This document shows, piece by piece, positions 1 through 64,000 of a stretch of 64,000 nt of DNA; the stretch's first letter is position 1; each line of letters starts with the position of its first letter. The DNA is from a phage. Under the pieces are notes generated by a model. That model had not been told where the DNA came from. It did not search any database and was given only the letters and a program-made list of their open reading frames with translations. The stretch lies in the sequence record PZ445488.1. One strand, given 5' to 3'. The translations under genes and the position numbers were made by a program.

Positions 1-699
1 AACATAATCAAAATCACGTTCAAACACATGGGCACTTACCATGGTATGAGTATAATCACCAACTTCTACACCGCATTCGTTAGCGATATAATGAAGTAAT
101 TTTCCTTGGAGATAAAAATCCAACTGCATAACAACAGCACAGTTCTGAGAACGCATATGACAGTGGGTATAAAGCTTACCATCACGAATATAATAAGTTA
201 CTGAGTCAGTACATGGATATTCAAGTGTTTCGTCCGAATCAAGCAAAGCCTGATCAGAACTTTCTAGAATTTGGAACACAACTCTTCGAGAGTTAGGTTT
301 TTCTTTAAGTTCTTTTAGAAGAGTTGGTAATTGGGCCGCAATGCGAGGACCATAGAAAGTGTTGAAGTTCGCCGGCAAAACATCTGATTTTGGTTTAGAA
401 ATAAATTTAGCGACATTAGGATATGCCTTAAACGCTTCTTCTGCGTTGGTACCACCAGAAATCATAAACTTCCAGAAGTCTTCGGCATATTCATAAGAGA
501 TGCGGTTAATACGTGGGTCGGTCATTTTGAATGATGATGGAGTGTCAACAACTACTGTCATAGACCCAATTTCATTACAACGTCCAATACGAGAATCAGT
601 TACGAATTCCGGGTTTTCTAAAATTTCACGATTGACTGCTTTAAATGCGGTTTGAAAATCTGCGGCTTTGATATATTTCATTGTGTTATGTTTTCCCAT
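1..699 (-). CDS. 42: dNMP hydroxymethylase-family protein (thymidylate-synthase fold; gp42-like), 3' end beyond window
   Basis: Minus-strand ORF from ATG 697-699 (GAGG about 5 nt upstream) running off the window start, so absent from the ORF track. Translation MGKHNTMKYIKAADF...PCTDSVTYYIRDGKLYTHCHMRSQN...GDYTHTMVSAHVFERDFDYV matches TS/dCMP-hydroxymethylase motifs. Confidence 0.6.
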   Translation of the reverse strand, partial: MGKHNTMKYIKAADFQTAFKAVNREILENPEFVTDSRIGRCNEIGSMTVVVDTPSSFKMTDPRINRISYEYAEDFWKFMISGGTNAEEAFKAYPNVAKFISKPKSDVLPANFNTFYGPRIAAQLPTLLKELKEKPNSRRVVFQILESSDQALLDSDETLEYPCTDSVTYYIRDGKLYTHCHMRSQNCAVVMQLDFYLQGKLLHYIANECGVEVGDYTHTMVSAHVFERDFDYV

Positions 700-741
700 G
701 TTTACCTCAATACAATTTATTATATACTCAATTCATAAAGC

Positions 742-981
742 TTATTTGAATTTCTTGGCAATGTTGATATAACGTAAAGCTTCAGAATCTATACTTCCAA
801 GAACACTATGAAGAAATGCATCAGCGTAGTATTCCAATTGAACAGGTTCTTTAATCACTTTAGCCGCTTTGGTTTCAAACAGGCCCATCAGGGCCTTTTT
901 AAGAATTTGTTCGTTAGTGTTCAGTTTCATAGTCAAAATCTCTTCGTTAAGTTTATAATTAAAACTTTTTCTAGAAATCAT
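742..981 (-). CDS. hypothetical protein (79 aa)
   Basis: ORF track; lies between the gp42-like gene and the U32 gene; no motif recognised; not membrane-like, so not an obvious Imm. Confidence 0.4.
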   Translation of the reverse strand: MISRKSFNYKLNEEILTMKLNTNEQILKKALMGLFETKAAKVIKEPVQLEYYADAFLHSVLGSIDSEALRYINIAKKFK

Positions 982-2138
982 TCCGGGTACCTCAAAGCGT
1001 CATCAGAGCTAGTTATATCAATAATAGATATGGAGTTTTCTGCTAACCCGTTTTTAGATAATTGACGTTTATAATATCTTTCACAATATGTACACGTCGT
1101 CCCGCAGATTTCATTAGCACAATCGAAATCTGGATGTCTGAACCACCTTTTTTCTAAAAAGCCATCTAACAAAGAGGTTTCAATATTTACTGTATGTGAA
1201 AACTCAGTTTCGTTTTCAAGAGTGAAAATAGTCTCTAAAGGCTTCCACAGTTCTAACAAATTACCTTCAAACTTTTCAGAAGCGTATGCTTCAAGAACTT
1301 TCAAAATGTAGTCTGTGCTACCTGTACGTCCTGAAACTTTGAATTGAGTGATACCAATATCATTATAAAGTTTCAAATCTTGAGGACGAACAAAACGAGT
1401 TCTCAGCCAGTTAAATGGGTCTGTATCACGAGCTTTAATACAGTGTTGCATTGGATATCCATTTAAGGATTTAGCATCATCAGCGGTAACATCAGTACTA
1501 TGGAAAATATAGCAAGAGTCACGATAGCTACAATGTGTTGTATACCCTTTACCAGCATTAGAACAGAACTCATTTACAAGAACTTCAAATATTATATTGT
1601 TCTTATTGCAAAACTCTGCTGCACGCTTCAGGAAAGAAACTGAACGGTTCTTATGAATTCCGCAGCAGACCTTTTTGATATTATATTGGTCATGCAAGTA
1701 TTTGATTTGAGTTACAGCATCGACATGTAGAATTGTTGAAACTTCAATCTCAATATCTTTATTGACTTCACGAACAATTTCCATAACAACAGGGTTAGCG
1801 ATAGTAATACGCCATACGCCTATTGACCAAAGATACTGAACATAATCCTGAATAGCTTTCTTCTTCCACTCAACTAGTTCTCTTTTTGAACCAGGATTTA
1901 TCGTGTTGAGTGTATAGTTAAAGCAAATACCTAATTCGTTACAACGTTTAACGTAATCTTCTAACATCTTTTTGTCAACGTCAGGAAGCCTAAAATCAGG
2001 TCTGGCTGCTACAAAAGCCATTTCTCTTGTAGAGCCGTATACTTCGTTTATCAAGCTATTAGGATAAGTTTTATTGAGCTCTACGATTTTATCAAGAAGA
2101 GCTAAATCAAAATTCGTTCCGATTTTAAAAGTATTCAT
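978..2138 (-). CDS. peptidase-U32-family protein (Fe-S, TrhP/RlhA/UbiU-like putative hydroxylase fold)
   Basis: 386 aa; ATG at 2138. Segments ANPVVMEIVREV, IFEVLVNEFCSNAGKGYTTHC and GITQFKVSGRTGS parallel U32 blocks (SDPGLIMLVRE, ELEIFVHGALC.AYSGRC, GVHSLKIEGRTKS); Cys-rich C-terminus CANEICGTTCTYC. Confidence 0.6.
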   Translation of the reverse strand: MNTFKIGTNFDLALLDKIVELNKTYPNSLINEVYGSTREMAFVAARPDFRLPDVDKKMLEDYVKRCNELGICFNYTLNTINPGSKRELVEWKKKAIQDYVQYLWSIGVWRITIANPVVMEIVREVNKDIEIEVSTILHVDAVTQIKYLHDQYNIKKVCCGIHKNRSVSFLKRAAEFCNKNNIIFEVLVNEFCSNAGKGYTTHCSYRDSCYIFHSTDVTADDAKSLNGYPMQHCIKARDTDPFNWLRTRFVRPQDLKLYNDIGITQFKVSGRTGSTDYILKVLEAYASEKFEGNLLELWKPLETIFTLENETEFSHTVNIETSLLDGFLEKRWFRHPDFDCANEICGTTCTYCERYYKRQLSKNGLAENSISIIDITSSDDALRYPE

Positions 2139-2195
2139 TTTTTTTGCATCTCACGTTAATTGATGCGATGGTTTTTGCAGGTCTTACTTAAATTA

Positions 2196-2597
2196 TTATA
2201 GATTAGGTTTATATGATTTAAATGTTTCGAATTCGCCTTTATTCATAAGAGCTTTGAATTCGTCAGGACGCATAGCTTTGTCGTCGATAATCCAATCATA
2301 TACTGGTTTATGTGTTAGCAAATTATGGTACTTCAAGCCAATGTTTGCCAAGTTCTGAATCAGACTTGGGAGAATGTCAATTGCTATACGACCAGGACCT
2401 ACTGACTTCATACCACGAGCCGTGTAAAGCGTTATGGTATGCCCTGCATCATACAGGGCATTAATGGCAGACACCATTTCGACGTCTGGTTTGAAGTTCA
2501 CGTAATCACGATTGTTATTCCATTCCGTGATGCAATCATCGATATCAAAACAAAGATTAAGCATGTTTTCTACATGGTGCATTAGATTCGTTCCCAT
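2196..2597 (-). CDS. HAD-superfamily phosphatase (sugar-phosphate phosphatase candidate)
   Basis: 133 aa; HAD motif I FDIDDCIT and TARG motif; ATG at 2597 or 2582 (ATGA-type overlap with upstream stop). Confidence 0.6.
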   Translation of the reverse strand: MGTNLMHHVENMLNLCFDIDDCITEWNNNRDYVNFKPDVEMVSAINALYDAGHTITLYTARGMKSVGPGRIAIDILPSLIQNLANIGLKYHNLLTHKPVYDWIIDDKAMRPDEFKALMNKGEFETFKSYKPNL

Positions 2598-4270
2598 TGA
2601 TGAGTGATATCGCCACCGATTGGACGATAGGAAACACCAGTTTCTTTATCAGTTAGTACCCATTTACCAGGATTTTTTGTAATCAGAGTAGCCGTTACAG
2701 GTTCTGCTACGTCATAACTAATAGAGCCGTCTTGAAGTACACGGCCCATGTTATGTAATTGCTTAGTCAGAAGTTCCATACCTTTATAATATGCGGCCAC
2801 CGCTTTAAGTGGATTATTCTTGAAATAACCACCTAATGCAATCCAGATAATTGCTACTGCCAAATGATGATACTCATTAAACGAACTCATCTTTCCATAT
2901 TTGTAAACTAATGGATTGATGTTAATAGTCACATTACAAGTTGTTTCATCAATAGTAAACTGACCCCAGGTCGGATTAGCATTGAATTCATCATAACCTG
3001 AAACAGCATAAAGCACTTTAGCTTCATCGTACAATTTTGGCCCGTAAATCTTGGTTTCACCAAAATATCCACGAGGGTCGATAAACTTGACTTCACCATT
3101 ATCAGTAATCATAGTATTACTGAAGTTCGGGTCGCCGTGAATAACAGAGTACTGTCCCTGAGAACGGTTATGATAACGAATAAGATGTTCTAAAGCTTGT
3201 TTCAACATTGGCTTCAGACGTCCAATCTTAGTGTAGTTCACGTGTGTGATTTTACCAAATGAATCAATCAATGGCTGAATGCTTTCACAACGATCAATAA
3301 CTTTCGTATAGAACTCTTTAGTGAAATCACGGCGAACAGTTTCAGGACTTACAAAATAAGTGTCTGTGCTGAATTTCAGTGCATCTAAAATTGCATCAAC
3401 AATTTGTGGACGAGCAAGACTTGATTTGGATTTAATATATTCAAATGCCGGCTTACCTTTAATGCGTTCCATAATAAAGTGGCCGCCAGGATGATAACTT
3501 ACAATCCGTGGAACTGAATCTGATTTAACTTTCTTATACCAATTGACTTCATCTTTTTGAAGTGCAACGCCCTGTTCTGTTAAAGCAATCTTTGTTACCG
3601 TTTCTTCGCCAATTTCAACTGCATTAAAACTACGATTAAGTTCACGAACTTCATGAGCTTTTTCAAGTTTAGGCATATCACCTAAATCAATTAGATTCAT
3701 AAGCTCTGATTTATTGAATGCACTACCGTAAAGGAATTCTACGAAATCACGTCCTTTGCAGTATTCGTGAATTTCCTCATCAGTAGAACCCATGTAGAAT
3801 TCCCAGTCTTTGAACTGATAAATTCCTACAACATTACCACCTGTTGAACCTACGTTAGTGATATTTTCACCATCGAAATTATATCGACATTCATCACCCT
3901 TAACATAGATTGCGTTAACATTCCAAGACCATGAACCAAAGTCAGGAATAATATCACACCAGTTAACAATTACGTTATGGCCATCTAAATCTTTGTATAA
4001 TTTAGCAAGAGCATAAGCAGAACCATACGCTTCATCAACTGTACGAATAGTCACATTGAACCCTTCTTGCTCGCAATAAGCTCGAACAGTTTCAGCAAAT
4101 TTTGAATGAACTACTACAATAATTTCATCTGCGCCAAGGTCAGAATAAATTGTATACAAATTGCTCAGAATAGTGTCTTGTTTATAGTTAACAAGCACCT
4201 TAGGAATATGGTGCGTTATTGGATACAAACGAGTTGCCAGTCCAGCACCAAGAATAACAGCTTTTTTCAT
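2582..4270 (-). CDS. bifunctional sugar-1-phosphate nucleotidyltransferase (N-term, RmlA/LicC/MurU-like) and anomeric sugar kinase (C-term, APH/choline-kinase fold)
   Basis: 562 aa; N-term KAVILGAGLATRLYPIT (GxGTRLxPxT pyrophosphorylase motif); C-term VIHGDPNFSNTMI...FIDPRGYFG (APH-type catalytic loop and DFG-like motif); ATG at 4270 with GAGGA RBS. Confidence 0.7.
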   Translation of the reverse strand: MKKAVILGAGLATRLYPITHHIPKVLVNYKQDTILSNLYTIYSDLGADEIIVVVHSKFAETVRAYCEQEGFNVTIRTVDEAYGSAYALAKLYKDLDGHNVIVNWCDIIPDFGSWSWNVNAIYVKGDECRYNFDGENITNVGSTGGNVVGIYQFKDWEFYMGSTDEEIHEYCKGRDFVEFLYGSAFNKSELMNLIDLGDMPKLEKAHEVRELNRSFNAVEIGEETVTKIALTEQGVALQKDEVNWYKKVKSDSVPRIVSYHPGGHFIMERIKGKPAFEYIKSKSSLARPQIVDAILDALKFSTDTYFVSPETVRRDFTKEFYTKVIDRCESIQPLIDSFGKITHVNYTKIGRLKPMLKQALEHLIRYHNRSQGQYSVIHGDPNFSNTMITDNGEVKFIDPRGYFGETKIYGPKLYDEAKVLYAVSGYDEFNANPTWGQFTIDETTCNVTININPLVYKYGKMSSFNEYHHLAVAIIWIALGGYFKNNPLKAVAAYYKGMELLTKQLHNMGRVLQDGSISYDVAEPVTATLITKNPGKWVLTDKETGVSYRPIGGDITHQWERI

Positions 4271-4311
4271 GTTGTGGTCCTCATTGGTAAGTAGGTGTAT
4301 TGTACACTATT

Positions 4312-4455
4312 CTAGTTAAAGCATTCATACTTTGCTTGTAGTCCAATCATAATCCATCCGATTATAAGAGTCGGAATCATTACTGGAGCCGTTAAGCTCC
4401 AGTAGATAGTCATGACAAGCATCAATAGTAAAAGTCCTATTGTTATTGCTTTCAT
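4312..4455 (-). CDS. small hydrophobic protein (47 aa, 2 predicted TM segments)
   Basis: Hand-translated MKAITIGLLLMLVMTIYWSLTAPVMIPTLIIGWIMIGLQAKYECFN; its ATG overlaps the stop of the SIS gene (ATGA); below the ORF-track size cutoff. Confidence 0.35.
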   Translation of the reverse strand: MKAITIGLLLLMLVMTIYWSLTAPVMIPTLIIGWIMIGLQAKYECFN

Positions 4456-5087
4456 TGTTCGCCTCGTAACATGGCACCTAGTGCACCACCAGGGTGGAAC
4501 TTAAGGAAGTCATTAGAGGTAAATCCGCGTTCAGACGAAAGGTTGATAGCGAACGTATCGATAAGCGCTAACAACAATGTAGTGGACATTGTAGGAGCCA
4601 GAGAATTCTCATCAACCTCTACCGCGATACCGGTACAGAATGTATAATCAAAAAGAGCTTCGTATTCTTGTGGAATGTCCGGGTTACAATGCAACAGAAT
4701 CTGTTTGACATTTGGACGAATCATTTTAAGATGCTTAGCCACGCCTATCATTTCTTCAGTCTTACCAGAACGACTAATATGAATCAACACATCATTAGGC
4801 GCAATGAATCCTGCATCACCGTGAGAATAATGCCCAGTGTTCAAGTACATACTCGGGATACCGAGCGAAGCAAATGTCTCAGAAGCTTTAGTTGCAATAT
4901 TAGCATTCTTACCAACACCTGTAATAATTACTCGGCTTTCATAATTACTAAGTCCAGGGCGTCGAAGAGTTTCTAGAATAGCATTATAACGAGCAGGGTT
5001 TTGACTAATTACTTTGGCCATAGCGGCCAAAGAAGAAGCTTGTTTTATGATTGCGTCAATAGCGATAGTAATAGGAGTAGTTTTCAT
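4452..5087 (-). CDS. SIS-domain sugar-phosphate isomerase, KdsD/GutQ-type (arabinose-5-phosphate isomerase-like), no CBS domains
   Basis: 211 aa; VIITGVGKNANIATKASETFASLGIPS...HISRSGKTEE...LAPTMSTTLLLALIDTF...FHPGGALG aligns block-by-block with the KdsD SIS domain; ATG at 5087. Confidence 0.7.
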   Translation of the reverse strand: MKTTPITIAIDAIIKQASSLAAMAKVISQNPARYNAILETLRRPGLSNYESRVIITGVGKNANIATKASETFASLGIPSMYLNTGHYSHGDAGFIAPNDVLIHISRSGKTEEMIGVAKHLKMIRPNVKQILLHCNPDIPQEYEALFDYTFCTGIAVEVDENSLAPTMSTTLLLALIDTFAINLSSERGFTSNDFLKFHPGGALGAMLRGEQ

Positions 5088-5127
5088 ATTTCTCTCATTT
5101 AATTAGTTTACCGTCCATGACATTATA

Positions 5128-7839
5128 TCAAAAATCGAACATATCGAACAGAGATGCTTTCTTCTCGTAATCGAGTTTCGCTGCTGATGTGAATCCTTCA
5201 AGTGGTTTAATAAATGTCTTCTCAAGGAGAACAGTGTAGTCCATCCAATGAAGTACGTCGTCTTTAATTAAATCTGTGATTTCAGTACCAGAAGGCCATG
5301 CGATACATTTATCACCGAATGGGTTTCCATCACGTAAAGGCAGAACGTATACCTTTTCGCCTTCTACAACTTGTGGAGCATCAATATTACCTTTGATAGC
5401 TCTGTTATATGTCAGAATTCCACGAATATGGAACGGGCATTTAGGACCAGGGAATCCACCAACGTCATATTTAGCAATGTTATTCGCAGAAGATACCGAC
5501 GCGATGCTAATATAATTCAATTGACGGAATTCTTTTTCAAACTCTTTAAAATATTCTTGTAATGATTCTTCACCTTCTTGAAGCATACGACGAATACATT
5601 CTTTAAGAGCTTTCTGTACTGCTTTAGGGGTCGAAGATTTCTGTGTTTCGAGACCCATGATTTTGAGTTTAGGCTCAGCGTATCTGGTTCCTTCCATATC
5701 CCACACGTTTAATGCATAACGTTTCTTACCAGTCCAGAATCCACCAATACCTTTAGAACCGAGTGGAGGACCAGCAATAGCTTCTCGGTCCATGAACATC
5801 AAATGTTGCTTATTATTCATGTATTCACACATTTCACGGAAACCTCTATCAATAGCCGGTTCCATACGTTCACGAGCAAACTTATCTAAGAAGTCTACCC
5901 AATGGTTGGTATCACGGAATTTAGATTCACCAACCTTATCGATAATTTTATCAGCAGATACGTAAATAGAGTCTGTATCACCATAAAGAACGAAAGCTTC
6001 ACCTTCTGTACCACAAACTTCATTCAGATATTCATTAACTTTACGTTCAATCCACTGTAAAGCCATTTGCCCGAATGTTGTGATTGCAGTAGCATTACGC
6101 AAATCATAATAACGGAACCAAACGTTACCAAGTGCACCATAAAGCGAGTTGATGAGCAATTTACGGTTAATTTGTGCAGTCATACCTGCAACTTCAGTAC
6201 GTTGAGCTCTAAACAACATTTCATTAAGAGATTTAGCAGACAACTTTTTAATCTTTTCTTTAATCTCGTCAGTGAAGTCGAAACGATAATCAACATCTAA
6301 TGGTTCGTCAACAGAAAGATTAGGATTATGTAACGCCTCTTTAATTATTTCACCATTACGTTGAGCCGCAAGCATATAACCTTTATGTTCTTTACGTTGA
6401 TTAAAGACCTTAGTGATTTCAGTTGGAACTACACCATCACGGTCTTTATAATACATCATGCCGTTAGGAGAGCAACTGTACACATCTGAAGGACGTTCAG
6501 CGATTGCGTTAATATAATCATGCAATGGAGCTACTTTAAACGTTCCTGCTATTGTTTCTGGGCTAATATTCACTTGGCGAATAATACTTGGATACAGAGA
6601 TGTAAGGTCGAAACTCATTACATATTTGTATCGATTTGGAATAGGTTCCTTAACAAAAGCGCCAGGATAAGGTTGAACCGGGTGAGAACGACCTTGTGGA
6701 ATCACCTTGTTCTGCTCTTTAAGGCTATTAAAAATAATAGCATCCCATGTTTTAATTGGGCTGAACACAGATTGAATCTGTATCTTAGCATAATAACCCA
6801 TGTCCAAACTCAAGTTGATGAACTGGCGCTTAGCATCAATTTGCAATACACGATACACGTCGATAATGTTATAAGAAATATATCGTTGGTGATTGCTTTC
6901 ACGAAGCTTAGAAATAGGGCCGTCATATTTCAGTTTACCGACATTCAATTCAAATTCTGAAATGTAATCCAGAGAATACGACGGTTGGTTTGTGAAAGAG
7001 AATTTTTTGTAAAGGTCAATGTAATCAAGAACAGAAATACCGAACAATGTAATGATTTCACGAGAACCATACATGTTTTCGATAACTTTAACACGAGTTT
7101 TACGATGTGGTGATAAACGTTTCGCAGTAGATTCGCCAAAAATATTCTTGATTCGGTTATACACATATGGAATATCAAATGACTCAACGTTCCATCCGGT
7201 TAAAATGACAGGAGTTTTCTGTTGCCAGAAGTTGAGATATTCCATCAACAATTCTTTTTCGTTATCGAACGGCATATAAATGATTTTATCGATAATTTCG
7301 GATGGAACTTCATCACCACCTTGTTCTTGAAGCTTAGCCGCAATTTCGATAGACCATTCTTCTACATTACCATATGGAGAATTCAAAAGGTCGAATACGT
7401 AGAACCTGTCGTCAATTGAGTCATAATGGGTGATAGCATCAATCGGATGTTTTGCTTGTGACGGCTCAGGGAACCCATCCGGAGATGTTACTTCGATATC
7501 GAAGTTAGCCACACGAATTTTTGTATGGTCGTATTTGATTTCATAGTTATAAGTGTCAGACAAATACGACAATTTGAAATCGTCCATACCTAATGCTTCA
7601 AGACCGATATCTTCCATGCGTTTAATCCATTGGGAGGCATCACGCATATTAGCGAACAACTTACGAGTACACGGCTTACCGTAGATATCGAAATATTTCG
7701 TAGCCTGACTTTCTGGACAATGAGCAAACAATGATGGTTTATATTCTACTTCACGAGTACGTTCACGGCCATTAGAATCGATGTAACGTTCAAAAATTGA
7801 ATCACCAATCTGTTCAACCGTTAAGTAAAATTCTTTCAT
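5128..7839 (-). CDS. 43: DNA polymerase gp43 (family B, with 3'-5' exonuclease)
   Basis: 903 aa; N-terminus MKEFYLTVEQIGDSIFERYIDSNGRE and motifs YGDTDS and KILLNSLYG-like match the T4/RB69 polymerase (RB69 gp43 is 903 aa, from memory); ATG at 7839. Confidence 0.97.
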   Translation of the reverse strand: MKEFYLTVEQIGDSIFERYIDSNGRERTREVEYKPSLFAHCPESQATKYFDIYGKPCTRKLFANMRDASQWIKRMEDIGLEALGMDDFKLSYLSDTYNYEIKYDHTKIRVANFDIEVTSPDGFPEPSQAKHPIDAITHYDSIDDRFYVFDLLNSPYGNVEEWSIEIAAKLQEQGGDEVPSEIIDKIIYMPFDNEKELLMEYLNFWQQKTPVILTGWNVESFDIPYVYNRIKNIFGESTAKRLSPHRKTRVKVIENMYGSREIITLFGISVLDYIDLYKKFSFTNQPSYSLDYISEFELNVGKLKYDGPISKLRESNHQRYISYNIIDVYRVLQIDAKRQFINLSLDMGYYAKIQIQSVFSPIKTWDAIIFNSLKEQNKVIPQGRSHPVQPYPGAFVKEPIPNRYKYVMSFDLTSLYPSIIRQVNISPETIAGTFKVAPLHDYINAIAERPSDVYSCSPNGMMYYKDRDGVVPTEITKVFNQRKEHKGYMLAAQRNGEIIKEALHNPNLSVDEPLDVDYRFDFTDEIKEKIKKLSAKSLNEMLFRAQRTEVAGMTAQINRKLLINSLYGALGNVWFRYYDLRNATAITTFGQMALQWIERKVNEYLNEVCGTEGEAFVLYGDTDSIYVSADKIIDKVGESKFRDTNHWVDFLDKFARERMEPAIDRGFREMCEYMNNKQHLMFMDREAIAGPPLGSKGIGGFWTGKKRYALNVWDMEGTRYAEPKLKIMGLETQKSSTPKAVQKALKECIRRMLQEGEESLQEYFKEFEKEFRQLNYISIASVSSANNIAKYDVGGFPGPKCPFHIRGILTYNRAIKGNIDAPQVVEGEKVYVLPLRDGNPFGDKCIAWPSGTEITDLIKDDVLHWMDYTVLLEKTFIKPLEGFTSAAKLDYEKKASLFDMFDF

Positions 7840-7897
7840 TATTTTTCCTTTAGACGAGTTATTGTCTTTTGTTTGTTGATGAACTTATTATACTCCA

Positions 7898-7917
7898 AAT
7901 GGGACCGAAGTCCCATT
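7898..7917 (-). promoter_or_regulatory. UUCG-tetraloop RNA hairpin (AAUGGGAC-UUCG-GUCCCAUU) between regA and gene 43
   Basis: Perfect 8-bp inverted repeat read on the minus strand, no U-run after it; could be an RNA stability or translational-operator element upstream of 43. Confidence 0.3.
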
Positions 7918-7920
7918 GCT

Positions 7921-8289
7921 TTAATTACCAATTGTATATTTTGCTTTCAAAGTCCAGTCATCTTTCTGTTTAAAAGAGATAACACGGAAGTTATTAGTCA
8001 GGCCAAACAGATCTTCACGAGCAGAGTCTTCAATAACAATCAAGCCCCAGTCTTCAAGCAACTGAGCAATCGAATCACGACGCTGATAGTCTTCACCATC
8101 AATATCAACCTGACGTCCATCCATACGCAACATTTCTTTAAAGTGGACAATATAGTACTTACCTTGCTTTTGGAGGATATGACAAGACTGGTAAAGGACT
8201 TTATCTTTGTTATTAGCGATGCCCATACGGGTTAGAGTCTCTTTGACTTTCAGAAAATCTTCAGGGTTCTTCAATTTAATTTCAATCAT
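7921..8289 (-). CDS. regA: translational repressor RegA
   Basis: MIEIKLKNPEDFLKVKETLTRMGIANNKDKVLYQSCHILQK... matches T4 RegA (122 aa) when started at the internal ATG 8289; the track start at 8298 adds three residues. Confidence 0.9.
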   Translation of the reverse strand: MIEIKLKNPEDFLKVKETLTRMGIANNKDKVLYQSCHILQKQGKYYIVHFKEMLRMDGRQVDIDGEDYQRRDSIAQLLEDWGLIVIEDSAREDLFGLTNNFRVISFKQKDDWTLKAKYTIGN

Positions 8290-8291
8290 TT

Positions 8292-8855
8292 TTACCATTC
8301 CAATGCTAATTTTTTAAATTGTTTTTGTTCTTTTACGTTTTTAGTAACTTCTTTGAGAAATTCATCAGTGACCATGGCCTTCAGTTCTTTAAGGACTATT
8401 GGCAACTTGTTATTTTTTTCAAGGAGCCGCTTATACTCGGTAGCATCATTCATGTTGATTGTGTAATGTTTCATCAACAGTTTGATAACTAGTAACTCTG
8501 AAGTGTCTTCGACTAGTTTAGCCCATTTAGAGAATCGACGACCACGCGGAATTGCCGCCATCATATAGTTGAAGTGCGCTTCATCACTTAATTCAGAACC
8601 GACTAAGTTCATCATGTAAACGGCTGGCATACATTCTGGAAACTGTGATAATGAGTTCTCAACCATAAATTTTGAGTAGTCGACCTGAGCAATTGACATA
8701 GATTTCTTTTCATTAATAGCATTAATGATTTTAAAGAATTCATTCTCAGGTTTTTCTTTAAACATATCAGCACATTTTTGAATCGCATCAGCGTCATTAG
8801 ACTTCCATGCAATTTGGTGCTCGTTAAGCTGGACGTCATCATCGAATAAGTTCAT
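8292..8855 (-). CDS. 62: clamp-loader subunit gp62
   Basis: 187 aa; synteny between 44 and regA; ATG at 8855. Confidence 0.8.
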
Positions 8856-8856
8856 A

Positions 8857-9819
8857 TTATTTCCAAGTCAGTTCGCAGGTCAGTTGAAGAAGCATATACA
8901 TAACATGTAATTCAATATTACATGCTAGTCCATGAAACTTATTATTTTCGCCTGCAATTTCGTAAAGCGAAATAATACTTTTACCGGGTGCAACTTGGTC
9001 ATAACATTCTGAAACTAATTTATCGATGAACCATGAATAATCTGCAGCATATTTTGGAGCTAATGCACGAAGCTGTTTGATATCTTTGTTCTTCATTGCT
9101 TCGATAACATCAGAGACTGTGCCACGGTCATTAGTTACGATAGACAGAATACCTGCATCAAGAACACCTTTAGACGAGTACTGGTCTAATTGGCCAATTG
9201 TGCGACGAAAGTCTGGGAAGTTCTTTTTAACCAGAGCTGCAACAACTTTCATATCAGCGATTTCGATATTTTCGTTCTTACAGATTTCAACCATACGATG
9301 AATCATTTTCTTCATCATCGAGATTTTATCTTCTTCAGTCGGACGACCGAATTCGATAACTCGACAACGACTACGTAATGGTTCAATAATTCCATCAATA
9401 TTGTTAGCAGTGATAATAATAGAGCAGTTACTAGAGAATTCTTCCATAAACGTACGAAGGTGACGTTGTGATTCGGCAAGGCCACTACGGTCAAATTCGT
9501 CAATAACAATAACTTTAGGCTTGCCTTCCATTGAGACTGAACGAGCGAATGCAGTTAACGGACCACGCACAAAATCAATCTTACAATCAGAACCGTTGAC
9601 GAACATCATTTCGGCATTGATATCATTACATAATGCTTTTGCTACGGTTGTTTTACCTGTACCAGGAGAAGGAGAGTGCAAAATAATATGAGGAAGTTTT
9701 CCTTTAGATACTAAAGACTTGAATATTTCATGGTCATACGCAGGCAGAATACATTCGTCAATGGAAGAAGGACGATATTTCTGTTCTAGAATGTGTTCTT
9801 TGGAATTGATAGTAATCAT
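8857..9819 (-). CDS. 44: clamp-loader ATPase gp44 (AAA+)
   Basis: 320 aa; Walker [11 protein letters not shown], Walker [12 protein letters not shown] motif (PLRSRC); ATG at 9819. Confidence 0.92.
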
Positions 9820-9844
9820 GTAATTTTCCTCATTATCATTAAAC

Positions 9845-9862
9845 TGGAGGATTTCTCCTCCA
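9845..9862 (-). promoter_or_regulatory. RNA hairpin UGGAGGA-GAAA-UCCUCCA in the 45-44 intergenic region
   Basis: 7-bp inverted repeat followed on the minus strand by GUUUAAUGAUAAUG; possible attenuator or processing site. Confidence 0.3.
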
Positions 9863-9894
9863 TAATCGTACTACATTAAACGTAAAGCTTTGAC

Positions 9895-10581
9895 TTAGAA
9901 GTCGTGAGTAGAATCGGCTTCCATTGCAATAACATAACTTACTTGAGAGCTTTCAAACTTGGCTGCAACTTTATCACCAGCTCCCCACAACATTACTTTA
10001 TAGTTACCTGGCTGGATTTTCATATTAGCCATGTTGATTACGAAGTTAAAGTTGTTAGAACCATCATAATCGGTAAGAGTCAAAGAATACTTAGGACGAG
10101 TCAAGCCAGAATCTTCAACTTTATTGTAACCATTGATAACAATTTTACCATCTTTATTTGTAATAGCAATTGTATCAATCTGAAGACCACGTGAAACTCG
10201 AAGCAATTGTTGAAGGTCTTCGGCTTTAATTTCAGTAATCACAGAAGCCACTGGGAATTGAATTGGCTTATTAGGAAAAACAATGGTGCTCTTGTCGGCA
10301 GCAGGCCAATAAACTGTGGAACGTGTATCTGCAATTTTAATATTGCCATCAGTGTGCATTGAAATTTCAGCATCATCAGACACTAGACTCAAAATGCTTA
10401 AGAAGCTATTCAAATCATAAAGTGCTACGTCAAAATCAATTTCATCAGAGATATTTGCTTCTGCATAAGTGGTGCCATTAACTGCACGAGTCATAATAAA
10501 TTTACCTTGACTCAGCAGAATACCGGAGTTAATAGAGGCAAAGTTTTTCAGAATAGCGATAGTATCTTTAGACAGTTTCAT
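9895..10581 (-). CDS. 45: sliding clamp gp45
   Basis: MKLSKDTIAILKNFASINSGI... and C-terminal ALEADSTHDF match T4 gp45 (228 aa) from ATG 10581; the track start 10596 is a TTG extension. Confidence 0.92.
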   Translation of the reverse strand: MKLSKDTIAILKNFASINSGILLSQGKFIMTRAVNGTTYAEANISDEIDFDVALYDLNSFLSILSLVSDDAEISMHTDGNIKIADTRSTVYWPAADKSTIVFPNKPIQFPVASVITEIKAEDLQQLLRVSRGLQIDTIAITNKDGKIVINGYNKVEDSGLTRPKYSLTLTDYDGSNNFNFVINMANMKIQPGNYKVMLWGAGDKVAAKFESSQVSYVIAMEADSTHDF

Positions 10582-10623
10582 TTTATTTCCTTTCAAGACA
10601 ATTCAAAGTTTATAACAAATTTA

Positions 10624-11040
10624 TTATGCATCAACCATCTGCTTTTTAATAGCTTCAGGCAGTGATTCAATATATTCTGGAATTTTAGAAGCAACAATTT
10701 CGCCAGCTGCAATTAATTGTTCGTCTGCATCAACACAGTAGAAATCTTCCAGACGCTCAGAACCGTCTTTATCAAGAACGATTTTTCCACCGGCTTCAAT
10801 AGAATCTTTATAGTGCTTACGCATCAGATGAATCCACATATCAGATACATCGTTATCAATAAAACCATAAATCATAAAACGAGTTTCTTGTGGCAAAGAT
10901 TGAAGCTTTTTAGCACTTGCGTCATCACAATGCAGGACCCATGCTTTACGAACACGATTATGGTTATGCGGGTTAGCGTCAGTACGGATAGAAGTAACTT
11001 TCAGATCAGCAGCAGTGAAACCTTTAGCAGTAGTAAACAT
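10624..11040 (-). CDS. rpbA: RNA polymerase-binding protein RpbA-like (by position)
   Basis: 138 aa between 45 and 46 as in T4; assignment by synteny only. Confidence 0.45.
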   Translation of the reverse strand: MFTTAKGFTAADLKVTSIRTDANPHNHNRVRKAWVLHCDDASAKKLQSLPQETRFMIYGFIDNDVSDMWIHLMRKHYKDSIEAGGKIVLDKDGSERLEDFYCVDADEQLIAAGEIVASKIPEYIESLPEAIKKQMVDA

Positions 11041-11052
11041 ATTATTTCTCTC

Positions 11053-11253
11053 TTATTCGTAGAAGTCAGTAACTGTCCATGCGGAATTGCGATTAGACAT
11101 TATTTTATTATACTCATCTTTAAAAGCAGATTTGAGCATTTGTTCAGTAACAATATGTTCTTCACCTGAAAACGTATTGGTCAAAACATATTTTTTAATT
11201 TCAGGGACAACGAGAAGATGTTGTCCGGTTGAATACTCCATGTTGTTCTCCAT
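11053..11253 (-). CDS. hypothetical protein (66 aa; T4 45.2 position)
   Basis: ORF track; ATG at 11253; compact early array. Confidence 0.5.
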   Translation of the reverse strand: MENNMEYSTGQHLLVVPEIKKYVLTNTFSGEEHIVTEQMLKSAFKDEYNKIMSNRNSAWTVTDFYE

Positions 11254-11260
11254 TTAATTT

Positions 11261-11294
11261 GATGTGGTCATTATAACCACATCGTGTTAAAGCG
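11261..11294 (-). promoter_or_regulatory. candidate MotA-dependent middle promoter (MotA-box-like CGCTTTA, 12-bp spacer, TATAAT) with the -10 in the loop of an 8-bp palindrome
   Basis: Minus strand reads aaCGCTTTAacacgatgtggtTATAATgaccacatc; palindrome GATGTGGT/ACCACATC; sits directly upstream of the 11253 start. Confidence 0.4.
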
Positions 11295-11295
11295 T

Positions 11296-12984
11296 TTATG
11301 AAACAGTCATTACCGTAAATCGTCCAACTTTGCTCATCTGAAGATGTTGTCCATAACGTTGAGGGTCATGGTCTCGATGAGAGATAATGAACACATTAGT
11401 ATTTTGTAAACTTCCAAGAATGGTATCTATAGCCTTAACAGCCTCAGAATCGACAGCACCATCAAAAACCTCATCAAGAATCAGAGTGTTGATTTTAACG
11501 CCAGAGACCTTTTCAGCAATATCTCGCCATGTAAACAACAATGCGATATCGATACGTGCCTTTTCACCTTGACTAAATGAAGCATAACTGAACTCTTCAC
11601 GGCCACGTGATTTTATAGATTCATTGAATTCTTCGTCAATAGAAAACACGTAATCAGCTTCCATGATTTTAAGATAGTGGTTAATCTGCTTGTTGAACAG
11701 AGGCACATATTTTTTAATGATAGCACCTTTAATACCAGAATCTTTTAACATATCTGTGATAATACCACGATGGTATTTTTCAAGAACGATATCCGATTTT
11801 GTTTTAATGATTTTATCAAGTTCTTTTTGAAGCAAAGCTATCTCATCGGCGTGGTCGATAAATTCCGCCGAGGCTTGCTCTATTGCAGCTTTAACTTTCT
11901 TAGCTTTATCAATAGTGGCAATCATTGCTTGTTTCTTGGTACGGATATCGGATGCAAGGTCCTGTTTAGTCTTAACATTAGCTCGATATTCGTCCACTAG
12001 GACACTCAGATTATCTCTGTGGCAGGTAAGTTGCTCGAATGAGTGATTACATTCATGAAGCTTATCGGTAATCTTAGAGACAATAGGGTCACCCTGGTGC
12101 AACTGTGATGCGCAAGTAGGACATGTACCGCCATCATGATACATCTTAATAACTTTGTTATATGAGTCAATTTTAGATTTAATCAAGAATGCTTCTTGTC
12201 CGATCTTGTTGAATGCCTCAGTAGGGTCTTCGTCAAGAACGATATTAAGTAGACGCTCGTTAGCTTCTTCAATTTCTGCTTTTAATGAACGAGCTTCTTT
12301 GGCTAGGTCGTCATACATATTCTGTAGACGCGCTACATTATCGCCAGATAATTTCTTTTGACGTTCGATATTCTCGTTATAAATCTTAATTTGTTGGATA
12401 ATACCATCTTTCTTGGCATCGAGAACTTGTCCCTGGGAATTAAGTTCTCGAACTTGAGACTTATTGATTTTATCCATTTCAGCTAGTGTTCCAACTTCTA
12501 ATAAGTCTTCAACAAGCTTTCTGCGAGCAGGGGTGCTAAGAGCCATGAAAGGGGTATACCCTGCCGTCCCAAGCACAACGATCTGTTTAAAAGACGCGTA
12601 TGACATTCTGATGCTACGTTCAAATTCTTCTTGGAAGTCACGACTGCTGGCAGATTCATCAAGACGAACACCGTCAACGGAGATTTCGAAAATATTAGGC
12701 TTTTGGCCTCGTTTAATGAAGTATTTTTTATCATCGAATTCCATCCAAAGCTCAACTAAGAGCTCTTTCTTGTTCGTGCTATTAATGATTTGTCCTTTCT
12801 TAACATCACGAAATGGTTTACCGAAAAGTCCGAAAGTAATGGCTTCTAACATCGTAGATTTACCACCGCCATTTTTACCAGTGATTAATGTCTTTTGGAC
12901 TTTATCTAATTGGATATCAATAGGATTCCCACCTACCGACATGATGTTTTGATAACGAACACGATTTAATTTAAATGATTTCAT
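11296..12984 (-). CDS. 46: recombination endonuclease subunit gp46 (SbcC/Rad50-like ATPase)
   Basis: 562 aa; N-terminal Walker A ITGKNGGGKST, coiled-coil middle with CxxC hook (CPTCAS), C-terminal signature and Walker B; ATG at 12984. Confidence 0.92.
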   Translation of the reverse strand: MKSFKLNRVRYQNIMSVGGNPIDIQLDKVQKTLITGKNGGGKSTMLEAITFGLFGKPFRDVKKGQIINSTNKKELLVELWMEFDDKKYFIKRGQKPNIFEISVDGVRLDESASSRDFQEEFERSIRMSYASFKQIVVLGTAGYTPFMALSTPARRKLVEDLLEVGTLAEMDKINKSQVRELNSQGQVLDAKKDGIIQQIKIYNENIERQKKLSGDNVARLQNMYDDLAKEARSLKAEIEEANERLLNIVLDEDPTEAFNKIGQEAFLIKSKIDSYNKVIKMYHDGGTCPTCASQLHQGDPIVSKITDKLHECNHSFEQLTCHRDNLSVLVDEYRANVKTKQDLASDIRTKKQAMIATIDKAKKVKAAIEQASAEFIDHADEIALLQKELDKIIKTKSDIVLEKYHRGIITDMLKDSGIKGAIIKKYVPLFNKQINHYLKIMEADYVFSIDEEFNESIKSRGREEFSYASFSQGEKARIDIALLFTWRDIAEKVSGVKINTLILDEVFDGAVDSEAVKAIDTILGSLQNTNVFIISHRDHDPQRYGQHLQMSKVGRFTVMTVS

Positions 12985-13220
12985 ATGTATTCTCTTCGAA
13001 TGAAGTCCTCTACATATTTTAACATGTCATCCCTATCAGCAAAATATTCATCTAGTTCTGCATACATAACAACACCTGGGGCGTACTCACAGGTAACATA
13101 CATTGTTCCAAAGAAACGAGGAGTTGATTCCTCGTAATTCTCAGTCCATTCAACTATACCAATATAACCGTCACCAACACTAAATTCATGACGATGGATT
13201 TCATAATCAGTCTTCGTCAT
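12981..13220 (-). CDS. hypothetical protein (T4 46.1 position)
   Basis: ORF track frame; start moved to ATG 13220 (GAGG 9 nt upstream); the track start 13235 is TTG. Confidence 0.45.
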   Translation of the reverse strand: MTKTDYEIHRHEFSVGDGYIGIVEWTENYEESTPRFFGTMYVTCEYAPGVVMYAELDEYFADRDDMLKYVEDFIRREYI

Positions 13221-13464
13221 TATACGCATCCTCAATACACGCTTCAGCCATTTTAAGAATAGAGCCAGGAGTATCGTTGTCCATTATATTAAAGCTAAAT
13301 TCAATAGCCCAGTCGGTACAGACATGAACGGCTTTAACTTCATTGCCTTCAACGCGTAATGGCTCAATCCAATACTTGATAGTGTTCTCGAATCCATCAT
13401 CATCTTTAACGTCTATTTCAACTTCAAGCCCGAGCCCAGCATTGTTAAATTCATCTAAAGTCAT
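13207..13464 (-). CDS. hypothetical acidic protein (85 aa)
   Basis: ORF track; ATG at 13464 overlaps the gp47 stop. Confidence 0.5.
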   Translation of the reverse strand: MTLDEFNNAGLGLEVEIDVKDDDGFENTIKYWIEPLRVEGNEVKAVHVCTDWAIEFSFNIMDNDTPGSILKMAEACIEDAYNDED

Positions 13465-14480
13465 TGTGTTGCCTCAATATAAAGTTCGTTGGAATATTTG
13501 ACCAGCGCTTCTCTGTCTTCGTCTGAGATATCTGGAATCGCGTCAATATATTCTTTAATGATATCTTGAAGTGATTTAATCTCGATTTCCTGGTCGTCAT
13601 CAGATTCAACACTGTTATCAACTTTAGAAACCATACGAAGAGAGTGAACTACTTTTTCAAGTTCAGATTCAAACTTAGTCAACTCTGAATCAATTTCTGA
13701 TACTATAACACGTACGGCTAGATTAGTATAATCAGAATAATTAATTTTGCCTTTAAACGGATAAGTGATTCGTCGATGCCATGTTGTTTCATTAGGAATA
13801 AATTCCATACGTTCAACATCAGTGTCAAATACCCAGAATCCGCGCGGATCGTTCTCATCACCTGCAGTAAGGGTCCATGGTGTCCCAATATATTTGACGT
13901 TAGCAGCTTCAGAGATTGTGTGGAAGTGGCCAGACCAGACTTGTTTATAGGTCTTTAAGAAATCAGGTTCAAGCCCATGAGACTTCATTCCTTTATAGAA
14001 ATAAAAACCGTTCAGTTCCCAGTGACCAACACAATACGCAGCAGAAGAAGTCTTGATGTGCTCTAAGATTTCACCTGTATTTTCTTCACACATCCACGGA
14101 ACGATATCGATCAGACATCCGTCAAAATCTACAGTAGTTGGATGTTCGTAAATAGTAAAGTTTTCAAATTGAGTTAACAATTCAGAAACAGTGTTAGGTG
14201 TTATTGTATTCTTAAACGCCATGTCATGGTTTCCTATCGTGACATGAACGTGAATGCCTGCCTTAGAAATCATATCAACGATTTCACGATTGAATTCCAT
14301 TGTACGATGTGTTATTGCTTTACGGACGTCGAACCAATCACCGTACTGAATCCAAGTTTTAATCCCGTGTTTCTTAGAGTATTCAATTGCTTGACGAATA
14401 CCATCGCGTTGAATATCTTGAACCCATGGGTCGTCTTGTTTGACTCCAATATGGAAGTCGCCTAAGTGCAAAATTTTCAT
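13461..14480 (-). CDS. 47: recombination endonuclease subunit gp47 (SbcD/Mre11-like phosphoesterase)
   Basis: 339 aa; MKILHLGDFHIG and GNHD metallophosphatase motifs; ATG at 14480. Confidence 0.92.
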   Translation of the reverse strand: MKILHLGDFHIGVKQDDPWVQDIQRDGIRQAIEYSKKHGIKTWIQYGDWFDVRKAITHRTMEFNREIVDMISKAGIHVHVTIGNHDMAFKNTITPNTVSELLTQFENFTIYEHPTTVDFDGCLIDIVPWMCEENTGEILEHIKTSSAAYCVGHWELNGFYFYKGMKSHGLEPDFLKTYKQVWSGHFHTISEAANVKYIGTPWTLTAGDENDPRGFWVFDTDVERMEFIPNETTWHRRITYPFKGKINYSDYTNLAVRVIVSEIDSELTKFESELEKVVHSLRMVSKVDNSVESDDDQEIEIKSLQDIIKEYIDAIPDISDEDREALVKYSNELYIEATQ

Positions 14481-14526
14481 ATTATTTCCTCATTAGTTAA
14501 TTCATTCTATCATCCGTTTATAAAGC

Positions 14527-14550
14527 AAAAAAGGAACTCCGAAGAGTTCC
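14527..14550 (-). terminator. rho-independent terminator (GGAACUC-UUCG-GAGUUCC + U6)
   Basis: 7-bp stem, UUCG tetraloop, followed on the minus strand by TTTTTTGC; immediately 3' of the small ORF at 14550..14723. Confidence 0.6.
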
Positions 14551-14723
14551 TATCCACATAGTACACCATACAGAGGCTCATTTGAACTTTTAAATCGAAT
14601 GGGCTTGTATGTAATAGTTCCTTCGGCTTTAGCTTTATCATAAGACTCTTTAAAACGTCTCATTCTTTCTGCTTTGCCTTTACGGATTTTATCGAAATTT
14701 TCAGAAGTCGGGATGTTCGTCAT
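14550..14723 (-). CDS. small basic protein (57 aa)
   Basis: Hand-translated MTNIPTSENFDKIRKGKAERMRRFKESYDKAKAEG...; ATG at 14723; its stop lies within the terminator stem; below the ORF-track cutoff. Confidence 0.35.
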   Translation of the reverse strand: MTNIPTSENFDKIRKGKAERMRRFKESYDKAKAEGTITYKPIRFKSSNEPLYGVLCG

Positions 14724-14762
14724 GCATAATCACCTCTCAGAAAATACCTAAATCGATTTCTC

Positions 14763-14969
14763 TCATCGTTTCCACCATTTCTTAACTTGAAATGAATCAA
14801 CCCACACGAGTTGTTTTGGGTCTGCCTTTACAATAGGCGGACAAATTTCTGTAATAGAACCGTCGTGATATTCCTTTTCAGAAATTTTAACACAAAGAGG
14901 ACCTCCCAATTTAAGGGTGAACCCTGCATTCAGCTTCAGACGTTTAAACTTTGTTTGAACTAGCGCCAT
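14763..14969 (-). CDS. hypothetical protein
   Basis: ORF track frame; ATG 14969 (GAGG 9 nt upstream) preferred over the TTG at 14984. Confidence 0.4.
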   Translation of the reverse strand: MALVQTKFKRLKLNAGFTLKLGGPLCVKISEKEYHDGSITEICPPIVKADPKQLVWVDSFQVKKWWKR

Positions 14970-15267
14970 TAATGATGTCCTCAATAGCCTGACGAGTAGT
15001 AACCCACTGGATTTTAATTAACTTGTCATTATATGGTTGTCGTAGAATATCCCGAGATTTCTTAATAGCATATTCGTAAGCTTCGAAGTTGTTTTGAATT
15101 GCTGCTTCTTGAGCATGAGCATAAAGACGGTTTAGTTCAAAACGATTCTTTTTAAGAATCTTTTCGGATTTTTTACGTGCTTCAGCTTCATTTTTCTTTT
15201 GGATTTCTTGTAGCATTTTAGCTACTGCATCTTCTGCTTCTTTATTTTCAATAATCTCGGTAGTCAT
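14944..15267 (-). CDS. hypothetical protein (107 aa, Lys/Glu-rich coiled coil)
   Basis: ORF track; ATG at 15267. Confidence 0.5.
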   Translation of the reverse strand: MTTEIIENKEAEDAVAKMLQEIQKKNEAEARKKSEKILKKNRFELNRLYAHAQEAAIQNNFEAYEYAIKKSRDILRQPYNDKLIKIQWVTTRQAIEDIINGASSNKV

Positions 15268-15268
15268 A

Positions 15269-15484
15269 TTATCTCATTAAATTAAAATAAAAACGTCCAT
15301 CCTCTTCAATACAGAACTCATACTCAACCGGAGTCCCATTTATCGAAAATGACACGTCATGTGGGTTCAAAGGGTCGATGTCAAAATTAATTTTAAATTC
15401 ACGACCCAACAGTTTTACCAAATAAGGGATTGCTTCGTCAAAAGGTTCTTCTAAGTAGTTAGAGATGTCAATTGTCATCCTCAT
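15269..15484 (-). CDS. hypothetical protein
   Basis: ORF track frame; start placed at ATG 15484 because the longer track ORF would run 95 nt into gene 55. Confidence 0.4.
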
Positions 15485-16025
15485 ATAAAAAATCCAAACT
15501 AGGCGAATCGCTAACAACTTCCTTCTTTTCAGCCCCAGGAGCTTTATAAGCGGATTCTTCATAATGCGTCATTTTATCGTAGATGTCTTGAATAAACGTT
15601 TCATCTACCAACGCTACCATATCATCGTCATGACTGTCGTAGACATTATGAACGAAGTAACTATATTTCTTTGCAACTTCCTTACGTTCTTTTTTGATAC
15701 GTTGGACAAAAGCATTAAAACAAGCTCGAGTTATGTATGCATGTGGGTTATTGTACTTAGTTTCGTCGAAATTATGAAGTCCCTTAATAGAGGCTTCAAT
15801 CCCATCTGCAATCATCTCCTGCTTCCAAGACTGGGTATATCCTGAAAAGTTGAAACGTTTGGACAGGCCTTCGGCAATAAGCATAATTGCTAAACCGATG
15901 GTATCATTCTGACGAATAATTTTGTTTGGGTCTTTATTATTTAAGAGCTCCTTTTTCCACTCGATTATAGCGGCGAGAAGCTCTTTATTATTCACATAGT
16001 TATTTTTAGGTTTTTGTTCAGTCAT
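15468..16025 (-). CDS. 55: late-transcription sigma factor gp55
   Basis: [60 protein letters not shown]... matches T4 gp55 (185 aa) from ATG 16025 with AAGAGG RBS; the track start 16043 is TTG. Confidence 0.9.
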
Positions 16026-16046
16026 AAGTACCTCTTGGCTCAATTC

Positions 16047-16081
16047 ATAGGTCTATTATATCATAATATTTAGAGACCTAT
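16047..16081 (-). promoter_or_regulatory. early promoter with extended -10 (TGATATAAT) in the loop of an 8-bp palindrome (AGACCTAT/ATAGGTCT), upstream of gene 55
   Basis: Minus strand reads GATAGGTCTCTAAATATTATGATATAATAGACCTATG. Confidence 0.45.
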
Positions 16082-16097
16082 CTTAAAGCACGAGATA

Positions 16098-16367
16098 CTA
16101 TCGGAGCAAACAATAAGCCTGAAACACTTTTTCCATTAAACGTTTGAACTCATGTATATCAATATAAAGCTCAGTAAGACCGGCATTATAAAGAAAATCT
16201 AAAAAGTTCTCATGTGTTTCGTTATAGTCGCCTTCATTTAATTGAGATACATGAGTTTCCCAAAAACCAACACCTTTAACGAATGGAAAATACGTGACTT
16301 TCATGTATTCGTCAACATAAAATTCGCCCAGCTTTTCTTCAGTTATACTGATTCGAGTTAATTTCAT
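16098..16367 (-). CDS. hypothetical protein (89 aa)
   Basis: ORF track; ATG at 16367. Confidence 0.5.
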   Translation of the reverse strand: MKLTRISITEEKLGEFYVDEYMKVTYFPFVKGVGFWETHVSQLNEGDYNETHENFLDFLYNAGLTELYIDIHEFKRLMEKVFQAYCLLR

Positions 16368-16591
16368 TCTAGTTCCTTTGCTGCTTCAAGAGCAGCATCA
16401 AGCGAATCAAATTGGTCAACGAAATCAATATTCAACGCATCGTCAACCGTAGCATATAGCCACCATTGTTTAAATTCATATTCTAGAATAAATCCAGGAC
16501 CTTCGATCTGAGGAAGACCTAGACTATTTGTACCAACTTCGTAACCAGCTAGACGCAGATCATTAATCAAAGTTTCTGTTAGTACGCTCAT
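16364..16591 (-). CDS. hypothetical protein (75 aa, acidic)
   Basis: ORF track; ATG at 16591. Confidence 0.5.
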   Translation of the reverse strand: MSVLTETLINDLRLAGYEVGTNSLGLPQIEGPGFILEYEFKQWWLYATVDDALNIDFVDQFDSLDAALEAAKELE

Positions 16592-16920
16592 TTTACCGCC
16601 TTAACAATTTTCAAGTCAGCGAATTTTTTCTTACGTTGATTTTTCATACGACGGATAGTTTTTTCAGAGATTTCATGTTTCTGATAAGCTTTAGATTCAA
16701 CACCAAATGCAGCAACGTCAAATTCAGAAAGAATATATTGTACTAGAATTTCGCGAATAGAATTACGTCCAATTTTCTGGTCGTGTTTTTGCATGATTTC
16801 ATAAAGACGGAATTCCCACGCGTCAAGAACTTGAGGAGTAACAATACCACCTTTTTCTAGAAGACTAACAACTTTATCGAAAGCGAAAGAGTTCACTACG
16901 TTTTTGATTTTAGTAGACAT
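16588..16920 (-). CDS. hypothetical protein (110 aa)
   Basis: Start placed at ATG 16920 (AGAGGA RBS); the upstream ATG 16959 lies inside the promoter -10. Confidence 0.5.
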   Translation of the reverse strand: MSTKIKNVVNSFAFDKVVSLLEKGGIVTPQVLDAWEFRLYEIMQKHDQKIGRNSIREILVQYILSEFDVAAFGVESKAYQKHEISEKTIRRMKNQRKKKFADLKIVKAVK

Positions 16921-16939
16921 ATTATTTTCCTCTGTTATT

Positions 16940-16983
16940 TTATTATCCAACGAGAGCATTATACTCTGCTCTCAAGAGTTTGT
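16940..16983. repeat. 44-bp exact repeat, copy A (identical to 46351..46394)
   Basis: ttattatccaacgagagcattatactctgctctcaagagtttgt occurs identically about 29.4 kb away; contains TATAAT between inverted GAGAGC/GCTCTC. Confidence 0.85.
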
Positions 16984-16986
16984 GCG
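16958..16986 (-). promoter_or_regulatory. promoter-like element (TATAAT -10; degenerate -35 CGCACA) within repeat copy A
   Basis: Same -10 and spacer as the 46369..46397 promoter, but the -35 TTTACA is replaced. Confidence 0.3.
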
Positions 16987-17226
16987 TTATTTCGTGATAA
17001 GATAATGTAAATAGTTTGCTTGACGAACACTGATATCAACACCCATATCAAAGATACCTTTATAGAACGGGTATTTGTTTTCAGTAGAATCTAGACTAAA
17101 AGCCTTTCCGCCACAACTAACGGTAATAGCATCAGTTAAAGTGTCATATGCAAACTTAATAGTTGAGCCGTTCACTACGACTTCAAGACGTTTTTTCGAT
17201 GTAATAATGTCTAATTCTTGTTCCAT
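16987..17226 (-). CDS. hypothetical protein (79 aa)
   Basis: ORF track; ATG at 17226 with GAGGAAAA RBS. Confidence 0.5.
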   Translation of the reverse strand: MEQELDIITSKKRLEVVVNGSTIKFAYDTLTDAITVSCGGKAFSLDSTENKYPFYKGIFDMGVDISVRQANYLHYLITK

Positions 17227-17254
17227 GATATTTTCCTCATTTTAAGACGATAGG

Positions 17255-17284
17255 AAGATAACACTTCTTCCTACCATCGTAAAC
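17255..17284 (-). promoter_or_regulatory. early promoter candidate (GTTTAC, 18 bp, TATCTT) within palindrome TAGGAAGA/TCTTCCTA
   Basis: Minus strand reads GTTTACgatggtaggaagaagtgtTATCTTcctatc. Confidence 0.35.
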
Positions 17285-17286
17285 TA

Positions 17287-17487
17287 TTAACCGAACTTTT
17301 TAGCGCCTTTCCAGCCTTCGTACATAATTGCGCAAGTCAATAGCACAGCATGTTGGCATTCTTTGTATTTGTAAATCCAGAACCAGCGTAAAAAGTCTTC
17401 ATCCTCAACACCGTTGAGTTTCATATTGGCAAAGAATTCGGCACGTTCTTCACGAAGTTGCCATGACACAATATTTTCAGGATTCAT
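17287..17487 (-). CDS. hypothetical protein
   Basis: ORF track frame; ATG 17487 preferred over the GTG at 17499. Confidence 0.4.
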   Translation of the reverse strand: MNPENIVSWQLREERAEFFANMKLNGVEDEDFLRWFWIYKYKECQHAVLLTCAIMYEGWKGAKKFG

Positions 17488-17711
17488 TTTGTGTTCCACG
17501 CCCCATTTTCATCGATGAACTTAATCCAGTCATTTACAGACCATTTAGTTGTATCACCCTTTGGATTAACATTTAAAGTATATAATCCCTGCTTAAAAAG
17601 CATTCGTTTGATATTCATAATTTCCTCAACTGTAACGATAACATTCGTTAGCTTTACGTTTGGCTTCAGTATGAGAAGTATTATAATCATACTCTTCTTT
17701 ACTGTAAACAT
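17484..17711 (-). CDS. hypothetical protein (75 aa)
   Basis: ORF track; ATG at 17711. Confidence 0.45.
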   Translation of the reverse strand: MFTVKKSMIIILLILKPNVKLTNVIVTVEEIMNIKRMLFKQGLYTLNVNPKGDTTKWSVNDWIKFIDENGAWNTK

Positions 17712-17919
17712 CTTTTTTCAACTTACGAACCTCTTTGCGGAGTTGTCGATTCATTTCATTCTTGACTTCAGAATCAACACCTTTCATACGTTTCCATTTA
17801 TCTGAGCGGAAGATGTTTTCAACCATGTCTTTGTGGCTAACACCGTCAGGAGCTTTACGCTTACCAAAATAGTCGTAATCGCGAACTTTCAAATCTTTAC
17901 GACGATATGTTTTACCCAT
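17626..17919 (-). CDS. hypothetical basic protein
   Basis: ORF track frame; ATG 17919 (GAGG 5 nt upstream) preferred over the GTG at 17949. Confidence 0.45.
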   Translation of the reverse strand: MGKTYRRKDLKVRDYDYFGKRKAPDGVSHKDMVENIFRSDKWKRMKGVDSEVKNEMNRQLRKEVRKLKKDVYSKEEYDYNTSHTEAKRKANECYRYS

Positions 17920-17926
17920 AAGTACC

Positions 17927-18175
17927 TCAGAGGTTGATTGATACGACACGTTTGATAAAATTCACTTCACTTACTGAAAGGTCTTTGAGACCGATTGATT
18001 CTAAACGCTGAGTAAGCGTCAACATCGGGATATAATCCCATTGTGTTTTAGTCGTTTGATAAGTACGGACGCCATTAGCAATTTCAACATGTAAATCGGA
18101 AATGGTAATGAATACCAGTCGCTCGTCATTAACTTTAAGGGTTAGAACAACTTTCTTTGAATCTAAACTAATCAT
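17927..18175 (-). CDS. hypothetical protein (82 aa)
   Basis: ORF track. Confidence 0.45.
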   Translation of the reverse strand: MISLDSKKVVLTLKVNDERLVFITISDLHVEIANGVRTYQTTKTQWDYIPMLTLTQRLESIGLKDLSVSEVNFIKRVVSINL

Positions 18176-18354
18176 GGCTTAATTTCCTTCGCAATTGAAC
18201 AGAAGATACCACGGTCACAAAGCATTTCACCAATTTCTGGATATTTGATTGAACGGTACCAAACATCCAGGCTTGAAACTCTGGTTATCTGTACTGCATT
18301 ACCGTTGACAGAATAATACTGGTCAACCTTAATTTCTTTATCTTCAATTGTCAT
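18172..18354 (-). CDS. hypothetical protein (60 aa)
   Basis: ORF track frame; ATG 18354 with AGAGGAAAATAAA RBS. Confidence 0.4.
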   Translation of the reverse strand: MTIEDKEIKVDQYYSVNGNAVQITRVSSLDVWYRSIKYPEIGEMLCDRGIFCSIAKEIKP

Positions 18355-18382
18355 TTTATTTTCCTCTATAGTAGATGGTTTA

Positions 18383-18411
18383 ATCTTAACACATCTATTG
18401 AGGATGTAAAC
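18383..18411 (-). promoter_or_regulatory. early promoter candidate (GTTTAC, 17 bp, TAAGAT)
   Basis: Minus strand reads GTTTACatcctcaatagatgtgtTAAGAT, upstream of the 18354 start. Confidence 0.35.
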
Positions 18412-18503
18412 TGTTTTATGAAAATATTTTTGATTTGAGAGGGGCACAAGGAGATAGTGAAGTGAGGATTCCAATAGATTATATTAGAAATGGGATAAAG
18501 AAG

Positions 18504-18520
18504 ACCAGGCGGCACCTGGT
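18504..18520 (-). terminator. weak terminator-like hairpin (ACCAGG-UGCCG-CCUGGU) followed by a U-rich tract
   Basis: Immediately 3' of the nrdH stop; the U-run is interrupted (CUUCUUUAU). Confidence 0.3.
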
Positions 18521-18843
18521 CAATCTTCTATGATATCAGAGTCGTATCCTAATGAAATCAAGGACTTTTTAAACTCTGCAATATTCTTTTGTTTCTTATC
18601 ATTTAAAAATATGACAGGATAACGAATATTAAGTGAAGTGAATCCTGCACGTTTAGCAAGAGATACGATTAAAGGACGATCATATTCAATCTTACCATTA
18701 TTAGTGAGGACTTTATAAAATGTATAAGGAGCATTGAGCTCCTTTAAAAGTTTTGTAACAGTATAACATCCTGGACAACGACCTACTTCTTCAGGGATGC
18801 CATAAATTTCAATCTTGTTCTTTAAGTTCGAGTTTTGTTCCAC
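18520..18843 (-). CDS. nrdH: glutaredoxin-like protein NrdH
   Basis: CPGCY redox motif and glutaredoxin-like length; start proposed at GTG 18843 with AAGGAA RBS, because the track start would overlap the upstream gene by 160 nt. Confidence 0.55.
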   Translation of the reverse strand: MEQNSNLKNKIEIYGIPEEVGRCPGCYTVTKLLKELNAPYTFYKVLTNNGKIEYDRPLIVSLAKRAGFTSLNIRYPVIFLNDKKQKNIAEFKKSLISLGYDSDIIED

Positions 18844-19126
18844 GAGAAATAATTCCTTGATAAGCCCAATAAGGAGGATTAACAGAATCATCACCAGAGT
18901 TTTCTTCAGGAAAATAAACCTGGATAACAAATCCAGATGCATCAAATGTAAAATAAACTGTAGGCAGTTCACCTAACAATTCGACACGAGCATTAATTTC
19001 TTCGAGATCTCGTTCGCGTTCAGCCCAAAAACTAGGATTTAGATTACATTCGTAAAAATAATAGTCATTACCGAACATATCAAACCCATTCCAACTCTCT
19101 ACCACGTACCGCTCAAAACTAATCAT
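18809..19126 (-). CDS. hypothetical protein (105 aa)
   Basis: ORF track. Confidence 0.5.
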   Translation of the reverse strand: MISFERYVVESWNGFDMFGNDYYFYECNLNPSFWAERERDLEEINARVELLGELPTVYFTFDASGFVIQVYFPEENSGDDSVNPPYWAYQGIISRGTKLELKEQD

Positions 19127-19128
19127 AA

Positions 19129-19344
19129 TTAAGCCTTTTTATCAAGAACAGAATTCAGTCTGTTAGTAATTTTATCCAGACGCTCATTGAACTCATTAGA
19201 AGATAAGCCCTTTTCTGGAGAAATTAAACTAATCACGAAAAATACACCAGTAAAAGGAATAAGAAAAATAGCTCCAACTGCCATAAACAAAAAGAACGTT
19301 ACAGTTGTAAGAAAATCAGCTAAACCTTTACGAAATTTATACAT
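19129..19344 (-). CDS. small membrane protein (71 aa)
   Basis: ORF track; hydrophobic core FFLFMAVGAIFLIPFTGVFFVISLI. Confidence 0.45.
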   Translation of the reverse strand: MYKFRKGLADFLTTVTFFLFMAVGAIFLIPFTGVFFVISLISPEKGLSSNEFNERLDKITNRLNSVLDKKA

Positions 19345-19458
19345 ATTTACCCTTAATTAATTAACCAAGCATTGATAAGCACTAAACCATATTGCGAATA
19401 AAATTCTGGACCAAAATGAAAAATCATATCATTTATAGTATCCATAATGTAATTCAAT

Positions 19459-19929
19459 TTAATCATGTTTCCACACCCCATCGGTATTTGACCAAAGTCG
19501 CTGATTATCTGATCCTCGCCACAGCTTTTTGGTCGGAAGATTTTTCTCATACTTCCCATCAATAATAACATCAACATATTTAAGCATTTCTAGCTGTTTA
19601 ATATCTTCAAACTTATATCCTGTCCACAACCAAATGCTTTTATTGGGATAAAGATTTTTTACTGTTTGAACAATGTAATGAATAACATCTCGGTTATCAG
19701 GATAGAGAGGGTCTCCTCCGGTTATAGTTAATCCTTCTATATAATCATTATTCAAACATTCAATTAATTGTTCTAGTGTTTCACCAGTGAATGGAATACC
19801 ATTTCTAGCGTTCCATGTTGATTTATTATAACACCCTTCGCATTTATGCAAACAACCTGTAACGAAAAGAACGACCCTACAACCAGGGCCATTCACAAAA
19901 TCGCAAGGATAAAATCTATCATAATTCAT
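19459..19929 (-). CDS. nrdG: anaerobic ribonucleotide reductase activating protein NrdG (radical SAM)
   Basis: 156 aa; Cys-rich N-terminus (CDFVNGPGCR, CLHKCEGC); same length as T4 NrdG. Confidence 0.9.
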   Translation of the reverse strand: MNYDRFYPCDFVNGPGCRVVLFVTGCLHKCEGCYNKSTWNARNGIPFTGETLEQLIECLNNDYIEGLTITGGDPLYPDNRDVIHYIVQTVKNLYPNKSIWLWTGYKFEDIKQLEMLKYVDVIIDGKYEKNLPTKKLWRGSDNQRLWSNTDGVWKHD

Positions 19930-21743
19930 TGGTGTTTAACCCTATGCATGATTTCTTTATTTTTACCGAGATTAAATCCGCGTTCGTTCGGATTTCCAAG
20001 ATAACCGCATGTTCTTCTTATGGTGTTCATCTTTTTAGGATCAGTTTCTCCACAAACTGAACAAACAAATCCGTTTTCAGTAGGAGTCATTTCATGGGTA
20101 CTTCCACACGTAAAACATTTATCTACTGGCATATTAACACCAAAATAATCTAAATGTTGTGCAGCATAATCCCACACAGCCTCAAGACCTTTTAGGTTAT
20201 TTTTCATATCAGGAAGTTCAACATAAGAAATGTGACCACCTGTCGCAATGAAATGATATGGCGCTTCACGAGAAATCTTTTCAAACGGAGTAATATTTTC
20301 TTCTACTGAAACATGGAAACTATTAGTGTACCAGCCTTTATCAGTGACATCCTTTACACTTCCATATTTTTCTGTATCAAGTTTACAGAAACGATAACAC
20401 AAGTTTTCAGCAGGAGTAGAATATAAACTAAAAGCAAATCCAGTTCTTTCAGTCCACTGTTTAAGATGAGCATTCATTTTAGTTAAAATTTCTTGTCCAA
20501 TATCACGACCAACAAGAATATTCAATTCATGAATACCAATATATCCTAAAGACACTGAACTTCTACCGTTTTTAAATAACTCAATTATATCATCGTCGGG
20601 TTTAAGACGAACACCAAATGCACCTTCTTGGTAAAGAATAGGAGCAACAGTAGCTTTAACTCCTTTTAAGGAACTAATTCTACACATCAAGGCTTCAAAG
20701 CACAGATCCATTCGTTCATTAAATAACTCAACAAATTTCTGTTCATTGAACTGTGTTCCAATATAAGAATCTAACGCGATGCGAGGAAGATTCAGTGTTA
20801 CAACACCGAGATTATTACGTCCATCAAGAATTTCATTACCAGTCGAATCTTTCCATACACTCAAGAAACTACGGCAGCCCATTGGAGAAACAGGAATAGA
20901 TGAGCCGGTGATAGCTTTATTATTCTTAACAGAAATAATGTCAGGATACATTCTTTTGCTTGCACACTCTAGAGCGAGTTGCTTAATATCATAGTTCGGA
21001 TCGTCTTTATAAAGATTAACACCCTCTTCGACAAACATAACAAGTTTAGGGAAAATAGGAGTTATTCCATCACGACCAAGACCTTTAATCCGATTTTTCA
21101 GAATTGCTTTCTGAATCATTCGTTCGGTCCAATCAGTTCCAGTACCAAATGTAATTGTTACAAAAGGCGTTTGCCCGTTTGAACTAAAAAGAGTATTTAC
21201 CTCATACTCATAAGCTTGAAATGCGTCATATACATCTTTTTCTGTTTTAGATTGAGCATAATTCAGAATGTCTGGTATTTGCCATTTTTCTGCATCTTCA
21301 ACATGTTTAGCGTATGTACGTTTAACATAAGGAGAAAGAACTTTATCGACATTCGCAAATGTAGTTCCGCCGTACTGATGTGAAGCAACTTGTGCAGTAA
21401 TTTGTGCCATAATTGCAGTAGCAACACCAATCGATTTAGGCGTTTCAATTTGAGCATTGCCCAATTTAAATCCGTTCTCAAGCATCCCCTTTAAATCGAC
21501 TAAACAGCAATTGGTAAACGGAAGAGCAGGAGAATAATCAATATCATGCATGTGGATAATTCCACTTTCATGCGCATTCATAATAAAAGACGGGACCATA
21601 TTTTTGGCAATGTGCTTAGACACAATACCAGCCATAAGGTCCCGTTGAGTTGGAAAAACACGAGAATCTTTATTAGCATTCTCGTTCAAAAGATCTTTAT
21701 TAGTTTTATAAATTAATCCTTCAATTTCTTTTTCAATTTTCAT
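19926..21743 (-). CDS. nrdD: anaerobic ribonucleoside-triphosphate reductase NrdD
   Basis: 605 aa; C-terminal Cys cluster (CFTCGSTHE...CSVCG) and glycyl-radical motif RTCGYLG. Confidence 0.95.
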   Translation of the reverse strand: MKIEKEIEGLIYKTNKDLLNENANKDSRVFPTQRDLMAGIVSKHIAKNMVPSFIMNAHESGIIHMHDIDYSPALPFTNCCLVDLKGMLENGFKLGNAQIETPKSIGVATAIMAQITAQVASHQYGGTTFANVDKVLSPYVKRTYAKHVEDAEKWQIPDILNYAQSKTEKDVYDAFQAYEYEVNTLFSSNGQTPFVTITFGTGTDWTERMIQKAILKNRIKGLGRDGITPIFPKLVMFVEEGVNLYKDDPNYDIKQLALECASKRMYPDIISVKNNKAITGSSIPVSPMGCRSFLSVWKDSTGNEILDGRNNLGVVTLNLPRIALDSYIGTQFNEQKFVELFNERMDLCFEALMCRISSLKGVKATVAPILYQEGAFGVRLKPDDDIIELFKNGRSSVSLGYIGIHELNILVGRDIGQEILTKMNAHLKQWTERTGFAFSLYSTPAENLCYRFCKLDTEKYGSVKDVTDKGWYTNSFHVSVEENITPFEKISREAPYHFIATGGHISYVELPDMKNNLKGLEAVWDYAAQHLDYFGVNMPVDKCFTCGSTHEMTPTENGFVCSVCGETDPKKMNTIRRTCGYLGNPNERGFNLGKNKEIMHRVKHQ

Positions 21744-22213
21744 TTTAAACTCTTTCTAAGCTGCTTTTTGAATGAAGCTATTAATTGTGTTTTAGTATCA
21801 GATTCATTATATTCAAATCCTCTTTGAAGCATCTCAGTCATCATTTCCTCTTTACCTAGTCTTGAGAACTCTTTAGTTTTGTCTGGAACAAAATTAGGAT
21901 GGATATTATTATCAGAATAATCTTGTTTCAAATAAGCAAGAAGAGCTTCAAGCCATTCGAGGTAGTCGACATCACGACCTTTAAGACCAGAACGGTTGAA
22001 CTTATGCTTCATTTGGCCTTCTGCTGCGTTGCACAGATTACAGAGTAATCCACGAACTCTACCGGCTTTTGGCCCGTTTAACTCGTGGTCGTGGTCAAGA
22101 TGGTTACCTTGAACATCAGGGTCTAATTCACGGTGGCAAATAGGACACTTACCGTTCTGTGCATCATAAAATTTTTGTTTTTCTTCTTTATATTTTGCGC
22201 CTGATAATAACAT
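21740..22213 (-). CDS. 49: endonuclease VII (Holliday-junction resolvase) gp49
   Basis: 157 aa; zinc and active-site motifs CPICHRELD...HLDHDHELNGPKAGRVRGLLCNLCN; ATG at 22213. Confidence 0.9.
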   Translation of the reverse strand: MLLSGAKYKEEKQKFYDAQNGKCPICHRELDPDVQGNHLDHDHELNGPKAGRVRGLLCNLCNAAEGQMKHKFNRSGLKGRDVDYLEWLEALLAYLKQDYSDNNIHPNFVPDKTKEFSRLGKEEMMTEMLQRGFEYNESDTKTQLIASFKKQLRKSLK

Positions 22214-22218
22214 GATAA

Positions 22219-22250
22219 ACCCTTACCTTAAATAGATAAGGGTATTTATA
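22219..22250 (-). promoter_or_regulatory. gene 49 late promoter (TATAAATA) abutting a hairpin (ACCCUUA...UAAGGGU) that sequesters the gene 49 Shine-Dalgarno
   Basis: Minus strand reads TATAAATAcccttatctatttaaggtaagggtttatcATG; the 3' arm contains AAGGG 5 nt before the AUG. Confidence 0.55.
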
Positions 22251-22252
22251 AT

Positions 22253-22423
22253 TTAGTAAATGTTATAAAAGTTACGATGAGAACGTTTAGCTTTGCGAAG
22301 CTGACGTTTAGTAGGACGAACTGTAAATGGTTGTCCAGAGAAAAAATTCGGATCGGTTTTAATAAGCAAATACCAATCACGCTTGCCATTTTTTAATAAA
22401 CGGTACAATAATTTAACTTGCAT
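22253..22423 (-). CDS. hypothetical basic protein (56 aa)
   Basis: ORF track frame started at ATG 22423; the track start 22450 is TTG. Confidence 0.35.
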   Translation of the reverse strand: MQVKLLYRLLKNGKRDWYLLIKTDPNFFSGQPFTVRPTKRQLRKAKRSHRNFYNIY

Positions 22424-22472
22424 AATAATCTCTTCCCATTTCCATATCAATTAATTCATTTATTGAAGGTTC

Positions 22473-22502
22473 ATCATAACATGGTTCTTCGTCGTTGTAA
22501 AC
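22473..22502 (-). promoter_or_regulatory. early promoter candidate (GTTTAC, 18 bp, TATGAT)
   Basis: Minus strand reads GTTTACaacgacgaagaaccatgtTATGAT, in the 100-bp gap upstream of the 22423 start. Confidence 0.4.
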
Positions 22503-22551
22503 CGTTTCGACGTCTGGCTCGACAGTCTCCCATCGAGCCGAATACCATGGT

Positions 22552-22908
22552 TTAACCCCGGAGTTTATTGAGCTCTTCATAATCAATCCAGGATTCTAGC
22601 CCTGATGGCAGGTCACATTCAATGTTCCACAGAAGCTCTTCAATGGCTTGCAGGCGATTATATTCTTCAACGGTAATGGTAACCATTGGTGCAACCGGTT
22701 CTGCCTTTTTAACCATCATGTCGTTCATCAGGACGTAAAGGTCATCACGAACGACAGTGTCGTTCCAACCCCATGATTTGGCTTCGTAAGCTAATGATGA
22801 AGGGAGCACATTTAAAACTTCAATAATAGTTGGAGCATCAGGACCAAGTTCATTGGCACAAACTTCGTATACATCTTGGAAATCTTTAAGATTTAATGAA
22901 TATGTCAT
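22552..22908 (-). CDS. hypothetical protein (118 aa)
   Basis: ORF track; ATG at 22908. Confidence 0.5.
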   Translation of the reverse strand: MTYSLNLKDFQDVYEVCANELGPDAPTIIEVLNVLPSSLAYEAKSWGWNDTVVRDDLYVLMNDMMVKKAEPVAPMVTITVEEYNRLQAIEELLWNIECDLPSGLESWIDYEELNKLRG

Positions 22909-22926
22909 TTAAAATATTCTCGCAGT

Positions 22927-23223
22927 TTATTGTTCTACCCAGGCACAGGAAACTTCGAAATCAGGACCACCGTATTCCCAGTGATATTCACCAACAGGAA
23001 TCCAGTCACCGTGCTCGTTTTCTTCATAGTCCTCAGCCTCAAGGCCAACGAATCGCCATTGGACACCGATGATTCGATTACCCATTAATATATGAAATTC
23101 ACCCCATGGATTATCGATAGCATATTGGATATCGTTCTTAGCACGAGAACACATTTCTTGATATAACAAAGCTTCTAATTCGCCCTGATCATAAGGGCCC
23201 GGGAAAGTTAAATCAATACTCAT
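22927..23223 (-). CDS. hypothetical protein (98 aa)
   Basis: ORF track. Confidence 0.5.
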   Translation of the reverse strand: MSIDLTFPGPYDQGELEALLYQEMCSRAKNDIQYAIDNPWGEFHILMGNRIIGVQWRFVGLEAEDYEENEHGDWIPVGEYHWEYGGPDFEVSCAWVEQ

Positions 23224-23483
23224 TTAAAATATTCTCGTAGTTGGTCAAATCCACCAATATGACTTCCATCAGGAGCAAATACTTGAGGCATAGTCAATCC
23301 AACTTGTGATTCACGTCCAAGCTTAACCAGAAGCTCAGCAATTTTCTCATCATCAAAAACACCTTTTTCTGGCATAACATTAATGAATTCGAATGGCTGT
23401 TTCTTAACAGTCAGCAATCGTTTCGCATTATCACAATAAATGCATTTATGAATAGTAGAGTCATACCCGTACACTTTAAACAT
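23220..23483 (-). CDS. nrdC: thioredoxin/glutaredoxin NrdC
   Basis: MFKVYGYDSTIHKCIYCDNAKRLL...GGFDQLREYFK matches T4 NrdC (87 aa) from ATG 23483; the track start 23498 adds MKGKI. Confidence 0.85.
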   Translation of the reverse strand: MFKVYGYDSTIHKCIYCDNAKRLLTVKKQPFEFINVMPEKGVFDDEKIAELLVKLGRESQVGLTMPQVFAPDGSHIGGFDQLREYFK

Positions 23484-23889
23484 TATTTTTCCTTTCATCG
23501 ATTAAATATGCAATGCCAAATACAATACATGTAATAAAACCTGTGATACAGATAGAAACCAACAACACTGTACCAAAGAACCAAATCAAGTTATTTTTAG
23601 TAGTTTGTTTGATATCCATCTCACGAATTTCTATAGCTATCGTATCACCTTTATTCAGAAGCGTATAAAACGACGGTGATACACGCCTGTCAAAAACTCG
23701 TCCTTGCTCATCTTTATAGACTGCAATAAATTCTAATTTAGAATATTTTCCTGTAGATTGGCCTGAGATTAATTCCACTACCTCCACAGGAATTACTTTA
23801 GTTTCCATGTAAGTATTCTGACTGTTCCAAATGAATGGAATAATGGCAAAAACTAAAGCTGCGATAAAACAACGAAGGCTATATCTCAT
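23476..23889 (-). CDS. membrane protein (137 aa)
   Basis: ORF track; N- and C-terminal hydrophobic segments. Confidence 0.5.
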   Translation of the reverse strand: MRYSLRCFIAALVFAIIPFIWNSQNTYMETKVIPVEVVELISGQSTGKYSKLEFIAVYKDEQGRVFDRRVSPSFYTLLNKGDTIAIEIREMDIKQTTKNNLIWFFGTVLLVSICITGFITCIVFGIAYLIDERKNNV

Positions 23890-24194
23890 TATAATATTCT
23901 CTCAAATTTGTGGAAGCATTTACGGCATTTCAATTTCAAGTTATCAGTGGTCCAGTTAACCAGTTGGACTTGGATAGTTCCACATTCCGGGCATGGATGT
24001 TTTGCTGCTGATTTGGCAGCATTTTCACGTCGTTCAACCATTTTCATTATTTCGTTCCATGCCGGAGGAACGAACTCTTCTTCACCGTGGATTTTATCTC
24101 GCTGAACAAATTCAATCTTTGAACTATCGTCAATAAACTTAACCAAGCAGTGGTTAGTGTTCATATCAATATCCTCTAAAAGACGTAGTTTCAT
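23889..24194 (-). CDS. zinc-ribbon protein (101 aa)
   Basis: ORF track; CPECG...CRKCF pair near the C-terminus. Confidence 0.5.
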   Translation of the reverse strand: MKLRLLEDIDMNTNHCLVKFIDDSSKIEFVQRDKIHGEEEFVPPAWNEIMKMVERRENAAKSAAKHPCPECGTIQVQLVNWTTDNLKLKCRKCFHKFERIL

Positions 24195-25144
24195 TATAAC
24201 ACCTCAATGGCATTTCGTAAACCATCCGCTTTTGCATTCAGAGCTTTTAATGATTTAGTTTGTTCTGCAATCTGGGCTTCGACTTCTTTCAGACGTGATT
24301 TGAGGTATTCACGTTCTTCGCTCAGGTTATCAACCTTTTCTGCTTTAGGTTCTTTAATAGGCTTAGACTTAAACACATTAGGATTCTTCAGCTTAATTCG
24401 GGTGCGAGAACTATATAACATTGAACCGTTATCTTCGGATTCGTCGAACGTTTCAACAACATCCATAGTCTCTAACAATGTAATAAGTTTATAAGACAAT
24501 GAACGAACGGTTTTGTTATGCTTATTAATTTCTTCAGCTTTCATGGTACCGAGATTACGTGAGTAGTAATAAGGAACCTGGATATCAATTGATAATGATG
24601 CGTTACCATTACCGGTTGGTTTGAATACTGCAGTAACCCAATCTTTAACATGAACTTTATTTGTACGGCCATCACCGCCAGTGAATAATTTACGAGAATG
24701 TTTAAAAAGCATATTCACTTGGTTATTGAATTCACAAGCAAATTTATCAGCAAATTTAGTTTCAGGAATGGTAGATAACCAATCAGCCAAATGAGTCTTT
24801 TTAACATCATTAACAATAGTGAATTCAACCAAATCGGTTTTAGATGTCACAGATTTAATAAAGCTCGGCTTCATAAAGTTTTTAATGTTATCGCGAGCTA
24901 CAGTAGAAGATAATAAACGAGAACGTTTGAACCATTGAAGCAGTGTCCCTAATGAATGAGAATACGCATTCTGAGTATCTTTACAGATATGATTTTCTTG
25001 ACCTGTGTATGTACCAAAATCGCGAAGAATACCACTTACTACATCTCGGTGTGGAACATCAAATCCTAGTGCACCAACAGCGCGCTTGGCATGAACGTTA
25101 GCGATAAGACCGGCAAAGTATTCAATGTAATGTGAACGTGTCAT
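24194..25144 (-). CDS. hypothetical protein (316 aa) with C-terminal coiled coil
   Basis: ORF track; ATG at 25144; first of three similarly sized genes, each preceded by a palindromic promoter. Confidence 0.55.
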   Translation of the reverse strand: MTRSHYIEYFAGLIANVHAKRAVGALGFDVPHRDVVSGILRDFGTYTGQENHICKDTQNAYSHSLGTLLQWFKRSRLLSSTVARDNIKNFMKPSFIKSVTSKTDLVEFTIVNDVKKTHLADWLSTIPETKFADKFACEFNNQVNMLFKHSRKLFTGGDGRTNKVHVKDWVTAVFKPTGNGNASLSIDIQVPYYYSRNLGTMKAEEINKHNKTVRSLSYKLITLLETMDVVETFDESEDNGSMLYSSRTRIKLKNPNVFKSKPIKEPKAEKVDNLSEEREYLKSRLKEVEAQIAEQTKSLKALNAKADGLRNAIEVL

Positions 25145-25173
25145 AATATTTTCCTCTCGTTAAGATAGATTCA

Positions 25174-25202
25174 TTATACTCCAACCATCCTTGGTTGTAA
25201 AC
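25174..25202 (-). promoter_or_regulatory. early promoter (GTTTAC, 17 bp, TATAAT) with palindromic spacer CAACCAAGGATGGTTG
   Basis: Minus strand reads GTTTACaaccaaggatggttggagTATAAT; 26 bp shared with the copy at 26193..26221. Confidence 0.5.
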
Positions 25203-25206
25203 CGTT

Positions 25207-26166
25207 TTATGATTTTAATGCATTCATTGCATTAAAAAGTTTAGAATACTGCAACTGGAGATTCGTTACAACACTTTGAGCATCACGAAGCTTAGCTTGT
25301 GCTTTGTCAAGTTCAACGGACAGTTGGTCCATAGTGGCCTTGATTTGATTGTAATGGTAATCTTCGACCGGAAGAAGGTCATTAGAAACATTTAGTTTTA
25401 CTGCAGACAGTTTGCACACATTTGGCAAACCTTTAAACATTGATTTACCCGAAGTAGAATATGAACCTAGAACTTCAGCATTACCAATTGGGGTTGCAGT
25501 AATTGACGCTTCAAATGTTGCATTTTCCTTTTTAAGATTTTGATAGTATTCAGAGTCTTTGTGCCACCATGGCGCAGGAACCTTTTTACCAATAGATACA
25601 CGAGCCTGGATAGCGATATGGCCCTTATTCTTGATAGGGTCGATAATATTAAGCTCACGAGAATAAATTGCTTTAATCTGGTGGATATTATCACCTAAAA
25701 CTTCCAACGCTTGGTGGAATACACGAGCAACGTTATCATTCTTAGGTTTATACGTAAGAGTGAACTCGTTCTCACTGATAACCATGATTTCCAACTTATC
25801 GTAAGTATATTTCAAATGTTTCATGTTAATTGCTTGAGGACGAATACGAGAAGCAATGGCCATCAGATTGTTAAGGTTATTCCGGAACTGCTTAGCGAAA
25901 TATTGTCCTTCACCGCCAATACAAAAATTACGAAGTTTCTGTTTGGCTAATAAACGGCTGAACTCACCATTTTTAATGAACTCTTTAACGGGCGTGTTAG
26001 TAACACATTCAAATTGAGTAAACATACGAGAAGTAATCCCATAATACGAACAGACTTCCTCAATCTCTTCAGGAGTTTTTACAGGCATACGGATAGGATT
26101 AGGTCCTGGAGTATATGCGTTCGAGGTAAATTCTTTGATAAGTTCTCTACGTGTAATAAAAGCCAT
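25207..26166 (-). CDS. hypothetical protein (319 aa) with C-terminal coiled coil
   Basis: ORF track; ATG at 26166. Confidence 0.55.
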   Translation of the reverse strand: MAFITRRELIKEFTSNAYTPGPNPIRMPVKTPEEIEEVCSYYGITSRMFTQFECVTNTPVKEFIKNGEFSRLLAKQKLRNFCIGGEGQYFAKQFRNNLNNLMAIASRIRPQAINMKHLKYTYDKLEIMVISENEFTLTYKPKNDNVARVFHQALEVLGDNIHQIKAIYSRELNIIDPIKNKGHIAIQARVSIGKKVPAPWWHKDSEYYQNLKKENATFEASITATPIGNAEVLGSYSTSGKSMFKGLPNVCKLSAVKLNVSNDLLPVEDYHYNQIKATMDQLSVELDKAQAKLRDAQSVVTNLQLQYSKLFNAMNALKS

Positions 26167-26192
26167 TTTATATTCCTCATGTTGAAAAATTT

Positions 26193-26221
26193 ATTATACT
26201 CCAACCATCCTTGGTTGTACA
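26193..26221 (-). promoter_or_regulatory. early promoter (TGTACA, 17 bp, TATAAT), paralog of 25174..25202
   Basis: Identical 26-bp core attatactccaaccatccttggttgta. Confidence 0.45.
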
Positions 26222-27217
26222 TCATTCCTTAAGAAGTTTTACTACTTGAATAAGATTAGCTCGTTCTGTTTTATTTTTACCATTTAAGCCTGCTAATCGT
26301 GAGATTTCATCGTCAGTCTGTTGAATAGTTACATTAAGTTCGTTAATCAAAGCTTCAAAGTATTTGATTTGCTCAGCATGTTTTGATTCAAATTTCTGAA
26401 CCGGAATAACGTCTTGGTTCAGTTCATCAATAAGGTCTTTAAGAGCATCTTCTTGGTTGATATCATATTCAACTTCTTTTATTTCTTCAACGAGCTCGTC
26501 TTTATATCTAACGTCTTTTAGTCCTGGAGCTGGTCCTGAAATCTCTTCTTTAAGAGTACAAACATACCCAATACGGTATCCAATGCCGTCTCGCTTGATA
26601 TCAACTTCGTCGATAAATCCACAATGTTTAAGACCAGAGCCGATTATGTCAAAATATCCTTGACGTCGTCCTTCAAACGTTACACGAACTACTAAGACAG
26701 TTTTACCACCAACCTTTTGAAGCTCACATTTATAAAAGTCTGTTGAACCTGAATAACGTGGATGAGTTTTAAAGTTCATCTGACGATCTAGGCCCATTTG
26801 TAAACGTGCTGTTACGGCCATAAAACGTGTTTGGTTCTCGTTAAGATGAGCAACAATCCATTTCAAAGGCATTTTACACTGTTCACGACCGAACAAATCA
26901 GTACGTCCTAGATTACGCAGGATATTGTTAGAGTTAATCATCGACAGAACGTTAAGTTTATTCAGCGCGCTGAAGATTCCATCAGCCATTGATTTTCCAT
27001 AACCTTTACACGCTTTAATAAGTGCTCGCGGCAGATTAGTATAGATTTCAGACGGCATATGAAAATCAAATTTACTAGTCAGTAATTGATGAACTTGGAT
27101 AGCAATTTGCTCATAATTAAGTGCTCTGCGATCGTTATGGTCTTTAAACCACACTTTAATCTGTGAAGCACATAAACCGTTAATTTCATGTTTTACCGCA
27201 TCAGATGTAATACTCAT
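26222..27217 (-). CDS. hypothetical protein (331 aa) with C-terminal coiled coil
   Basis: ORF track; ATG at 27217; preceded at 27253..27276 by a degenerate copy of the CCAAGGA(T/C)GG promoter element with a shortened spacer. Confidence 0.55.
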   Translation of the reverse strand: MSITSDAVKHEINGLCASQIKVWFKDHNDRRALNYEQIAIQVHQLLTSKFDFHMPSEIYTNLPRALIKACKGYGKSMADGIFSALNKLNVLSMINSNNILRNLGRTDLFGREQCKMPLKWIVAHLNENQTRFMAVTARLQMGLDRQMNFKTHPRYSGSTDFYKCELQKVGGKTVLVVRVTFEGRRQGYFDIIGSGLKHCGFIDEVDIKRDGIGYRIGYVCTLKEEISGPAPGLKDVRYKDELVEEIKEVEYDINQEDALKDLIDELNQDVIPVQKFESKHAEQIKYFEALINELNVTIQQTDDEISRLAGLNGKNKTERANLIQVVKLLKE

Positions 27218-27279
27218 AACTATTTCCTCAGATTGAATTGGAACTCAAAACCATTATAACCCGTCCTTGGGTAAAGCGT

Positions 27280-27807
27280 TTATGCGTGAACCGTCTTTAA
27301 ACGTTCTTCAAATTTCCGAAGAGTACTAATACGTTCTGCTTTCTGTTTTGTATAGTTTGCAATACGTTCTGAAGTGAGAGCGTATCGTTCGTTTACTGTT
27401 TCTTTCATGAAGTCAGGGATTTCACGAGAAGCTTTAATTTCATCAAACTTGTCGAGTACTGCCTGGTCTTCAGCGATTAAATTTTCATACATCTCGATAT
27501 CTTTCTTGATAAACTCGATATCTTCCTGAGTTACTTTGGATAAACGAGATGCTTTATCCTTTTTGTACTGCTCGTTAGTTTCACGAGACCAGAATAATGT
27601 ACGTTTTTTGTTAGTGTTTTTGTAGACTTCCACAATTCCAACTGAATCGATGATAACAATCCAATTCCAGCGAGATTTGAAAATCTGACCTCCATCCACG
27701 GTAATCTCGTTACCATAAGCAACGTCATTAAAGAACTTGCTCTGTGCTTCAGATTTAAATTTACCGTCGTTATAATTTACCAGGTTGAAAATATCTTTAG
27801 CGTTCAT
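27280..27807 (-). CDS. hypothetical protein (175 aa)
   Basis: ORF track; ATG at 27807 with GGAGGTAAAAC RBS. Confidence 0.55.
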   Translation of the reverse strand: MNAKDIFNLVNYNDGKFKSEAQSKFFNDVAYGNEITVDGGQIFKSRWNWIVIIDSVGIVEVYKNTNKKRTLFWSRETNEQYKKDKASRLSKVTQEDIEFIKKDIEMYENLIAEDQAVLDKFDEIKASREIPDFMKETVNERYALTSERIANYTKQKAERISTLRKFEERLKTVHA

Positions 27808-27834
27808 GTTTTACCTCCAGTAGTTGATAGGTCT

Positions 27835-27863
27835 ATAATAACATAACCATAGACCTTGTAAAC
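27835..27863 (-). promoter_or_regulatory. early promoter (GTTTAC, 17 bp, TATTAT) inside palindrome AGGTCTAT/ATAGACCT
   Basis: Minus strand reads GTTTACaaggtctatggttatgtTATTATagacctatc. Confidence 0.5.
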
Positions 27864-27865
27864 AA

Positions 27866-28153
27866 CTAAAAGAAACTTTTTTCGGTATTTTTTCCACTGA
27901 ACCAAACAGACTTCGGGATTTTTTGTAATTTTTCAGATTTAAGTTTCTCTTCCTGTTCTTTCTTATATACACTCTTGTCGTACTGGAGCATCTCTATGGC
28001 ATTCTTTTGCAAATGATCTAAGGTAATTAAGGCTTTAGTTTTTCCTTTCAAGGAAGAGTCCTGGCGAACTTCCTCGCTATATTGCATCGTAGAACTAACC
28101 ATACGATGTGCATAGAGTTCGACTGCGGCTTTAATTTTTTGCATAAAATCCAT
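27866..28153 (-). CDS. hypothetical protein (95 aa)
   Basis: ORF track. Confidence 0.45.
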   Translation of the reverse strand: MDFMQKIKAAVELYAHRMVSSTMQYSEEVRQDSSLKGKTKALITLDHLQKNAIEMLQYDKSVYKKEQEEKLKSEKLQKIPKSVWFSGKNTEKSFF

Positions 28154-28290
28154 AACATATCCTCTTTGATTTGTACATCATTATTTTAAATATTTCTATG
28201 CCCTCAGTAGGTTCCTGGTGTCCTTCTTTGAGGTAAGCCATATGATTATTCATCTTTATGGCTTTTGTTACCTCAGGACTTCCTGTAAGC

Positions 28291-29292
28291 TTATTTCAGT
28301 AAAGTTACTTCAGAGATTTCCTCCCAACCATCTTTATCAGTTGAAATAAAATCTGCTACATAAAGAGCCGTACGTAATGATACATTGCGAAGACGAGATA
28401 CGTTAGCCTTCATCCAGGACAATGCTTTGTACGTTTCAGCATCAGTCAAGCCACGTTTCTGCATCATGTCAGTAGATAATATTACATCTTCAACTCGAAC
28501 CATAATCTCTTCATTAGAGTGTACTCCAAGGTCCAAATACACTGAACGAGATACTAAAGCTTGAAGGTGTGGAGCAAGTTTCGAACCGCGTTCTAACTCT
28601 TTATCAATATCAACGTTTGTAATGAAAACGATAGTACCTTCAAACTCAAATTCTTTATCGATACCCTTATCCTCGAGATAAGATGACGCAGTGCTCCAAC
28701 AAACTTTGCGTTTATCTCCGGTATCTAATGCTGCTTTAAGAAGGTTCAGGATGTCCATATCTGAGAATACGTCAACGTCATCGATTAAGAGAACGCTGTC
28801 TTCATCACGGTTGAGCCAAAGTTGTTCGTAAAGGCCAATACCGGAGATTTTACCATTAATGCTTTTGTATTTGATGAAACCATTATCATTAGCATTATTA
28901 AGTGCTTTATCCAGAGAATACGTCTTACCAATACCAGCTGCACCTGAAATAATGAGTGAACGAATTTTGCCATCAATAATGCCATTCGTCATCATGTTCA
29001 TTACTTTAAAGCGTTTGTTGATACGAGTTTTCATATCTTCAGTGCTTTCAACAACTGCAACTGGTGACGTCTCAACTCCTTCCATTACGATGTCTGATTT
29101 GAAGACCCATACTCCACGTTCAGAACCATCAATCATAACGAAAATTTTACCGTCACCTAAGTGGGAACATTCAGGATTAAGCTTTGCCGGGAACCATGTC
29201 TTTGTGGCAACATAAGAACCAGAGATTTCGTTATTACGATAGATACCTTTTTTGATTTGAACGTTGAACATTTTATTCTCCAATTTACTCAT
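28291..29292 (-). CDS. P-loop NTPase (AAA-like ATPase)
   Basis: 333 aa; Walker A GAAGIGKT and Walker B LLIDDVD; ATG at 29292. Confidence 0.6.
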   Translation of the reverse strand: MSKLENKMFNVQIKKGIYRNNEISGSYVATKTWFPAKLNPECSHLGDGKIFVMIDGSERGVWVFKSDIVMEGVETSPVAVVESTEDMKTRINKRFKVMNMMTNGIIDGKIRSLIISGAAGIGKTYSLDKALNNANDNGFIKYKSINGKISGIGLYEQLWLNRDEDSVLLIDDVDVFSDMDILNLLKAALDTGDKRKVCWSTASSYLEDKGIDKEFEFEGTIVFITNVDIDKELERGSKLAPHLQALVSRSVYLDLGVHSNEEIMVRVEDVILSTDMMQKRGLTDAETYKALSWMKANVSRLRNVSLRTALYVADFISTDKDGWEEISEVTLLK

Positions 29293-29309
29293 TTCGTTTC
29301 GATAGGTCT

Positions 29310-29338
29310 ATAGTATCATATCCTAAAAGCATGTACAC
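29310..29338 (-). promoter_or_regulatory. early promoter (GTGTAC, 17 bp, TACTAT) followed by GACCTATC palindrome arm
   Basis: Minus strand reads GTGTACatgcttttaggatatgaTACTATagacctatc. Confidence 0.45.
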
Positions 29339-29367
29339 TACTTTTTAAAAATATTTTAACCCCCTAA

Positions 29368-29385
29368 GGGGACCCGAAGGTCCCC
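29368..29385 (-). terminator. UUCG-tetraloop hairpin GGGGACC-UUCG-GGUCCCC (terminator or stability element)
   Basis: 7-bp GC-rich stem 3' of the 29390..29656 gene; near-identical hairpins at 47276..47291 and 7898..7917. Confidence 0.4.
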
Positions 29386-29389
29386 ACAT

Positions 29390-29656
29390 TTACTTATCAC
29401 ACTTAGCAACATAATTAGGCATATCACAGAATACAGAGCGAGTAACTACTCGTCCCTTTGACCATGCTTCAGTTGCTTGTCCGGCCGTGCTATTAATATA
29501 GCTTGATTTAATGTTCTCAATACCCTGAGAATGTGATGCATTTACCGAACCGTTAGAAGGCGCAGGAGCCGGTGGTAACCAGTCTCCTGCGCCCGTGGTA
29601 GCACCAACAGAGAATGCCATCATTACTGCGAATAAACCAATTACTAATTTTTTCAT
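29390..29656 (-). CDS. small secreted/periplasmic protein (88 aa, signal peptide)
   Basis: MKKLVIGLFAVMMAFSVGATT... signal-peptide-like N-terminus; ATG at 29656; a late promoter motif lies 28 nt upstream. Confidence 0.55.
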   Translation of the reverse strand: MKKLVIGLFAVMMAFSVGATTGAGDWLPPAPAPSNGSVNASHSQGIENIKSSYINSTAGQATEAWSKGRVVTRSVFCDMPNYVAKCDK

Positions 29657-29683
29657 ATTTACCTCAAGTTAATGGTTATTTAT

Positions 29684-30673
29684 CTATTTATAGTAAGAAT
29701 TATGATTTTCGAGATAGACTTGCTCAAGGAAATCATCCCAGAAACTCATATCTACTTTTTGTTGCATACCATTCTTGGCAGCTTGTTCTGACGCATGTTC
29801 AACTTGGTCAACGATATCTTCTAGGAATTCTTGTACAGTTTTAAACGTATGTTTACCAAGCTTAACATCGAGAATAAATGGAGCATCTTGAAGTGGGTAA
29901 ACCAGGTCGCCGGTTTTGTAAATTTCCAATAATTGAAGTCCACCACGACATGCATGACTCAATGCTTTCCAGTCAATACCTTCGTTAGCTTCTGCCTTAC
30001 GAGCACGTTCACCATAGTTCTCTTCCAGTTTAACCAGGATGGCATTGAACTCTTTATTGGTTAACGTGTCTTGGAATTTACGGTCTAACAGATTATAGAA
30101 TGTTTGCTTACCTGTTTTCTCGTTTTCGGTTTCAACCCACGAAGCAAATTCACCTACAGGCAGAACATTCTTCATATGTGATAAACGAATTACTGCACCA
30201 TTATCAAAGTATTGTCCCCATTCATTAGAACGTTTAAGGGCTTGACGAAGAACAGCCAGTCGAGAACCCTTGACACCGTATTTAGAAGCTTGCTTACGGA
30301 CATACCCTAAATAAGATTTCATGTTAGTGGTATAGAAACGAGACCTGTTATCTTGAATATACTTCCATACATCAGGCAAATCAGATTTAACTACTAGACT
30401 TGGTGGAGTGTGAAGCATATCTAATGCGACGGTTTCACCATCCGCAGCTAGTTTAAAGAAATATTTGAGACTATACAACTCATGGTCTACGTCGTCTTTT
30501 GTGTTCTTAGAAGATGTGTTATTCGTGTTCTTGCTCATGTGTTCTTTAACGTTACCGGTCAAGATATCACGAGCATGAGGGACATAAATTTCTTTAAAAT
30601 CGACGTCAGATTCAGGAGTAGACGTTCCATAAAGGTGGCTACCAAAGTAGCTTTTCATAATTGTTTTCATCAT
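29684..30673 (-). CDS. predicted nucleotidyltransferase (Pol-beta superfamily GS...DxD motif)
   Basis: 329 aa; N-terminal YFGSHLYGTSTPESDVDF fits the minimal nucleotidyltransferase signature. Confidence 0.5.
   Translation of the reverse strand: MMKTIMKSYFGSHLYGTSTPESDVDFKEIYVPHARDILTGNVKEHMSKNTNNTSSKNTKDDVDHELYSLKYFFKLAADGETVALDMLHTPPSLVVKSDLPDVWKYIQDNRSRFYTTNMKSYLGYVRKQASKYGVKGSRLAVLRQALKRSNEWGQYFDNGAVIRLSHMKNVLPVGEFASWVETENEKTGKQTFYNLLDRKFQDTLTNKEFNAILVKLEENYGERARKAEANEGIDWKALSHACRGGLQLLEIYKTGDLVYPLQDAPFILDVKLGKHTFKTVQEFLEDIVDQVEHASEQAAKNGMQQKVDMSFWDDFLEQVYLENHNSYYK
29685..29692 (-). promoter_or_regulatory. late promoter motif TATAAATA (minus strand)
   Basis: Exact T4 late-promoter octamer 28 nt upstream of the 29656 ATG, overlapping the end of the upstream gene. 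Confidence 0.45.
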
Positions 30674-31143
30674 TTAGCCTTATATTCAAGAGTAGGACAG
30701 ACTTTTTCTTTACGAGCTTTAAGGTATTCACCTATTAATGATTTCTTACGTTCAATAGGCTCAAGTCCATTTTTAATTCGTTCTTGGTTTTGCGCAATGA
30801 GCTCAATTTCTTTATAATATTTTCTGTCGTTATATTTGTCTAACAACCAAGACGGACCAATTACCAACCCGGTAGCAATAAAAGCCATGACTGCTACAAT
30901 TAAAATGCCTACACCAATTGAGGCTGGAACTAATGTCCATAGACTGCTAAAAACAAAGAATTTAGTTAAAATTTCCTGGCCAATGATTGTGACTGCTGCT
31001 AAAATCGCAAATCCAATAATTGAAACAGCCAATACCGGGATTAACGTTTTCCAAAAATAAGCACATAATGTTTTCGGACGATTCCACGTACTATTGAACG
31101 CGGCATAAATTTTAAAGTGCCAAGAGTTTTCATTGATAATCAT
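30670..31143 (-). CDS. integral membrane protein (157 aa)
   Basis: ORF track; several hydrophobic segments. Confidence 0.5.
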   Translation of the reverse strand: MIINENSWHFKIYAAFNSTWNRPKTLCAYFWKTLIPVLAVSIIGFAILAAVTIIGQEILTKFFVFSSLWTLVPASIGVGILIVAVMAFIATGLVIGPSWLLDKYNDRKYYKEIELIAQNQERIKNGLEPIERKKSLIGEYLKARKEKVCPTLEYKAK

Positions 31144-31152
31144 AATAATTCC

Positions 31153-31683
31153 TTATTTCAAAGTCGGGATAATAGAATCGAGATAAGCTTTAAGAGCAAC
31201 TGCTTCATCTTTGTCTAATGTAACGATATGTTGACGAAGGTCATCAATTTGGCGAATAACTACGACATCACCGTCTTCATAAGAAGGATTAACGCCTAGG
31301 ACCGTTGTATAGTCAGGGCGGTCCTGATTTGTAATAAAAGCATTACGGCATTTAGCCCATTGAAGTTTGGCTTTTTTGACTGTTTCAGATTCCATGAATT
31401 CTTTCACCTTAGTGACAAATGTTTTCCAATTATTAATAGAAAAACATTTGTCTTCAGTTTCGATATTAACCCCACTATAAAGTCCGTGATAAAAACGAAC
31501 TTGAAGGTCTTCATCAATGTTAATTACAGATGCATGGCCGGGTGGATTGAGTTTCAAAATCTTGTCCAGTTCCATAGGAAGAATAGTAACAGCATCATCT
31601 TCTTGTGTCAGAACGTAAGCATAACCACGTTTTTCGATACATAAATCACCAAACAACTCGGTTGTTTCAATTACAATTTTCAT
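31153..31683 (-). CDS. hypothetical protein
   Basis: ORF track frame from ATG 31683 (MKIVIETT...); the track start 31695 is TTG. Confidence 0.55.
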   Translation of the reverse strand: MKIVIETTELFGDLCIEKRGYAYVLTQEDDAVTILPMELDKILKLNPPGHASVINIDEDLQVRFYHGLYSGVNIETEDKCFSINNWKTFVTKVKEFMESETVKKAKLQWAKCRNAFITNQDRPDYTTVLGVNPSYEDGDVVVIRQIDDLRQHIVTLDKDEAVALKAYLDSIIPTLK

Positions 31684-31684
31684 A

Positions 31685-31864
31685 TTATTCACCAATTAAA
31701 GTTTCAACAAAATTCACCAAAGCATTCTGGCACGCATCAACCTGATTTTCATAAAAGTCTCCGTTATCATTTACCGCGTGATAAGCTACATCATTCAAAT
31801 CTGAATCGGCTTCACGTAGGTCACGGATAAGGCCCATCAATTTATTAGCTTGTTCACGGGTCAT
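31685..31864 (-). CDS. small protein (59 aa), paralog of the 32243..32422 product
   Basis: Hand-translated MTREQANKLMGLIRDLREADSDLNDVAYHAV...; shares its N-terminal pattern with MTRKEKISKLMFLIEEYANS...; below the ORF-track cutoff. Confidence 0.4.
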   Translation of the reverse strand: MTREQANKLMGLIRDLREADSDLNDVAYHAVNDNGDFYENQVDACQNALVNFVETLIGE

Positions 31865-31999
31865 TTTACCATACTCGTTTCAATAAGATTCACTATGCCG
31901 TTTACCATGTTATAAGTAAACATCGGATAATTGTATTGTACTACAACATAAGCGATAAGCAAAAGTTTCATTTTGTTCTCCGTTCATTTTGGTAGGACT

Positions 32000-32029
32000 A
32001 CTATAACATAATCCTACCAAGATGTAAAC
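32000..32029 (-). promoter_or_regulatory. early promoter (GTTTAC, 18 bp, TATAGT) inside palindrome GGTAGGA/TCCTACC
   Basis: Minus strand reads GTTTACatcttggtaggattatgtTATAGTagtcctacc. Confidence 0.45.
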
Positions 32030-32235
32030 TACCGATTGTGTTTTAAATGTTGATAAAGTTCTTCAACTTGTTTTGGGTCCAAAACAATTAGATCATTTTC
32101 TTGACGAAGATAAATCCATCCCTTATCCCCAGGGCCATTTTTACAAAACATCACCACCATATCATCATCTTCAGCGCTTTCAGGTAAAAGTTCAAGTACA
32201 CCGTCTTCAGATTTTCCAGTATAATCGTAAAGCAT
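32029..32235 (-). CDS. hypothetical acidic protein (68 aa)
   Basis: ORF track frame started at ATG 32235 (GAGGA 6 nt upstream). Confidence 0.45.
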   Translation of the reverse strand: MLYDYTGKSEDGVLELLPESAEDDDMVVMFCKNGPGDKGWIYLRQENDLIVLDPKQVEELYQHLKHNR

Positions 32236-32242
32236 AATGTCC

Positions 32243-32422
32243 TCACATAATCTCGTTAACATACATTTGCAATTCGGTGTGGGCGTCGGCCATCTTTTTC
32301 ATAGCTCTGTTAATGTCGATGTCTCCATCTTCGCAACCATGAGCATTTTCCCAATCGGATACAGAATTAGCATACTCTTCAATCAAAAACATCAACTTAG
32401 AAATCTTTTCTTTACGTGTCAT
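32243..32422 (-). CDS. small protein (59 aa)
   Basis: ORF track frame started at ATG 32422 (AGAGGAGAA RBS); the track start lies inside the promoter element. Confidence 0.45.
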   Translation of the reverse strand: MTRKEKISKLMFLIEEYANSVSDWENAHGCEDGDIDINRAMKKMADAHTELQMYVNEIM

Positions 32423-32449
32423 AACGTTCTCCTCTAGTAAGTAAGGACT

Positions 32450-32478
32450 ACTATAACACAACCTGAGGAGAAGTAAAC
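32450..32478 (-). promoter_or_regulatory. early promoter (GTTTAC, 17 bp, TATAGT)
   Basis: Minus strand reads GTTTACttctcctcaggttgtgtTATAGTagtcc. Confidence 0.45.
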
Positions 32479-32489
32479 TGATAGATGCC

Positions 32490-32516
32490 AAAAAGCCCCA
32501 ACCATAAGGAAGGGGC
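32490..32516 (-). terminator. rho-independent terminator (GCCCC-UUCCUUAUGGUU-GGGGC + U5)
   Basis: 3' of rI; its stem is nearly identical to the terminator at 47968..47995. Confidence 0.6.
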
Positions 32517-32523
32517 TAGTAAA

Positions 32524-32826
32524 TTAGATAGATGTAGGCTCTAATTTTATTTTCATGAACTCAGCAAATTGTCTGGCAGTTTTTATGCCTTGTTCATGAC
32601 ATTCAAATGCATCATCACAGGGGCTATTTTTGTAATGCTTTGCCATATACTTATAGAATTTTTCAGAATTCTCGACATTTTGAATTTCAAACAAAGTATA
32701 TACGTTTTTAATCCCTGATTCCATAAAGTTATCAAAATATGGGTCAATATGTGCAGTACCAACGATAGGAGTTGTTGCTGCAAAAAACCCCAGCATCGCT
32801 ATGACAGCTATCGCTCTTAAGGCCAT
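32524..32826 (-). CDS. rI: lysis-inhibition regulator RI (antiholin)
   Basis: MALRAIAVIAMLGFFAATTP...DPYFDNFMESGIKNVYTLFE resembles T4 RI (signal-anchor plus periplasmic domain); lies next to tk as in T4. Confidence 0.85.
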   Translation of the reverse strand: MALRAIAVIAMLGFFAATTPIVGTAHIDPYFDNFMESGIKNVYTLFEIQNVENSEKFYKYMAKHYKNSPCDDAFECHEQGIKTARQFAEFMKIKLEPTSI

Positions 32827-32838
32827 ATAGGCCTCCTG

Positions 32839-33051
32839 TTAATTTTGGCCAGTATTTATTTTTCGCCTTTGGACGGCCTTAACATCTGCGAGGTATTTTT
32901 CCAGCTTGCGCTTGCGTGTATAATCAGCTTTAGAACCGGTTTGACGGATATCCTCGTTTAAATGAGAAATAGAATGTCCTAATTCTCTTCGGATTTCGTC
33001 CAATTGGGTTACAGTAAGATTACGAAGTTGTCTTTCGTTTAATTGCTGCAT
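32839..33051 (-). CDS. hypothetical protein (70 aa)
   Basis: ORF track; ATG 33051 with AAGAGG RBS. Confidence 0.5.
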
Positions 33052-33075
33052 ATATACCTCTTGGTTAGATATTAG

Positions 33076-33083
33076 TATTTATA
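33076..33083 (-). promoter_or_regulatory. late promoter motif TATAAATA (minus strand)
   Basis: Exact octamer 25 nt upstream of the 33051 ATG, overlapping the tk stop. Confidence 0.4.
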
Positions 33084-33660
33084 ACAACCCTGTCAAATCA
33101 TTCCAATGCTTCCGGCATAATGACACGTATCTATCGGTATCACCAATTTCAATTTGACTGCCATCTGTAATTGGAAGTCCGTCTTCCGTGACTCTAGCTA
33201 CCATTGTGGCCTTTTTACCGCAATGACAGACACCTTTAAGTTCAACAAGCTTATCGGCAATAGCCATTAATGCTTGAGAACCTTCAAATAGATTACCTTT
33301 AAAATCTGTTCGTAGTCCATATGCCATTACTGGCACATTGTATACGTCAACAATACGACTAAGTTGATACACCTTTTCAGTAGTTAAGAACTGAGCTTCG
33401 TCAACAAATACACAGTGAATATCCTTTTGTGCTGCAGCCCATTTATAGAATTCAAAGATATCCATGTCTTTTGTAATTATATTGGCATCCTGACGAATAC
33501 CAATACGAGAGACTATTTCACCTTTTGAATCACGAGTATCAATAGCCGGTTTAAGAACTAATACACCCATGCCACGTTCTTTATAGTTATGTGCGGCAGT
33601 AAGTAATGAAGCAGACTTACCAGCGTTCATAGCGGCATAGGTAAAAATTAAACTAGCCAT
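33079..33660 (-). CDS. tk: thymidine kinase
   Basis: 193 aa; P-loop AAMNAGKS and zinc-ribbon cysteines (CHCGKKA...CRKHW). Confidence 0.93.
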   Translation of the reverse strand: MASLIFTYAAMNAGKSASLLTAAHNYKERGMGVLVLKPAIDTRDSKGEIVSRIGIRQDANIITKDMDIFEFYKWAAAQKDIHCVFVDEAQFLTTEKVYQLSRIVDVYNVPVMAYGLRTDFKGNLFEGSQALMAIADKLVELKGVCHCGKKATMVARVTEDGLPITDGSQIEIGDTDRYVSLCRKHWNDLTGLL

Positions 33661-33850
33661 AAGAGTCCTTAGTTAAATTTTCTAAATATGTTTCTAAATC
33701 ATTTTCAGCTTTATTGATAGATTTTACTAATTCGTAATATGTTTCGGCATCTCCATATTCAGAAGATATTTCAAAAGACAAATCCTTTTCTAAACTAATA
33801 ATTTCACCAACTAAAAATAATATTTCGTTCTTTTGTTCGCGAGTAATCAT
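33653..33850 (-). CDS. small acidic protein (65 aa)
   Basis: ORF track; paralog-like to the adjacent 63-aa ORF. Confidence 0.45.
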   Translation of the reverse strand: MITREQKNEILFLVGEIISLEKDLSFEISSEYGDAETYYELVKSINKAENDLETYLENLTKDSYG

Positions 33851-34038
33851 AAGGAATTTATATAATTAATAAGTTCTTGTTCTTTATTATCGAATTCTTT
33901 AGAAAGTTCTTCGTACTCGTTTTCACTAAAAGGACCGCATTCATTACAAACTTTTTCCAATTCACTATTTTTATCCATAACTTCGTGGATAAGAGAAAAG
34001 AGTTTGTCTTTTTGTTCTTTACTTAAACTCATAACCAT
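33847..34038 (-). CDS. small acidic protein (63 aa)
   Basis: ORF track. Confidence 0.45.
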   Translation of the reverse strand: MVMSLSKEQKDKLFSLIHEVMDKNSELEKVCNECGPFSENEYEELSKEFDNKEQELINYINSL

Positions 34039-34256
34039 GTCACCTTTAAGCAGTATTCTTCTACATGCTGTTTACGACCTTTCTTATCAATAAAGGTATA
34101 TTCAACGAATGTTCCGATGTAGTCTTTATCTACATCATGTGGACTATTAATTGGACATTTGGTACGACAAATGCGTTCCCATTGACGAATAATTACTGCC
34201 TTATTCTTTGGGTCATATGGATGCGGATAATGTATATTCATAATAATGGTTCCCAA
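34029..34256 (-). CDS. hypothetical protein (75 aa)
   Basis: ORF track. Confidence 0.45.
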   Translation of the reverse strand: MGTIIMNIHYPHPYDPKNKAVIIRQWERICRTKCPINSPHDVDKDYIGTFVEYTFIDKKGRKQHVEEYCLKVTWL

Positions 34257-34705
34257 TCAACAATCACAATTTCTAGTTTAGTGGAATACGTATCTAAAAT
34301 CTCTTCGATGACATCCCAGTTTCCACCACCTATACCTGCACCAATTCTTGGCATATAAATTACAGGCTTTGCTATCTTATTCTTTCCGAATTTATTTAAT
34401 TCTATTATACAATTCATTAAAGCAGAGTACTCAAAATTAGGTCCCGGCTCAAACTGCGTATAAAGATTAAAGCAATAAGCTTTATGGGTCTTGAAATATT
34501 TTTCATAAACCGAATAGGAACCGAGTTTAGTCTCATCGCCGAATTCGGTTTGGAGCTTATCGGCTTCTAAAATCTTTGGAAAGGCCTTCGCTAATTGCCC
34601 GGCTACTCCTGCGCCCATTGTATGGAAACAGTTACAACCATGAGCAACATTTTTACCTTCAGAAAACAGGGCGACAATATCGCCCTTGATATAGTTTTTA
34701 ATCAC
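34238..34705 (-). CDS. macro-domain protein (ADP-ribose binding / hydrolase family)
   Basis: 155 aa; VAHGCNCFHTMGAGVAGQLAKAFP and GAGIGGG blocks typical of macro domains; the start is GTG per the ORF track. Confidence 0.6.
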   Translation of the reverse strand: MIKNYIKGDIVALFSEGKNVAHGCNCFHTMGAGVAGQLAKAFPKILEADKLQTEFGDETKLGSYSVYEKYFKTHKAYCFNLYTQFEPGPNFEYSALMNCIIELNKFGKNKIAKPVIYMPRIGAGIGGGNWDVIEEILDTYSTKLEIVIVDWEPLL

Positions 34706-35045
34706 TTGCTACAAGTCCTCTAGTATAAGAGTCAACTAGACGGTCCACCATAGAATTGCATGCTGCCTTATCTTTAGGTTCCGCCACCGAGCATTCTAAT
34801 ATTTGCCATTTTTTATAGTATCTTTTAATTAAGGTAGATGCCTTGAACCTACTAGACGCCCCATCTTTTTCTCCGTCTTTATACGCATATAACAATTTTT
34901 GTGAAAAATCTACTTTACACTCTTGACTTTTACCACAATAATCAGACGCCGTTCTGTTTGTATACTCCGTTACATCAGTATATGTAGTATTAGCAAGAGC
35001 GTTAAATGAAACCAAGCTAACTATTAAAGCCAACATTTTGGTCAT
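34698..35045 (-). CDS. secreted/periplasmic protein (115 aa, signal peptide)
   Basis: MTKMLALIVSLVSFNALA signal-peptide-like N-terminus. Confidence 0.5.
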   Translation of the reverse strand: MTKMLALIVSLVSFNALANTTYTDVTEYTNRTASDYCGKSQECKVDFSQKLLYAYKDGEKDGASSRFKASTLIKRYYKKWQILECSVAEPKDKAACNSMVDRLVDSYTRGLVASD

Positions 35046-35584
35046 TCTTTTATTTCCAGTAGTTTATTTGATTTAAGGTAATTAGCCTTTTCTAGGACTT
35101 CAGAAGCATATTTACTTCCAGCACTTGTCTTCCATCCCGCATTATATGAGGATATAGCTTTTCTTATATCCCCGTTATGTATATTTAACCAATAAGAAAA
35201 TTCGATATAAGCCCATCTTGCTGAATTAGACCGCTTAGATAGCATTTTCTTAATTTGGGCATCAGTCATATTATAACCAAGCTGGTTAATTCTTGCCCTC
35301 ATTGTTGGTAGATAGTTTTGGAACATTCCATACGCATGGTGACCTTTCTTATCTTTAAGATTAATACCTGCGGATGATTCTTGCCATAGTATTGCGGCCA
35401 TTATGTATCCAAGTCCTTTCTTATGCATATTTTCATGCGTTTTAAATTTTCCGTCCTTAGAAAACTGTTCCCCAAACTGATAAGCATAATTCAAGTTATC
35501 GAGTTGGACATTACTAAAAGTATGCTCGGAGCTATGTGCTGATAACGAAAGAGCAAATAGACCAGCGAGTAGTGCTTTTCTCAT
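35042..35584 (-). CDS. periplasmic lytic transglycosylase (SLT domain)
   Basis: Signal peptide MRKALLAGLFALSLSA; SLT motifs AAILWQESSAG, AYGMFQ and YNAG. Confidence 0.65.
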   Translation of the reverse strand: MRKALLAGLFALSLSAHSSEHTFSNVQLDNLNYAYQFGEQFSKDGKFKTHENMHKKGLGYIMAAILWQESSAGINLKDKKGHHAYGMFQNYLPTMRARINQLGYNMTDAQIKKMLSKRSNSARWAYIEFSYWLNIHNGDIRKAISSYNAGWKTSAGSKYASEVLEKANYLKSNKLLEIKE

Positions 35585-35592
35585 GTTTACCT

Positions 35593-36051
35593 CTAGATTT
35601 TAATCACTGCTTTAGAAGCTTTTCCTGGTAGTCGTTTACTGTTAATAATAGCCATTCTGCATTGAAGAGTCTTCATTTTGAATGCTGGATTTTCGCGACA
35701 GACTGTAAGTCCTAACCAAAGATTTCCATCAGTTATTTCTAAACGGCCTGGGCGATATTCGACACCTTCGACAAAATCTTCATCAACATCTGGACGTGCC
35801 GGCATTGATAAAAATTCTGCAACTTCTTTAACATGATTTTTTACTTTATGAAATAATTCAAAAACGTAATTCTCATCTATTTCTCTCTGGATGGCACGAT
35901 CTAAGAGATGTTGAGAATACTTGATATGAAAGCCTGGTAGTCCAAGAGACTTTGCAGCATCTTTTATACCGGCATTTATTTTGCGGAACTCCGTTTCAAA
36001 GATTCGACGGAGTTTATTACGGCGGATAAAAACTTCCGAATTGATAGACAT
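35593..36051 (-). CDS. regB: site-specific endoribonuclease RegB
   Basis: MSINSEVFIRRNKLRRIFETEFRKIN...YSQHLLDRAIQREIDENYVFELFHK... matches T4 RegB (about 153 aa); ATG at 36051. Confidence 0.85.
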   Translation of the reverse strand: MSINSEVFIRRNKLRRIFETEFRKINAGIKDAAKSLGLPGFHIKYSQHLLDRAIQREIDENYVFELFHKVKNHVKEVAEFLSMPARPDVDEDFVEGVEYRPGRLEITDGNLWLGLTVCRENPAFKMKTLQCRMAIINSKRLPGKASKAVIKI

Positions 36052-36079
36052 TTTGATTTCTCCTCTAGTTGACAGGTCT

Positions 36080-36108
36080 ATAGTAACACAACTAGAGGAG
36101 AAGTAAAC
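36080..36108 (-). promoter_or_regulatory. early promoter (GTTTAC, 17 bp, TACTAT) with the -10 in the loop of a 10-bp palindrome (CCTCTAGTTG/CAACTAGAGG) that also contains the regB RBS
   Basis: Minus strand reads GTTTACttctcctctagttgtgtTACTATagacctgtcaactagaggagaaatcaaaATG. Confidence 0.5.
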
Positions 36109-36112
36109 TACT

Positions 36113-36328
36113 TTATTGATAAAACGGAGTTAAAGCCCAAGATTCTTTAGATACCATATCGGTGAAATGTCTCATCTCTTCGATTTGGCGACGACGCTGG
36201 TCAGCATAATCTTCTTCACCTTCTTCCTTACAATCTTCAAGGTCTTCTTCAAGATACTTTAAGTATTCACTACAAATTTTGTTGACCTTTTCTTGAAAGT
36301 CCAATAACCCAGTAATAGTAGAAGCCAT
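36113..36328 (-). CDS. hypothetical acidic protein (71 aa)
   Basis: ORF track. Confidence 0.45.
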   Translation of the reverse strand: MASTITGLLDFQEKVNKICSEYLKYLEEDLEDCKEEGEEDYADQRRRQIEEMRHFTDMVSKESWALTPFYQ

Positions 36329-36594
36329 TAGTATTTTTCCTCAGGTCGAAATACTGCACGACACGCCCACATGCTGGCTTCTTTTAGATGTTGCTTAGCA
36401 TACTTAAGAGCCTGTACTGCATCCATATCTTCTTTGGTTTGTTGCTCTGTTTCATTTTCTTTCAAGATATAGGCTTCTTCAATCAGAGCATCAAACAACA
36501 ATCCAAGACGGACTTCTGCATCTTTAATAGCGTTCACTTTACCGATTTTATCATCGGTATGCGGCTTGTAGCCTTTGATGTCTTCAATCGACAT
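36328..36594 (-). CDS. hypothetical protein (88 aa)
   Basis: ORF track frame started at ATG 36594 (GAGGA 9 nt upstream) to resolve the overlap with the 36584..36808 ORF. Confidence 0.45.
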   Translation of the reverse strand: MSIEDIKGYKPHTDDKIGKVNAIKDAEVRLGLLFDALIEEAYILKENETEQQTKEDMDAVQALKYAKQHLKEASMWACRAVFRPEEKY

Positions 36595-36808
36595 AAGGAA
36601 TTTCCTCATCGGTGGCAAGGTCATATTCGACCAATTGGATAGGCTCATTAATACCATATCCACGTACAATGATATCAGTTGTCGGATAGTTTCCAGTAAT
36701 ATCACCCATTCTAAATGCTTCAGTGAATGATTGCTCGCCAGAGCAACTAAACCAGGCGGCAAAACATTTTAAAACATCTTCAGACCCTTCTATAATCAAT
36801 TTAGCCAT
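36584..36808 (-). CDS. hypothetical protein (74 aa)
   Basis: ORF track; start abuts the GrcA-like stop. Confidence 0.45.
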   Translation of the reverse strand: MAKLIIEGSEDVLKCFAAWFSCSGEQSFTEAFRMGDITGNYPTTDIIVRGYGINEPIQLVEYDLATDEEIPYVD

Positions 36809-37170
36809 TATAGGCTCTCAGTAAAGGTACGAGCGATAACGTCGCGCTGCTGTTCCGGAGTCAGAGAGTTAAAGCGAACTGCATAACCGGATACACGGAT
36901 GGTCAGCTGAGGATATTTTTCCGGATGCTTAACTGCATCTTCCAGAGTTTCGCGACGCAGAACGTTAACGTTCAGGTGTTGACCACCTTCAATTTTAACT
37001 TTAGGTTGATGTTCAATTTCAATTTCACGGGCATTCAAACCGTAGAAAATTTCCGGGTCTACAATAGCGTCTTCTTTAAAAGTCTTAGAGACAATAATCC
37101 GGGCTTGAGTACCGTCTTCAAAATAAATAGTGCCTTTGTGTGTGCCTTCAAGAATTTGATATGCTTTCAT
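36808..37170 (-). CDS. grcA: autonomous glycyl-radical cofactor (GrcA/YfiD-like; T4 Y06I-type)
   Basis: 120 aa; glycyl-radical motif RVSGYAVRF; the C-terminal about 60 aa ([59 protein letters not shown]) match E. coli GrcA as I remember it. Confidence 0.85.
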
Positions 37171-37176
37171 ATAACC

Positions 37177-37485
37177 TCAATTAGAAAATAAATTTATCCA
37201 AGTTTTTTCTTTAATCAAAAATGGGTCAGAATTAAACGCCATTAAACTTTGAGTGATTAATCCCTTAAACGGCCCATCAATAAATTCCATTTTGAAATGC
37301 GGAATACTAGTCATCAACCGTGCATTAGGAGCAGTACAAAGAACCTGCTGCCCTGCGAACGGACCTTTAGTCAAACGATATCGTTTAGGTTTAAAATGGT
37401 AAATCTCGTAATTTTCTACAAGAGCCCTTTTATTGCATACTGGGCTGTTATAACAATACTCAAAAACTTCAATAGTGGTCATCAT
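37177..37485 (-). CDS. hypothetical Cys-rich protein
   Basis: ORF track frame; start moved to ATG 37485 to remove the overlap with the upstream gene. Confidence 0.4.
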   Translation of the reverse strand: MMTTIEVFEYCYNSPVCNKRALVENYEIYHFKPKRYRLTKGPFAGQQVLCTAPNARLMTSIPHFKMEFIDGPFKGLITQSLMAFNSDPFLIKEKTWINLFSN

Positions 37486-38021
37486 TGCATTCCAATCACA
37501 AAAAATTGAGGACGAGCAATACCGCCGATGCAATATTTGCTTTTGCAACAGTGTTGGACTGTTTTAATATGGACATTGTAAATCTTATCCATATCAGGAG
37601 CTTTAATAGGCTCGTCAATTATGTACAGAATACGAGAAAGCGTTAATCCACGGAATTTAGAACCTTCATTGCCAATAAAACTACGGACAGAATCAGTAAA
37701 TAAACGGAATCGAATATCATCGCTAGAATAACGAGAAAATTCTTTTTTAATGTTGCCAGCAGAAATTTTAGCATAGGCTGAAGTATTAGAAAGAACAATA
37801 ACTGTTCCACCGTCATACAGCCAATTAACAGCAAAATTAGTTACTGCAGTCGATTTACCTGATTGTCGGCCGCCGTCTAAACGAAGTGTACAGTACTGCT
37901 TGAGTACGTCTTCAAACGGTGGGATATAACCGTTCTTACAAATTTCTTCTACTCTAGCATCAGAATGGTGTGTAAAAGCATTCATCAGGGATAGATAAGG
38001 TCCAGTTAAAAATGTTCTCAT
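37482..38021 (-). CDS. P-loop-containing protein (179 aa)
   Basis: ORF track; Walker-A-like GGRQSGKST. Confidence 0.5.
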   Translation of the reverse strand: MRTFLTGPYLSLMNAFTHHSDARVEEICKNGYIPPFEDVLKQYCTLRLDGGRQSGKSTAVTNFAVNWLYDGGTVIVLSNTSAYAKISAGNIKKEFSRYSSDDIRFRLFTDSVRSFIGNEGSKFRGLTLSRILYIIDEPIKAPDMDKIYNVHIKTVQHCCKSKYCIGGIARPQFFVIGMQ

Positions 38022-38193
38022 TTAGTTTCTCTTAAGGTTGGGGCCATTCCGTGGCACATGTTAGGTCCTTCGACTCGCTATGTAAACCCATTACCGCATT
38101 GCGCTCGACCTTATTACAGGTTGGAAAAGGTACATCACTTAGAGGACTCGACGTTCATAAGGAGAGGTTGCGTTTCCCTTTATTAGACAAGAA

Positions 38194-38523
38194 TTATACT
38201 CTAGGCTTTTGAGCTTGTTTGGTATTGGATTCCCATGCGGCTTTGGTAATTTTGTTAGCGGCATAGCCAAAGGCATTAGATAGAACACCTTTAGAGTTGA
38301 ATACATCCAATCCAATAAGTACACCTGCTGTGTTAAATTTAGGAGCAAAGTATGCATTAGTTTTAGAAAGAGCTTTTTTCAATTCAGGGTCTTGAACCAA
38401 GCCATCAAAAACGCCTTTACTATTTACTTTATATGTTACTTTGGGATTTTTACCTTCTTCGATAGCAGCTTTCTGTTCAGCAGATAATGTAACTTCAGTG
38501 ATAAATTCTTGATACATTTTCAT
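38194..38523 (-). CDS. internal-protein-like capsid-targeted protein (ipII/ipIII class)
   Basis: N-terminus MKMYQEFITE matches the T4 internal-protein capsid-targeting leader MKTYQEFIAE; adjacent to denV as in T4. Confidence 0.55.
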   Translation of the reverse strand: MKMYQEFITEVTLSAEQKAAIEEGKNPKVTYKVNSKGVFDGLVQDPELKKALSKTNAYFAPKFNTAGVLIGLDVFNSKGVLSNAFGYAANKITKAAWESNTKQAQKPRV

Positions 38524-38529
38524 TTTTCC

Positions 38530-38943
38530 TTAGTAAATTGATTTACCATAGTATTTGTACCAAGTCAGTCGTTGAGCAATTTTTTCATCTAAGCGTGCTT
38601 GACTTATCGCAATGGACGCTTCGGAAGGGACATAATTATTACGAAATTCGGCAGGGATGTCGGAAATATCCTGGACTGTCGTGTCCTTGATTTTGAAACC
38701 ACGTTTCAAGCATTCAGCGATTAGCTCGATTTGTCGTAAACGTAAAAATTCAAGTTTGTCGTAAAAGAATGTTACGTGACCTGTGCCTAAGATAAATGTT
38801 GGAGAGATTTTAAAATCCTTTACACGTTTACCGTTTTGAACATGTTTACGGACTGCACCAAATACGCGTGGTAATTCACGATACTCAGCCATAAGATGTT
38901 GGTCGGTCAGTTCAGAAACAAGTGTTAAATTGATACGGGTCAT
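38530..38943 (-). CDS. denV: endonuclease V (pyrimidine-dimer DNA glycosylase) DenV
   Basis: [35 protein letters not shown]... matches T4 DenV (138 aa) from ATG 38943; the track start 38955 is TTG. Confidence 0.9.
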
Positions 38944-38970
38944 AATTTCCTCCAAGTAGTTGATGAATGT

Positions 38971-39000
38971 ATAGTATCAAAGTCCTTGGAGGAAGTAAAC
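38971..39000 (-). promoter_or_regulatory. early promoter (GTTTAC, 18 bp, TACTAT) inside palindrome CCTCCAAG/CTTGGAGG that contains the denV RBS
   Basis: Minus strand reads GTTTACttcctccaaggactttgaTACTATacattcatcaactacttggaggaaattATG. Confidence 0.5.
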
Positions 39001-39001
39001 A

Positions 39002-39283
39002 CTATTTTTCTGAAGCGCCTGAAATATATTTTTCAAGACGTTGTTTCATTAACGAGCCGTTCTTAGCGATTTCTTCCGGTTTATCGCACATACGCAACAG
39101 TGCTTCAAGCTTAGCGATATCGCTGGTACGTTCAAATTTGCGAGTATCTATCTTACTGGCAAGTTCAGAAATACGTGCTAATAGACTTTCGGCTTCAACC
39201 AAAGCTGCACCTAGCTTAGTTGCAAATGTGTCAGTAGCTTCGTTAAGAATAGATTCTGATAAAAATTCACTATATGTTTTCAT
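39002..39283 (-). CDS. internal-protein-like capsid-targeted protein
   Basis: From ATG 39283: [20 protein letters not shown]...; the ATG overlaps the lysozyme stop (ATGA). Confidence 0.55.
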
Positions 39284-39768
39284 ATATACGCTTTCCAAGT
39301 TCCTGTTTTAAATGTTGAGATTACGCGTTTCGCGCGATTAGGTGTCTGACGATACCATTTAGATTGGGCTAGATTTACTGCCGCTTCATCCCAACGTTTC
39401 TGTTGAAGCATACGAAGAGAATTAGTAAAACCAGCAACGCCTGCTACACCCATTTGGAAGACCATATTGACCAATGCACATCGACGAACTGCATCTAAAG
39501 AATCATATACCGGTTTAAGTTTAGCATTACCCAAGATTCCGCGAACGGCTTTATCGACGTCTTCATTAAATAGCTTTTCAGCCTCATCAAGGGTAATTGT
39601 ACCGTTGCATTTACGACCGATCATTCTGTCAAGTTCAGCTTTAGCTACGGCTAAAGACGGGTTCTTTGTTACTAAATGGCCTATGCCAATCGTCCAAAAG
39701 CCTTCAGTGTCTTTGTATAAAGTCAGTCTAAGACCTTCGTCATTACGAAGCATTTCAAATATATTCAT
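39280..39768 (-). CDS. e: lysozyme (endolysin) gene e
   Basis: 162 aa; [32 protein letters not shown]... is about 80 percent identical to T4 lysozyme by eye; ATG at 39768. Confidence 0.95.
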
Positions 39769-39770
39769 AA

Positions 39771-39794
39771 TACCTCCTACGTTTATAGGAGGTA
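39771..39794 (-). promoter_or_regulatory. RBS-sequestering hairpin upstream of lysozyme e (UACCUCCUA-UAAACG-UAGGAGGUA)
   Basis: 9-bp perfect inverted repeat; the 3' arm on the mRNA contains AGGAGG 5 nt before the AUG; classic T4 gene e architecture. Confidence 0.55.
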
Positions 39795-39802
39795 TTTATT
39801 AC

Positions 39803-40261
39803 TTATAGGAGGGTAGTGAGCACCTTATATAATGATTTGCCCATCACATATTCCCATTGAGAAGGTTTAATTAAAGCGAATGCATCAAATTCAGGAATCT
39901 GTCGTCCGTCTGGGAATGTATGATAGGAATTACAAACACTGTTTCTGAATTGCTCGTGCTCTACAGGGATGGTATATAGGAACAGATGAATATTCTTATT
40001 GTCTGAGTAATGATGTTCACCTAGGTCTTTCAGGAAGGCAGGGTCATATTGTGTAAACCCAGTTTCTTCTTCGCATTCACGAATAGCGGCTTCAATAGGA
40101 GATTCGCCAGGTTCGACACGGCCTTTAGGAATATCCCAGCGATGAGCTAATGCACCTTTAGGACGAGAACCAGTTACACGCCCCATGAATAATTCTTTAT
40201 CTTCGGTAAGGAAAATAATACCGGCTGATAGCTCTTTCACTTTATTTTTCTTACTCATCAT
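39803..40261 (-). CDS. nudE: Nudix hydrolase NudE
   Basis: 152 aa; Nudix box GRVEPGESPIEAAIRECEEETG. Confidence 0.85.
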   Translation of the reverse strand: MMSKKNKVKELSAGIIFLTEDKELFMGRVTGSRPKGALAHRWDIPKGRVEPGESPIEAAIRECEEETGFTQYDPAFLKDLGEHHYSDNKNIHLFLYTIPVEHEQFRNSVCNSYHTFPDGRQIPEFDAFALIKPSQWEYVMGKSLYKVLTTLL

Positions 40262-40502
40262 CTCGGTCCCATGATTTGGCCATTAATTCGGACATAAATT
40301 CTTCAATGCGCGTTTCTTTAGATGGACTTTCACTATTAGAGACCACAAGTTTGTAATCTGCAATAGGACAGAACATATCAAGGTCCGTATTAAGGTCGTC
40401 TTTGATTTTTTCTTCTGACACATCTTTATCGTATGTGTACAGATAACTATCACATGATTCTGATTTAATGTAAATTGCTATACTCATCTCAAATTCCTGC
40501 AT
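40251..40502 (-). CDS. hypothetical acidic protein (83 aa)
   Basis: ORF track. Confidence 0.45.
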   Translation of the reverse strand: MQEFEMSIAIYIKSESCDSYLYTYDKDVSEEKIKDDLNTDLDMFCPIADYKLVVSNSESPSKETRIEEFMSELMAKSWDRDDE

Positions 40503-40975
40503 TCGGTAATAAAACGTTCAACTTCATTATTCTTGGCTTTTATCTTGTCTTTATGTTCTTGTAAACCACTTTTAATAAGATTAATAATGATGGCGGCGGT
40601 ACCGCCGCCAATGATGCCACCAACAACACTTACGATACTAGATGCTAATAAGATAGCAATAATATCAACAAAACCGAAAGAACTCACCTTAGTACTGAAA
40701 AACCATACCGACGGTACAAATATAATCCATCCTGTTATCCATTGGCACTTATTGAAAAACTTTTCAAGCTCAGCTTGAGTTGTTCGTATTACTTCATCGA
40801 TAGGTTGATATCCATTAATGTATCTGTTCACGATAATACCTGCTGGCTGGTCGATTTTAAATTCTTGGCAAATACGTTTCACTAAGTAGGATGGACATCC
40901 TGTCCAATCCACTGAATAGTACGAAATACCTTCGTTGCCATCGTCTATATTAGACCAATATGTTTTGTTAATCAT
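40484..40975 (-). CDS. membrane protein (163 aa)
   Basis: ORF track; two C-terminal hydrophobic segments. Confidence 0.5.
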   Translation of the reverse strand: MINKTYWSNIDDGNEGISYYSVDWTGCPSYLVKRICQEFKIDQPAGIIVNRYINGYQPIDEVIRTTQAELEKFFNKCQWITGWIIFVPSVWFFSTKVSSFGFVDIIAILLASSIVSVVGGIIGGGTAAIIINLIKSGLQEHKDKIKAKNNEVERFITECRNLR

Positions 40976-41661
40976 TACCAGCCTTCCATAGGGAATTCCA
41001 GATAAACTTGAGCATTGACACGAATTTCATTGGTAATCTTTTTAACTCGGTCTGTATTACGAGATACACGTCCGAACCAACGCCATCCGTTACTAGTTGC
41101 ACGAGAACCAGTGTGCCATGTTTGCCAATCAAACTGAAGAAGAGTACGATCTGGAGCTTCCCATTTCTCTAGTTCGCCTTTTTCGATTTTTTCGAGGACT
41201 TCTTTGTGCCACTGGCGATAGATAAGTTCGCCATCAGGAATCTGACTGAACTCTGCAGTTCCTGTTGCAAAATGAGTAGGACACACATCAGCGTTAACAA
41301 GACCAAGAATATGTTCAGACAAATAGCGAGGATTGTCATAGTCAGGTTGTCCTGCAGTAATAAAATGTTGACCAACCGGAATATCCGGGCGTGGTACGTC
41401 ATCATGGTGATAACCAGGAATAGCAGGATACCAACCAGGCATCAGCATATGGACTCGTGAATCAAATACTACATCTGAGTCTTTCCAATCGTCAGGGAGA
41501 TTTTGGATAAAGCTACGAGTAATTGGACCGCCGTTATCAAAAGCAAAATTCAAATCGCAATTAAAGAACATAGGCTCGTTTTTAATCTGGTCATTTTTAA
41601 TCGCATGAGCAAAACCACCTACTGCACGAGCTTGACTATTAAACACTTTAGAACTATTCAT
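40975..41661 (-). CDS. hypothetical protein (228 aa), His-rich motifs
   Basis: ORF track; function not assigned. Confidence 0.55.
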   Translation of the reverse strand: MNSSKVFNSQARAVGGFAHAIKNDQIKNEPMFFNCDLNFAFDNGGPITRSFIQNLPDDWKDSDVVFDSRVHMLMPGWYPAIPGYHHDDVPRPDIPVGQHFITAGQPDYDNPRYLSEHILGLVNADVCPTHFATGTAEFSQIPDGELIYRQWHKEVLEKIEKGELEKWEAPDRTLLQFDWQTWHTGSRATSNGWRWFGRVSRNTDRVKKITNEIRVNAQVYLEFPMEGW

Positions 41662-41662
41662 A

Positions 41663-41968
41663 TTATTTTCCTCGACATTCTTTAATGAAATTTTCTAGAT
41701 TGGTAGATTCAATAGCTTTTTTACGAGCTTCTGCGTGTTCTTCTTCAGACAATTTACATTTATAATTGACCCAGACGTTATGGTCGAAACTAGTCGTGGC
41801 ATATAATAACAATGCTCCAACGAATAGCAAAAACGGCGATAAGAATACAAAACCAGGAACACCATCCATACTGTAAGCCTTTTGTAATACTGCAACAGAA
41901 AGAGCTGCGTAAAAAAGTGATACAAATATTGTTAAAAGACCAATTCGGTTGGTTTCGCCTAATTTCAT
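41663..41968 (-). CDS. membrane protein (101 aa)
   Basis: ORF track; ATG at 41968 with GAGGAGAA RBS. Confidence 0.5.
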   Translation of the reverse strand: MKLGETNRIGLLTIFVSLFYAALSVAVLQKAYSMDGVPGFVFLSPFLLFVGALLLYATTSFDHNVWVNYKCKLSEEEHAEARKKAIESTNLENFIKECRGK

Positions 41969-41997
41969 AATATTCTCCTCATGTTTTAATAGGACTA

Positions 41998-42026
41998 CTA
42001 TAACATAGTCCTATCAGTTTGTACAC
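41998..42026 (-). promoter_or_regulatory. early promoter (GTGTAC, 17 bp, TTATAG) within palindrome ATAGGACTA/TAGTCCTAT
   Basis: Minus strand reads GTGTACaaactgataggactatgTTATAGtagtcctat. Confidence 0.45.
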
Positions 42027-42227
42027 TTATTTTGACATTTCTTCGATGTCACGACGATACCCATCACGAACTTCACGAAGAGCTTCAAGGCCACACATAG
42101 GCTCGATACCAGTAATGTGAACTTGATTAATCTGATACTCTACATCTTCTAACTGAGCGAAAACATAACGACGTTCTGCTGCACAACCAGGTTTAGCTTT
42201 ACCGAAACGTTTATTCAAAGTAGTCAT
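42027..42227 (-). CDS. hypothetical protein (66 aa)
   Basis: ORF track frame from ATG 42227 (GGAG RBS). Confidence 0.45.
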   Translation of the reverse strand: MTTLNKRFGKAKPGCAAERRYVFAQLEDVEYQINQVHITGIEPMCGLEALREVRDGYRRDIEEMSK

Positions 42228-42265
42228 TTTTATATCTCCATTCACTCATTTGTTTTGATAGGTCT

Positions 42266-42295
42266 ATAGTATCAACAACTACAGACCTTGTAAAC
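42266..42295 (-). promoter_or_regulatory. early promoter (GTTTAC, 18 bp, TACTAT) + GACCTATC arm
   Basis: Minus strand reads GTTTACaaggtctgtagttgttgaTACTATagacctatc. Confidence 0.5.
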
Positions 42296-42307
42296 TGTTT
42301 TGTGAAA

Positions 42308-43264
42308 TTATTTGAAAGGTTTTACCATATGAAAGTTTTGTTTGAAACGCTTGACGTAATCGTCGTGTCCTAAGCTTTGGTACATACTTACTACTTTGCT
42401 ATAATTTTCCCAAGCGAACTCACGGAACCATCCTGATGTGATTGATGTACAGACCTTTTCAAGGGCCATCATAAAACTATCACGTGGATGGATTTCAAAG
42501 TTATTAGGAATCTGAGAACGTTCTAACGCTAGTACACATGATTCTTCGTATACGCCGGCCAATTTGACCATTTCTGGTAATGATTCGAACTTCTCGCGTG
42601 AGGTCATGACTTCAGAACCATCTTTCATATAAAATGTATACGCTGGACGGTCTGTTAGTGCAATGGCTTCATGAATAGTATCATGGTCATATGTATAGAT
42701 GTCATCTTTAAAGAACGCACTTTTAGAAGTGTCAAGAACTGGGTGAGCATAATTCAAGGTTTCTTTCTGGCGTTTCAGCATAATTTCAGTAAGTTCATCG
42801 TTCAGTGTAACACCTTTACCACGAAGATACTGAATATGGTTCATAGTCTTTAAAAAGAATGGATTATTTTTCTTGAAACGATGAGACATCTTAATTGCAA
42901 GACATATCTCAGGAGTTGCCCAGTAAAACCCGTTCAAACGGTCTTTAGTCAAATTTTTCTTGGCGTATTTTAAAAGGTCATAAGAAGACGTGAAATCTTC
43001 AGGAGTGAGTTCACCGACTAGTTCGCGAACGTTAGTGATAGCCGGAACGATGTATGCTTCAAAATGAGTTTCGCGTCCATTATGGAAGCATTTGAAAACT
43101 TGGACATCAGGGTTATCTTGGTGAACATATACACCCATCATTTGATTTTTGAATGCATTCCAAGAACCTTGGTCCGCAATAAAGTCCCAATCACTATTTT
43201 TAATAGCGCTAGAATCAATAAGACCGTGATAGTGAAGTGCACGAGAACCAATAACTAACATCAT
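42308..43264 (-). CDS. hypothetical protein (318 aa)
   Basis: ORF track; weak nucleotidyltransferase-like GS...DWD pattern, not called. Confidence 0.55.
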   Translation of the reverse strand: MMLVIGSRALHYHGLIDSSAIKNSDWDFIADQGSWNAFKNQMMGVYVHQDNPDVQVFKCFHNGRETHFEAYIVPAITNVRELVGELTPEDFTSSYDLLKYAKKNLTKDRLNGFYWATPEICLAIKMSHRFKKNNPFFLKTMNHIQYLRGKGVTLNDELTEIMLKRQKETLNYAHPVLDTSKSAFFKDDIYTYDHDTIHEAIALTDRPAYTFYMKDGSEVMTSREKFESLPEMVKLAGVYEESCVLALERSQIPNNFEIHPRDSFMMALEKVCTSITSGWFREFAWENYSKVVSMYQSLGHDDYVKRFKQNFHMVKPFK

Positions 43265-43292
43265 AATATTTTCCTCGGATTAATTCATTAAC

Positions 43293-43532
43293 TTAAATTT
43301 CGCGACATGCGATATTATATTCATCCCAGAGGTCGTCATGTGAAGCCTCTACCAATGGAACGATTGTGCCGTTTATGTCTTCATTATAAGGGCAAATTGT
43401 ACAGTGCGCATCTTCGAATCGGATGTCTTTGTGTTCAGATTTTTTATAACGCATATCGAATATCTTTGCAAACTTTTCACGAGTAATAGTTTTAGCAACT
43501 ACTTCGGTTCCGATACTTTCGTAATAAATCAT
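43293..43532 (-). CDS. hypothetical Cys-containing protein
   Basis: ORF track frame from ATG 43532 (GGAG 7 nt upstream); an in-frame ATG at 43544 lacks an RBS. Confidence 0.45.
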   Translation of the reverse strand: MIYYESIGTEVVAKTITREKFAKIFDMRYKKSEHKDIRFEDAHCTICPYNEDINGTIVPLVEASHDDLWDEYNIACREI

Positions 43533-43561
43533 TGTGGACTCCATTTGTTTTGATAGGACTA

Positions 43562-43590
43562 CTATAACATAGCCCTATCTTGTTGTAAAC
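43562..43590 (-). promoter_or_regulatory. early promoter (GTTTAC, 17 bp, TTATAG) within GATAGG-CTA palindrome
   Basis: Minus strand reads GTTTACaacaagatagggctatgTTATAGtagtcctatc. Confidence 0.45.
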
Positions 43591-43594
43591 TGTT

Positions 43595-43792
43595 TTAGCA
43601 AGAATAACTAGATGATACCCAGCCTTGAACAGTGATACTATTGTGGGATAATGAGATCGCGTCCTGGAGATTCAGACCTGCGTTATCTTCAATCCACAAT
43701 GTAACTTCTTCACGCTCTTCGGTTGCAATCTGGAACAGGTTTTCCAGGGCAGCTACTGCCGTACGTACAGCACAATCTAATTCACGAGACAT
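43595..43792 (-). CDS. small protein, member of a tandem paralog family (C-terminus WVSSSYSC)
   Basis: ORF track; shares its C-terminal motif with the next two ORFs. Confidence 0.4.
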   Translation of the reverse strand: MSRELDCAVRTAVAALENLFQIATEEREEVTLWIEDNAGLNLQDAISLSHNSITVQGWVSSSYSC

Positions 43793-43801
43793 ATGATTTC
43801 C

Positions 43802-44074
43802 TTAACAAGTGTGAGAAGATGCAACCCAACCACCATCTTCAAGGCTCAGGTTGTAGTCGTATTGGTAAACGTCAGCCCATTCAGCCTGGCCGTTTTTTGT
43901 ACAACGTTCAAGATCGGCTTTAAGATGTCCGGGTGAATGATAGGTTCCACCCATGCCATAAGCTGGATACAAGTTGAATGTTGTGTTTTGTTTATCAGCA
44001 ATTTCTTTGGCAGCCTCAATAGCTGCATAGATTTTTGCTACAGCTTCAGCCAGTTCGGTTTGTTCTTTAGACAT
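43802..44074 (-). CDS. small protein, tandem paralog (C-terminus WVASSHTC)
   Basis: ORF track. Confidence 0.45.
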   Translation of the reverse strand: MSKEQTELAEAVAKIYAAIEAAKEIADKQNTTFNLYPAYGMGGTYHSPGHLKADLERCTKNGQAEWADVYQYDYNLSLEDGGWVASSHTC

Positions 44075-44083
44075 AATGATTCC

Positions 44084-44389
44084 TTAGCACAACGCAGAAG
44101 ACGAAACCCAAGCACCTTCAGTAATAACGTATCCATTACCTTCACGCTTAACATCGCCGCCATTATTTTCAATTTCATCTTTCATCCACTGGGATACGAT
44201 TTCACCCTTAGGATAATAAGTACGACCGCTACCATAATCACCTACAGAAAATGATACGGCATATTGGTCTGCGATCTTTGTTGCTTCTTCTTCGATACGT
44301 TCAGCTTGATTCAGAAGTTTATAAATTGCATCTGAAGCGGATTTGGCATCATTAAACTCTGGTACTTTAATTTCAATAATCTTACTCAT
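44084..44389 (-). CDS. small protein, tandem paralog (C-terminus WVSSSALC)
   Basis: ORF track. Confidence 0.45.
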   Translation of the reverse strand: MSKIIEIKVPEFNDAKSASDAIYKLLNQAERIEEEATKIADQYAVSFSVGDYGSGRTYYPKGEIVSQWMKDEIENNGGDVKREGNGYVITEGAWVSSSALC

Positions 44390-44745
44390 TTTCTACATTC
44401 CTTAATAAAGTTTTCGATTGTTTCATTTTCACGTCTAGCTAGGAGTTCATTATAACTAATCATTTGAGAAGCGTAAACCTTTTTATTTTTCTTGTTGTGG
44501 TTTATAAAATCGTAGTAAAAATAGACTACAGTAAAAAATGATGCGATGGATGCAAAGGCTTGGGTATACCGTAAGTCCTGCCATTGGTCTGTGAATCCAC
44601 CAGTGTTCCCTATAAATCCTAACACAACGCCGTCAATAAGAAATCCAACTAATCCAAAGGCAAATCCCATGCCAATACTCATAATAAAAATTAGAATGTT
44701 CTCACCAAGAGAAGGCCATACGGTTAAGAGTTGAGGCTTTTGCAT
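44386..44745 (-). CDS. membrane protein (119 aa)
   Basis: ORF track; hydrophobic core. Confidence 0.45.
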   Translation of the reverse strand: MQKPQLLTVWPSLGENILIFIMSIGMGFAFGLVGFLIDGVVLGFIGNTGGFTDQWQDLRYTQAFASIASFFTVVYFYYDFINHNKKNKKVYASQMISYNELLARRENETIENFIKECRK

Positions 44746-45149
44746 CTTATTTCCTTAACGAATTCCATAGCTTCTTCATATTCATACTTTTTAACAGCTT
44801 CATCATACTGAGCTTGGGCTTTTGCGCACTGAACTTTCCATTCTCTTAATCGGGCTCTGTGATGACGTCCTTGGTACCAATATCCCATCCAGTTAATAGG
44901 CATTAATAAAAACGGTACAATAAGTGGTGCGACGAACATTAATGAAAATGCTGCATCGGACGATATAACTTCACTAGAATCTAAAACGGCTCCTATAATC
45001 ATAAAGATTAAAAATGCTAAAGCTAAAATAGGGCCAAATAGTACTTCATTTGGGATTAATTTACGCTTGTATTCATACGCCCAGGGCTTACTTGGCATGT
45101 ACAGGGTTGGCTTTGACATATTCTCTACATTCCATAATAAATTGCTCAA
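44724..45149 (-). CDS. membrane protein (start uncertain)
   Basis: ORF track; overlaps the upstream ORF, so an internal Met (about 45098-45119) is likely the true start. Confidence 0.45.
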   Translation of the reverse strand: MSNLLWNVENMSKPTLYMPSKPWAYEYKRKLIPNEVLFGPILALAFLIFMIIGAVLDSSEVISSDAAFSLMFVAPLIVPFLLMPINWMGYWYQGRHHRARLREWKVQCAKAQAQYDEAVKKYEYEEAMEFVKEIRCKSLNS

Positions 45150-45705
45150 GGATTAAATTGTTAGTGAAATTAGGACTAACAACCATAGTTTCATAAAGCG
45201 CATCAATAGAACTTAAAGCATCAACTCTTTTAAGCAAAGGCTTGCCTTCATACATAGTTTCAGAATCGACGATTAACGTAAAGTAGTATTTTTTATTATC
45301 GACTAGAACTTCTGTATCGATATAAAACATATTAGACCTCAGAAGCTTATCTCTAAAACCATAATAATCTTCAGAGCGTTCGCTGATATATTCCCATTCA
45401 GTGTTTAAACAACAAACAGACCACGTAGGAGCAACGAAATCAGTGAATCTAATATCATGGTCTGCAACTAGTTTAGCAATAGCTCCGATATCATTAATCA
45501 TGATACCTGGGGCTAATAAAGATTTTCGGTTATTTGCATATTCAGTTGTCTCATAAGAAGACGACCAGTACCATTTACGTCCAGTTGCAACATATCGTAA
45601 TGAATCAACTAAAGACGTAGGTGGATTTACCTTATTTCGGAACTCTTCGAACATTGAGTCAATATCATTATTTTGGTTTCGCATGTTAACTCCTTTATTA
45701 TCCAA
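45088..45705 (-). CDS. hypothetical protein (205 aa)
   Basis: ORF track. Confidence 0.5.
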   Translation of the reverse strand: MDNKGVNMRNQNNDIDSMFEEFRNKVNPPTSLVDSLRYVATGRKWYWSSSYETTEYANNRKSLLAPGIMINDIGAIAKLVADHDIRFTDFVAPTWSVCCLNTEWEYISERSEDYYGFRDKLLRSNMFYIDTEVLVDNKKYYFTLIVDSETMYEGKPLLKRVDALSSIDALYETMVVSPNFTNNLILEQFIMECREYVKANPVHAK

Positions 45706-45733
45706 AAGGAGGACCGGAGTCCTCCGTATTATT

Positions 45734-46327
45734 TTATTTCAAAGAGTTAATATATTCTTGTACATCAGCAGAAGTGGTTTCGACACCGGTTGGAGTGCCA
45801 TTGAACGTTTCAACACGAGTCAGAGTGTCTTCGATATCAACCTTGGTCAGTGCAGCGATTTCAATTACATCATCAGCCGTAGAGATACCAAGGGCATTAG
45901 CTGCTCGAGTTTCACGAATGTATTCGAGTTTGATTGCCAGGTTCTGACGAGCATCGTCAAGTTCAACCACCTTACGAGCAATTTCAATTCGCATAGCGGC
46001 ATACCCGTCAGCTTTTGTATTAAGTTGTTCGGCAGTTCGACGATACAGAAGACCAAGCTTAGCATGCATAGTAACATCTTGTCCTTCAGCCAGGAGCTTA
46101 CGAATTTCACGTTCCTTAGAAGCGGCTTGCTTGTTCTTTTCATTAACAAGTTCGCGAATACGTTTTTCTTCGTTAATAGATTTAACAGAAGCCGTTTTTA
46201 GTTCTTTGATTTGGGTAATCAACTTATCTGCAGCTGCGTTATACTGTTCTTCGACAGTCAGATTTTTAGCCATAACAGTACCCAGTTTAGTGCGGATGAA
46301 TTCAACAAGTTTCTTCAGTGTGTTCAT
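45734..46327 (-). CDS. coiled-coil protein (PspA/IM30-like pattern, tentative)
   Basis: ORF track frame from ATG 46327 (AAAGG RBS); largely heptad-like, Ala/Lys/Glu-rich. Confidence 0.5.
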
Positions 46328-46350
46328 ATTATTACCTTTCAATTGGTGGT

Positions 46351-46394
46351 TTATTATCCAACGAGAGCATTATACTCTGCTCTCAAGAGTTTGT
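46351..46394. repeat. 44-bp exact repeat, copy B (identical to 16940..16983)
   Basis: See copy A. Confidence 0.85.
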
Positions 46395-46397
46395 AAA
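46369..46397 (-). promoter_or_regulatory. early promoter (TTTACA, 17 bp, TATAAT) with the -10 between inverted GAGAGC/GCTCTC
   Basis: Minus strand reads TTTACAaactcttgagagcagagTATAATgctctcgttgg. Confidence 0.5.
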
Positions 46398-46625
46398 TTA
46401 TTTTTTAATCAAATTAACATAAAACTTGGCGTCTTCCGGGTGCATTCCTTCGCAGTATTCTTCAACCATGAACTTCTTAACAGCTTCATAAGGACCACTC
46501 AGATTAAGCTCAGTTGTCCAGAACTTGGAATCTTGTACTGAATCGATACGAACTTCAGGGTGACGGTTGCGAATAACTTCTTCTGTGTATTCATAATCAA
46601 CGACATCAATACTAACTTTAGCCAT
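46398..46625 (-). CDS. hypothetical protein (75 aa)
   Basis: ORF track; ATG 46625 with AGAGGAGAAAC RBS. Confidence 0.45.
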   Translation of the reverse strand: MAKVSIDVVDYEYTEEVIRNRHPEVRIDSVQDSKFWTTELNLSGPYEAVKKFMVEEYCEGMHPEDAKFYVNLIKK

Positions 46626-46654
46626 TTTGTTTCTCCTCTTGATTTGATAGGTCT

Positions 46655-46683
46655 ATAGTAACACCGTCCATGGTGTTTGTACA
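46655..46683 (-). promoter_or_regulatory. early promoter (TGTACA, 17 bp, TACTAT) + GACCTATC arm
   Basis: Minus strand reads TGTACAaacaccatggacggtgtTACTATagacctatc. Confidence 0.45.
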
Positions 46684-47187
46684 TCATTTATTTTTAATTT
46701 TGCAAATTTTTCCAGCTTCGATACATGCAGCATAGATGATGCTCTGGGCAATTTTATTGCTAGTAGACCTTGCAATCACACTAAGAACAATTTCTTTTTC
46801 TTCACCACCACAACCCCAGGACCTTTGCTCATGAGTACCTTTAACTACGGCTGAAACTTCAACAGAACGTCCGCCATCAGAAGTTTTAACATCTACAACC
46901 CAATCGCCATCTTTCTCTTCAACCTGTGGTTTATCCCAAGAAATACTAATATATGATTCACTGTCAATAGAAGTCGCCGGGTTTTTCTTTACTGTAAGGC
47001 CTTCACTTTCCAGCCATTCAATAGTATTTGCGCATAAATCAGAAGAACACCTCATCGGAAACCGGCAAGATTTTTCACCTTTAGCTGCAGTGTTATACAT
47101 CTTTTCTAAAATACGCTTTTGCACGTTTTTAAAAATAGTTTCAGCAGATTCTTCAGATTTTTTATTCAGTTCAGTGTAAAGACTCAT
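46684..47187 (-). CDS. hypothetical protein (167 aa)
   Basis: ORF track frame from ATG 47187 (AGAGGAAAAT RBS); the track start 47376 would read through the promoter and terminator. Confidence 0.5.
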   Translation of the reverse strand: MSLYTELNKKSEESAETIFKNVQKRILEKMYNTAAKGEKSCRFPMRCSSDLCANTIEWLESEGLTVKKNPATSIDSESYISISWDKPQVEEKDGDWVVDVKTSDGGRSVEVSAVVKGTHEQRSWGCGGEEKEIVLSVIARSTSNKIAQSIIYAACIEAGKICKIKNK

Positions 47188-47215
47188 AATATTTTCCTCT
47201 GTGGTTGATAAATCT

Positions 47216-47244
47216 ATAGTATCACATCTAGGGAAGAAGTAAAC
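47216..47244 (-). promoter_or_regulatory. early promoter (GTTTAC, 17 bp, TACTAT)
   Basis: Minus strand reads GTTTACttcttccctagatgtgaTACTATagatttatc. Confidence 0.5.
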
Positions 47245-47275
47245 AACTTTTTCAGTAAGTTGTAGACCCCCTAAT

Positions 47276-47291
47276 GGGGACCGAAGTCCCC
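47276..47291 (-). terminator. UUCG-tetraloop hairpin GGGGAC-UUCG-GUCCCC (terminator or stability element)
   Basis: 3' of the 47297..47923 gene; paralogous to the hairpin at 29368..29385. Confidence 0.4.
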
Positions 47292-47296
47292 ATTCT

Positions 47297-47923
47297 TTAC
47301 TTACGAGTTTTTGCATACTGAGCAGCGTCAGCAGCCAAACGACCTGCTTGTCGAAGTTTTTCTTTAATCTCATCATGAAGTGGTTGAGTATACTTCAAAC
47401 CTTCGATAGTCAAATAAAGACGATAAAGGTCTGGGGTATCAAGGTTGTTGATATGTTGGCCATTACGAAGACTATTGAATTCACGAACGAGTGAAGATGT
47501 ATCAGATTCAATATCACGAACAAGCGAAGATAGTTGTTTATATTTTTTTTCCAGGCTAGAAGTATCAAACTTAAGAGCAGGAGCTTTAGGAGTTGCTTTT
47601 ACTTCCGGCTTAGGCTCAGGTTTTGCTACTGCTTTAGGGGTCGCAGGTTTAGGAGTGGTAGGAGCAGGTTTTACTTTAGGCGAACCAGATTTAGCAGAAA
47701 CACCACCACTAACAATATCTTTGAATGCTTTAGAAGCTCTGTAATATTCTTTTTGGCTGGAAGTGTCGATACCGTACATGGCTTGAACGTTTTTGAAAAA
47801 CTCTGTACTAGTTTTTGTACCAGAAATAGCATCGTAAGCAGCTTGCCATTTCTCTTTTGTCATACGTACACCGGCTTCGGTGATTACTTCCGTTTCGGCT
47901 AAAAATTCATTAAAAGTATACAT
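47297..47923 (-). CDS. internal-protein-like capsid-targeted protein (Lys/Pro/Ala-rich)
   Basis: 208 aa; N-terminus MYTFNEFLAE resembles the T4 internal-protein leader; a late promoter lies 36 nt upstream. Confidence 0.55.
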   Translation of the reverse strand: MYTFNEFLAETEVITEAGVRMTKEKWQAAYDAISGTKTSTEFFKNVQAMYGIDTSSQKEYYRASKAFKDIVSGGVSAKSGSPKVKPAPTTPKPATPKAVAKPEPKPEVKATPKAPALKFDTSSLEKKYKQLSSLVRDIESDTSSLVREFNSLRNGQHINNLDTPDLYRLYLTIEGLKYTQPLHDEIKEKLRQAGRLAADAAQYAKTRK

Positions 47924-47958
47924 TGATGGTCCTTAGAAAGTAGGTTTATTGTTTACTA

Positions 47959-47966
47959 TATTTATA
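47959..47966 (-). promoter_or_regulatory. late promoter motif TATAAATA (minus strand)
   Basis: Exact octamer directly after the terminator and 36 nt upstream of the 47923 ATG. Confidence 0.45.
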
Positions 47967-47967
47967 C

Positions 47968-47995
47968 AAAAAAGCCCCAACCTTTCGGAAGGGGC
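47968..47995 (-). terminator. rho-independent terminator (GCCCC-UUCCGAAAGGUU-GGGGC + U7)
   Basis: GC stem followed on the minus strand by TTTTTTTG; closes the tRNA / small-RNA region. Confidence 0.6.
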
Positions 47996-48038
47996 TATAT
48001 ACCTTGTCGGGGTTTCCACCTACTAGGTAAGTGTTTGT

Positions 48039-48130
48039 ACGAAACGCCGGGATTCGAACCCGGTTATTAAGCAGTTGACGCTACTCAATATTTTTAAAAG
48101 GCCATATCTCTACCATATCCGAACGTCCCG
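48039..48130 (-). ncRNA. tRNA-like element (canonical T-arm and acceptor-like ends; cloverleaf not resolved)
   Basis: Minus strand has CCGGG-TTCGAAT-CCCGG followed by CGTTTCG, which can pair with an upstream CGGGACG, but no consistent D or anticodon arm could be folded by eye. Confidence 0.3.
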
Positions 48131-48298
48131 TCAAAAACGCTACTCGGCTTACGGCAAAGATATTTCCTCGAATCGATAATTCTGTGCGCCGTTTCTGCTG
48201 TGATGTAAGGGGATATTAACGAATCATAAAGATTTATTAAGACCAGTCCTTACTCAGGGAACATCAGTCCGACGACTTGCCGGTAGCGACCCGGCTTC

Positions 48299-48643
48299 TT
48301 ATTTTGGCATATCATCAATTTGCTCTCGACGCCGATGCCATAGATTAATCGCTTCATAAACACATTCAGCATTTGGTATATGGCGACAATAGTATAGTGA
48401 TTCGCGTTTCTGGAACCGATGTTGCAATGGGATTTCGTTTAAAAGGTCTTTACGGTCAAAGTATTCAAAACTAGTTAACCCGGAACGGTTTTTAAGAAAC
48501 TTCCAATGGCCAAATTCATTTTGGAAATAAACGTAATCAGCGTGTTGATATAATGAATTAATCAACCGGTCGGAAATAACTGTATCCTGTTCGTTAAAAT
48601 AAAACGTTAAATCATGAACTACCAGATAAATATTACCTTTCAT
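48299..48643 (-). CDS. hypothetical protein (114 aa)
   Basis: ORF track frame from ATG 48643 (GAGGAAAAT RBS); the track start overlaps tRNA-Arg. Confidence 0.45.
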   Translation of the reverse strand: MKGNIYLVVHDLTFYFNEQDTVISDRLINSLYQHADYVYFQNEFGHWKFLKNRSGLTSFEYFDRKDLLNEIPLQHRFQKRESLYYCRHIPNAECVYEAINLWHRRREQIDDMPK

Positions 48644-48661
48644 ATTTTCCTCACTTGAAGT

Positions 48662-48738
<77 letters not shown>

Positions 48739-48741
48739 AAT

Positions 48742-48816
48742 TGGTGACCCTGGCTGGTTTCGATCCAGCTACCTATCAGTTATGAGCTGACAGCTCTCCC
48801 ATTGAGCTACAGGGCC
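48742..48816 (-). tRNA. tRNA with anticodon CAU (Met, or Ile after lysidine modification)
   Basis: Hand-folded: acceptor GGCCCTG/CAGGGTC, D-arm GCTC-AATGGGA-GAGC, anticodon loop CTCATAA, T-arm GCTGG-ATCGAAA-CCAGC, encoded CCA; 3 nt from tRNA-Arg. Confidence 0.75.
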
Positions 48817-48895
48817 TTAATAACTTTCTATTATGAAAGGCACTTTAGAGCACCTTTGGTAATAGAGGGTATGAATTAATAATAACACATAATTC

Positions 48896-49411
48896 TTAAA
48901 GCAAATCAATCATTTTAACAGTTGGCAAAACAATTTCTTCTTCAATATAAGCAAATTCGACACGTTCAACTACACGCAAGAAATCGTAATCATAGTATTC
49001 AGAAGCATAGCCAAGAATATCAATAAGTCCTTGAGATATCTCATCGCCTTTCACAAAGAACAGGTCGAATACGCGGGCTTCGTCTTCTTCAGATTTATCA
49101 CCAAGGTCTACTTCGATGCCAAAGACCTTTTTAATAAATTCCGGTTGGAGTTGGTCTGAGAACAGTCCTTCAACCAGATATTCGTAGATAATAAGCGAGC
49201 AACGACCGAATGGTGTATTACCGCAATAACGTTCGGCTTTGGTGCTAGAATGACGGCTCTTAAATTTCTTCAAGAGATATTTAAACTGTTGGAGCTCATG
49301 CTCTTCCACTTCAAACAATGTTTTGGTTTTATAGTTGTCACCATCACTTTCATAGGTAGTGACATCAATTACGTAGCCCTTAGGAATTGTACTGCCTAAT
49401 CGAATATTCAT
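48896..49411 (-). CDS. hypothetical protein (171 aa)
   Basis: ORF track. Confidence 0.5.
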   Translation of the reverse strand: MNIRLGSTIPKGYVIDVTTYESDGDNYKTKTLFEVEEHELQQFKYLLKKFKSRHSSTKAERYCGNTPFGRCSLIIYEYLVEGLFSDQLQPEFIKKVFGIEVDLGDKSEEDEARVFDLFFVKGDEISQGLIDILGYASEYYDYDFLRVVERVEFAYIEEEIVLPTVKMIDLL

Positions 49412-49415
49412 TTAA

Positions 49416-49706
49416 TCACCGTACCATATTAATGTAATTATATTCAATGCAACGTAATTTCAAAGGATTCTTGAAAATATCATATTCAAGAGGGCCTTTT
49501 TCTGTTTCAATAAAGAAATCAAAGTTAACTGTGTTAAATTTATCATCTTCACAGAGTAATTTAACCTGTGAAGACGAACGGTCAATGTAAACCTTTTCAA
49601 CTTCAAAATATGTTAAAATGCCATAATCATCGACTAGTGCTTTAGCTGCACGTTGATCGCTTTCGTATCCATTCTCGACAGATTTTACTTTAGCATAAAG
49701 AATCAT
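49416..49706 (-). CDS. hypothetical protein (96 aa)
   Basis: ORF track. Confidence 0.45.
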   Translation of the reverse strand: MILYAKVKSVENGYESDQRAAKALVDDYGILTYFEVEKVYIDRSSSQVKLLCEDDKFNTVNFDFFIETEKGPLEYDIFKNPLKLRCIEYNYINMVR

Positions 49707-50083
49707 GAGTGTTCCACCACTTCAAAGGTATGAGCATCAACAATATGATACCAGTCAAAATTTTCTTCTGCGTTTTTATAAATTTCGCGAAGAGCTTCAA
49801 CAGTTTTTCCTGTAGCAACAAGGTCGTCAATACCACCAAGAGGATAACAGTCATAACCAGCAAACAGAAGGAAATTAATAGTTTCTGTAGGTTCTGGATG
49901 CAAAACACCATTATCATCTACCACTTCAAAGAAAGTGTAAGAAGGAGTACAAGTTTTAATCCAGGCCCATGCTTGAGCTGCTGAATCAAACGGATTACGG
50001 AATAAACGACAATCCGGGTCTTTAGAAGGATTTGCTTCAAAATCCGCATATATGTGATATTTCATTTTACTCACCTTTTGCAA
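49703..50083 (-). CDS. hypothetical protein (126 aa)
   Basis: ORF track. Confidence 0.5.
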   Translation of the reverse strand: MQKVSKMKYHIYADFEANPSKDPDCRLFRNPFDSAAQAWAWIKTCTPSYTFFEVVDDNGVLHPEPTETINFLLFAGYDCYPLGGIDDLVATGKTVEALREIYKNAEENFDWYHIVDAHTFEVVEHS

Positions 50084-50273
50084 TTTTATCCATAACGATA
50101 GCGATTAAGCCGATTAGAAATGCTACTACCAATGAGATAGAGTTTTCAGTTGTTGTCAGTAGTCCACAAATGAATCCTACAAACATCGAAAAACTAAAAG
50201 CCATTGAAGCAATTACTACAGCAACATTACGAATCAGTTCAGCGCGTTTCATTTTATTTCTCCATTTACTCAT
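50067..50273 (-). CDS. small membrane protein (68 aa)
   Basis: ORF track; two hydrophobic segments; ATG 50273 with GGAG RBS. Confidence 0.45.
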   Translation of the reverse strand: MSKWRNKMKRAELIRNVAVVIASMAFSFSMFVGFICGLLTTTENSISLVVAFLIGLIAIVMDKIAKGE

Positions 50274-50289
50274 TTGATTTGATAGGACT

Positions 50290-50316
50290 ACTATAACATA
50301 GTCCTATCATGTAAAC
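50290..50316 (-). promoter_or_regulatory. promoter-like element (GTTTAC, short 14-15-bp spacer, TATAGT) in palindrome GATAGGACTA/TAGTCCTATC
   Basis: Same element family as 50618..50647, but the spacer is about 3 bp shorter; probably weak or inactive. Confidence 0.3.
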
Positions 50317-50318
50317 TA

Positions 50319-50582
50319 TTAAATACCAGCTTCGCGTTTAACATAATCGACGTAAGCTTGGATAGCTTTCTTGCTGGTAATTTTTACCTGGCCTCGTCCG
50401 TTGCCTTCTTTAGAGTTTTTCTTAACAACTACATTACCATCTTTAACACCCCATACATGGACATAAGTACCGATGTTTCGGTCGTAGAACATTGCATGGT
50501 CGTTGTTGTAAGAGAATGATTCGTAGTTCTCTGACAGAGTAGAAGATTGAGATTCAGCGATAAATTCTTTATAGGTTTTCAT
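50319..50582 (-). CDS. internal-protein-like capsid-targeted protein (ipI class by position)
   Basis: 87 aa; N-terminus MKTYKEFIAE is a near-exact match to the T4 internal-protein leader; next to 57B as T4 ipI is. Confidence 0.55.
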   Translation of the reverse strand: MKTYKEFIAESQSSTLSENYESFSYNNDHAMFYDRNIGTYVHVWGVKDGNVVVKKNSKEGNGRGQVKITSKKAIQAYVDYVKREAGI

Positions 50583-50617
50583 TTGTTTTTCCGTTTGGTT
50601 GTTGATTTGATAGGACT

Positions 50618-50647
50618 ACTATAACATAGTCCTATCAGCATGTAAAC
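50618..50647 (-). promoter_or_regulatory. early promoter (GTTTAC, 18 bp, TATAGT) in palindrome GATAGGACTA/TAGTCCTATC
   Basis: Minus strand reads GTTTACatgctgataggactatgtTATAGTagtcctatc. Confidence 0.45.
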
Positions 50648-50650
50648 TAC

Positions 50651-50938
50651 TTACAGAAGAGTTTTTGCAATAATTTTAAGCTGAGCTACAGAAATATGCT
50701 TAGCTTTAAACAGTGCGGTCTCTTCGGCCGGAGAGATAACAACAGTAGCGCCATCTTTCTTAGCAGACCATCCGTCCCCTAAGTAAACAGTACCTTTTAC
50801 TTCTTCACCATCAACCAGACTAATCATCGGTTTACCCTCACGTCCTTTATTTGCTTTAATAACTTCGGAAGTAAGGGTTGCTTCGGTCAGAGTAGAAACG
50901 TTAGCAACAGGTGATATAAATTCTTTATAGGTTTTCAT
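50651..50938 (-). CDS. internal-protein-like capsid-targeted protein (second tandem copy)
   Basis: 95 aa; N-terminus MKTYKEFISP. Confidence 0.55.
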   Translation of the reverse strand: MKTYKEFISPVANVSTLTEATLTSEVIKANKGREGKPMISLVDGEEVKGTVYLGDGWSAKKDGATVVISPAEETALFKAKHISVAQLKIIAKTLL

Positions 50939-50972
50939 TTTATTTCCTTGAGGTTGTTTATTTGATAGGATG

Positions 50973-51002
50973 ATAGTATCACACCATCATCCTTATGTAA
51001 AC
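50973..51002 (-). promoter_or_regulatory. early promoter (GTTTAC, 18 bp, TACTAT) in palindrome AGGATGAT/ATCATCCT
   Basis: Minus strand reads GTTTACataaggatgatggtgtgaTACTATcatcctatc. Confidence 0.5.
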
Positions 51003-51015
51003 TGTTTTGTGAAAA

Positions 51016-51701
<686 letters not shown>

Positions 51702-51705
51702 TTTA

Positions 51706-52440
51706 TTACCTTAAGATTGTTTCAATTTTAGAATAAAGCTCTTCTAAAGAGCCGTCGTTTGTAATAACTAAATCGCCTTCTTCAATAGGCAACCCAGCTT
51801 CTGTAATATGTTTATCGGTGGATTCCGTACCAGAGCGAACCACATGAATAACTGTAGCACCCATCGCTCTAGCGGTTTCCATTTCATGGACTTGGCGTGT
51901 ATCGGTTACAACATAGTAATCGAAATCACTTCCAATATAATCCATATAATTTAATGCAAAAAGTTTAACCCAATACATACGGTCAAATAAATTAACGACA
52001 ACATCCGTACCGAGGGCTTGCATAAGACGGCGGATTGACCATGTGTCGTTGATATTATTTATAGCTTCACGCAGGGCTTCATATGGTTTAATATCTAGAT
52101 ATGAATATCCACCTTCTAACGATGATAATACTTTAACATTATTAATTGGTAAATATTGACTTTGTAAATAAATTAGCGCTTCTTCCAATAATTCAATAAC
52201 ATCCAACTTATTGAGATTTAATGGTGTTTCACGGTCATATCCAACACCTTCAAAGTATTCGTATTTCAACTCGGTGAATACGTTGGGGTTTTCAGCATGT
52301 TTACGCTCCCAGGCTATTGCTAGAGCGTCTTTAATTGGATATGCCAATTGGTATTTTACGGATTTAAAGTTTGAATTGATGTAATCAGCAGTAGTGTCTT
52401 TACCACTACGTTTGATGCCACTTAAAAAGATTAGCTCCAT
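51706..52440 (-). CDS. 1: deoxynucleoside monophosphate kinase gp1
   Basis: 244 aa; P-loop GIKRSGKDT; synteny 57A-1-3-2-4. Confidence 0.85.
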   Translation of the reverse strand: MELIFLSGIKRSGKDTTADYINSNFKSVKYQLAYPIKDALAIAWERKHAENPNVFTELKYEYFEGVGYDRETPLNLNKLDVIELLEEALIYLQSQYLPINNVKVLSSLEGGYSYLDIKPYEALREAINNINDTWSIRRLMQALGTDVVVNLFDRMYWVKLFALNYMDYIGSDFDYYVVTDTRQVHEMETARAMGATVIHVVRSGTESTDKHITEAGLPIEEGDLVITNDGSLEELYSKIETILR

Positions 52441-52493
52441 AGGTTTTCCTCATATAATTTATGAATGATTATAACATACAGAGCTAGAAGCGA

Positions 52494-53084
52494 TTAACGC
52501 AAAGAAGGGTGTCTAGAAATGGATTTAGATTCGACCGCTTGACGTGGTTGTTGAGATACAATGACTTCGCCGTCTTTTTCTATCGTCATATACGCGAAGT
52601 GAATAGTTGCTACGCACGTAACGGCAGGGTCAGAATCTTCAGTGTAACTAAATTCAATTTCGCTCAGATCGGAAATCCATGGTTTATAGAAATTCGCAGT
52701 CAAAACTACTTCGGTCTTATTGTTGTTTAAAATGTGCAAAGTAACAAACTCAGGACCATCGGCATGTGCCGTATTATGTCCGGTTATATAGTTATTAGTG
52801 CTGAGCATCCATTTATACATGTTCATCCAGGACGTCATGTCTTCATCAACTATAAATCGTACAATAAAAGGGTCATATTCAAATGTAGTGCCTGCACGCA
52901 TTGCACGCCCTAGCCCCATTGTGCCTGTCACAGTTTCAACAACAGGAATTCTCACACCTGGCAGTGGAGCCGTTTGGGCATTGAGCACAAAACCTGAAGT
53001 TCGTGTACTATCCGGGATATCCACAACAAAGTTTGTTATATTTGTTTGGTTAAAAATCTGTCTCGCTGGACGAGTCATAAGCAC
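52494..53084 (-). CDS. 3: tail completion / sheath stabiliser gp3-like (by synteny)
   Basis: ORF track; position between genes 1 and 2. Confidence 0.5.
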   Translation of the reverse strand: MLMTRPARQIFNQTNITNFVVDIPDSTRTSGFVLNAQTAPLPGVRIPVVETVTGTMGLGRAMRAGTTFEYDPFIVRFIVDEDMTSWMNMYKWMLSTNNYITGHNTAHADGPEFVTLHILNNNKTEVVLTANFYKPWISDLSEIEFSYTEDSDPAVTCVATIHFAYMTIEKDGEVIVSQQPRQAVESKSISRHPSLR

Positions 53085-53180
53085 CTCAAAAACGCTTTAA
53101 TAAAAATGCAGTATAATGGTTTTAGGTCTCTTCCATTAATCCGGTTCAACAGAATATCAGAAGAACGGAAGAGAATAGAA

Positions 53181-54002
53181 TTAAGATTTCCAAACAGTAT
53201 TCGCAGAGAAACGTTTTCCTTTTGACATAAACTGCTGAGTAGGTAACATGATTATGTTAGCCCAGTCTTTAGGAGCGATTTCTGTTATTGTTCCTCTAAT
53301 GTGGCCTGGCAGGTATGCTTTAATCATTTTGTCAGCACCTTGAAATCCTTTCACCTTGCTCCAGTCTATCTTCAACTTTGTGTTATTAGTAATAGTAGTT
53401 GTGCTAGCATATTGCTTCAGCAATTCTTCAAGAAACTGTTGTCGTGCTTTAGGTGGGATATAGTGCAAGTTTAACCCATACATCAAATTATGTTTACCTA
53501 ATCCTAAATAAATAATCAAAGGATATCTGTCCCAATACGGCAGAGTATCTTTATGTTTAGCATCATACACGTAAGTATAAATTTTGCCTGGCGTAGGCTT
53601 GACTACTTTATGACCTTTTACACTTTTCTTAATTGTTTCAACAAACCACTTAGATGATTTGTTGTTTACTGCTGCGCCTTCATTTCTAATCTTTTCTCGT
53701 ATTGAACTGCGAAACGAGTTTATCATCAGAAGTTGACGTTCTTGCTTATTAAGTTTATTTTTAGGTTTAGATTCAAGCGTTTCAATTTTCTGTGCAGTCT
53801 TAATAGATGATGCATATCTAGACATTGCAGATGTAAACGACGAGTATTTTATTCCTTTTGATTCTGCAAATGCTTTTGCAGTGATTCCTTTCTCTTTAGC
53901 TTTCTTGTATTCTAATCCTATCTCAATCCATTTTCTTTCATTCATAGACTGAGCAATCTTAGGGGCTTGTACGCCTTCAGATATAATTTGGAATATGCTC
54001 AT
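53181..54002 (-). CDS. 2: DNA end-protector protein gp2
   Basis: 273 aa; length and position match T4 gp2. Confidence 0.7.
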
Positions 54003-54004
54003 AA

Positions 54005-54454
54005 TTACCCCTTGTATCCGAGTTTCCTAAGTCCGTCTTCGGTTAGAACTCGAAATTTTATATTTCTCTTTTCAGCAACAGCTGAAGCAGCTTTCCATTT
54101 GTCACAGTTCACAGACCAGGTGTATATTTCATTCATATAACGTTTCTTTGCTGCGGTAGTAAGATTTGCAGGCTTAATAGGTGGTTGAGTTTCTTTCTTT
54201 GGTTTTATTTCTACAAAGAACTCTTGACCTGATGCATCTTTCATCCATATATCCATAAAGTATCGACGTTTTTTACCTTCTGCGTTACAGAAATATGGAA
54301 TTACTGCCGTTTCGCTGCCCCATGCAATAATTTCTGGATTTTTATCTAACCATTCGAAAAAGAATTTTTCCCAGTTTGAACGGTACGTTATTTTGGTATG
54401 GTCTCCACGGTATTTTTTTAAATTTTTTGGGACCCATTTACCAGAGTAGGCCAT
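54005..54454 (-). CDS. 4: head completion protein gp4
   Basis: 149 aa; ATG at 54454; divergent late promoters lie just upstream. Confidence 0.75.
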
Positions 54455-54465
54455 GTTGTCCTCCT

Positions 54466-54473
54466 TATAAATA
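54466..54473 (+). promoter_or_regulatory. late promoter motif TATAAATA (plus strand) for gene 53
   Basis: Exact octamer about 43 nt upstream of the gene 53 start. Confidence 0.55.
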
Positions 54474-54480
54474 GTATTAT

Positions 54481-54488
54481 TATTTATA
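54481..54488 (-). promoter_or_regulatory. late promoter motif TATAAATA (minus strand) for genes 4-2-3
   Basis: Exact octamer 27 nt upstream of the gp4 ATG; divergent from the gene 53 promoter. Confidence 0.5.
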
Positions 54489-54515
54489 CCAATTTAATAT
54501 TGGAAGGAGACTATT

Positions 54516-55091
54516 TTGTTATTTACATTCTTCGACCCAATAGGATATAGTGCTAAAACAGTTGATAAGAATGCACCTACTATTCCTATGACAGACATAT
54601 TTCGTAACTATAAAGAGTACTTTAAACGTGTTGCTGCCAATTATAGATTACGTTCTTATTACATTAAAGGCTCTCCACGTCCTGAAGAACTAGCAAACAT
54701 AATTTATGGCAACCCTCAATTATACTGGGTCCTTTTGATGTGTAATGATAACTATGATCCGTATTATGGTTGGATTACATCTCAGGAAGCAGCGTATCAA
54801 GCGTCTATTCAGAAATATGCAAATGCTGGTGGAGACCAAATTCTTTACCATATTAACGAGAACCGTGAGAAATTTTACAATTTAGTTTCATATCCAGACG
54901 AGCCTTTAGTGTGGTATGATAAAGGTGATGAAGCTCGTAAGTATCCGCAATATAAAGGACCTTTAGCTGCAGTAGATACTTATGAAGCGGCAATATTAGA
55001 TAATGAAAAACTTCGTAAAATAAAAATTGTTGCAAAAGAAGATATAAACTCGTTTATTACTGATTTGATTCGTGAGATGGAGATTGCATAA
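54516..55091 (+). CDS. 53: baseplate wedge protein gp53
   Basis: MLFTFFDPIGYSAKTVDKNAPTIPMTDIFRNYKEYFKR... matches T4 gp53; TTG start with GGAGA RBS. Confidence 0.85.
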   Translation: MLFTFFDPIGYSAKTVDKNAPTIPMTDIFRNYKEYFKRVAANYRLRSYYIKGSPRPEELANIIYGNPQLYWVLLMCNDNYDPYYGWITSQEAAYQASIQKYANAGGDQILYHINENREKFYNLVSYPDEPLVWYDKGDEARKYPQYKGPLAAVDTYEAAILDNEKLRKIKIVAKEDINSFITDLIREMEIA

Positions 55092-56827
55092 TGGAAATGA
55101 TTAGCAGTAGCCTTAATTGGTTCGTGGGTGTTGTTGAGGACAGAATGGACCCATTAAAACAAGGGCGAGTTCGAGTTCGAGTCGTTGGTCTTCATCCAGC
55201 ACAGAGAGCACAAGGTGATGTACAAGGTATTCCTACAGAAAAACTTCCGTGGATGACTGTTATTCAACCTATTACGTCTGCATCAATTTCAGGTATTGGT
55301 GGTTCTGTTACAGGTCCTGTTGAAGGAACTCGAGTATATGGTCATTTCTTAGACAAATGGAAAACAAACGGGATTGTACTTGGTACATACGGCGGAATCG
55401 TACGTGAAAAGCCTAATAGACTTGAAGGTTTTTCAGACCCGACTGGCCAATATCCGCGACGTTTAGGTAATGATACGAACGTATTAAACCAAGGTGGTGA
55501 AGCTGGTTATTATTCAAACTCTAACGTAATTCAAGATAACAACTTGGATTATGGTATAAACCCAGATGATACAGATTTAGCAAATATTCCAGAAGATGAT
55601 GACCCTAATTTTACAATAACAGAAATGTTACGTCGTGACGAAGGACTTCGTGATAAAGTGTATTGGGACCATCTAGGGTATCCTACAGTAGGTATTGGAC
55701 ACCTTATCGTAATGGAAAAGACCCGAGATATGTCTCGAATTAATAAATTGTTATCTGATCAAGTAGGGCGTGAAGTAACAGGAAATCCCGGGACTATTAC
55801 ATTAGAAGAAGCAACAGCGTTATTTGAGAAAGACCTTGCTAAGATGCAGAAAGATATTCGTTCTAATTCTAAAGTAGGTCCTGTTTATGCCAAAATGAAT
55901 AGGTCTCGCCAAATGGCATTAGAAAACATGTGCTTCCAAATGGGTGTTGGCGGTGTAGCAAAATTCAATACTATGCTTAAAGCAATGGCCGCAGGCGATT
56001 GGAAAACTGCATACAAATCTGGGCGTGATTCGTTATGGTTCCAACAGACTAAAGGACGTGCTTCACGCGTAACAACAATTATTTTAACTGGTAACATGGA
56101 ATCATACGGTGTTCCTGTTAAAACACCACCTTCGCCTGGTGTTGGTGCCGATTTAGTTACTAGAAATACAGATCCAGAAGATCCGGCTAGTCCTCCTGTT
56201 CCATTAGATTCACGTATCCTTTTTAAAGAACCGGAATCAAGTTATCGTGGTGAATACCCGTATGTTCATGCTATGGAAACAGAAAGCGGACATATCCAAG
56301 AGTTTGACGACACTCCAGGTAATGAACGTTATCGCTTAGTTCATCCAACAGGGTCATATGAGGAAGTTTCTCCATCCGGTCGTCGTACTCGTAAAACTGT
56401 AGAAGACCTTTTTGACATCACTAATGGCGATGGGAACTTCTTGATTTCTGGTGATAAACTTGTTAACGTTGGTGCTAATGAAATATATTATAACATGGCA
56501 GACCGCCTCCATCAAATAGATGGCAGCGACACAATCTTTATTCGTGGTAACCAAACTAAAACTGTTGAAGGCGATGGAACTCTTTACGTTAAGGGCAATA
56601 TCAAAATAGTTGTTGACGGAAATGCAGATATTCTTGTTAAAGGTGATGCTAAAACTCAGGTTGAAGGGAATCATGATTACACCGTCAACGGAAACGTTAA
56701 ATGGACTGTTAATGGTAATGTTGATATGACTGTTGCCGGGAATTGGGCAGAAACAATGTCTACAATGAGCTCAGTAGCTTCAGGACAATACACAATTGAT
56801 GGTAGCCGTGTGGATGTCGGGTTATAA
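55091..56827 (+). CDS. 5: baseplate hub + tail lysozyme gp5
   Basis: 578 aa; internal lysozyme domain (DEGLRDKVYWDHLGYPTVGIGHL, like gene e); C-terminal beta-helix VxGxxxxx-type repeats. Confidence 0.95.
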   Translation: MEMISSSLNWFVGVVEDRMDPLKQGRVRVRVVGLHPAQRAQGDVQGIPTEKLPWMTVIQPITSASISGIGGSVTGPVEGTRVYGHFLDKWKTNGIVLGTYGGIVREKPNRLEGFSDPTGQYPRRLGNDTNVLNQGGEAGYYSNSNVIQDNNLDYGINPDDTDLANIPEDDDPNFTITEMLRRDEGLRDKVYWDHLGYPTVGIGHLIVMEKTRDMSRINKLLSDQVGREVTGNPGTITLEEATALFEKDLAKMQKDIRSNSKVGPVYAKMNRSRQMALENMCFQMGVGGVAKFNTMLKAMAAGDWKTAYKSGRDSLWFQQTKGRASRVTTIILTGNMESYGVPVKTPPSPGVGADLVTRNTDPEDPASPPVPLDSRILFKEPESSYRGEYPYVHAMETESGHIQEFDDTPGNERYRLVHPTGSYEEVSPSGRRTRKTVEDLFDITNGDGNFLISGDKLVNVGANEIYYNMADRLHQIDGSDTIFIRGNQTKTVEGDGTLYVKGNIKIVVDGNADILVKGDAKTQVEGNHDYTVNGNVKWTVNGNVDMTVAGNWAETMSTMSSVASGQYTIDGSRVDVGL

Positions 56828-56830
56828 ATA
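56823..56830 (+). promoter_or_regulatory. late promoter motif TATAAATA (plus strand)
   Basis: Exact octamer overlapping the gp5 stop, 16 nt upstream of the 56846 ATG. Confidence 0.5.
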
Positions 56831-56845
56831 ATTCAGAGGTAAATT

Positions 56846-57307
56846 ATGAAGAAATCCAAAACCATACAATTCCGTTACATTTATAAATCAACAGTAACCA
56901 ACCCAAAGGGGTTGGTTCGAATATATATAGGAAAGCATGAATCCAGATATTTTAATCTAGAGGATGATAATTACGTAGGAAGCGGGGATTATATACAAAA
57001 GATTAAAAACAAACCAGGCTATGCTATAGATTTCGAAATTATCGAATTCGTTTCAACACTCGATGTTTTAAATGAAAGAGAAAAATTTTGGATATCTGAA
57101 TATAGAAAAACAGGCCAGTGTGTTAATATAAAAGACGGTGGAGATGGATTTTCTTCAAACGATTTAAAACGAATGTGGTCTAATCCTGAGTATCGAGAAA
57201 CTCAACTTAAAGCTTTGGCAAAAGGAAAATCTACAAAAGAATTTTCAGAAAAATTTCAAAAATTAATAAACTTAGATGTTCGGAATCTGAATATCGAAAG
57301 AAAATGA
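56846..57307 (+). CDS. GIY-YIG homing-endonuclease-like protein (seg family), catalytic N-terminal part
   Basis: GIY-YIG signature YIYKST...VRIYIGK; first copy of a WSNPEYRE-type DNA-binding repeat; ends in an ATGA overlap with the next ORF. Confidence 0.6.
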   Translation: MKKSKTIQFRYIYKSTVTNPKGLVRIYIGKHESRYFNLEDDNYVGSGDYIQKIKNKPGYAIDFEIIEFVSTLDVLNEREKFWISEYRKTGQCVNIKDGGDGFSSNDLKRMWSNPEYRETQLKALAKGKSTKEFSEKFQKLINLDVRNLNIERK

Positions 57308-57708
57308 GTAATGCGATGAAAACTGCTTTTGAAAATGATCCCACATTAAAAATTCGTATTTCTAATACTGTCAAATCTTTATGGAAATCCGATGAATATA
57401 GAAACAAATTAATTAATCATCCAGGAAAAATAGAAGGAACGAAAAAATCCTGGAATAATCCTTTAATAAGAAAATCAAGATTAGATACTAGAAATAAAAA
57501 ACTAAGATCAGTTGAACCTTGGATTAGTATTGAAAAAGTCAAAAAACTTTGGGAGGATTTGGGAAAACCTCATCCGCAGAAATATAAATGGTTTAGAGAA
57601 AAAGCAATTGAACATAATCTACCGGATGTAAGTTATAACGCAATTTTAAAAGCATTGAAAAAATGTGATTATAAATTTACACCATTGGAGAATTCAATAA
57701 TTGGCTAA
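57304..57708 (+). CDS. seg-family endonuclease C-terminal DNA-binding part (separate ORF or frameshifted remainder)
   Basis: Repeats WKSDEYRNK and WNNPLIRKS continue the motif of the preceding ORF; its frame is open about 26 codons upstream of the ATG. Confidence 0.5.
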   Translation: MSNAMKTAFENDPTLKIRISNTVKSLWKSDEYRNKLINHPGKIEGTKKSWNNPLIRKSRLDTRNKKLRSVEPWISIEKVKKLWEDLGKPHPQKYKWFREKAIEHNLPDVSYNAILKALKKCDYKFTPLENSIIG

Positions 57709-58216
57709 TATACTTCCTTTAAATACCGACTTAGGAGAAGACATGGAAGGGGCGTCTATTGACGTCCTTTTTACTCCACAGTTAGAAACAACCGAAACTT
57801 TAGTGTCAATAAATATAACAGATTATGAACCGACACAAGGCATTACGGTGGACGGTAATCGTTTATATGGAACATATGAAAGTGTGTTTAGCTTTTCTTC
57901 TGATGCATTGAAATACCGATTAAATGATGATTTTGAAACCGCATCTTCATGGGATGATTTACCAAAAGATGAGTCAACACAGTTATATTTGTGGAGAGCT
58001 CCTCAGAATCTTCGTAAAGTGTTTAGTTATACGGTTGAAATGATTTATAACCACCAAGAAGAAAGTTCATCAGGCGGTTCTAGAAGTGACTCTGGTACAG
58101 AACCTCCACCGGCTCCAGTACAAAAAACTCTTACTAAGGTTTATACAAAAACTATAGTAGGAAATTGGAGCAAATGGGCTCATCAATTACGAAACTATGT
58201 TTATGTGAGGCCGTGA
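57701..58216 (+). CDS. hypothetical late protein (gp5.1 position)
   Basis: ORF track; between the seg-like ORFs and PAAR gp5.4. Confidence 0.5.
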
Positions 58217-58218
58217 AA

Positions 58219-58512
58219 ATGTCTGGTTTAAGTTACGACAAGTGCGTTACAACAGGTCATGAAGCATGGCCTCCTACTGTAATAAATGCTTCCCAATCTA
58301 AAGTGTTCACCGGCGGTATTCCTGTTCTTGTGGCAGGAGACCAAATAACACCTCATACAGAAATTAAAAAACCATACGAGACTCATGGAGGTGTTACTGA
58401 ACCTCGTACATCTAAAGTATACATCACCGGTAAAAAGGCCGTTCAAATGGCTGATCCAATTTCATGCGGTGATACTGTTTCTCAGGCCTCGTCAAAAGTC
58501 TTTATAAAATAG
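58219..58512 (+). CDS. 5.4: PAAR-repeat spike-tip protein gp5.4
   Basis: From ATG 58219: [14 protein letters not shown]...; 97 aa as in T4 gp5.4; the track start 58165 is TTG. Confidence 0.8.
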
Positions 58513-58520
58513 GAATTAAA

Positions 58521-60491
58521 ATGGCAAACACTCCTGTAAATTATCAATTAGCCAGAACAGCGAATGCTATTCCCGAGATTTTTATCGGTGGTACATTTGC
58601 CGAAATCAAACAAAACATTATCGAATGGCTCAATGGGCAGAATGAATTTCTTGATTATGATTTTGAAGGTTCACGCTTAAATGTATTGTGCGACCTTTTA
58701 GCATATAATACTCTTTATATCCAACAGTTCAGTAATAGTGCAGTGTATGAAAGTTTTATGCGTACTGCAAACTTGCGTAGTTCTGTTGTACAAGCGGCTC
58801 AAGATAACGGATATCTGCCTTCATCTAAATCAGCAGCACAAACAGAAATTATGCTCACATGTACGGATGCATTAAATAGAAACTATATCACTATTCCACG
58901 TGGTACTCGTTTCCTGGCGTATGCTAAAGGTACTTCTGTAAATCCATATAACTTTGTTTCCACCGAAGACGTCATTGTAGTTAAAGACAAAAATAATCAA
59001 TATTTCCCACGTCTTAGGTTAGCTCAGGGACGTATTGTTCGCACTGAATTAACATTTGATAAATTAAAACCTATCATTATTCGTGATAAGAACATTGACC
59101 GTAATTTGGTTAAATTGTATGTTGACGGAGCAGAATGGATTAACTGGACTCGCAAATCGATGGTTCATGCTGGTTCTACTTCAACCATTTATTATATGCG
59201 AGAAACTGTTGACGGGAACACTGAATTTTATTTTGGTGAAGGTGAAATCTCTATTAACACATCAGAAGGTGCTTTAACATCCAACTACATTGGTGGCCTT
59301 AAACCTGTCCAGGGTTCTAAAATCGTAATTGAATATATTTCTACTAATGGTGCTGAAGCAAATGGTGCAGTAGGATTCTCTTATGCTGATACATTAGCTA
59401 ATATCACAGTTATTGGAATTAATGAAAACCCAAGTAATAACCCTGACTTCGTTGGTGCGGATGGTGGTGGCGACCCTGAAGATATTGAACGTATCCGTGA
59501 ATTAGGTACAATTAAACGTGAAACTCAACAACGATGTGTGACTGCAACCGATTACGACACATTCGTCTCTGAACGATTTGGTTCTATTATTCAAGCGGTT
59601 CAGACATTTACGGATTCATCTAAGCCTGGGTACGCATTTATTGCTGCTAAACCTAAGTCTGGGTTATATTTGACTTCCGTCCAACGAGACGATATTAAAA
59701 ATTATCTTAATGAGTATAACTTAGGGACGATAACTCCTGTTGTTATTTCTCCTGATTATTTGTTTATTAAAATGAATATTCGCGTTACGTATGCATTGAA
59801 CAAATTACAAGAATCTGAACAATGGTTAGAAGGCCAAATTATTAATAAAATCGACCGGTATTATATTGAAGACGTGGAAATTTTTAACTCGTCATTCGCA
59901 AAATCTAAAATGCTAACATATGTCGATGACGCAGATATTTCTATCATTGGTTCGTCTGCGACTATTCAAATGGTTCGCGAGGTACAGAACTTCTACAAAA
60001 CACCTGAAATAGGTATTAAATACAATAACCAGATTAAAGATAGAACATTAGAATCTAACGTGTTTTCATTTGATAGTTTACGCGTTGACCCTGAAACAGA
60101 AGCTACTATTAAATACGACGTTCGCATTGTAGGTTCAGATAGAAATGACCGTGGCATTGGACAAGTTATCATTGGTCCGTTTGCAGATGGCGACGTTATA
60201 GAAAACGCTTATATTCAACCATATACTGGTGACGATTTTAATAAACTTCATGTTACGGACGGAAGAAACAAATATTACTCTATAGGTGAAGTAAATTATC
60301 CGGCTGATTCAATTTATTGGAATATAGCTAAAATTGATTTAACTTCTGATAGGTTTGAAGTTCAAACTATTGAACTCTATTCAGACCCAGCTGATGATGT
60401 TATCTTTACTAAAGACGGGTCATTAATTGTATTTGAAAATGACTTACGTCCACAATATTTAACCATAGATTTGGAGCCTATTTCACAATGA
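58521..60491 (+). CDS. 6: baseplate wedge protein gp6
   Basis: 656 aa; size and position match T4 gp6. Confidence 0.9.
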   Translation: MANTPVNYQLARTANAIPEIFIGGTFAEIKQNIIEWLNGQNEFLDYDFEGSRLNVLCDLLAYNTLYIQQFSNSAVYESFMRTANLRSSVVQAAQDNGYLPSSKSAAQTEIMLTCTDALNRNYITIPRGTRFLAYAKGTSVNPYNFVSTEDVIVVKDKNNQYFPRLRLAQGRIVRTELTFDKLKPIIIRDKNIDRNLVKLYVDGAEWINWTRKSMVHAGSTSTIYYMRETVDGNTEFYFGEGEISINTSEGALTSNYIGGLKPVQGSKIVIEYISTNGAEANGAVGFSYADTLANITVIGINENPSNNPDFVGADGGGDPEDIERIRELGTIKRETQQRCVTATDYDTFVSERFGSIIQAVQTFTDSSKPGYAFIAAKPKSGLYLTSVQRDDIKNYLNEYNLGTITPVVISPDYLFIKMNIRVTYALNKLQESEQWLEGQIINKIDRYYIEDVEIFNSSFAKSKMLTYVDDADISIIGSSATIQMVREVQNFYKTPEIGIKYNNQIKDRTLESNVFSFDSLRVDPETEATIKYDVRIVGSDRNDRGIGQVIIGPFADGDVIENAYIQPYTGDDFNKLHVTDGRNKYYSIGEVNYPADSIYWNIAKIDLTSDRFEVQTIELYSDPADDVIFTKDGSLIVFENDLRPQYLTIDLEPISQ

Positions 60492-63400
60492 CAGTAAAAG
60501 CGCCAGCAGTCACGAGTCTCAGATTATCTAAATTGTCCGCAAACCAAGTTCAAATTCGCTGGGATGAGGTTGGCGCTAATTTCTACTATTTTGTGGAAAT
60601 AGCTGAGACCAAAACAGCTAACGGGGAAGTAATTCCACGTAATAGCTATAGATGGACTAATTTAGGATATACCGCTGATAACAATTTCTTTGAGTCTGGT
60701 TTAAATTCATTAACAACATATATGATGCGTGTGGCTACAGCAGCGGAGGGATTTGAGCAGTCTGATTGGAGATATACCGAAGAGTTTGAAACATTTGAAA
60801 TAAACGCTTATACATTCCAACATATGATTGAAATGCAATTAGCTAATGAGTTTATTTCTGAAAAATTTACAAAAAATAATACAAACTACGTTGATTTTAA
60901 TAATGACACGATCATGGCAGCACTGATGAGCGAGTCGTTCCAATTTAGTCCTGCATACACCGATGTGTCATCGATTAGAAATTTTATAATTGGCGAAAAT
61001 CAGTATCATGAAATCCAGGGGCATATCCAAGATGTATGTAAAGATATAAATCGAGTATATCTAATGGAATCTGAAGGAATTCTTTACCTTTTTGAAAGAT
61101 TCCAACCTATTGTAAAAGTGTCTAATGATAAAGGCCAAACATGGAAAGCGGTTAAATTGCTTAATGACCGTGTAGGATATCCACTTTCACGAACTGTATA
61201 TTACCAATCAGAATATACGACGTATTTGCTCGGCTATGATAAGATTTTTTACGGGCGTAAATCATCCGATATTCGTTGGTCTGCTGATGATGTTCGTTTC
61301 AGTTCACAAGATGTAACATTTGCTAAAATCGGGGATCGATTAAATTTAGGTTTTGATGTAGAGATTTTCGGTACATACGCGTCATTACCAGGAAACGTAT
61401 CACGTATTGCAGAAGCTATTACTTGTAATGATGACTATGTTTATATTGCGGCCAGAGATAAAGTTCGCTTCGTTAAAACCAGTAACGCTCCTATTGATTC
61501 AGATCCATTATCTCCGACCTATTCCGAACGGTTGTTTGAACCTGAGACGTTTACAATAACAGGCAACCCTAAAGCAGTTTGTTATAAAATGGATTCTGTT
61601 GGTGGAAGAATATTCGCTCTTATTATTGGTGAAGTCGAAAACGTTAATGACGACCCAAGAACAAAGCCTATTTTAGATTCCGTTGATAAAGGTGTATACG
61701 TTTTAGACCATGACGCTGGAACATTTAAAAGGATATTTGGTAATACCGAAGAAGAACGCCGTCGTATAGAACCGGCTTTCACCAATATGTCTACTGACGG
61801 TGTTGAGCTTTATATCTCTTCTAGTAATTTTAAATTTTTGGAATCTGATATTGTTGACGACCCAGAAACGCAATCTAAGTATGGACTTTTAGGAGCAGTT
61901 AAGTACGAATATCCTAGAGAATGGCTCGCAGATAAACATTACCATATGATGATTTTCGCATCAAACGAAGAAAGTAATTGGGAAACTTTTTCACCAACTC
62001 CTATGCAGTATTATGCAGAACCTTTCTTTAGTTATTCTAGAAAATCAGGCACACGTTCTTGGATTAATAACTCTGATAGAGCGGTAGTGATTTATTCTGA
62101 TTTGCTTTACACAAAGGTAGTGGAAAGCCACCCTAGCACTTCACCTGATCGTAAAGTTCATGAATACTGGAATGATGGCGATTGTAAGATTGTTATGCCG
62201 AATATAGAATTCACTGGATTTAAAAAATACGCATCTGGTATGTTGTTTTATAAATCATCAGGTGAAATAATTTCATATTACGATTTTAGTTATCGTGTTA
62301 GAGATAACGTTTCTATAATTTGGAAGCCCACTAATGTATTTTTGACCTCCTCATTACAAAACCAAGAAAAAGAAACTTCTTGGGTTCCTGTTGAAGAGAC
62401 AGGTCTAGCTGACCCGGATTTACGCCCATTACTCACTACAATGATGCCAGAGTCTTATCTGTTGGATAATACAAACTTTGAAGCATTTTGTGAAGCGTAT
62501 ATTCAATATCTTTCTGATGGATACGGGACTCATTATAATAACTTATTGAATTTGATTAAAAATAAATACCCACGAGAAGAACACGCATGGGAATATCTTT
62601 GGTCCGAAATTTATAAACGGAACATTTATTTGAATGCTGAGAAACGTGATTTAGTTTCTAGGTTCTTTGAGTCCAGAAGTTATGATTTTTATTCTACTAA
62701 AGGAACTGAAGCGTCGTATAAGTTTTTGTTTAAAGTTCTTTATAACGAAGACGTTGAAGTGGAAATTGAGTCATCTGCTGGAACAGAGTACGATATCATA
62801 ATTCAATCTGATTCTATAAGTGAAGATTTGGTTGGACAAACTATATACACCGCTACAGGTAGATGTAATGTTACATATTTAGAAAGAAGCTATTCTAAAG
62901 GTAAATTACAATGGACTGTGACTATTCATAACCTTTTAGGTAGGCTTTTAGTCGGTCAAGAAGTAAAAGCCGAAAGACTAGCAGATTTTGAAGGTGAAAT
63001 AGTTCGCGGTATTAAAGGTAAAGAACTTGCCCAAAACACTATCGATTATTTTAATCGTGGTAGAGCTTATTACGTCATGAAAATAAAGTCAAATCTTCCG
63101 TCCTCTCGTTGGAAATCTGACGTACTACGTTTTGTACATCCGGTAGGATTTGGATTTATTGCAATAACCTTATTAACAATGTTTATTAATACAGGATTAA
63201 CGCTTAAACATGTTGAAACTATTATTAATAAATATAAAAATTATAAGTGGGATTCCGGACTGCCTACGGAATATGCAGACCGCGTCGCTCGTTTAGACCC
63301 TCAAGGTAATGTAGAATTCAATCCTGTTACAGGTGAAGTAATTTATGATGCTGGGCCTTATGCCGGTATCGAATACCCTTTACCTGCAAATTATAACGAA

Positions 63401-63586
63401 GAAAATGATAACTCTATTTTCCAAGGACAATTACCGTCCGAACGACGCAAGCCAATGAGCCCATTATTTGACGCATCAGGTACAACGTTCTCTAGATTTA
63501 GAGAGCTTGTTAATGAAAGATTGTTAGATAACGTGGGAAATCCTAGAGACCCGATTAATCCACCACAGGTTAAATTAGATGAATGA
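60488..63586 (+). CDS. 7: baseplate wedge protein gp7
   Basis: 1032 aa, identical in length to T4 gp7; synteny. Confidence 0.9.
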   Translation: MTVKAPAVTSLRLSKLSANQVQIRWDEVGANFYYFVEIAETKTANGEVIPRNSYRWTNLGYTADNNFFESGLNSLTTYMMRVATAAEGFEQSDWRYTEEFETFEINAYTFQHMIEMQLANEFISEKFTKNNTNYVDFNNDTIMAALMSESFQFSPAYTDVSSIRNFIIGENQYHEIQGHIQDVCKDINRVYLMESEGILYLFERFQPIVKVSNDKGQTWKAVKLLNDRVGYPLSRTVYYQSEYTTYLLGYDKIFYGRKSSDIRWSADDVRFSSQDVTFAKIGDRLNLGFDVEIFGTYASLPGNVSRIAEAITCNDDYVYIAARDKVRFVKTSNAPIDSDPLSPTYSERLFEPETFTITGNPKAVCYKMDSVGGRIFALIIGEVENVNDDPRTKPILDSVDKGVYVLDHDAGTFKRIFGNTEEERRRIEPAFTNMSTDGVELYISSSNFKFLESDIVDDPETQSKYGLLGAVKYEYPREWLADKHYHMMIFASNEESNWETFSPTPMQYYAEPFFSYSRKSGTRSWINNSDRAVVIYSDLLYTKVVESHPSTSPDRKVHEYWNDGDCKIVMPNIEFTGFKKYASGMLFYKSSGEIISYYDFSYRVRDNVSIIWKPTNVFLTSSLQNQEKETSWVPVEETGLADPDLRPLLTTMMPESYLLDNTNFEAFCEAYIQYLSDGYGTHYNNLLNLIKNKYPREEHAWEYLWSEIYKRNIYLNAEKRDLVSRFFESRSYDFYSTKGTEASYKFLFKVLYNEDVEVEIESSAGTEYDIIIQSDSISEDLVGQTIYTATGRCNVTYLERSYSKGKLQWTVTIHNLLGRLLVGQEVKAERLADFEGEIVRGIKGKELAQNTIDYFNRGRAYYVMKIKSNLPSSRWKSDVLRFVHPVGFGFIAITLLTMFINTGLTLKHVETIINKYKNYKWDSGLPTEYADRVARLDPQGNVEFNPVTGEVIYDAGPYAGIEYPLPANYNEENDNSIFQGQLPSERRKPMSPLFDASGTTFSRFRELVNERLLDNVGNPRDPINPPQVKLDE

Positions 63587-64000
63587 TTCAAGTGTTGTCT
63601 ATCGTTCGATAGTTACTTCAAAATTTAGAACTGAAAAAATGTTGAATTTCTACAATTCAATAGGTGATGGTGATAATAAAAACACCATCTTTATAACGTT
63701 TGGTCGGTCTGAACCATGGGCTGCTAATGAAAATGAGGTGGGCTTCGCCCCGCCGTATCCAACAGACTCGGTTTTAGGCGTAACAGATATGTGGACTAAC
63801 ATGATGGGTTTAGTTAAAGTTATCCCATCTATGTTAGACTCGGTTATTCCTAGACGTGACTGGGGAGATATTCGTTATCCAGACCCTTATACATTCAAAA
63901 TAAATGATATAGTCGTATGTAATACAGCCCCTTATAATGCTACTGAAGTCGGTGCCGGGTGGTTAGTATATCGTTGCGTAGATGTTCCTGATGTTGGGAT
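63579..64000 (+). CDS. 8: baseplate wedge protein gp8 (5' part; continues beyond window)
   Basis: ATG at 63579 overlaps the gp7 stop (ATGAATGA); MNDSSVVYRSIVTSKFRTEKMLNFYNSIGDGDNK...; not in the ORF track because it has no stop in the window. Confidence 0.85.
   Translation, partial: MNDSSVVYRSIVTSKFRTEKMLNFYNSIGDGDNKNTIFITFGRSEPWAANENEVGFAPPYPTDSVLGVTDMWTNMMGLVKVIPSMLDSVIPRRDWGDIRYPDPYTFKINDIVVCNTAPYNATEVGAGWLVYRCVDVPDVG

What the first reader, a model, noticed from the sequence alone, without database searches (positions are those of the whole stretch)
34238..34705. Macro-domain protein in the early region
Motifs VAHGCNCFHTMGAGVAG and GAGIGGG indicate a macro (ADP-ribose binding/hydrolase) domain. 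T4-like phages ADP-ribosylate host proteins (Alt, ModA, ModB), and hosts use ADP-ribosylation-based defences such as DarTG; a phage macro domain could reverse or sense such modifications.
Basis: partly seen in the sequence, partly recalled or inferred. Interest (0 to 1): 0.5.

Follow-up and report, generated by a model that had tools for sequence, protein, structure and literature searches.

The report
Phage T4 Tk.4/AdfM macrodomain ortholog
This gene is the counterpart, in an RB69-like T4-type phage, of T4 gene tk.4 (now called adfM), a small stand-alone macrodomain enzyme that phage T4 needs to grow on bacteria armed with the DarTG2 DNA-ADP-ribosylating defence; it is real but already known.

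Summary
A 155-codon ORF lies at 34238-34705 on the minus strand and carries both quoted motifs. It passes Pfam Macro (28.9 bits, cutoff 22) and folds with high confidence (pLDDT 95.4) into a macrodomain. Its nearest solved structures are BT_1257/SCO6735, Poa1p, DarG and TARG1.

It is the ortholog of T4 tk.4: 86% identity over all 155 residues with no gaps, and the same gene order (regB-vs.1-vs-tk.4-tk.3-tk.2-tk.1-tk). T4 Tk.4 has been annotated as an A1pp/macro "phosphatase" since at least 2006. A 2025 preprint (HIDEN-SEQ) found tk.4 as the only T4 gene required on a DarTG2 host, confirmed this with a clean knock-out, and named it adfM.

My additions are modest:
- This family carries an invariant Gln (Q84, 253/253 ungapped sequences) where DarG and TARG1 have their catalytic Lys. 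This matches SCO6735, a proven Lys-less thymidine-ADP-ribose DNA hydrolase.
- PhiKZ "AdfM" is a separate, DarG-like, Lys-type lineage.
- The tk.4-tk.1 block is a recombination mosaic.

No biochemistry on the T4-type protein was found. Verdict: already known, low interest.

The parts
34238..34705 (-). tk.4 / adfM coding sequence: 155-aa stand-alone macrodomain
34703..34705 (-). GTG start codon, overlapping the end of vs (GTGATTAA; vs stop TAA at 34698-34700), which suggests translational coupling
   Evidence: Sequence; T4 has ATG at the same codon, overlapping the vs stop as ATGA
34598..34648 (-). Residues 20-36, VAHGCNCFHTMGAGVAG: strand plus first Gly-rich ADP-ribose-binding loop. Includes H22, G23, N25 (codon 34631-34633) and G33
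   Evidence: Direct reading. N25 is conserved in 119/120 + 134/134 family members. N25 aligns with PhiKZ AdfM N23, whose Ala mutant has reduced activity. H22-x-C24-N25 aligns with SCO6735 H24-V25-C26-N27
34454..34468 (-). Residues 80-84, N-L-Y-T-Q: end of the central strand. Q84 (codon 34454-34456) occupies the position of the catalytic Lys of DarG (K80) and TARG1 (K84), and of Gln85 of SCO6735
   Evidence: hhalign and MAFFT. Q84 invariant in 121/121 and 132/132 ungapped sequences. SCO6735 Q85A is inactive (PMC9411070)
34322..34351 (-). Residues 119-128, PRIGAGIGGG: second Gly-rich (diphosphate-binding) loop
   Evidence: Direct reading. P119, G122 and G124 invariant among ungapped sequences. 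Aligns with PRIGCGLAGG of BT_1257/SCO6735 and PRIGCGLDRL of TARG1
34238..34241 (-). ATGA overlap: tk.4 stop TGA (34238-34240) with the ATG of tk.3 (34239-34241)
   Evidence: Sequence; tk.3 is annotated from this ATG in moskry and T4; 70-aa product 100% identical to T4 Tk.3
34698..35045 (-). Upstream neighbour vs (valyl-tRNA synthetase modifier). Not part of the macrodomain function; it defines the synteny
34029..34241 (-). Downstream neighbour tk.3 (DUF7202). No DarT-like toxin gene lies next to the macrodomain on either side
   Evidence: Pfam DUF7202, E=2e-38

Best explanation
The gene is the Mosigvirus (RB69-like) ortholog of T4 tk.4/adfM. It encodes a 155-residue protein that is nothing but a macrodomain of the ALC1-like class (the class holding DarG, TARG1, SCO6735/BT_1257 and Poa1p).

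Proposed mechanism: it is made before DNA replication, as part of the tightly packed regB-vs-tk.4-tk gene array. It then acts as an 'orphan antitoxin'. It binds the ADP-ribose that the host toxin DarT2 attaches to thymidine in single-stranded phage DNA and hydrolyses the ribose-N3 bond. This releases free ADP-ribose and restores replicable DNA, so the DarTG2 defence fails.

Catalysis is probably of the SCO6735 type rather than the DarG type. An invariant Gln (Q84) replaces the catalytic Lys and would position the distal ribose, while an activated water does the chemistry. N25 and the two Gly-rich loops hold the ADP-ribose.

What is shown here: macrodomain identity, the predicted fold (the class assignment rests on an AlphaFold2 model), orthology to T4 tk.4, and the active-site signature. 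What is shown in the literature for the ortholog: a genetic requirement on DarTG2 hosts. What is inferred: that this allele does the same, that the substrate is thymidine-linked ADP-ribose on DNA, and the Gln-based mechanism.
For: - Orthology: 86% identity over 155/155 residues without gaps; identical gene order regB-vs.1-vs-tk.4-tk.3-tk.2-tk.1-tk.
- Function of the ortholog: tk.4 was the single significant HIDEN-SEQ hit on a DarTG2 host, and a clean knock-out was sensitised.
- Active site: Q84 aligns with DarG K80, TARG1 K84 and SCO6735 Q85 and is invariant in 253 ungapped family sequences. SCO6735 removes DarT-made thymidine-ADP-ribose faster than DarG, rescues E. coli from DarT, and its Q85A mutant is dead (PMC9411070).
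- A different phage macrodomain, PhiKZ gp104, removes DarT2 ADP-ribose from DNA in vitro and protects against DarTG2 (PMC13309987). Its functionally tested Asn23 aligns with N25.
- Purifying selection: dN/dS 0.06.
- Consistency check: phage T5, the DarTG2-sensitive control, has no detectable ALC1-like macrodomain anywhere in its 121,750 bp (best E 0.08, against 2e-66 and 1e-13 for the positive controls).
Against: - No biochemical assay of T4 Tk.4 or of this allele was found, and no trans-complementation of the T4 knock-out was seen in the text read. Enzymatic reversal is therefore an inference.
- The protein lacks DarG's catalytic Lys. It also lacks two features that the SCO6735 paper ties to that enzyme's mechanism and efficiency: the 5-6 residue longer mobile loop, and Val25 (Gly23 here).
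- The window allele differs from T4 at 21 of 155 residues, including inside the second loop (GIGGG versus GIGKG).
- The only functional evidence for the T4-type protein is a preprint.
- Sequence similarity to the small-molecule phosphatase Poa1p is as strong as to DarG.
- Iyer et al. 2022 argued that most phage macrodomains target soluble ADP-ribose derivatives.
Confidence: 0.75

Rival explanations
1. Small-molecule ADP-ribose processing. The protein would be an ADP-ribose-1''-phosphate phosphatase (as the old 'A1pp phosphatase' annotation says), or would degrade another soluble ADP-ribose derivative used as a host signal or toxin. The DarTG2 phenotype would then be secondary or additional.
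For: - T4 RefSeq calls Tk.4 'phosphatase; contains A1pp phosphatase motif', and PHROG 335 is labelled 'phosphatase'.
- The family shares H22, N25 and the invariant D49 with Poa1p.
- Iyer et al. 2022 predicted that phage macrodomains mostly act on low-molecular-weight ADP-ribose derivatives.
Against: - The 'phosphatase' label is a domain-name transfer, not an assay.
- The only phenotype reported is specific to DarTG2, whose toxin modifies DNA.
- Poa1p has Ser where this family has its invariant Gln.
- From established knowledge: Appr-1''-p arises from the Tpt1/KptA 2'-phosphotransferase step of RNA ligation, which the T4 Pnk/Rnl1 repair pathway does not use.
Confidence: 0.1
2. Non-enzymatic neutralisation. 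The macrodomain would block DarT2 by binding the toxin, or by shielding ADP-ribosylated or target DNA, rather than by hydrolysis.
For: Catalytically dead SCO6735 Q85A, DarG K80A and TARG1 K84A all still inhibit DarT in vitro by 'interaction-inhibition'. AdfA and AdfB, other anti-DarT factors, act by binding the toxin. The catalytic Lys is absent here.
Against: All ADP-ribose-binding and SCO6735-type catalytic positions are invariant across 254 sequences from very different phages. That fits a conserved chemistry better than co-evolution with one toxin surface. The protein has no counterpart of DarG's C-terminal DarT-binding domain, being only 155 aa. PhiKZ AdfM works enzymatically.
Confidence: 0.08
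3. Housekeeping of the phage's own ADP-ribosylation. The protein would remove or limit marks placed by the phage transferases Alt, ModA and ModB on host proteins, or the RNA-protein links made by ModB.
For: T4-type phages do encode these transferases (established knowledge; Alt and ModA orthologs are mentioned). SCO6735 and TARG1 also act on Glu/Asp-linked protein ADP-ribose.
Against: From established knowledge, Alt and Mod modify arginine, a linkage that macrodomains are not known to cleave (ARH-type enzymes do). tk.4 is non-essential on plain K-12 and scored only on the DarTG2 host. None of these transferase genes lies near tk.4 in the window.
Confidence: 0.04

Closest known systems
Phage T4 Tk.4 = AdfM (anti-DarT factor Macrodomain; bioRxiv 10.1101/2025.11.20.689424)
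   Same: Same length (155 aa), 86% identity with no gaps, the same position between vs and tk.3, and the same active-site signature.
   Different: 21 substitutions, including GIGGG versus GIGKG in the second loop. GTG rather than ATG start, and an 8-nt rather than 4-nt overlap with vs. The host phage is a Mosigvirus, not a Tequatrovirus. This allele's function is untested.
SCO6735 (Streptomyces coelicolor) and BT_1257 (PDB 5E3B, 2FG1/2AFC): Gln-type ALC1-like macrodomains
   Different: Only 22-31% identity. Lacks the 5-6 residue longer 'mobile loop' said to define that subclass, and has Gly23 where SCO6735 has Val25. Has an invariant D49 where they have Tyr. Phage-encoded rather than cellular.
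DarG2 antitoxin macrodomain (T. aquaticus 5M31/5M3E, M. tuberculosis 5M3I)
   Different: Catalytic Lys80 replaced by Gln. No C-terminal DarT-binding domain and no adjacent darT gene. NCBIfam DarG score is 32 bits against a cutoff of 250.
PhiKZ gp104 'AdfM' (Cell Rep 2026, PMC13309987)
   Same: A stand-alone phage macrodomain that counters DarTG2. It shares the conserved Asn (N23 there, N25 here) and the Gly-rich loops.
   Different: A separate lineage. Pairwise BLAST finds only a 23-residue match (E=0.002). gp104 is DarG-like, with the FPTK Lys motif, and matches M. tuberculosis DarG at E=9e-25. It is imported into the phage nucleus. The same name was coined independently for two distantly related proteins.
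Human TARG1 (OARD1)
   Same: Top Foldseek hit (E=5.5e-10). Same short loop length after the catalytic position. TARG1 also removes thymidine-linked ADP-ribose.
   Different: The TARG1 Lys84/Asp125 dyad corresponds to Gln84/Gly126 here; about 24% identity.
Yeast Poa1p, ADP-ribose-1''-phosphate phosphatase (PDB 6LFQ)
   Different: Ser instead of Gln84, and an insertion before the second loop. It is a small-molecule phosphatase, an activity not shown for any Tk.4.

Membership tests
Macro domain superfamily (Pfam PF01661) | Profile match above the curated gathering score | tested here: met
   28.9 bits against cutoff 22, E=1.2e-6, profile positions 2-117 of 118
Macro domain superfamily (Pfam PF01661) | Macro alpha/beta fold | tested here: met
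Macro domain superfamily (Pfam PF01661) | Two conserved Gly-rich ADP-ribose/diphosphate-binding loops | tested here: met
   M30-G31-A32-G33 and P119-R-I-G-A-G-I-G-G-G; G33, G122 and G124 invariant among ungapped sequences
T4 Tk.4 / AdfM orthologous group | Full-length high identity to T4 Tk.4 | tested here: met
   134/155 identical, no gaps, E=8e-107
T4 Tk.4 / AdfM orthologous group | Conserved position between vs and tk.3 in the regB-tk cluster | tested here: met
T4 Tk.4 / AdfM orthologous group | Required for growth on DarTG2-expressing hosts | not testable with these tools
   Shown only for T4 itself
ALC1-like macrodomain class (DarG, TARG1, SCO6735/BT_1257, Poa1p) | Closest structural neighbours fall in this class, clearly separated from MacroD-type and viral macrodomains | tested here: met
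SCO6735/BT_1257 subclass | Gln at the position of the DarG/TARG1 catalytic Lys | tested here: met
   Q84 aligned with SCO6735 Q85 and with DarG K80; invariant in the family
SCO6735/BT_1257 subclass | 'Mobile loop' about five residues longer, following the catalytic position | tested here: not met
   The window protein and T4 Tk.4 have the short, TARG1-length loop; there is a 6-column gap relative to BT_1257. The feature is defined in PMC9411070
SCO6735/BT_1257 subclass | Val/Ile25, whose backbone positions the catalytic water | tested here: not met
   Gly23 at the aligned position, near-invariant (119/120 and 129/134 ungapped). The contact is through the backbone, so function may still be kept
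DarG2 antitoxin (NCBIfam NF048014) | Equivalog score cutoff | tested here: not met
   32.4 bits against cutoff 250; the match covers only profile positions 11-146 of 338
DarG2 antitoxin (NCBIfam NF048014) | Catalytic Lys80 | tested here: not met
   Gln84 at that column
DarG2 antitoxin (NCBIfam NF048014) | C-terminal DarT-binding domain and an adjacent darT gene | tested here: not met
   The protein is 155 aa, macrodomain only; its neighbours are vs and tk.3/DUF7202
PhiKZ-type AdfM (gp104) | DarG-like sequence with the FPTK motif | tested here: not met
   Pairwise BLAST gives only E=0.002 over 23 residues; NLYTQ here against FPTKD there
Poa1p-like ADP-ribose-1''-phosphate phosphatases | Phosphatase activity on Appr-1''-p | not testable with these tools
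   Only sequence and fold similarity are available; Ser in Poa1p against Gln84 here

The most novel reading that the evidence does not exclude
The T4-type AdfM family is large: 5,011 clusters at 50% identity with E of 0.001 or better. It may be a third catalytic solution for removing ADP-ribose from thymidine. It has no Lys (unlike DarG and TARG1), no extended mobile loop and no Val25 (unlike SCO6735), and instead carries an invariant H-G-x-N ... D49 ... N-x-Y-T-Q signature in which the Poa1p-like Asp49 plays a role. It might also have a wider substrate range, such as soluble or RNA-linked ADP-ribose. In addition, the tk.4-tk.1 block behaves as an exchangeable anti-defence cassette. There are two 57%-identical alleles at one locus within Tequatrovirus, and a near-identical tract is shared between Mosigvirus and T4.
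Probability: 0.25. Interest if true: 0.4.

Novelty: already known. Interest (0 to 1): 0.18.

Why it matters
It adds little beyond confirmation. The gene is a well-conserved member of a family already annotated as macrodomain, and its T4 ortholog has already been tied genetically to DarTG2 evasion.

The practical value is for annotation. Public records label this gene variously as 'phosphatase', 'hypothetical protein', 'Poa1p_like' or 'macro domain protein', and it could now be labelled adfM.

The active-site observation is also useful. Gln84 replaces the DarG Lys, as in SCO6735, and PhiKZ 'AdfM' is a different, Lys-type lineage. This tells experimenters which residues to mutate, and warns that one name now covers two distantly related enzymes with probably different chemistry.

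Tried and rejected
- **Sigma-70 promoter and terminator scan of 32400-37500.** It found 16 promoter-like sites against 18.0 expected and 5 terminator-like sites against 3.2, which is uninformative.
- **Terminator-like hairpin inside codons 7-13 of tk.4 (34686..34668, minus strand).** It is identical in T4 and vB_SsoM_113. However, a 24-nt identical run is not unusual at about 80% identity, and in vB_SsoM_113 it lies in the 99%-identical flank. I do not count it as a feature.
- **The ungapped phmmer alignment to BT_1257.** It places Q84 opposite Asp. MAFFT and hhalign, together with the published structure-based alignment, put it opposite the BT_1257/SCO6735 Gln, so I rejected the phmmer register at that spot.
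- **P0127 (1314 aa, 23 matched stretches).** It looked like a giant relative but is a 57-residue tandem-repeat artefact.
- **Literature on Poa1p catalytic residues and LeRoux et al. 2022.** I found nothing usable, or the paper is not held.
- **T5 gene T5.105, labelled 'Sir2'.** I suspected it might be a macrodomain; it is a HAD_SAK_2 domain.
- **A DarT-like partner gene or a second macrodomain in the window.** I looked and found neither.
- **3D proximity of D49 to the ligand site.** I could not test it because the model coordinates are not readable.

Full report
**The observation**

The ORF listing returns an ORF at exactly 34238..34705 on the minus strand, 155 aa with a GTG start. It contains VAHGCNCFHTMGAGVAG (residues 20-36) and GAGIGGG (residues 122-128). 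I checked both against the raw sequence.

- The GTG overlaps the stop of the upstream gene vs (GTGATTAA).
- The TGA stop overlaps the ATG of the downstream gene tk.3 (ATGA).
- The gene therefore sits in a translationally packed array.
- T4 has ATG at the homologous start codon, and the 97%-identical phage moskry is annotated with the same start.

**Is it a macrodomain?**

Yes.

- Pfam Macro PF01661 scores 28.9 bits against a gathering cutoff of 22, over almost the whole profile.
- PHROG 335 matches at E=1.4e-65.
- The DarG models of PADLOC and NCBIfam match the macro part only (E=7e-9 and 6e-8). The NCBIfam score of 32 bits is far below the equivalog cutoff of 250.
- An AlphaFold2 model built on 55 homologs has pLDDT 95.4 and pTM 0.90.
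- Foldseek against the PDB puts TARG1, BT_1257, Poa1p and DarG on top.

The protein is therefore an ALC1-like-class macrodomain, on the strength of the predicted model.

**What locus is this?**

- The 3.1 kb around the gene is 97-98% identical to Mosigvirus (RB69-like) phages such as PNJ-6, HX01 and moskry.
- The gene order is regB, vs.1, vs, this gene, tk.3, tk.2, tk.1, tk, which is exactly that of T4.
- The T4 gene in that slot is tk.4. The two proteins are both 155 aa and 86% identical without gaps.
- dN/dS between them is 0.06, with saturated synonymous sites.
- tblastn finds relatives in 2,790 phage records.
- An exhaustive search finds 5,011 clusters at 50% identity with E of 0.001 or better, and 1,480 at 1e-10 or better.

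**What is already known**

- T4 RefSeq annotates tk.4 as 'phosphatase; contains A1pp phosphatase motif'.
- Nolan et al. 2006 already reported the A1pp match for tk.4 orthologs (PMC1524935).
- The HIDEN-SEQ preprint (bioRxiv 10.1101/2025.11.20.689424) infected a DarTG2-expressing host with a T4 transposon library and found tk.4 as the single significant hit. It confirmed that a clean knock-out is sensitised, noted the structural similarity to M. tuberculosis DarG, and renamed the gene adfM.
- No enzymology, and no complementation for this gene, was seen in the text I read.
- Independently, Morgan et al. (Cell Rep 2026, PMC13309987) named PhiKZ gp104 'AdfM'. They showed that it removes DarT2-installed ADP-ribose from DNA in vitro, that N23A reduces activity, and that it protects PhiKZ from DarTG2.
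- Earlier work showed that T2 and T4 lacking the NADAR enzyme AdfN remain DarTG2-resistant, which left room for a second factor (PMC11825919).

**The active site**

This is the one point where my analysis goes beyond the papers.

A profile-profile alignment of the Tk.4 family against DarG, TARG1 and PhiKZ gp104 gives probability 99.3% and E=1.7e-20. It puts Gln84 in the column of the catalytic Lys (DarG K80, TARG1 K84). I verified the TARG1 sequence I used against the PDB. The DarG, BT_1257 and SCO6735 sequences were read from PDB alignments.

A MAFFT alignment that includes BT_1257 and SCO6735 shows the following at that position:

| Protein | Motif |
|---|---|
| Window protein / T4 Tk.4 | NLYTQ |
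| BT_1257 / SCO6735 | NMIGQ |
| TARG1 | YLITK |
| DarG | NFPTK |
| PhiKZ gp104 | MFPTK |

- Q84 is invariant in 121/121 close homologs and in 132/132 ungapped further cluster representatives.
- SCO6735 is a published precedent. It has Gln85 at this position, Q85A is inactive, and the enzyme removes thymidine-linked ADP-ribose from DNA faster than DarG or TARG1 and rescues E. coli from DarT (PMC9411070).
- The T4-type AdfM is therefore a Gln-type enzyme. PhiKZ AdfM is a Lys-type, DarG-like enzyme (E=9e-25 to M. tuberculosis DarG), and the two share only a 23-residue BLAST match. The two 'AdfM' proteins are separate recruitments of the same fold class.

Differences from SCO6735:

- The phage protein lacks the longer mobile loop.
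- It has Gly23 instead of Val25.
- It has an invariant Asp49 that it shares with Poa1p, not with SCO6735. I cannot explain D49.

**Mechanism**

The best-supported reading is an orphan-antitoxin enzyme. It would hydrolyse DarT2-made thymidine-ADP-ribose on phage single-stranded DNA, using an SCO6735-like Lys-independent mechanism.

- Shown here: fold (predicted), orthology and active-site signature.
- Shown in the literature: the DarTG2 dependence of T4 tk.4, and the chemistry of SCO6735 and PhiKZ gp104.
- Inferred: the substrate and chemistry of this protein.

As a consistency check I fetched the whole T5 genome, since T5 is the DarTG2-sensitive control in both studies. I searched all stop-to-stop segments of 50 aa or more with the Tk.4 and DarG/TARG1 profiles. 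Nothing scored better than E=0.08, while the window and T4 controls scored 2e-66 and 1e-13. T5.105, labelled 'Sir2', is a HAD_SAK_2 domain.

**Rivals**

- A small-molecule role (Appr-1''-p phosphatase or signal degradation) rests on the old annotation, the Poa1p similarity, and a general prediction for phage macrodomains. It has no phenotype behind it.
- Non-enzymatic DarT2 inhibition is possible, because dead SCO6735, DarG and TARG1 mutants still inhibit DarT. The invariance of the catalytic positions across very diverse phages argues for chemistry.
- Reversal of the phage's own Alt/Mod marks is unlikely. Those are Arg-linked, and tk.4 scored only on DarTG2.

**Side observations**

- Against T4, DNA identity is 58-83% in regB, vs.1, vs and tk. 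It rises to 94-100% from about 34325 to 33640, which covers the 3' end of tk.4 plus tk.3, tk.2 and tk.1. Tk.3 is 100% identical at the protein level.
- Conversely, T4 and the Tequatrovirus vB_SsoM_113 are 99% identical in the flanking proteins but only 58% identical in Tk.4, and they carry different small genes downstream. The tk.4-tk.1 block is therefore a recombination mosaic with at least two deep tk.4 alleles. This pattern is common for anti-defence loci.
- A MotA-box-like middle-promoter pattern is enriched in the window: 12 matches against 4.0 expected, with 0 of 100 shuffles reaching 12. One copy lies inside tk.4, upstream of tk.3.

**Verdict**

The finding is real and correctly interpreted, but it is an ortholog of a gene whose domain has been annotated for about two decades and whose anti-DarTG2 role was reported in 2025. 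Novelty: already known. Interest: low (0.18). The residual open question is the chemistry of this Lys-less, short-loop macrodomain.

Noticed in passing
window 33640-34325 (3' end of tk.4, tk.3, tk.2, tk.1): This tract is 94-100% DNA-identical to T4, while the flanking regB, vs.1, vs and tk are only 58-83% identical. Tk.3 is 100% identical to T4 at the protein level. This suggests recent exchange of the block between the Mosigvirus and T4 lineages.
   Followed up: partly
L003 (Shigella phage vB_SsoM_113) 2001-2480, against L002 (T4) 3923-4390: Within Tequatrovirus the flanking proteins are 99% identical, but Tk.4 is only 58% identical and the small genes downstream differ. Two deep tk.4 alleles therefore occupy the same locus. 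The tblastn identity histogram is correspondingly bimodal: 381 records at 80% or more, 5 at 60-80% and 2404 below 60%.
   Followed up: partly
window 34668-34686, minus strand (codons 7-13 of tk.4): A terminator-like hairpin AGGGCGATATTGTCGCCCT followed by a T-run lies just inside the coding sequence. It is identical in T4 and vB_SsoM_113. It is not statistically compelling and may only reflect conserved codons.
   Followed up: partly
window 34399-34424, minus strand (inside tk.4), and window-wide: The T4 middle-promoter (MotA box) pattern TGCTTNA-N11-13-TANNNT occurs 12 times against 4.0 expected (0 of 100 shuffles reach 12), 9 of them on the minus strand. One copy sits inside tk.4, upstream of tk.3; T4 has CGCTTTA at that spot.
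   Followed up: partly
window 39803-40261, minus strand: A Nudix hydrolase ORF (Pfam NUDIX, E=2.4e-16) lies next to a phage lysozyme ORF (39280-39768). It is likely the NudE/e.1 counterpart, and the T4 enzyme is reported to hydrolyse ADP-ribose (Xu et al. 2002, cited in PMC1524935). It could dispose of the ADP-ribose released by the macrodomain; that link is speculative.
   Followed up: no
window 33653-33850 and 33847-34038, minus strand (tk.1, tk.2); 34029-34241 (tk.3): tk.1 and tk.2 both match DUF7438 and so are paralogs. tk.3 matches DUF7202 and carries several Cys/His residues. All are of unknown function and overlap their neighbours by 4-10 nt.
   Followed up: no
residue D49 of the protein (window codon 34559-34561): Asp49 is invariant in 121/121 and 133/134 family sequences. 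It is shared with yeast Poa1p but not with SCO6735/BT_1257 (Tyr) or DarG. Its role is unknown, and the model coordinates could not be inspected.
   Followed up: partly
public annotations of the same locus (L001 and hits H1-H55): Labels are inconsistent or spurious. The macrodomain gene is called 'phosphatase', 'hypothetical protein', 'Poa1p_like' or 'macro domain protein'. In moskry, tk.3 is 'putative ABC transporter ATP-binding protein' and vs.1 is 'endoribonuclease'.
   Followed up: no
window 35042-35584, minus strand (vs.1): There is a weak SLT lytic-transglycosylase match below Pfam's cutoff (18.8 bits against 21.3). It agrees with the old weak assignment for T4 vs.1.
   Followed up: no
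P0127 (metagenomic protein, 1314 aa): It appeared as a strong hit with 23 matched stretches, but it is a 57-residue tandem repeat that sums weak matches to residues 31-71. It is an artefact, not a macrodomain protein.
   Followed up: yes
L004-L006 (phage T5, whole genome): T5 has no detectable ALC1-like macrodomain. It encodes a Sir2-family protein (T5.102) followed two genes later by a HAD_SAK_2 'Swiss Army Knife RNA repair' domain protein (T5.105) that is mislabelled Sir2.
   Followed up: partly

Follow-up and report, generated by a model that had tools for sequence, protein, structure and literature searches.

The locus considered here raises the question of how one half of a phage gene can resemble the homologs of other phages while the other half resembles the chromosome of the host. 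The gene lies in the window, i.e., the whole 64,000-nt stretch of phage DNA that was analyzed, where it forms a 120-aa ORF on the minus strand (36808..37170). It is the ortholog of T4 vs.6, which we take to be Y06I and which carries a GrcA annotation in RefSeq. The two proteins present 94% aa identity, and the gene order regB...vs.5-vs.6-vs.7-vs.8-denV is common to the window phage and T4. The Gly_radical domain of Pfam (PF01228) was detected at residues 59–101 with 67.3 bits (cut-off 22.2), and the top solved-structure match is the E. coli GrcA (6OWR, E = 2e-42). E. coli GrcA is matched at residues 27–127 and pyruvate formate-lyase (PFL) only at residues 696–759 (E = 3e-26); vs.6 is a small stand-alone protein without the PFL catalytic barrel (120 aa, compared to approximately 120–130 aa for the family). 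Its Gly95 codon in RVSGYAV (36886..36888, minus strand) aligns with the radical motif of E. coli GrcA and PFL, and judging by the family it is the predicted glycyl-radical site. The NCBIfam GrcA equivalog TIGR04365 scored 159.1 bits, below the cut-off of 170 (E. coli GrcA reaches 234), because the N-terminal half has diverged; the alignment still spans residues 18–120. As judged from sequence, the gene codes for a phage version of GrcA/YfiD, the autonomous glycyl-radical cofactor, and is orthologous to T4 vs.6 (Y06I). The gene itself was already known, and what the sequence adds is a mosaic that appears to track the host. Downstream of vs.6, a vs.5-like ORF of 74 aa (36584..36808, minus strand) has a start that overlaps the vs.6 stop codon, shows 65–73% nt identity to T4 and gave no match in a Pfam search.

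Concerning the protein, the sequence-only reading had described a C-terminal part of about 60 residues identical to E. coli GrcA and an N-terminal half that differs, and the alignment bears out both descriptions. Residues 61–120, including RVSGYAVRF and Gly95, are 100% identical to residues 68–127 of E. coli K-12 GrcA, while over the first 60 residues the two proteins agree at only about 17. Protein identity was rejected as proof of a recent transfer: the C-terminal 60 aa of GrcA are identical or nearly so in many genera of the Enterobacterales, and even in Pasteurellaceae. Because this part of the protein is nearly invariant across Enterobacterales, the evidence for transfer is the identity at synonymous sites.

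At the nucleotide level the gene divides into three parts, all on the minus strand. The phage-type 5′ half (gene nt 1–178, residues 1–59; 36993..37170) is a diverged homolog of the GrcA N-terminal region. It is followed by a putatively host-derived tract (gene nt 179–353, residues 60–118; 36818..36992) that comprises all of the sequence with homology to the PFL glycyl-radical domain, and by a short 3′ tail (gene nt 354–363 including the stop codon; 36808..36817) outside the conserved tract. The tract is identical to E. coli K-12 grcA at 174 of 175 positions, with a sole G>T mismatch at nt 261 (36910 of the window), and only 3/185 positions differ over nt 179–363. In contrast, nt 1–178 differ from K-12 grcA at 96/178 positions, i.e., 82/178 are identical (46%). 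The nucleotide alignment that had been suggested as a check revealed a sharp breakpoint and a host-identical segment instead of evenly spread divergence: the maximum chi-square (125) falls after nt 178 and was reached in 0/2000 permutations, and triplet tests for recombination gave p = 1e-10 to 1e-17 (p = 5e-17 against CC31 and E. coli). The second check, on codon usage and composition, also split the gene at the breakpoint, with a GC of 0.36 before it and 0.49 after it and a GC3 of 0.27 against 0.43. The same part of E. coli grcA has a GC of 0.49, the phage overall has 37% GC, and the tract ranks in the top 0.08% of the 185-nt windows across the 64 kb.

The 5′ half has 90% nt identity to T4 and 73–74% to Klebsiella Jiaodavirus and Enterobacter phage CC31; since the TIGR04365 profile aligns from residue 18, it is homologous to grcA and not an unrelated sequence. 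Between positions 20001 and 45000 of the window, the tract is the only megablast match to any of 5,426 E. coli genomes, and no other host-like stretch was found in that interval against those genomes. A second GC-rich spot near 29434 is without an E. coli match.

The vs.5-like gene downstream has its ribosome-binding region and its start (TAATG) overlapped by the tail of vs.6, and the homology to the E. coli grcA locus stops at the stop codon. Phages that are E. coli-like elsewhere vary at four of the ten tail positions, and all three tail codons differ between the window and T4, compared to 1/57 codons in the tract. An interpretation of the variable tail (nt 354–363) as a series of conversion endpoints was rejected, as the four-site combinations fit no single switch point.

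The donor was sought by comparing the 185-nt 3′ segment with bacterial grcA genes. The number of matching positions is 182 for E. coli, 179 for a further Escherichia species, 167 for Citrobacter and 152 for Salmonella, and by these matches the donor of the window tract is Escherichia specifically. In the tract tree the phage tract is nested among E. coli alleles in a clade of phage and Escherichia sequences with 97.5% bootstrap support, and the 5′ half is closest to the vs.6 genes of other phages, a clear phylogenetic incongruence. Phage tracts are interleaved with E. coli alleles and their monophyly received 0% support; additionally, the tracts of phiE142 and of an IMG/VR locus (L091) agree at 175/175 positions with an allele that exists in E. 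coli. Regarding direction, the two halves of bacterial grcA diverge comparably between E. coli and other genera (e.g., 169/199 and 154/175 identical positions for K. pneumoniae), and in the bacterial tract tree the Escherichia sequences fall together and most Klebsiella-type sequences lie near one another. Because bacterial grcA diverges to a comparable extent in both halves and follows the species grouping, a transfer from host to phage is supported. The breakpoint, the host-identical tract and the Escherichia donor thus agree with the earlier suggestion of gene conversion or recombination with the host grcA. The word recent in that suggestion stands relative to the divergence of the phages, and the data favor several host-tracking events over a single one.

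The window phage is not alone in having the mosaic, since it is also present in T4 and in about 640 sequenced T4-type phages. T4 vs.6 has the same E. coli-like tract from nt 179, and an identity of 95% or more to the E. coli tract was recorded for 643 phage records (Escherichia, Shigella, Yersinia and similar), with 99% or more in 292 of these. When the window is compared to T4, 35–51% of the codons at conserved residues differ in the flanking genes, 21% in vs.6 codons 1–59 and only 2% in vs.6 codons 60–117; the gap between flanks and tract therefore indicates that the tract is much younger than the split of the phage lineages. The apparent 5′ junction is identical in all E. coli-type phages, and most of these phages carry the 219T allele; at nt 219 the window has the base of the K-12 type and its closest relative, phiE142, a T. 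Most phage copies of the tract carry private substitutions. Two polymorphisms of the E. coli tract, A/G at nt 192 and C/T at nt 219, also segregate among the phages, and in a search with a synthetic query bearing 15 phage variants, 192G and 219T were the only ones also present in E. coli. The presence of these two polymorphisms on both sides suggests multiple donors without being decisive.

Klebsiella T4-like phages have the same phage-type 5′ half joined to a K. pneumoniae-like tract. Specifically, the tract of KPV15 (L113) departs from K. pneumoniae grcA at one of 158 positions (nt 181–338), and 106 phage records, nearly all of them Klebsiella phages, are 95–99% identical to the K. pneumoniae tract; among the matches listed, all phages with such a tract are T4-type phages of about 165 kb. 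Klebsiella relatives that have, in this position, K. pneumoniae-type tracts or different ones of Klebsiella/Enterobacter type therefore indicate that conversion took place more than once and followed the host. Within Jiaodavirus, phages Roth21 and PKO111 are 95–98% identical in the flanks and 96.6% in the 5′ half and only 88.6% in the tract, and at least three different tracts occur in near-identical backbones, so that replacement from outside the phage lineage clearly recurs. The donors of the Roth21 and PKO111 tracts were not found among 80 genome loci and 80 metagenome loci (best match approximately 90%), nor among misassigned chromosomes in the plasmid collection. Taken together, KPV15, the K. 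pneumoniae-type records and the Jiaodavirus alleles argue that conversion has recurred across phage lineages and hosts. Host tracking is not universal, since no Salmonella-like tract (at least 95% identity) was found in any phage searched and in phages that were isolated on Salmonella or Yersinia the tract is of the E. coli type. The tract of CC31 is AT-rich and only 81% identical to E. coli, and the T5-like and Karamvirus homologs, which infect the same hosts, are not converted.

A different history would consist of one conversion in a T-even phage, after which the mosaic allele spread to Tequatrovirus, Mosigvirus and Carettavirus by recombination during co-infection, the host chromosome having acted as donor only once per host genus. 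The 5′ junction common to all E. coli-type phages and the prevalence of 219T are what such a spread would leave behind, T-even phages are known to recombine freely with each other, and the lower synonymous-codon difference in the 5′ half of vs.6 than in its flanks (21% against 35–51%, window against T4) hints at an exchange of the whole gene between phages. We nevertheless regard this history as unlikely, although within the E. coli group alone a single conversion with later spread between phages keeps some plausibility. The fall in synonymous divergence from 21% to 2% coincides exactly with the edge of the host homology, a difference between phages sits 9 nt from the junction, and the phage tracts form no clade separate from the E. 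coli alleles. The segregation of two E. coli polymorphic sites among the phages and the occurrence of at least three tracts within Jiaodavirus in near-identical backbones also speak against a single conversion.

The remaining explanations fare considerably worse. If the whole grcA had been captured in ancient times and never recombined again, with the C-terminus held by extreme purifying selection and the N-terminus drifting, protein identity would be expected, given that the C-terminal 60 residues are near-invariant out to Pasteurellaceae. The synonymous sites refute this scenario, to which we attach almost no credence, as 174/175 nucleotides agree, including essentially all synonymous sites, whereas bacterial genera with the same protein sequence differ at 8–16% of the tract nucleotides. 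Furthermore, the tract has the GC and codon usage of the host, whereas unconverted tracts (CC31, T5-like) show 75–81% identity and a GC of about 0.41–0.45. It is also very improbable that the tract is an artefact, either of co-assembled host reads or of conversion during laboratory propagation on E. coli, even if E. coli K-12 or B is the growth host of many phages before sequencing, some tracts match E. coli alleles at 100% and a K-12-type base at nt 219 sets the window apart from phiE142. Inside a 363-nt gene, with phage sequence on both sides, the tract is in frame, the tail and the 5′ half are consistently phage-type, and about 640 genomes sequenced independently, the T4 reference among them, contain the tract. 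Most of its copies carry private changes, and the Klebsiella phages are 97–98%, not 100%, identical to K. pneumoniae grcA. For the phages with 100% identity, a conversion while they were propagated on E. coli in the laboratory keeps some likelihood. Finally, the protein could serve as a spare radical domain for the phage anaerobic ribonucleotide reductase NrdD and not for the host PFL. Genes for NrdD (19926..21743, with a Gly_radical domain) and for the NrdG activase are indeed present in the window, and an early comparative paper proposed a role of vs.6 in nucleotide metabolism (PMC1524935). This function appears most doubtful, since the tract is of the grcA/PFL type (the PFL match at 696–759 noted above), no NrdD structure was among the matches listed, the tract copies the spare part of the host PFL and not NrdD, and T4 Y06I complements cleaved PFL (PMC8683613).

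We consider it probable that the vs.6 tract was produced by host-to-phage gene conversion of the stretch coding for the glycyl-radical domain, in more than one event, and that the gene product is a spare part. By sequence comparison, the 5′ half is an old, AT-rich grcA of the phage lineage, common to T4, the Klebsiella Jiaodaviruses and Enterobacter phage CC31, and the chromosomal grcA of E. coli has probably overwritten the 175-nt radical-domain tract through homologous recombination. The 5′ junction lies where phage–host homology begins, in the conserved GAAGGNGGTCA block, and the 3′ junction at the end of the homology, a few bases short of the stop codon. Donor DNA should be in limited supply, since T4-type phages degrade the DNA of the host at an early stage of infection. 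Host DNA fragments that are still available in the infected cell may serve as donors for the very active recombination system of T4-type phages, in a step that can be likened to plasmid marker rescue with cloned T4 fragments.

As for function, the T4 and E. coli proteins suggest that the host activase PflA would install the radical on Gly95. The vs.6 protein would then dock onto host PFL that oxygen has cleaved at Gly734 and replace the lost radical domain, and the repaired PFL would allow fermentative production of acetyl-CoA and formate to continue in a microaerobic infection. Activation by the PFL activase and rescue of O2-cleaved PFL are thus predicted from a domain 100% identical to that of E. 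coli GrcA. Only two spare parts for O2-cleaved PFL have been validated biochemically, namely T4 Y06I and E. coli YfiD (PMC8683613), and T4 Y06I restores O2-cleaved PFL (Wagner et al., 2001, as cited in PMC8683613). The spare glycyl-radical domain proposed in the sequence-only reading, similar to T4 Y06I, is consistent with that literature and with the orthology to T4 vs.6.

Comparison with known systems places the gene closest to T4 vs.6, which is alike in length (120 aa), genomic position and a mosaic from nt 179. T4 is a Tequatrovirus and the window phage is Mosigvirus-like; their 5′ halves differ at 10% of the nucleotides, whereas the tracts differ only by private changes, such as CAT (His73) in T4 and CGC (Arg) in the window. 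E. coli GrcA (YfiD, 6OWR) is likewise a small autonomous protein and has an identical radical motif; the N-terminal region of the phage protein is 7 residues shorter, approximately 30% identical and AT-rich, and the phage gene is found in an early-gene cluster and overlaps the next ORF, whereas E. coli grcA is located between ung and eamB. The GrcA-like proteins of T5-like phages (Tequintavirus), Karamvirus, Slopekvirus and Pseudotevenvirus are also small, have the same C-terminal glycyl-radical domain and belong to lytic enterobacterial phages. Their tracts are 75–84% identical to any sampled bacterial grcA and mostly AT-richer, and being without recent conversion they act as internal controls. 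The psbA gene of cyanophages is reportedly a mosaic of host–phage intragenic recombination, and it is alike in being a host-derived metabolic gene of lytic T4-like phages with patches that are host-like in sequence and composition, which have been read as evidence of repeated exchange with host genes. Unlike psbA, vs.6 has a single, sharply bounded patch of 160–175 nt with 99–100% identity, in the best-studied coliphage lineage; its other half is anciently phage-type, and sister genera carry the alleles of other host species.

No description of the nucleotide mosaic or of host tracking was found in full-text searches of the literature, and an earlier notice of the pattern is possible. The gene offers a clean and quantifiable case of a virulent T-even phage with a short tract 99–100% identical to the host chromosome. 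In practice, the tract can make phage reads map to bacterial grcA and, in the assembly of phage genomes, can be marked as contamination from the host. Provided that the exchange is ongoing, T4-type phages would recombine with the host chromosome in nature despite the degradation of host DNA, the process would be measurable in a simple experiment within the T4 model system, and the tract would be a built-in marker of the recent host for uncultured T4-like phages in viromes. We give even chances to the further proposal that vs.6 is a self-updating cassette, whose 160–175-nt tract is continually overwritten, in these strictly lytic phages, through homologous recombination with the chromosomal grcA of the enterobacterium that served as the most recent host. 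If that is true, the tract would evolve in concert with the host gene and not with the phage genome, the spare part would stay matched to the PFL and activase of the host, and the tract would record the recent host species and possibly the allele of the strain.

The vs.6 gene is a 120-codon ORF on the minus strand at 36808..37170, exactly where the sequence-only reading had placed it. The window phage is of T-even type, with 97-98% nucleotide identity to Mosigvirus-like phages such as APCEc01 and ATK47 over the 15 kb compared, and its gene order regB - vs.5 - vs.6 - vs.7 - vs.8 - denV is that of T4. The T4 protein, labeled 'autonomous glycyl radical cofactor GrcA' in RefSeq, shares 94% identity with the window protein. 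The latter harbors the Pfam Gly_radical domain (67 bits); E. coli GrcA is its closest solved structure (6OWR, E = 2e-42), and the next match is to residues 696-759 of pyruvate formate-lyase (PFL). It scores 159.1 bits with the NCBIfam GrcA equivalog model, slightly under the cut-off of 170, because its N-terminal half has diverged; since the alignment spans residues 18-120, the whole of vs.6 is a grcA homolog. Between the denV and vs.8 orthologs (38136-38536), about 400 nt lack a T4 counterpart (alignment gap) and contain an ORF of 109 aa (38194..38523, minus strand) that matches nothing in Pfam. Only two tRNA genes, the adjoining Arg-TCT and Met-CAT, were found in the 64 kb (48662-48816, minus strand), while T4 has eight.

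The sequence-only reading had taken the C-terminal 60 or so residues to be those of E. coli GrcA and had proposed gene conversion or recent recombination with the host gene. Indeed, residues 61-120 are 100% identical to residues 68-127 of K-12 GrcA and the N-terminal half is as dissimilar as had been described, the first 60 residues having only about 17 in common. However, GrcA proteins from dozens of Enterobacterales genera, and even those of Pasteurellaceae, have these C-terminal 60 residues in identical or near-identical form, so protein identity alone is uninformative on recency. The nucleotide alignment, unlike protein identity, is informative. Compared with K-12 grcA, 96/178 positions differ over gene nt 1-178 (the 5' half, 36993..37170) and 3/185 over nt 179-363, so that the divergence is not spread evenly but leaves a host-like segment; two of these three differences fall within the final 10 nt (the tail, 36808-36817). 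The breakpoint between host-like and phage-type sequence lies after nt 178 (maximal chi-square, chi2 = 125; 0/2000 permutations reached that value). The tract at nt 179-353 (36818-36992) has a single mismatch to K-12, CCG>CCT at 36910. The two parts of the gene also split in composition, with a GC of 0.36 upstream of the breakpoint and 0.49 downstream (0.49 in the same part of E. coli grcA) and a GC3 of 0.27 and 0.43, respectively. Only 0.08% of the 185-nt stretches in the 64 kb scanned are as GC-rich as the tract, which was also the only similar stretch when positions 20001-45000 were compared by megablast with 5,426 complete E. coli genomes. The 185-nt stretch with the highest GC of the 64 kb (0.50) starts near 29434, inside an 88-aa ORF (29390-29656, minus strand) with a signal-peptide-like N-terminus; this spot was rejected as a second host-derived tract, because nothing in E. 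coli genomes matches it at the nucleotide level.

Concerning the donor, the 185-nt 3' segment (nt 179-363) was compared with 80 bacterial grcA genes from genome representatives. Of the 185 positions, E. coli K-12 is identical at 182, another Escherichia species at 179, Citrobacter amalonaticus at 167, Salmonella at 152 and all others at fewer. In the neighbour-joining tree of the tract, Tequatrovirus, Mosigvirus and Carettavirus phages are interleaved with E. coli alleles, with a bootstrap of 97.5% for a clade of phages plus Escherichia and 0% for a phages-only clade. The tracts of phage phiE142 and of an IMG/VR locus (L091) both match the E. coli 2015C-3108 allele at 175/175 positions. Between bacterial genera grcA diverges similarly in either half (169/199 and 154/175 for E. 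coli vs K. pneumoniae) and the tract is bacterial in composition, so the transfer was from host to phage. An unconverted copy is exemplified by Enterobacter phage CC31 (Karamvirus), which has the phage-type 5' half (74% nucleotide identity to the window) with an AT-rich tract (GC 0.41) that reaches only 81% identity to E. coli or to any of the other bacteria sampled. At the sites where CC31 differs from E. coli (triplet test), the window joins CC31 at 62 and E. coli at 10 in the 5' half, but at 1 and 32, respectively, in the tract (Fisher p = 5e-17). Slopekvirus and Pseudotevenvirus copies have a tract about 83% identical, and T5-like phages have a separate GrcA-like gene with a tract about 75% identical to bacterial genes. 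The T5-like gene, as in Escherichia phage BB1 (L086:1320-1688), lies beside a tRNA cluster and encodes an independent 122-aa GrcA-like protein annotated as 'acetyltransferase-related'.

The mosaic is not peculiar to the window phage. T4 has the same tract, with 2/175 differences from K-12, and among 50,697 phage records the E. coli tract was matched by 292 at a minimum of 99% identity and by 351 at 95-99%. As a measure of age, we used the fraction of differing codons at conserved amino acids between the window and T4. This is 35-51% in vs, vs.1, regB, vs.5, vs.8 and denV, 21% in vs.6 codons 1-59, 2% (1/57) in codons 60-117 and 3/3 in the last three codons; sliding-window identity is 97-98% in the tract and 65-85% in the flanks. 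This contrast between tract (2%) and flanks rules out one capture by a common ancestor with only ordinary divergence thereafter, and the carrier lineages are old relative to a young tract. The synonymous-codon divergence of the 5' half (36993-37170) from T4, at 21%, is itself about half that of the neighbours; vs.6 as a whole may have been exchanged among T-even lineages later than they were, or its codons may be constrained.

The two tract polymorphisms that separate the sampled E. coli allele classes (nt 192 A/G, nt 219 C/T) also segregate among phages; at nt 219 the window has the K-12-type C and its near-twin phiE142, with no difference across the 178 nt of the 5' half, has T. Separate conversions by distinct E. 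coli alleles would give this pattern, although single mutations could equally yield it, and the evidence for several events is weaker here than in Klebsiella phages. One conversion in the E. coli group, then spread from phage to phage, is a less likely alternative. Copies 100% identical to the host may have been converted during laboratory propagation, but against this as a general explanation stand the private substitutions in most copies and the identity of only 97-98% in Klebsiella phages.

Repeated conversion by the host gene is best seen in Jiaodavirus, the Klebsiella T4-like phages, whose 5' half is likewise phage-type (73% identity to the window) and which encode LLDAVEH, as do Klebsiella, Enterobacter and Salmonella GrcA, and not the LEDAVKH of E. 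coli. From nt 181 to nt 338, phage KPV15 departs from K. pneumoniae grcA at 1 position, and it is phage-type beyond (triplet test p = 1e-15). Although the tract of its gene (L113:301-662) is freshly K. pneumoniae-like, 1 nt is deleted around gene nt 123 and the reading frame is broken, owing to a sequencing error or else because the gene is a pseudogene. The K. pneumoniae tract was matched at 95-99% identity by 106 phage records; among the matches listed, all are T4-type of about 165 kb and nearly all are Klebsiella phages, with only 86-88% identity to the E. coli tract. Roth21 and PKO111 (L083:1501-1863 and L175:1501-1863), both Jiaodavirus, have flanks that are 95-98% identical, 5' halves that are 96.6% identical and the same tail (10/10), but their tracts, GC-rich in both, are only 88.6% identical. 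Tracts far less alike than their backbones, together with KPV15 as a third allele, show that the tract was replaced several times within near-identical Jiaodavirus backbones. The donors of the Roth21 and PKO111 tracts were absent from the bacterial grcA sampled (best match about 90%); the K. oxytoca group or Raoultella species are candidates. Replacement thus recurs and appears to follow the host. E. coli-type tracts are also found in phages isolated on Salmonella or Yersinia, one 'Salmonella' phage has a K. pneumoniae-type tract, and a Salmonella-type tract was found in none of the phage records searched. Since the allele sometimes disagrees with the named host (e.g., in Salmonella phages PSE-D1 and pSe_SNUABM_01, the latter being L172, and in Yersinia phages PYps15T and ZN18), the tract is no simple mirror of the isolation host and may instead reflect the reservoir host.

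The final phage-type bases are nt 175-178 in the window (AAAA vs CGCG in E. coli) and nt 180 is still phage-type in KPV15, so that the 5' junction coincides, in two independent events, with the beginning of the conserved GAAGGNGGTCA block, the point from which phage sequence can be aligned with bacterial sequence. The E. coli group has its 3' junction at about nt 353 and KPV15 at about nt 338, and homology to the bacterial locus ends at the stop codon. The tail is hypervariable among phages, with 4/10 sites polymorphic in many combinations between otherwise near-identical copies, which suggests repeated change. It overlaps the ribosome-binding region of, and a TAATG stop/start with, the downstream vs.5-like ORF (36584..36808). 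All the E. coli-type copies sampled, except T4, carry the substitution A>G at nt 354, which yields a GAGAG purine run a few bases before the vs.5-like start that could be its ribosome-binding site. Gene conversion by homologous recombination would produce such junctions, with the tract length limited to the shared homology and the terminal bases acting as a putative anchor. Recombination is highly active in T4-type phages, which rescue markers from homologous plasmid DNA with modest homology requirements. Host-DNA fragments would be the donors during infection and a host-like tract, once present, would offer 175 bp of perfect homology as a target for further exchange.

Residues 57-120 of the window protein align with PFL residues 696-759, and the coding span of the tract coincides exactly with the region homologous to the PFL radical domain. 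In the account of PMC8683613 (citing Wagner et al. 2001), PFL activase acts on both E. coli YfiD and T4 Y06I, which then bind oxygen-cleaved PFL and restore its activity, in agreement with the spare radical domain of the sequence-only reading. The same function is a natural inference for the window protein, because its radical domain is identical to that of YfiD. An older proposal assigns vs.6 to nucleotide metabolism (PMC1524935), and the window does encode NrdD (605 aa, NRDD and Gly_radical domains) and an adjoining NrdG-like activase (156 aa) at 19459-21743 on the minus strand; with a PFL/GrcA-type sequence and no NrdD structure among the matches listed for vs.6, we consider this role very improbable. 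NrdD is the second glycyl-radical protein of the window phage and has its own activase, while vs.6 presumably depends on host PflA.

The vs.6 gene and its biochemical role are already known. Intragenic recombination between host and phage is a known type of event in auxiliary metabolic genes, such as cyanophage psbA. No description of the nucleotide mosaic or of host-specific vs.6 alleles was found in the full-text literature searched, outside which the main T4 genome review falls. The interest of the finding is that it concerns the T4 model system and is directly testable.

Follow-up and report, generated by a model that had tools for sequence, protein, structure and literature searches.

Two small leader-bearing genes flanking denV in a Mosigvirus as probable head-packaged internal proteins in a recombining cassette array

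What do the two small genes on either side of denV in a T-even-type coliphage encode, and would their products travel in the phage head and reach the host cell together with the DNA? The window considered here, i.e., the whole analyzed stretch of 64,000 nucleotides (PZ445488.1), comes from a Mosigvirus, an RB69-like coliphage of the Tevenvirinae; a fragment of Escherichia phage CEV1 matches its ~2-kb denV region at 100% identity, and many complete Mosigvirus genomes do so at ~98%. An earlier note had placed an ORF with an internal-protein leader on each side of denV, and the gene coordinates and translations agree with this description; both ORFs lie on the minus strand. In the direction of transcription, the order is nudE, e, ORF-B, denV, ORF-A, a 172-nt spacer and vs.8, which places both ORFs in an internal-protein (Ip) locus of the e-ipIII-ipII-denV type (e / ORF-B / denV / ORF-A / vs.8, as compared with T4, RB69 and WG01). 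The relevant features of the window are as follows.

37482-38021, minus strand: vs.8 (PHROG 1488)
38194-38523, minus strand: ORF-A, 109 aa, starting MKMYQEFITE, RB69 ORF123c family
38494-38523, minus strand: ORF-A leader MKMYQEFITE, with a predicted gp21 cut after I-T-E10
38530-38943, minus strand: denV, endonuclease V (pyrimidine-dimer glycosylase; Pfam Pyr_excise 3e-14, PHROG endonuclease V 1e-61)
38944-39001, minus strand: hairpin between ORF-B and denV (MFE -17.8 kcal/mol, z -2.95)
39002-39283, minus strand: ORF-B, 93 aa, leader-bearing, Ip5 family
39280-39768, minus strand: e (lysozyme), its stop overlapping the ORF-B start (ATGA)
39769-39807, minus strand: hairpin over the e ribosome-binding site, with late-promoter-like TATAAGTA and AATAAATA
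50319-50582, minus strand: 87-aa protein adjoining the IPI homologue, leader MKTYKEFIAE (PHROG 13302)
50651-50938, minus strand: IPI homologue in the second Ip locus, with a 19-aa leader and an L-T-E19 cut site (Pfam IPI_T4 3e-50 over residues 20-95)

The denV stop codon lies 6 nt upstream of the ORF-A ATG. For ORF-B, the ORF list gives an upstream TTG as the start, and the leader comes from the ATG at 39283. Two further observations concern the vs.8 end of the locus: vs.8 itself (37482-38021, minus strand) gives weak matches to P-loop/terminase large-subunit N-terminal profiles (PHROG 2 at 1e-5; Pfam AAA_14 and Terminase_6N below threshold), and the spacer between it and ORF-A (38022-38193) contains a 40-nt core (38086-38124) that is 95% identical to the equivalent spacer of Dhakavirus WG01. 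This core extends to the first hexamer of a GTTTACA-17-TAACAT match (38086-38058), which may represent the vs.8 early promoter. The same 172-nt spacer revealed no structured RNA (it folds worse than shuffled sequence, z +1.98) and no similarity to the one WG01 cassette protein compared with it; an Rfam scan of 37400-40400 gave no match.

The case for head packaging starts with the leaders. In a six-frame translation of the window, the pattern MK.Y.EF[ILV] occurs four times, always at the start of a coding-strand ORF, against a mean of 0.005 occurrences in 200 triplet shuffles; two of these sites flank denV and the other two fall in the 57B-ipI locus (ORF starts at 50938 and 50582). With Y4, F7, I8 and E10 in ORF-A and Y4, F7, L8 and E10 in ORF-B, both leaders have the aromatic residue at position 4 and the Phe at position 7 of a capsid targeting sequence (CTS), and both carry the (L/I)-x-E motif of the gp21 prohead protease as a sequence motif (ITE10 in ORF-A, LSE10 and LNE15 in ORF-B). 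The suppressor analysis of Mullaney and Black, as summarized in PMC9026906, assigns residues 4 and 7 to targeting and residues 8 and 10 to gp21 processing. It is also reported that T4-type internal-protein leaders span 10-19 residues, that the first 10 residues of T4 IPIII alone suffice to package foreign proteins, and that the gp21 protease and the gp22 scaffold are encoded by core genes of T4-related phages (PMC9026906). The four positions (Y4, F7, I/L8, E10) are kept in nearly all copies, including a 35%-identical Dhakavirus homologue of ORF-A. Codon 3 of ORF-A is also an ATG, so that an alternative start is possible, with a leader shorter by two residues.

The mature parts were described previously as unrelated to each other, and this is upheld, since the BLASTP similarity between ORF-A and ORF-B is confined to the first 11-15 residues; matches of either ORF to T4 IPII and IPIII by BLASTP are limited to the same segment. 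The accompanying statement that T4 IPI, IPII and IPIII all start with MKTYQEFIAE holds for IPII and IPIII and fails for IPI, which starts with MKTFKEFTSTTTPVSTITE and has a 19-residue leader.

We consider it likely, judging from sequence, that ORF-A and ORF-B are head-packaged internal proteins of the T4 type. In the proposed mechanism, the N-terminal CTS of ~10 residues would bind each protein into the scaffolding core of the prohead, gp21 would remove the leader (after I-T-E10 in ORF-A and most likely after L-N-E15 in ORF-B), and the mature proteins of 8-11 kDa would remain inside the head alongside the DNA, with which they would then be delivered into the cell. Four observations on the genes themselves speak against this reading: (i) ORF-B in its mature form is close to neutral, whereas the T4 Ips are basic; (ii) ORF-A has no late promoter of its own and follows the early-type gene denV at a distance of 6 nt; (iii) the leaders of both homologues (ORF123c and ORF127c) are damaged in the RB69 record; and (iv) the possible start at codon 3 of ORF-A would shorten its leader. 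In that record (AY303349), the leader of ORF127c, the ORF-B homologue (locus positions 1076-1357), is scrambled by a compensated frameshift (MKTYMNFYQNLSLNE), and ORF123c, the ORF-A homologue (locus positions 2501-2830), has E10 replaced by A (MKTYQEFIAAV); these changes may be old sequencing errors or a genuine loss of the E10 site.

Elsewhere in the window, a 208-aa ORF (47297-47923, minus strand) starts with MYTFNEFLAETEVITEAG, a diverged CTS-like leader keeping F4, F7, L8 and E10. It has a second I-T-E site, a basic linker rich in Pro, Lys and Ala, a match to PHROG 2280 (unknown function, 2e-58) and, upstream, an exact late promoter TATAAATA at 47966, and it may encode a fifth head-targeted protein.

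Both ORFs are real genes, as indicated by the leader motif, by a codon-position bias and, for ORF-A, also by the Dhakavirus homologue. Among five Mosigvirus copies, the variable sites fall mostly at third codon positions (2/4/9 for ORF-A and 2/1/5 for ORF-B by codon position 1/2/3).

Homology places ORF-B in the Ip5 family as its Mosigvirus representative: the protein matches PHROG 3499 ("internal head protein") at 2e-46 and shares full-length identity of 48-52% with ip5 of PP01 and T2 and with bas37_0261 of Bas37 (52% to PP01 by alignment; 48-51% over 84 aa by tblastn against the PP01 and T2 ip5 genes). The family is found in 497 phage records, many of them already annotated as internal head protein. 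All aligned family members have E15 and either L or I at position 13, and position 10 varies (E, with K in Bas37 and V in P0006), so that the predicted gp21 cut falls most likely after L-N-E15 (LNE|A), giving a 15-residue leader; ORF-B contains an additional predicted L-S-E10 site. Depending on the site, predicted mature ORF-B comprises 78-83 aa (8.6-9.2 kDa, pI 6.3-8.1). Since ip5 is located in the ipI locus of Tequatrovirus and between e and denV in Mosigvirus, this family occupies both Ip loci.

ORF-A, which corresponds to RB69 ORF123c, represents a putative Ip family that is unnamed, unannotated and confined to Mosigvirus and Dhakavirus. Of the 91 phage records that contain it, 77 show >=95% identity and 13 less than 60%; the high-identity records are Mosigvirus, and the low-identity records that were checked are Dhakavirus (~35%). 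In both genera the gene is always in the slot downstream of denV, as exemplified by Dhakavirus WG01, where a homologue with ~35% identity and an intact leader follows denV. With the exception of one evident mislabel, ORF-A is labelled hypothetical in all annotated records listed. The predicted mature protein (residues 11-109; 10.7 kDa, pI 9.7) is lysine-rich and basic like the T4 Ips. A full HMMER scan of mature ORF-A against 1.84 billion representatives returned, besides its own cluster, a 119-aa protein with ~33% identity that is presumably the homologue from Dhakavirus; other matches, to long proteins with multiple matching stretches, were taken as spurious. ORF-A also matches PHROG 3966 (unknown function, 1e-30). 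A kinship with the 104-aa gene found next to it in some relatives, as implied by the same PHROG, was rejected because the mature parts have no pairwise similarity; the cluster is probably joined via the leader.

A Pfam scan of the two ORFs gave no match (neither the profile nor the fold of IPI_T4, PF11634, is matched by either), a PDB sequence search gave nothing significant, and a word-index protein search retrieved near-identical clusters only. No IPII or IPIII homologue was found in the 64-kb window. Structure prediction, which had been proposed as a check, yielded AlphaFold2 models for both proteins (pLDDT 76.7 for ORF-A; three helices in an all-helical model with pTM 0.36 for ORF-B); an inhibitor-like fold or a clue to a target did not emerge. 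The fold search with the ORF-B model gave no matches, ORF-A has no detectable fold relatives, and neither sequence nor fold pointed to a target of either protein. A search of the available literature for Mosigvirus virion proteomics and a search of the Silas et al. supplements for leader sequences found none.

The expression signals differ between the two genes. For ORF-B, translational coupling to the late gene e is probable, as is late synthesis together with e, since its start overlaps the e stop and since e is preceded by the familiar hairpin over its ribosome site and by the late-promoter-like TATAAGTA/AATAAATA. This hairpin/late-promoter element is the likely source of late transcripts reaching ORF-B and, by read-through, ORF-A. 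The hairpin before denV (38944-39001) is of another kind: the denV Shine-Dalgarno sequence GGAGG is sequestered in its 3' arm, and GTTTAC...TACTAT, which resembles a T4 early promoter, occupies the 5' flank and loop (a PeSL-like element). This arrangement suggests that denV is translated solely from transcripts starting inside the hairpin element, and not from late read-through ones. ORF-A has its own AAGGA ribosome site and, because of it, would be translatable from early-type as well as read-through late transcripts. An exact late promoter for ORF-A was sought and not found, and, with the gene placed behind early-type denV, its late expression would depend on read-through from e. In the second Ip locus, the IPI homologue and the 87-aa gene (50319-50938, minus strand) are each preceded by GTTTAC and a stem-loop with a -10 region, and these PeSL-like elements are similar to the ones that precede ipII and ipIII in T4.

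The slot between denV and vs.8 is a variable array. Among relatives whose flanking sequences share at least 96% identity, it contains one to four leader-bearing genes, whose presence varies, in the following arrangements.

ORF-A alone: the 64-kb window, CEV1, ATK47/48, PECP20 and others
86-aa gene and ORF-A: NHEP10
86-aa gene, 104-aa gene and ORF-A: GADS24 and many others
86-aa gene, IPIII and ORF-A: SQ17
86-aa gene, 104-aa gene, IPIII and ORF-A: S143_2
84-aa gene (annotated internal head protein), IPII homologue and ORF-A: NHEP36
86-aa gene, 104-aa gene and IPIII, without ORF-A: IME340

Within this array, the leader of ORF-A in the window is a recombinant: nucleotides 1-18 (up to 24) derive from the gene that relatives carry behind denV, and the sequence from nucleotide 25 on is ORF-A's own. 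Many of the surveyed records match the window through denV and the leader and cease to match at 38493, the first base past the leader, and the MKM start is elsewhere exclusive to the gene directly behind denV. The 60 nt upstream of ORF-A together with its first 24 nt are identical at 79 of 84 positions to the 86-aa gene of S143_2, and the next 51 nt at 49 of 51 positions to the ORF-A homologue of the same phage, which places the crossover in the common TTTATC at 38500-38505. ATK47 has the same single-gene layout with another junction (ribosome site / ATGAAAA) and keeps MKT. The region upstream of ORF-A is that of the 104-aa gene in NHEP10, that of IPIII in GADS24 and RB69, and its own in S143_2 and SQ17. 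ORF-A is thus found behind four upstream contexts, with junctions at differing points of the Shine-Dalgarno-leader segment, and ~40 nt of ribosome-site and leader DNA have therefore been used more than once as homology for precise in-frame deletions. An internal deletion has reduced the 86-aa cassette gene to 38 aa in UGJNEcP1 (locus positions 927-1043), a further sign of rapid decay and turnover.

In the mechanism that we propose, the Ip genes are cassettes in a variable array around denV, which the common ribosome-site/leader homology allows to be added or removed in frame; one such event deleted one to three cassettes in this phage, placing ORF-A directly behind denV with a hybrid leader. 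In the model of Repoila 1994, as cited in Arbiol 2010 (PMC2839356), the two IP loci of T-even phages are shuffled via flanking elements that are conserved, with a count of over 30 known IP variants at that time. The recombinant ORF-A leader and the alternative junctions fit this model, and they are the new and most informative point of this analysis. The junctions provide clear natural examples of in-frame cassette loss via leader homology, and such loss explains how nearly identical phages come to have differing Ip sets.

Alternatively, the leader could be a passenger of recombination, with one or both ORFs being ordinary cytoplasmic accessory proteins outside the head, more plausibly ORF-A, because it is fused behind the early gene denV. 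Such a reading would draw on the recombinant origin of the ORF-A leader, on the missing late promoter of this gene, on the damaged leaders in the RB69 records and on T4 IPIII, which is required on ECOR17 and acts in the cytoplasm without its CTS (PMC9391042). Nevertheless, we regard it as very unlikely: the targeting and processing residues are kept even at 35% identity, the T4 leader of 10 residues suffices for packaging foreign proteins (PMC9026906), and ORF-B is coupled to the late gene e.

Provided that the two proteins are packaged, as we prefer to read the leaders, their main role could be physical, namely neutralization of DNA charge or assembly of the scaffolding core. Mature ORF-A, with its many lysines and its pI of 9.7, would suit such a role, as T4 internal proteins contact DNA phosphates via lysines (PMC3012670), T4 IPIII mutants assemble heads more slowly and give a smaller burst (PMC9026906), and no inhibitor-like fold was found. 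However, the gain and loss of cassettes among phages with flanks of 96% identity or more argue against a fixed structural need, ORF-B is near neutral, and all three T4 Ips have specific anti-restriction targets, with Ip1, Ip2 and Ip3 each inhibiting one distinct GmrSD type IV enzyme (PMC12373910). A mainly physical role is, in our view, unlikely.

The description of the two products as candidate injected anti-defence proteins, put forward in the earlier note, is a hypothesis that agrees with the literature on this class, including the HIDEN-SEQ preprint (bioRxiv 10.1101/2025.11.20.689424), and the idea as such is already known. Under this preferred reading of packaged and injected proteins, the mature products would most probably inhibit first-response host nucleases in a stoichiometric manner. 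As targets, modification-dependent type IV (GmrSD/McrBC-like) enzymes attacking the arabinosylated cytosine DNA of the genus would be the best candidates, given that the cytosine of Mosigvirus/RB69-type DNA is arabinosylated and that GmrSD-family enzymes cut this DNA (PMC6024577, PMC13390438). The authors of PMC12373910 expect all genes of both Ip loci to target variants of GmrSD. Taken alone, an anti-type-IV-restriction role of ORF-A and ORF-B is a serious possibility by analogy, which we stop just short of calling probable.

With the Tequatrovirus genes ip4-10, among them ip5, the GmrSD variants assayed were not reproducibly inhibited. This speaks against a simple transfer of function and would favor an injected anti-defence function directed at something other than type IV enzymes, e.g., another early-acting immune system or a host factor. 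The folds, which give no clue, are compatible with such a target, and Srikant et al. (PMC9391042) suggest in general terms that internal proteins counter "first-response" defence systems. On the other hand, all four Ips of known function (Ip1, Ip2, Ip3 and the leader-bearing Bas37_0260, which blocks McrBC according to the HIDEN-SEQ preprint) hit type IV enzymes, and we find a target outside this class improbable. No phenotype of the Bas37 Ip5 gene (bas37_0261) was found in the sections of this preprint that were consulted. Bas37_0260 was also considered as a possible relative and rejected, since its mature part is unrelated to that of any leader-bearing gene of the window.

For ORF-A, which is restricted to arabinosyl-cytosine phages (Mosigvirus and Dhakavirus) and lacks detectable fold relatives, a more specific proposal is that the protein is injected and inhibits a host nuclease or immune sensor, as yet unrecognised, that is directed specifically at arabinosylated (5-ara-dC) DNA. 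We hold this to be improbable. If true, ORF-A and its target would form a defence/counter-defence pair outside the described glucosyl-hmC/GmrSD pairs, and gain or loss of ORF-A via leader recombination would tune host range among near-identical phages.

Overall, the ORF-B family, the leader-bearing class with its anti-restriction factors and its high variability are already known; the current picture is unchanged, and the present analysis adds one unannotated family (ORF-A) and some detail. The interest of such genes lies in internal proteins being the first phage proteins to reach the host cytoplasm and in the four of known function disarming modification-dependent nucleases that limit T-even host range. 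The orphan Ips of a therapeutic-type Mosigvirus are therefore ready candidates for pairing with uncharacterised type IV systems.

Compared with known systems, the two genes share with T4 IPII and IPIII the locus (e-ipIII-ipII-denV-vs.8 in T4), the small size, a near-identical 10-residue CTS with an I/L-x-E gp21 site and, for ORF-A, a basic pI; they differ in having no similarity to IPII or IPIII past residues 1-15, and the slot downstream of denV, which is empty in T4, is occupied here by ORF-A. For T4 IPI, the GmrSD inhibitor in its mature form IPI*, the same delivery route would be expected, the window also encodes a true IPI homologue, and the 15-residue leader of ORF-B resembles the long IPI leader. 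With Ip5 of T2, PP01 and Bas37, ORF-B has in common the full-length homology, the PHROG and the invariant E15 site; it differs in its location between e and denV with an overlap of the e stop, as opposed to the ipI locus (57B-ip5-trna.4) in Tequatrovirus, in its additional E10 site and in a C-terminus longer by 8 residues. Bas37_0260 belongs to the same class of small cassette genes with a MKTYQEFIAE-type leader, and it differs from the leader-bearing genes of the window in its mature part. Finally, the locus resembles the PeSL and IP-locus shuffling described in PMC2839356 in its variable cassettes between conserved regulatory and leader sequences, and in the early-promoter-like stem-loops that precede the genes of the IPI locus and denV. 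It differs from that description in the position of the crossovers, which here fall inside the ribosome-site/leader coding segment and give rise to in-frame hybrid leaders.
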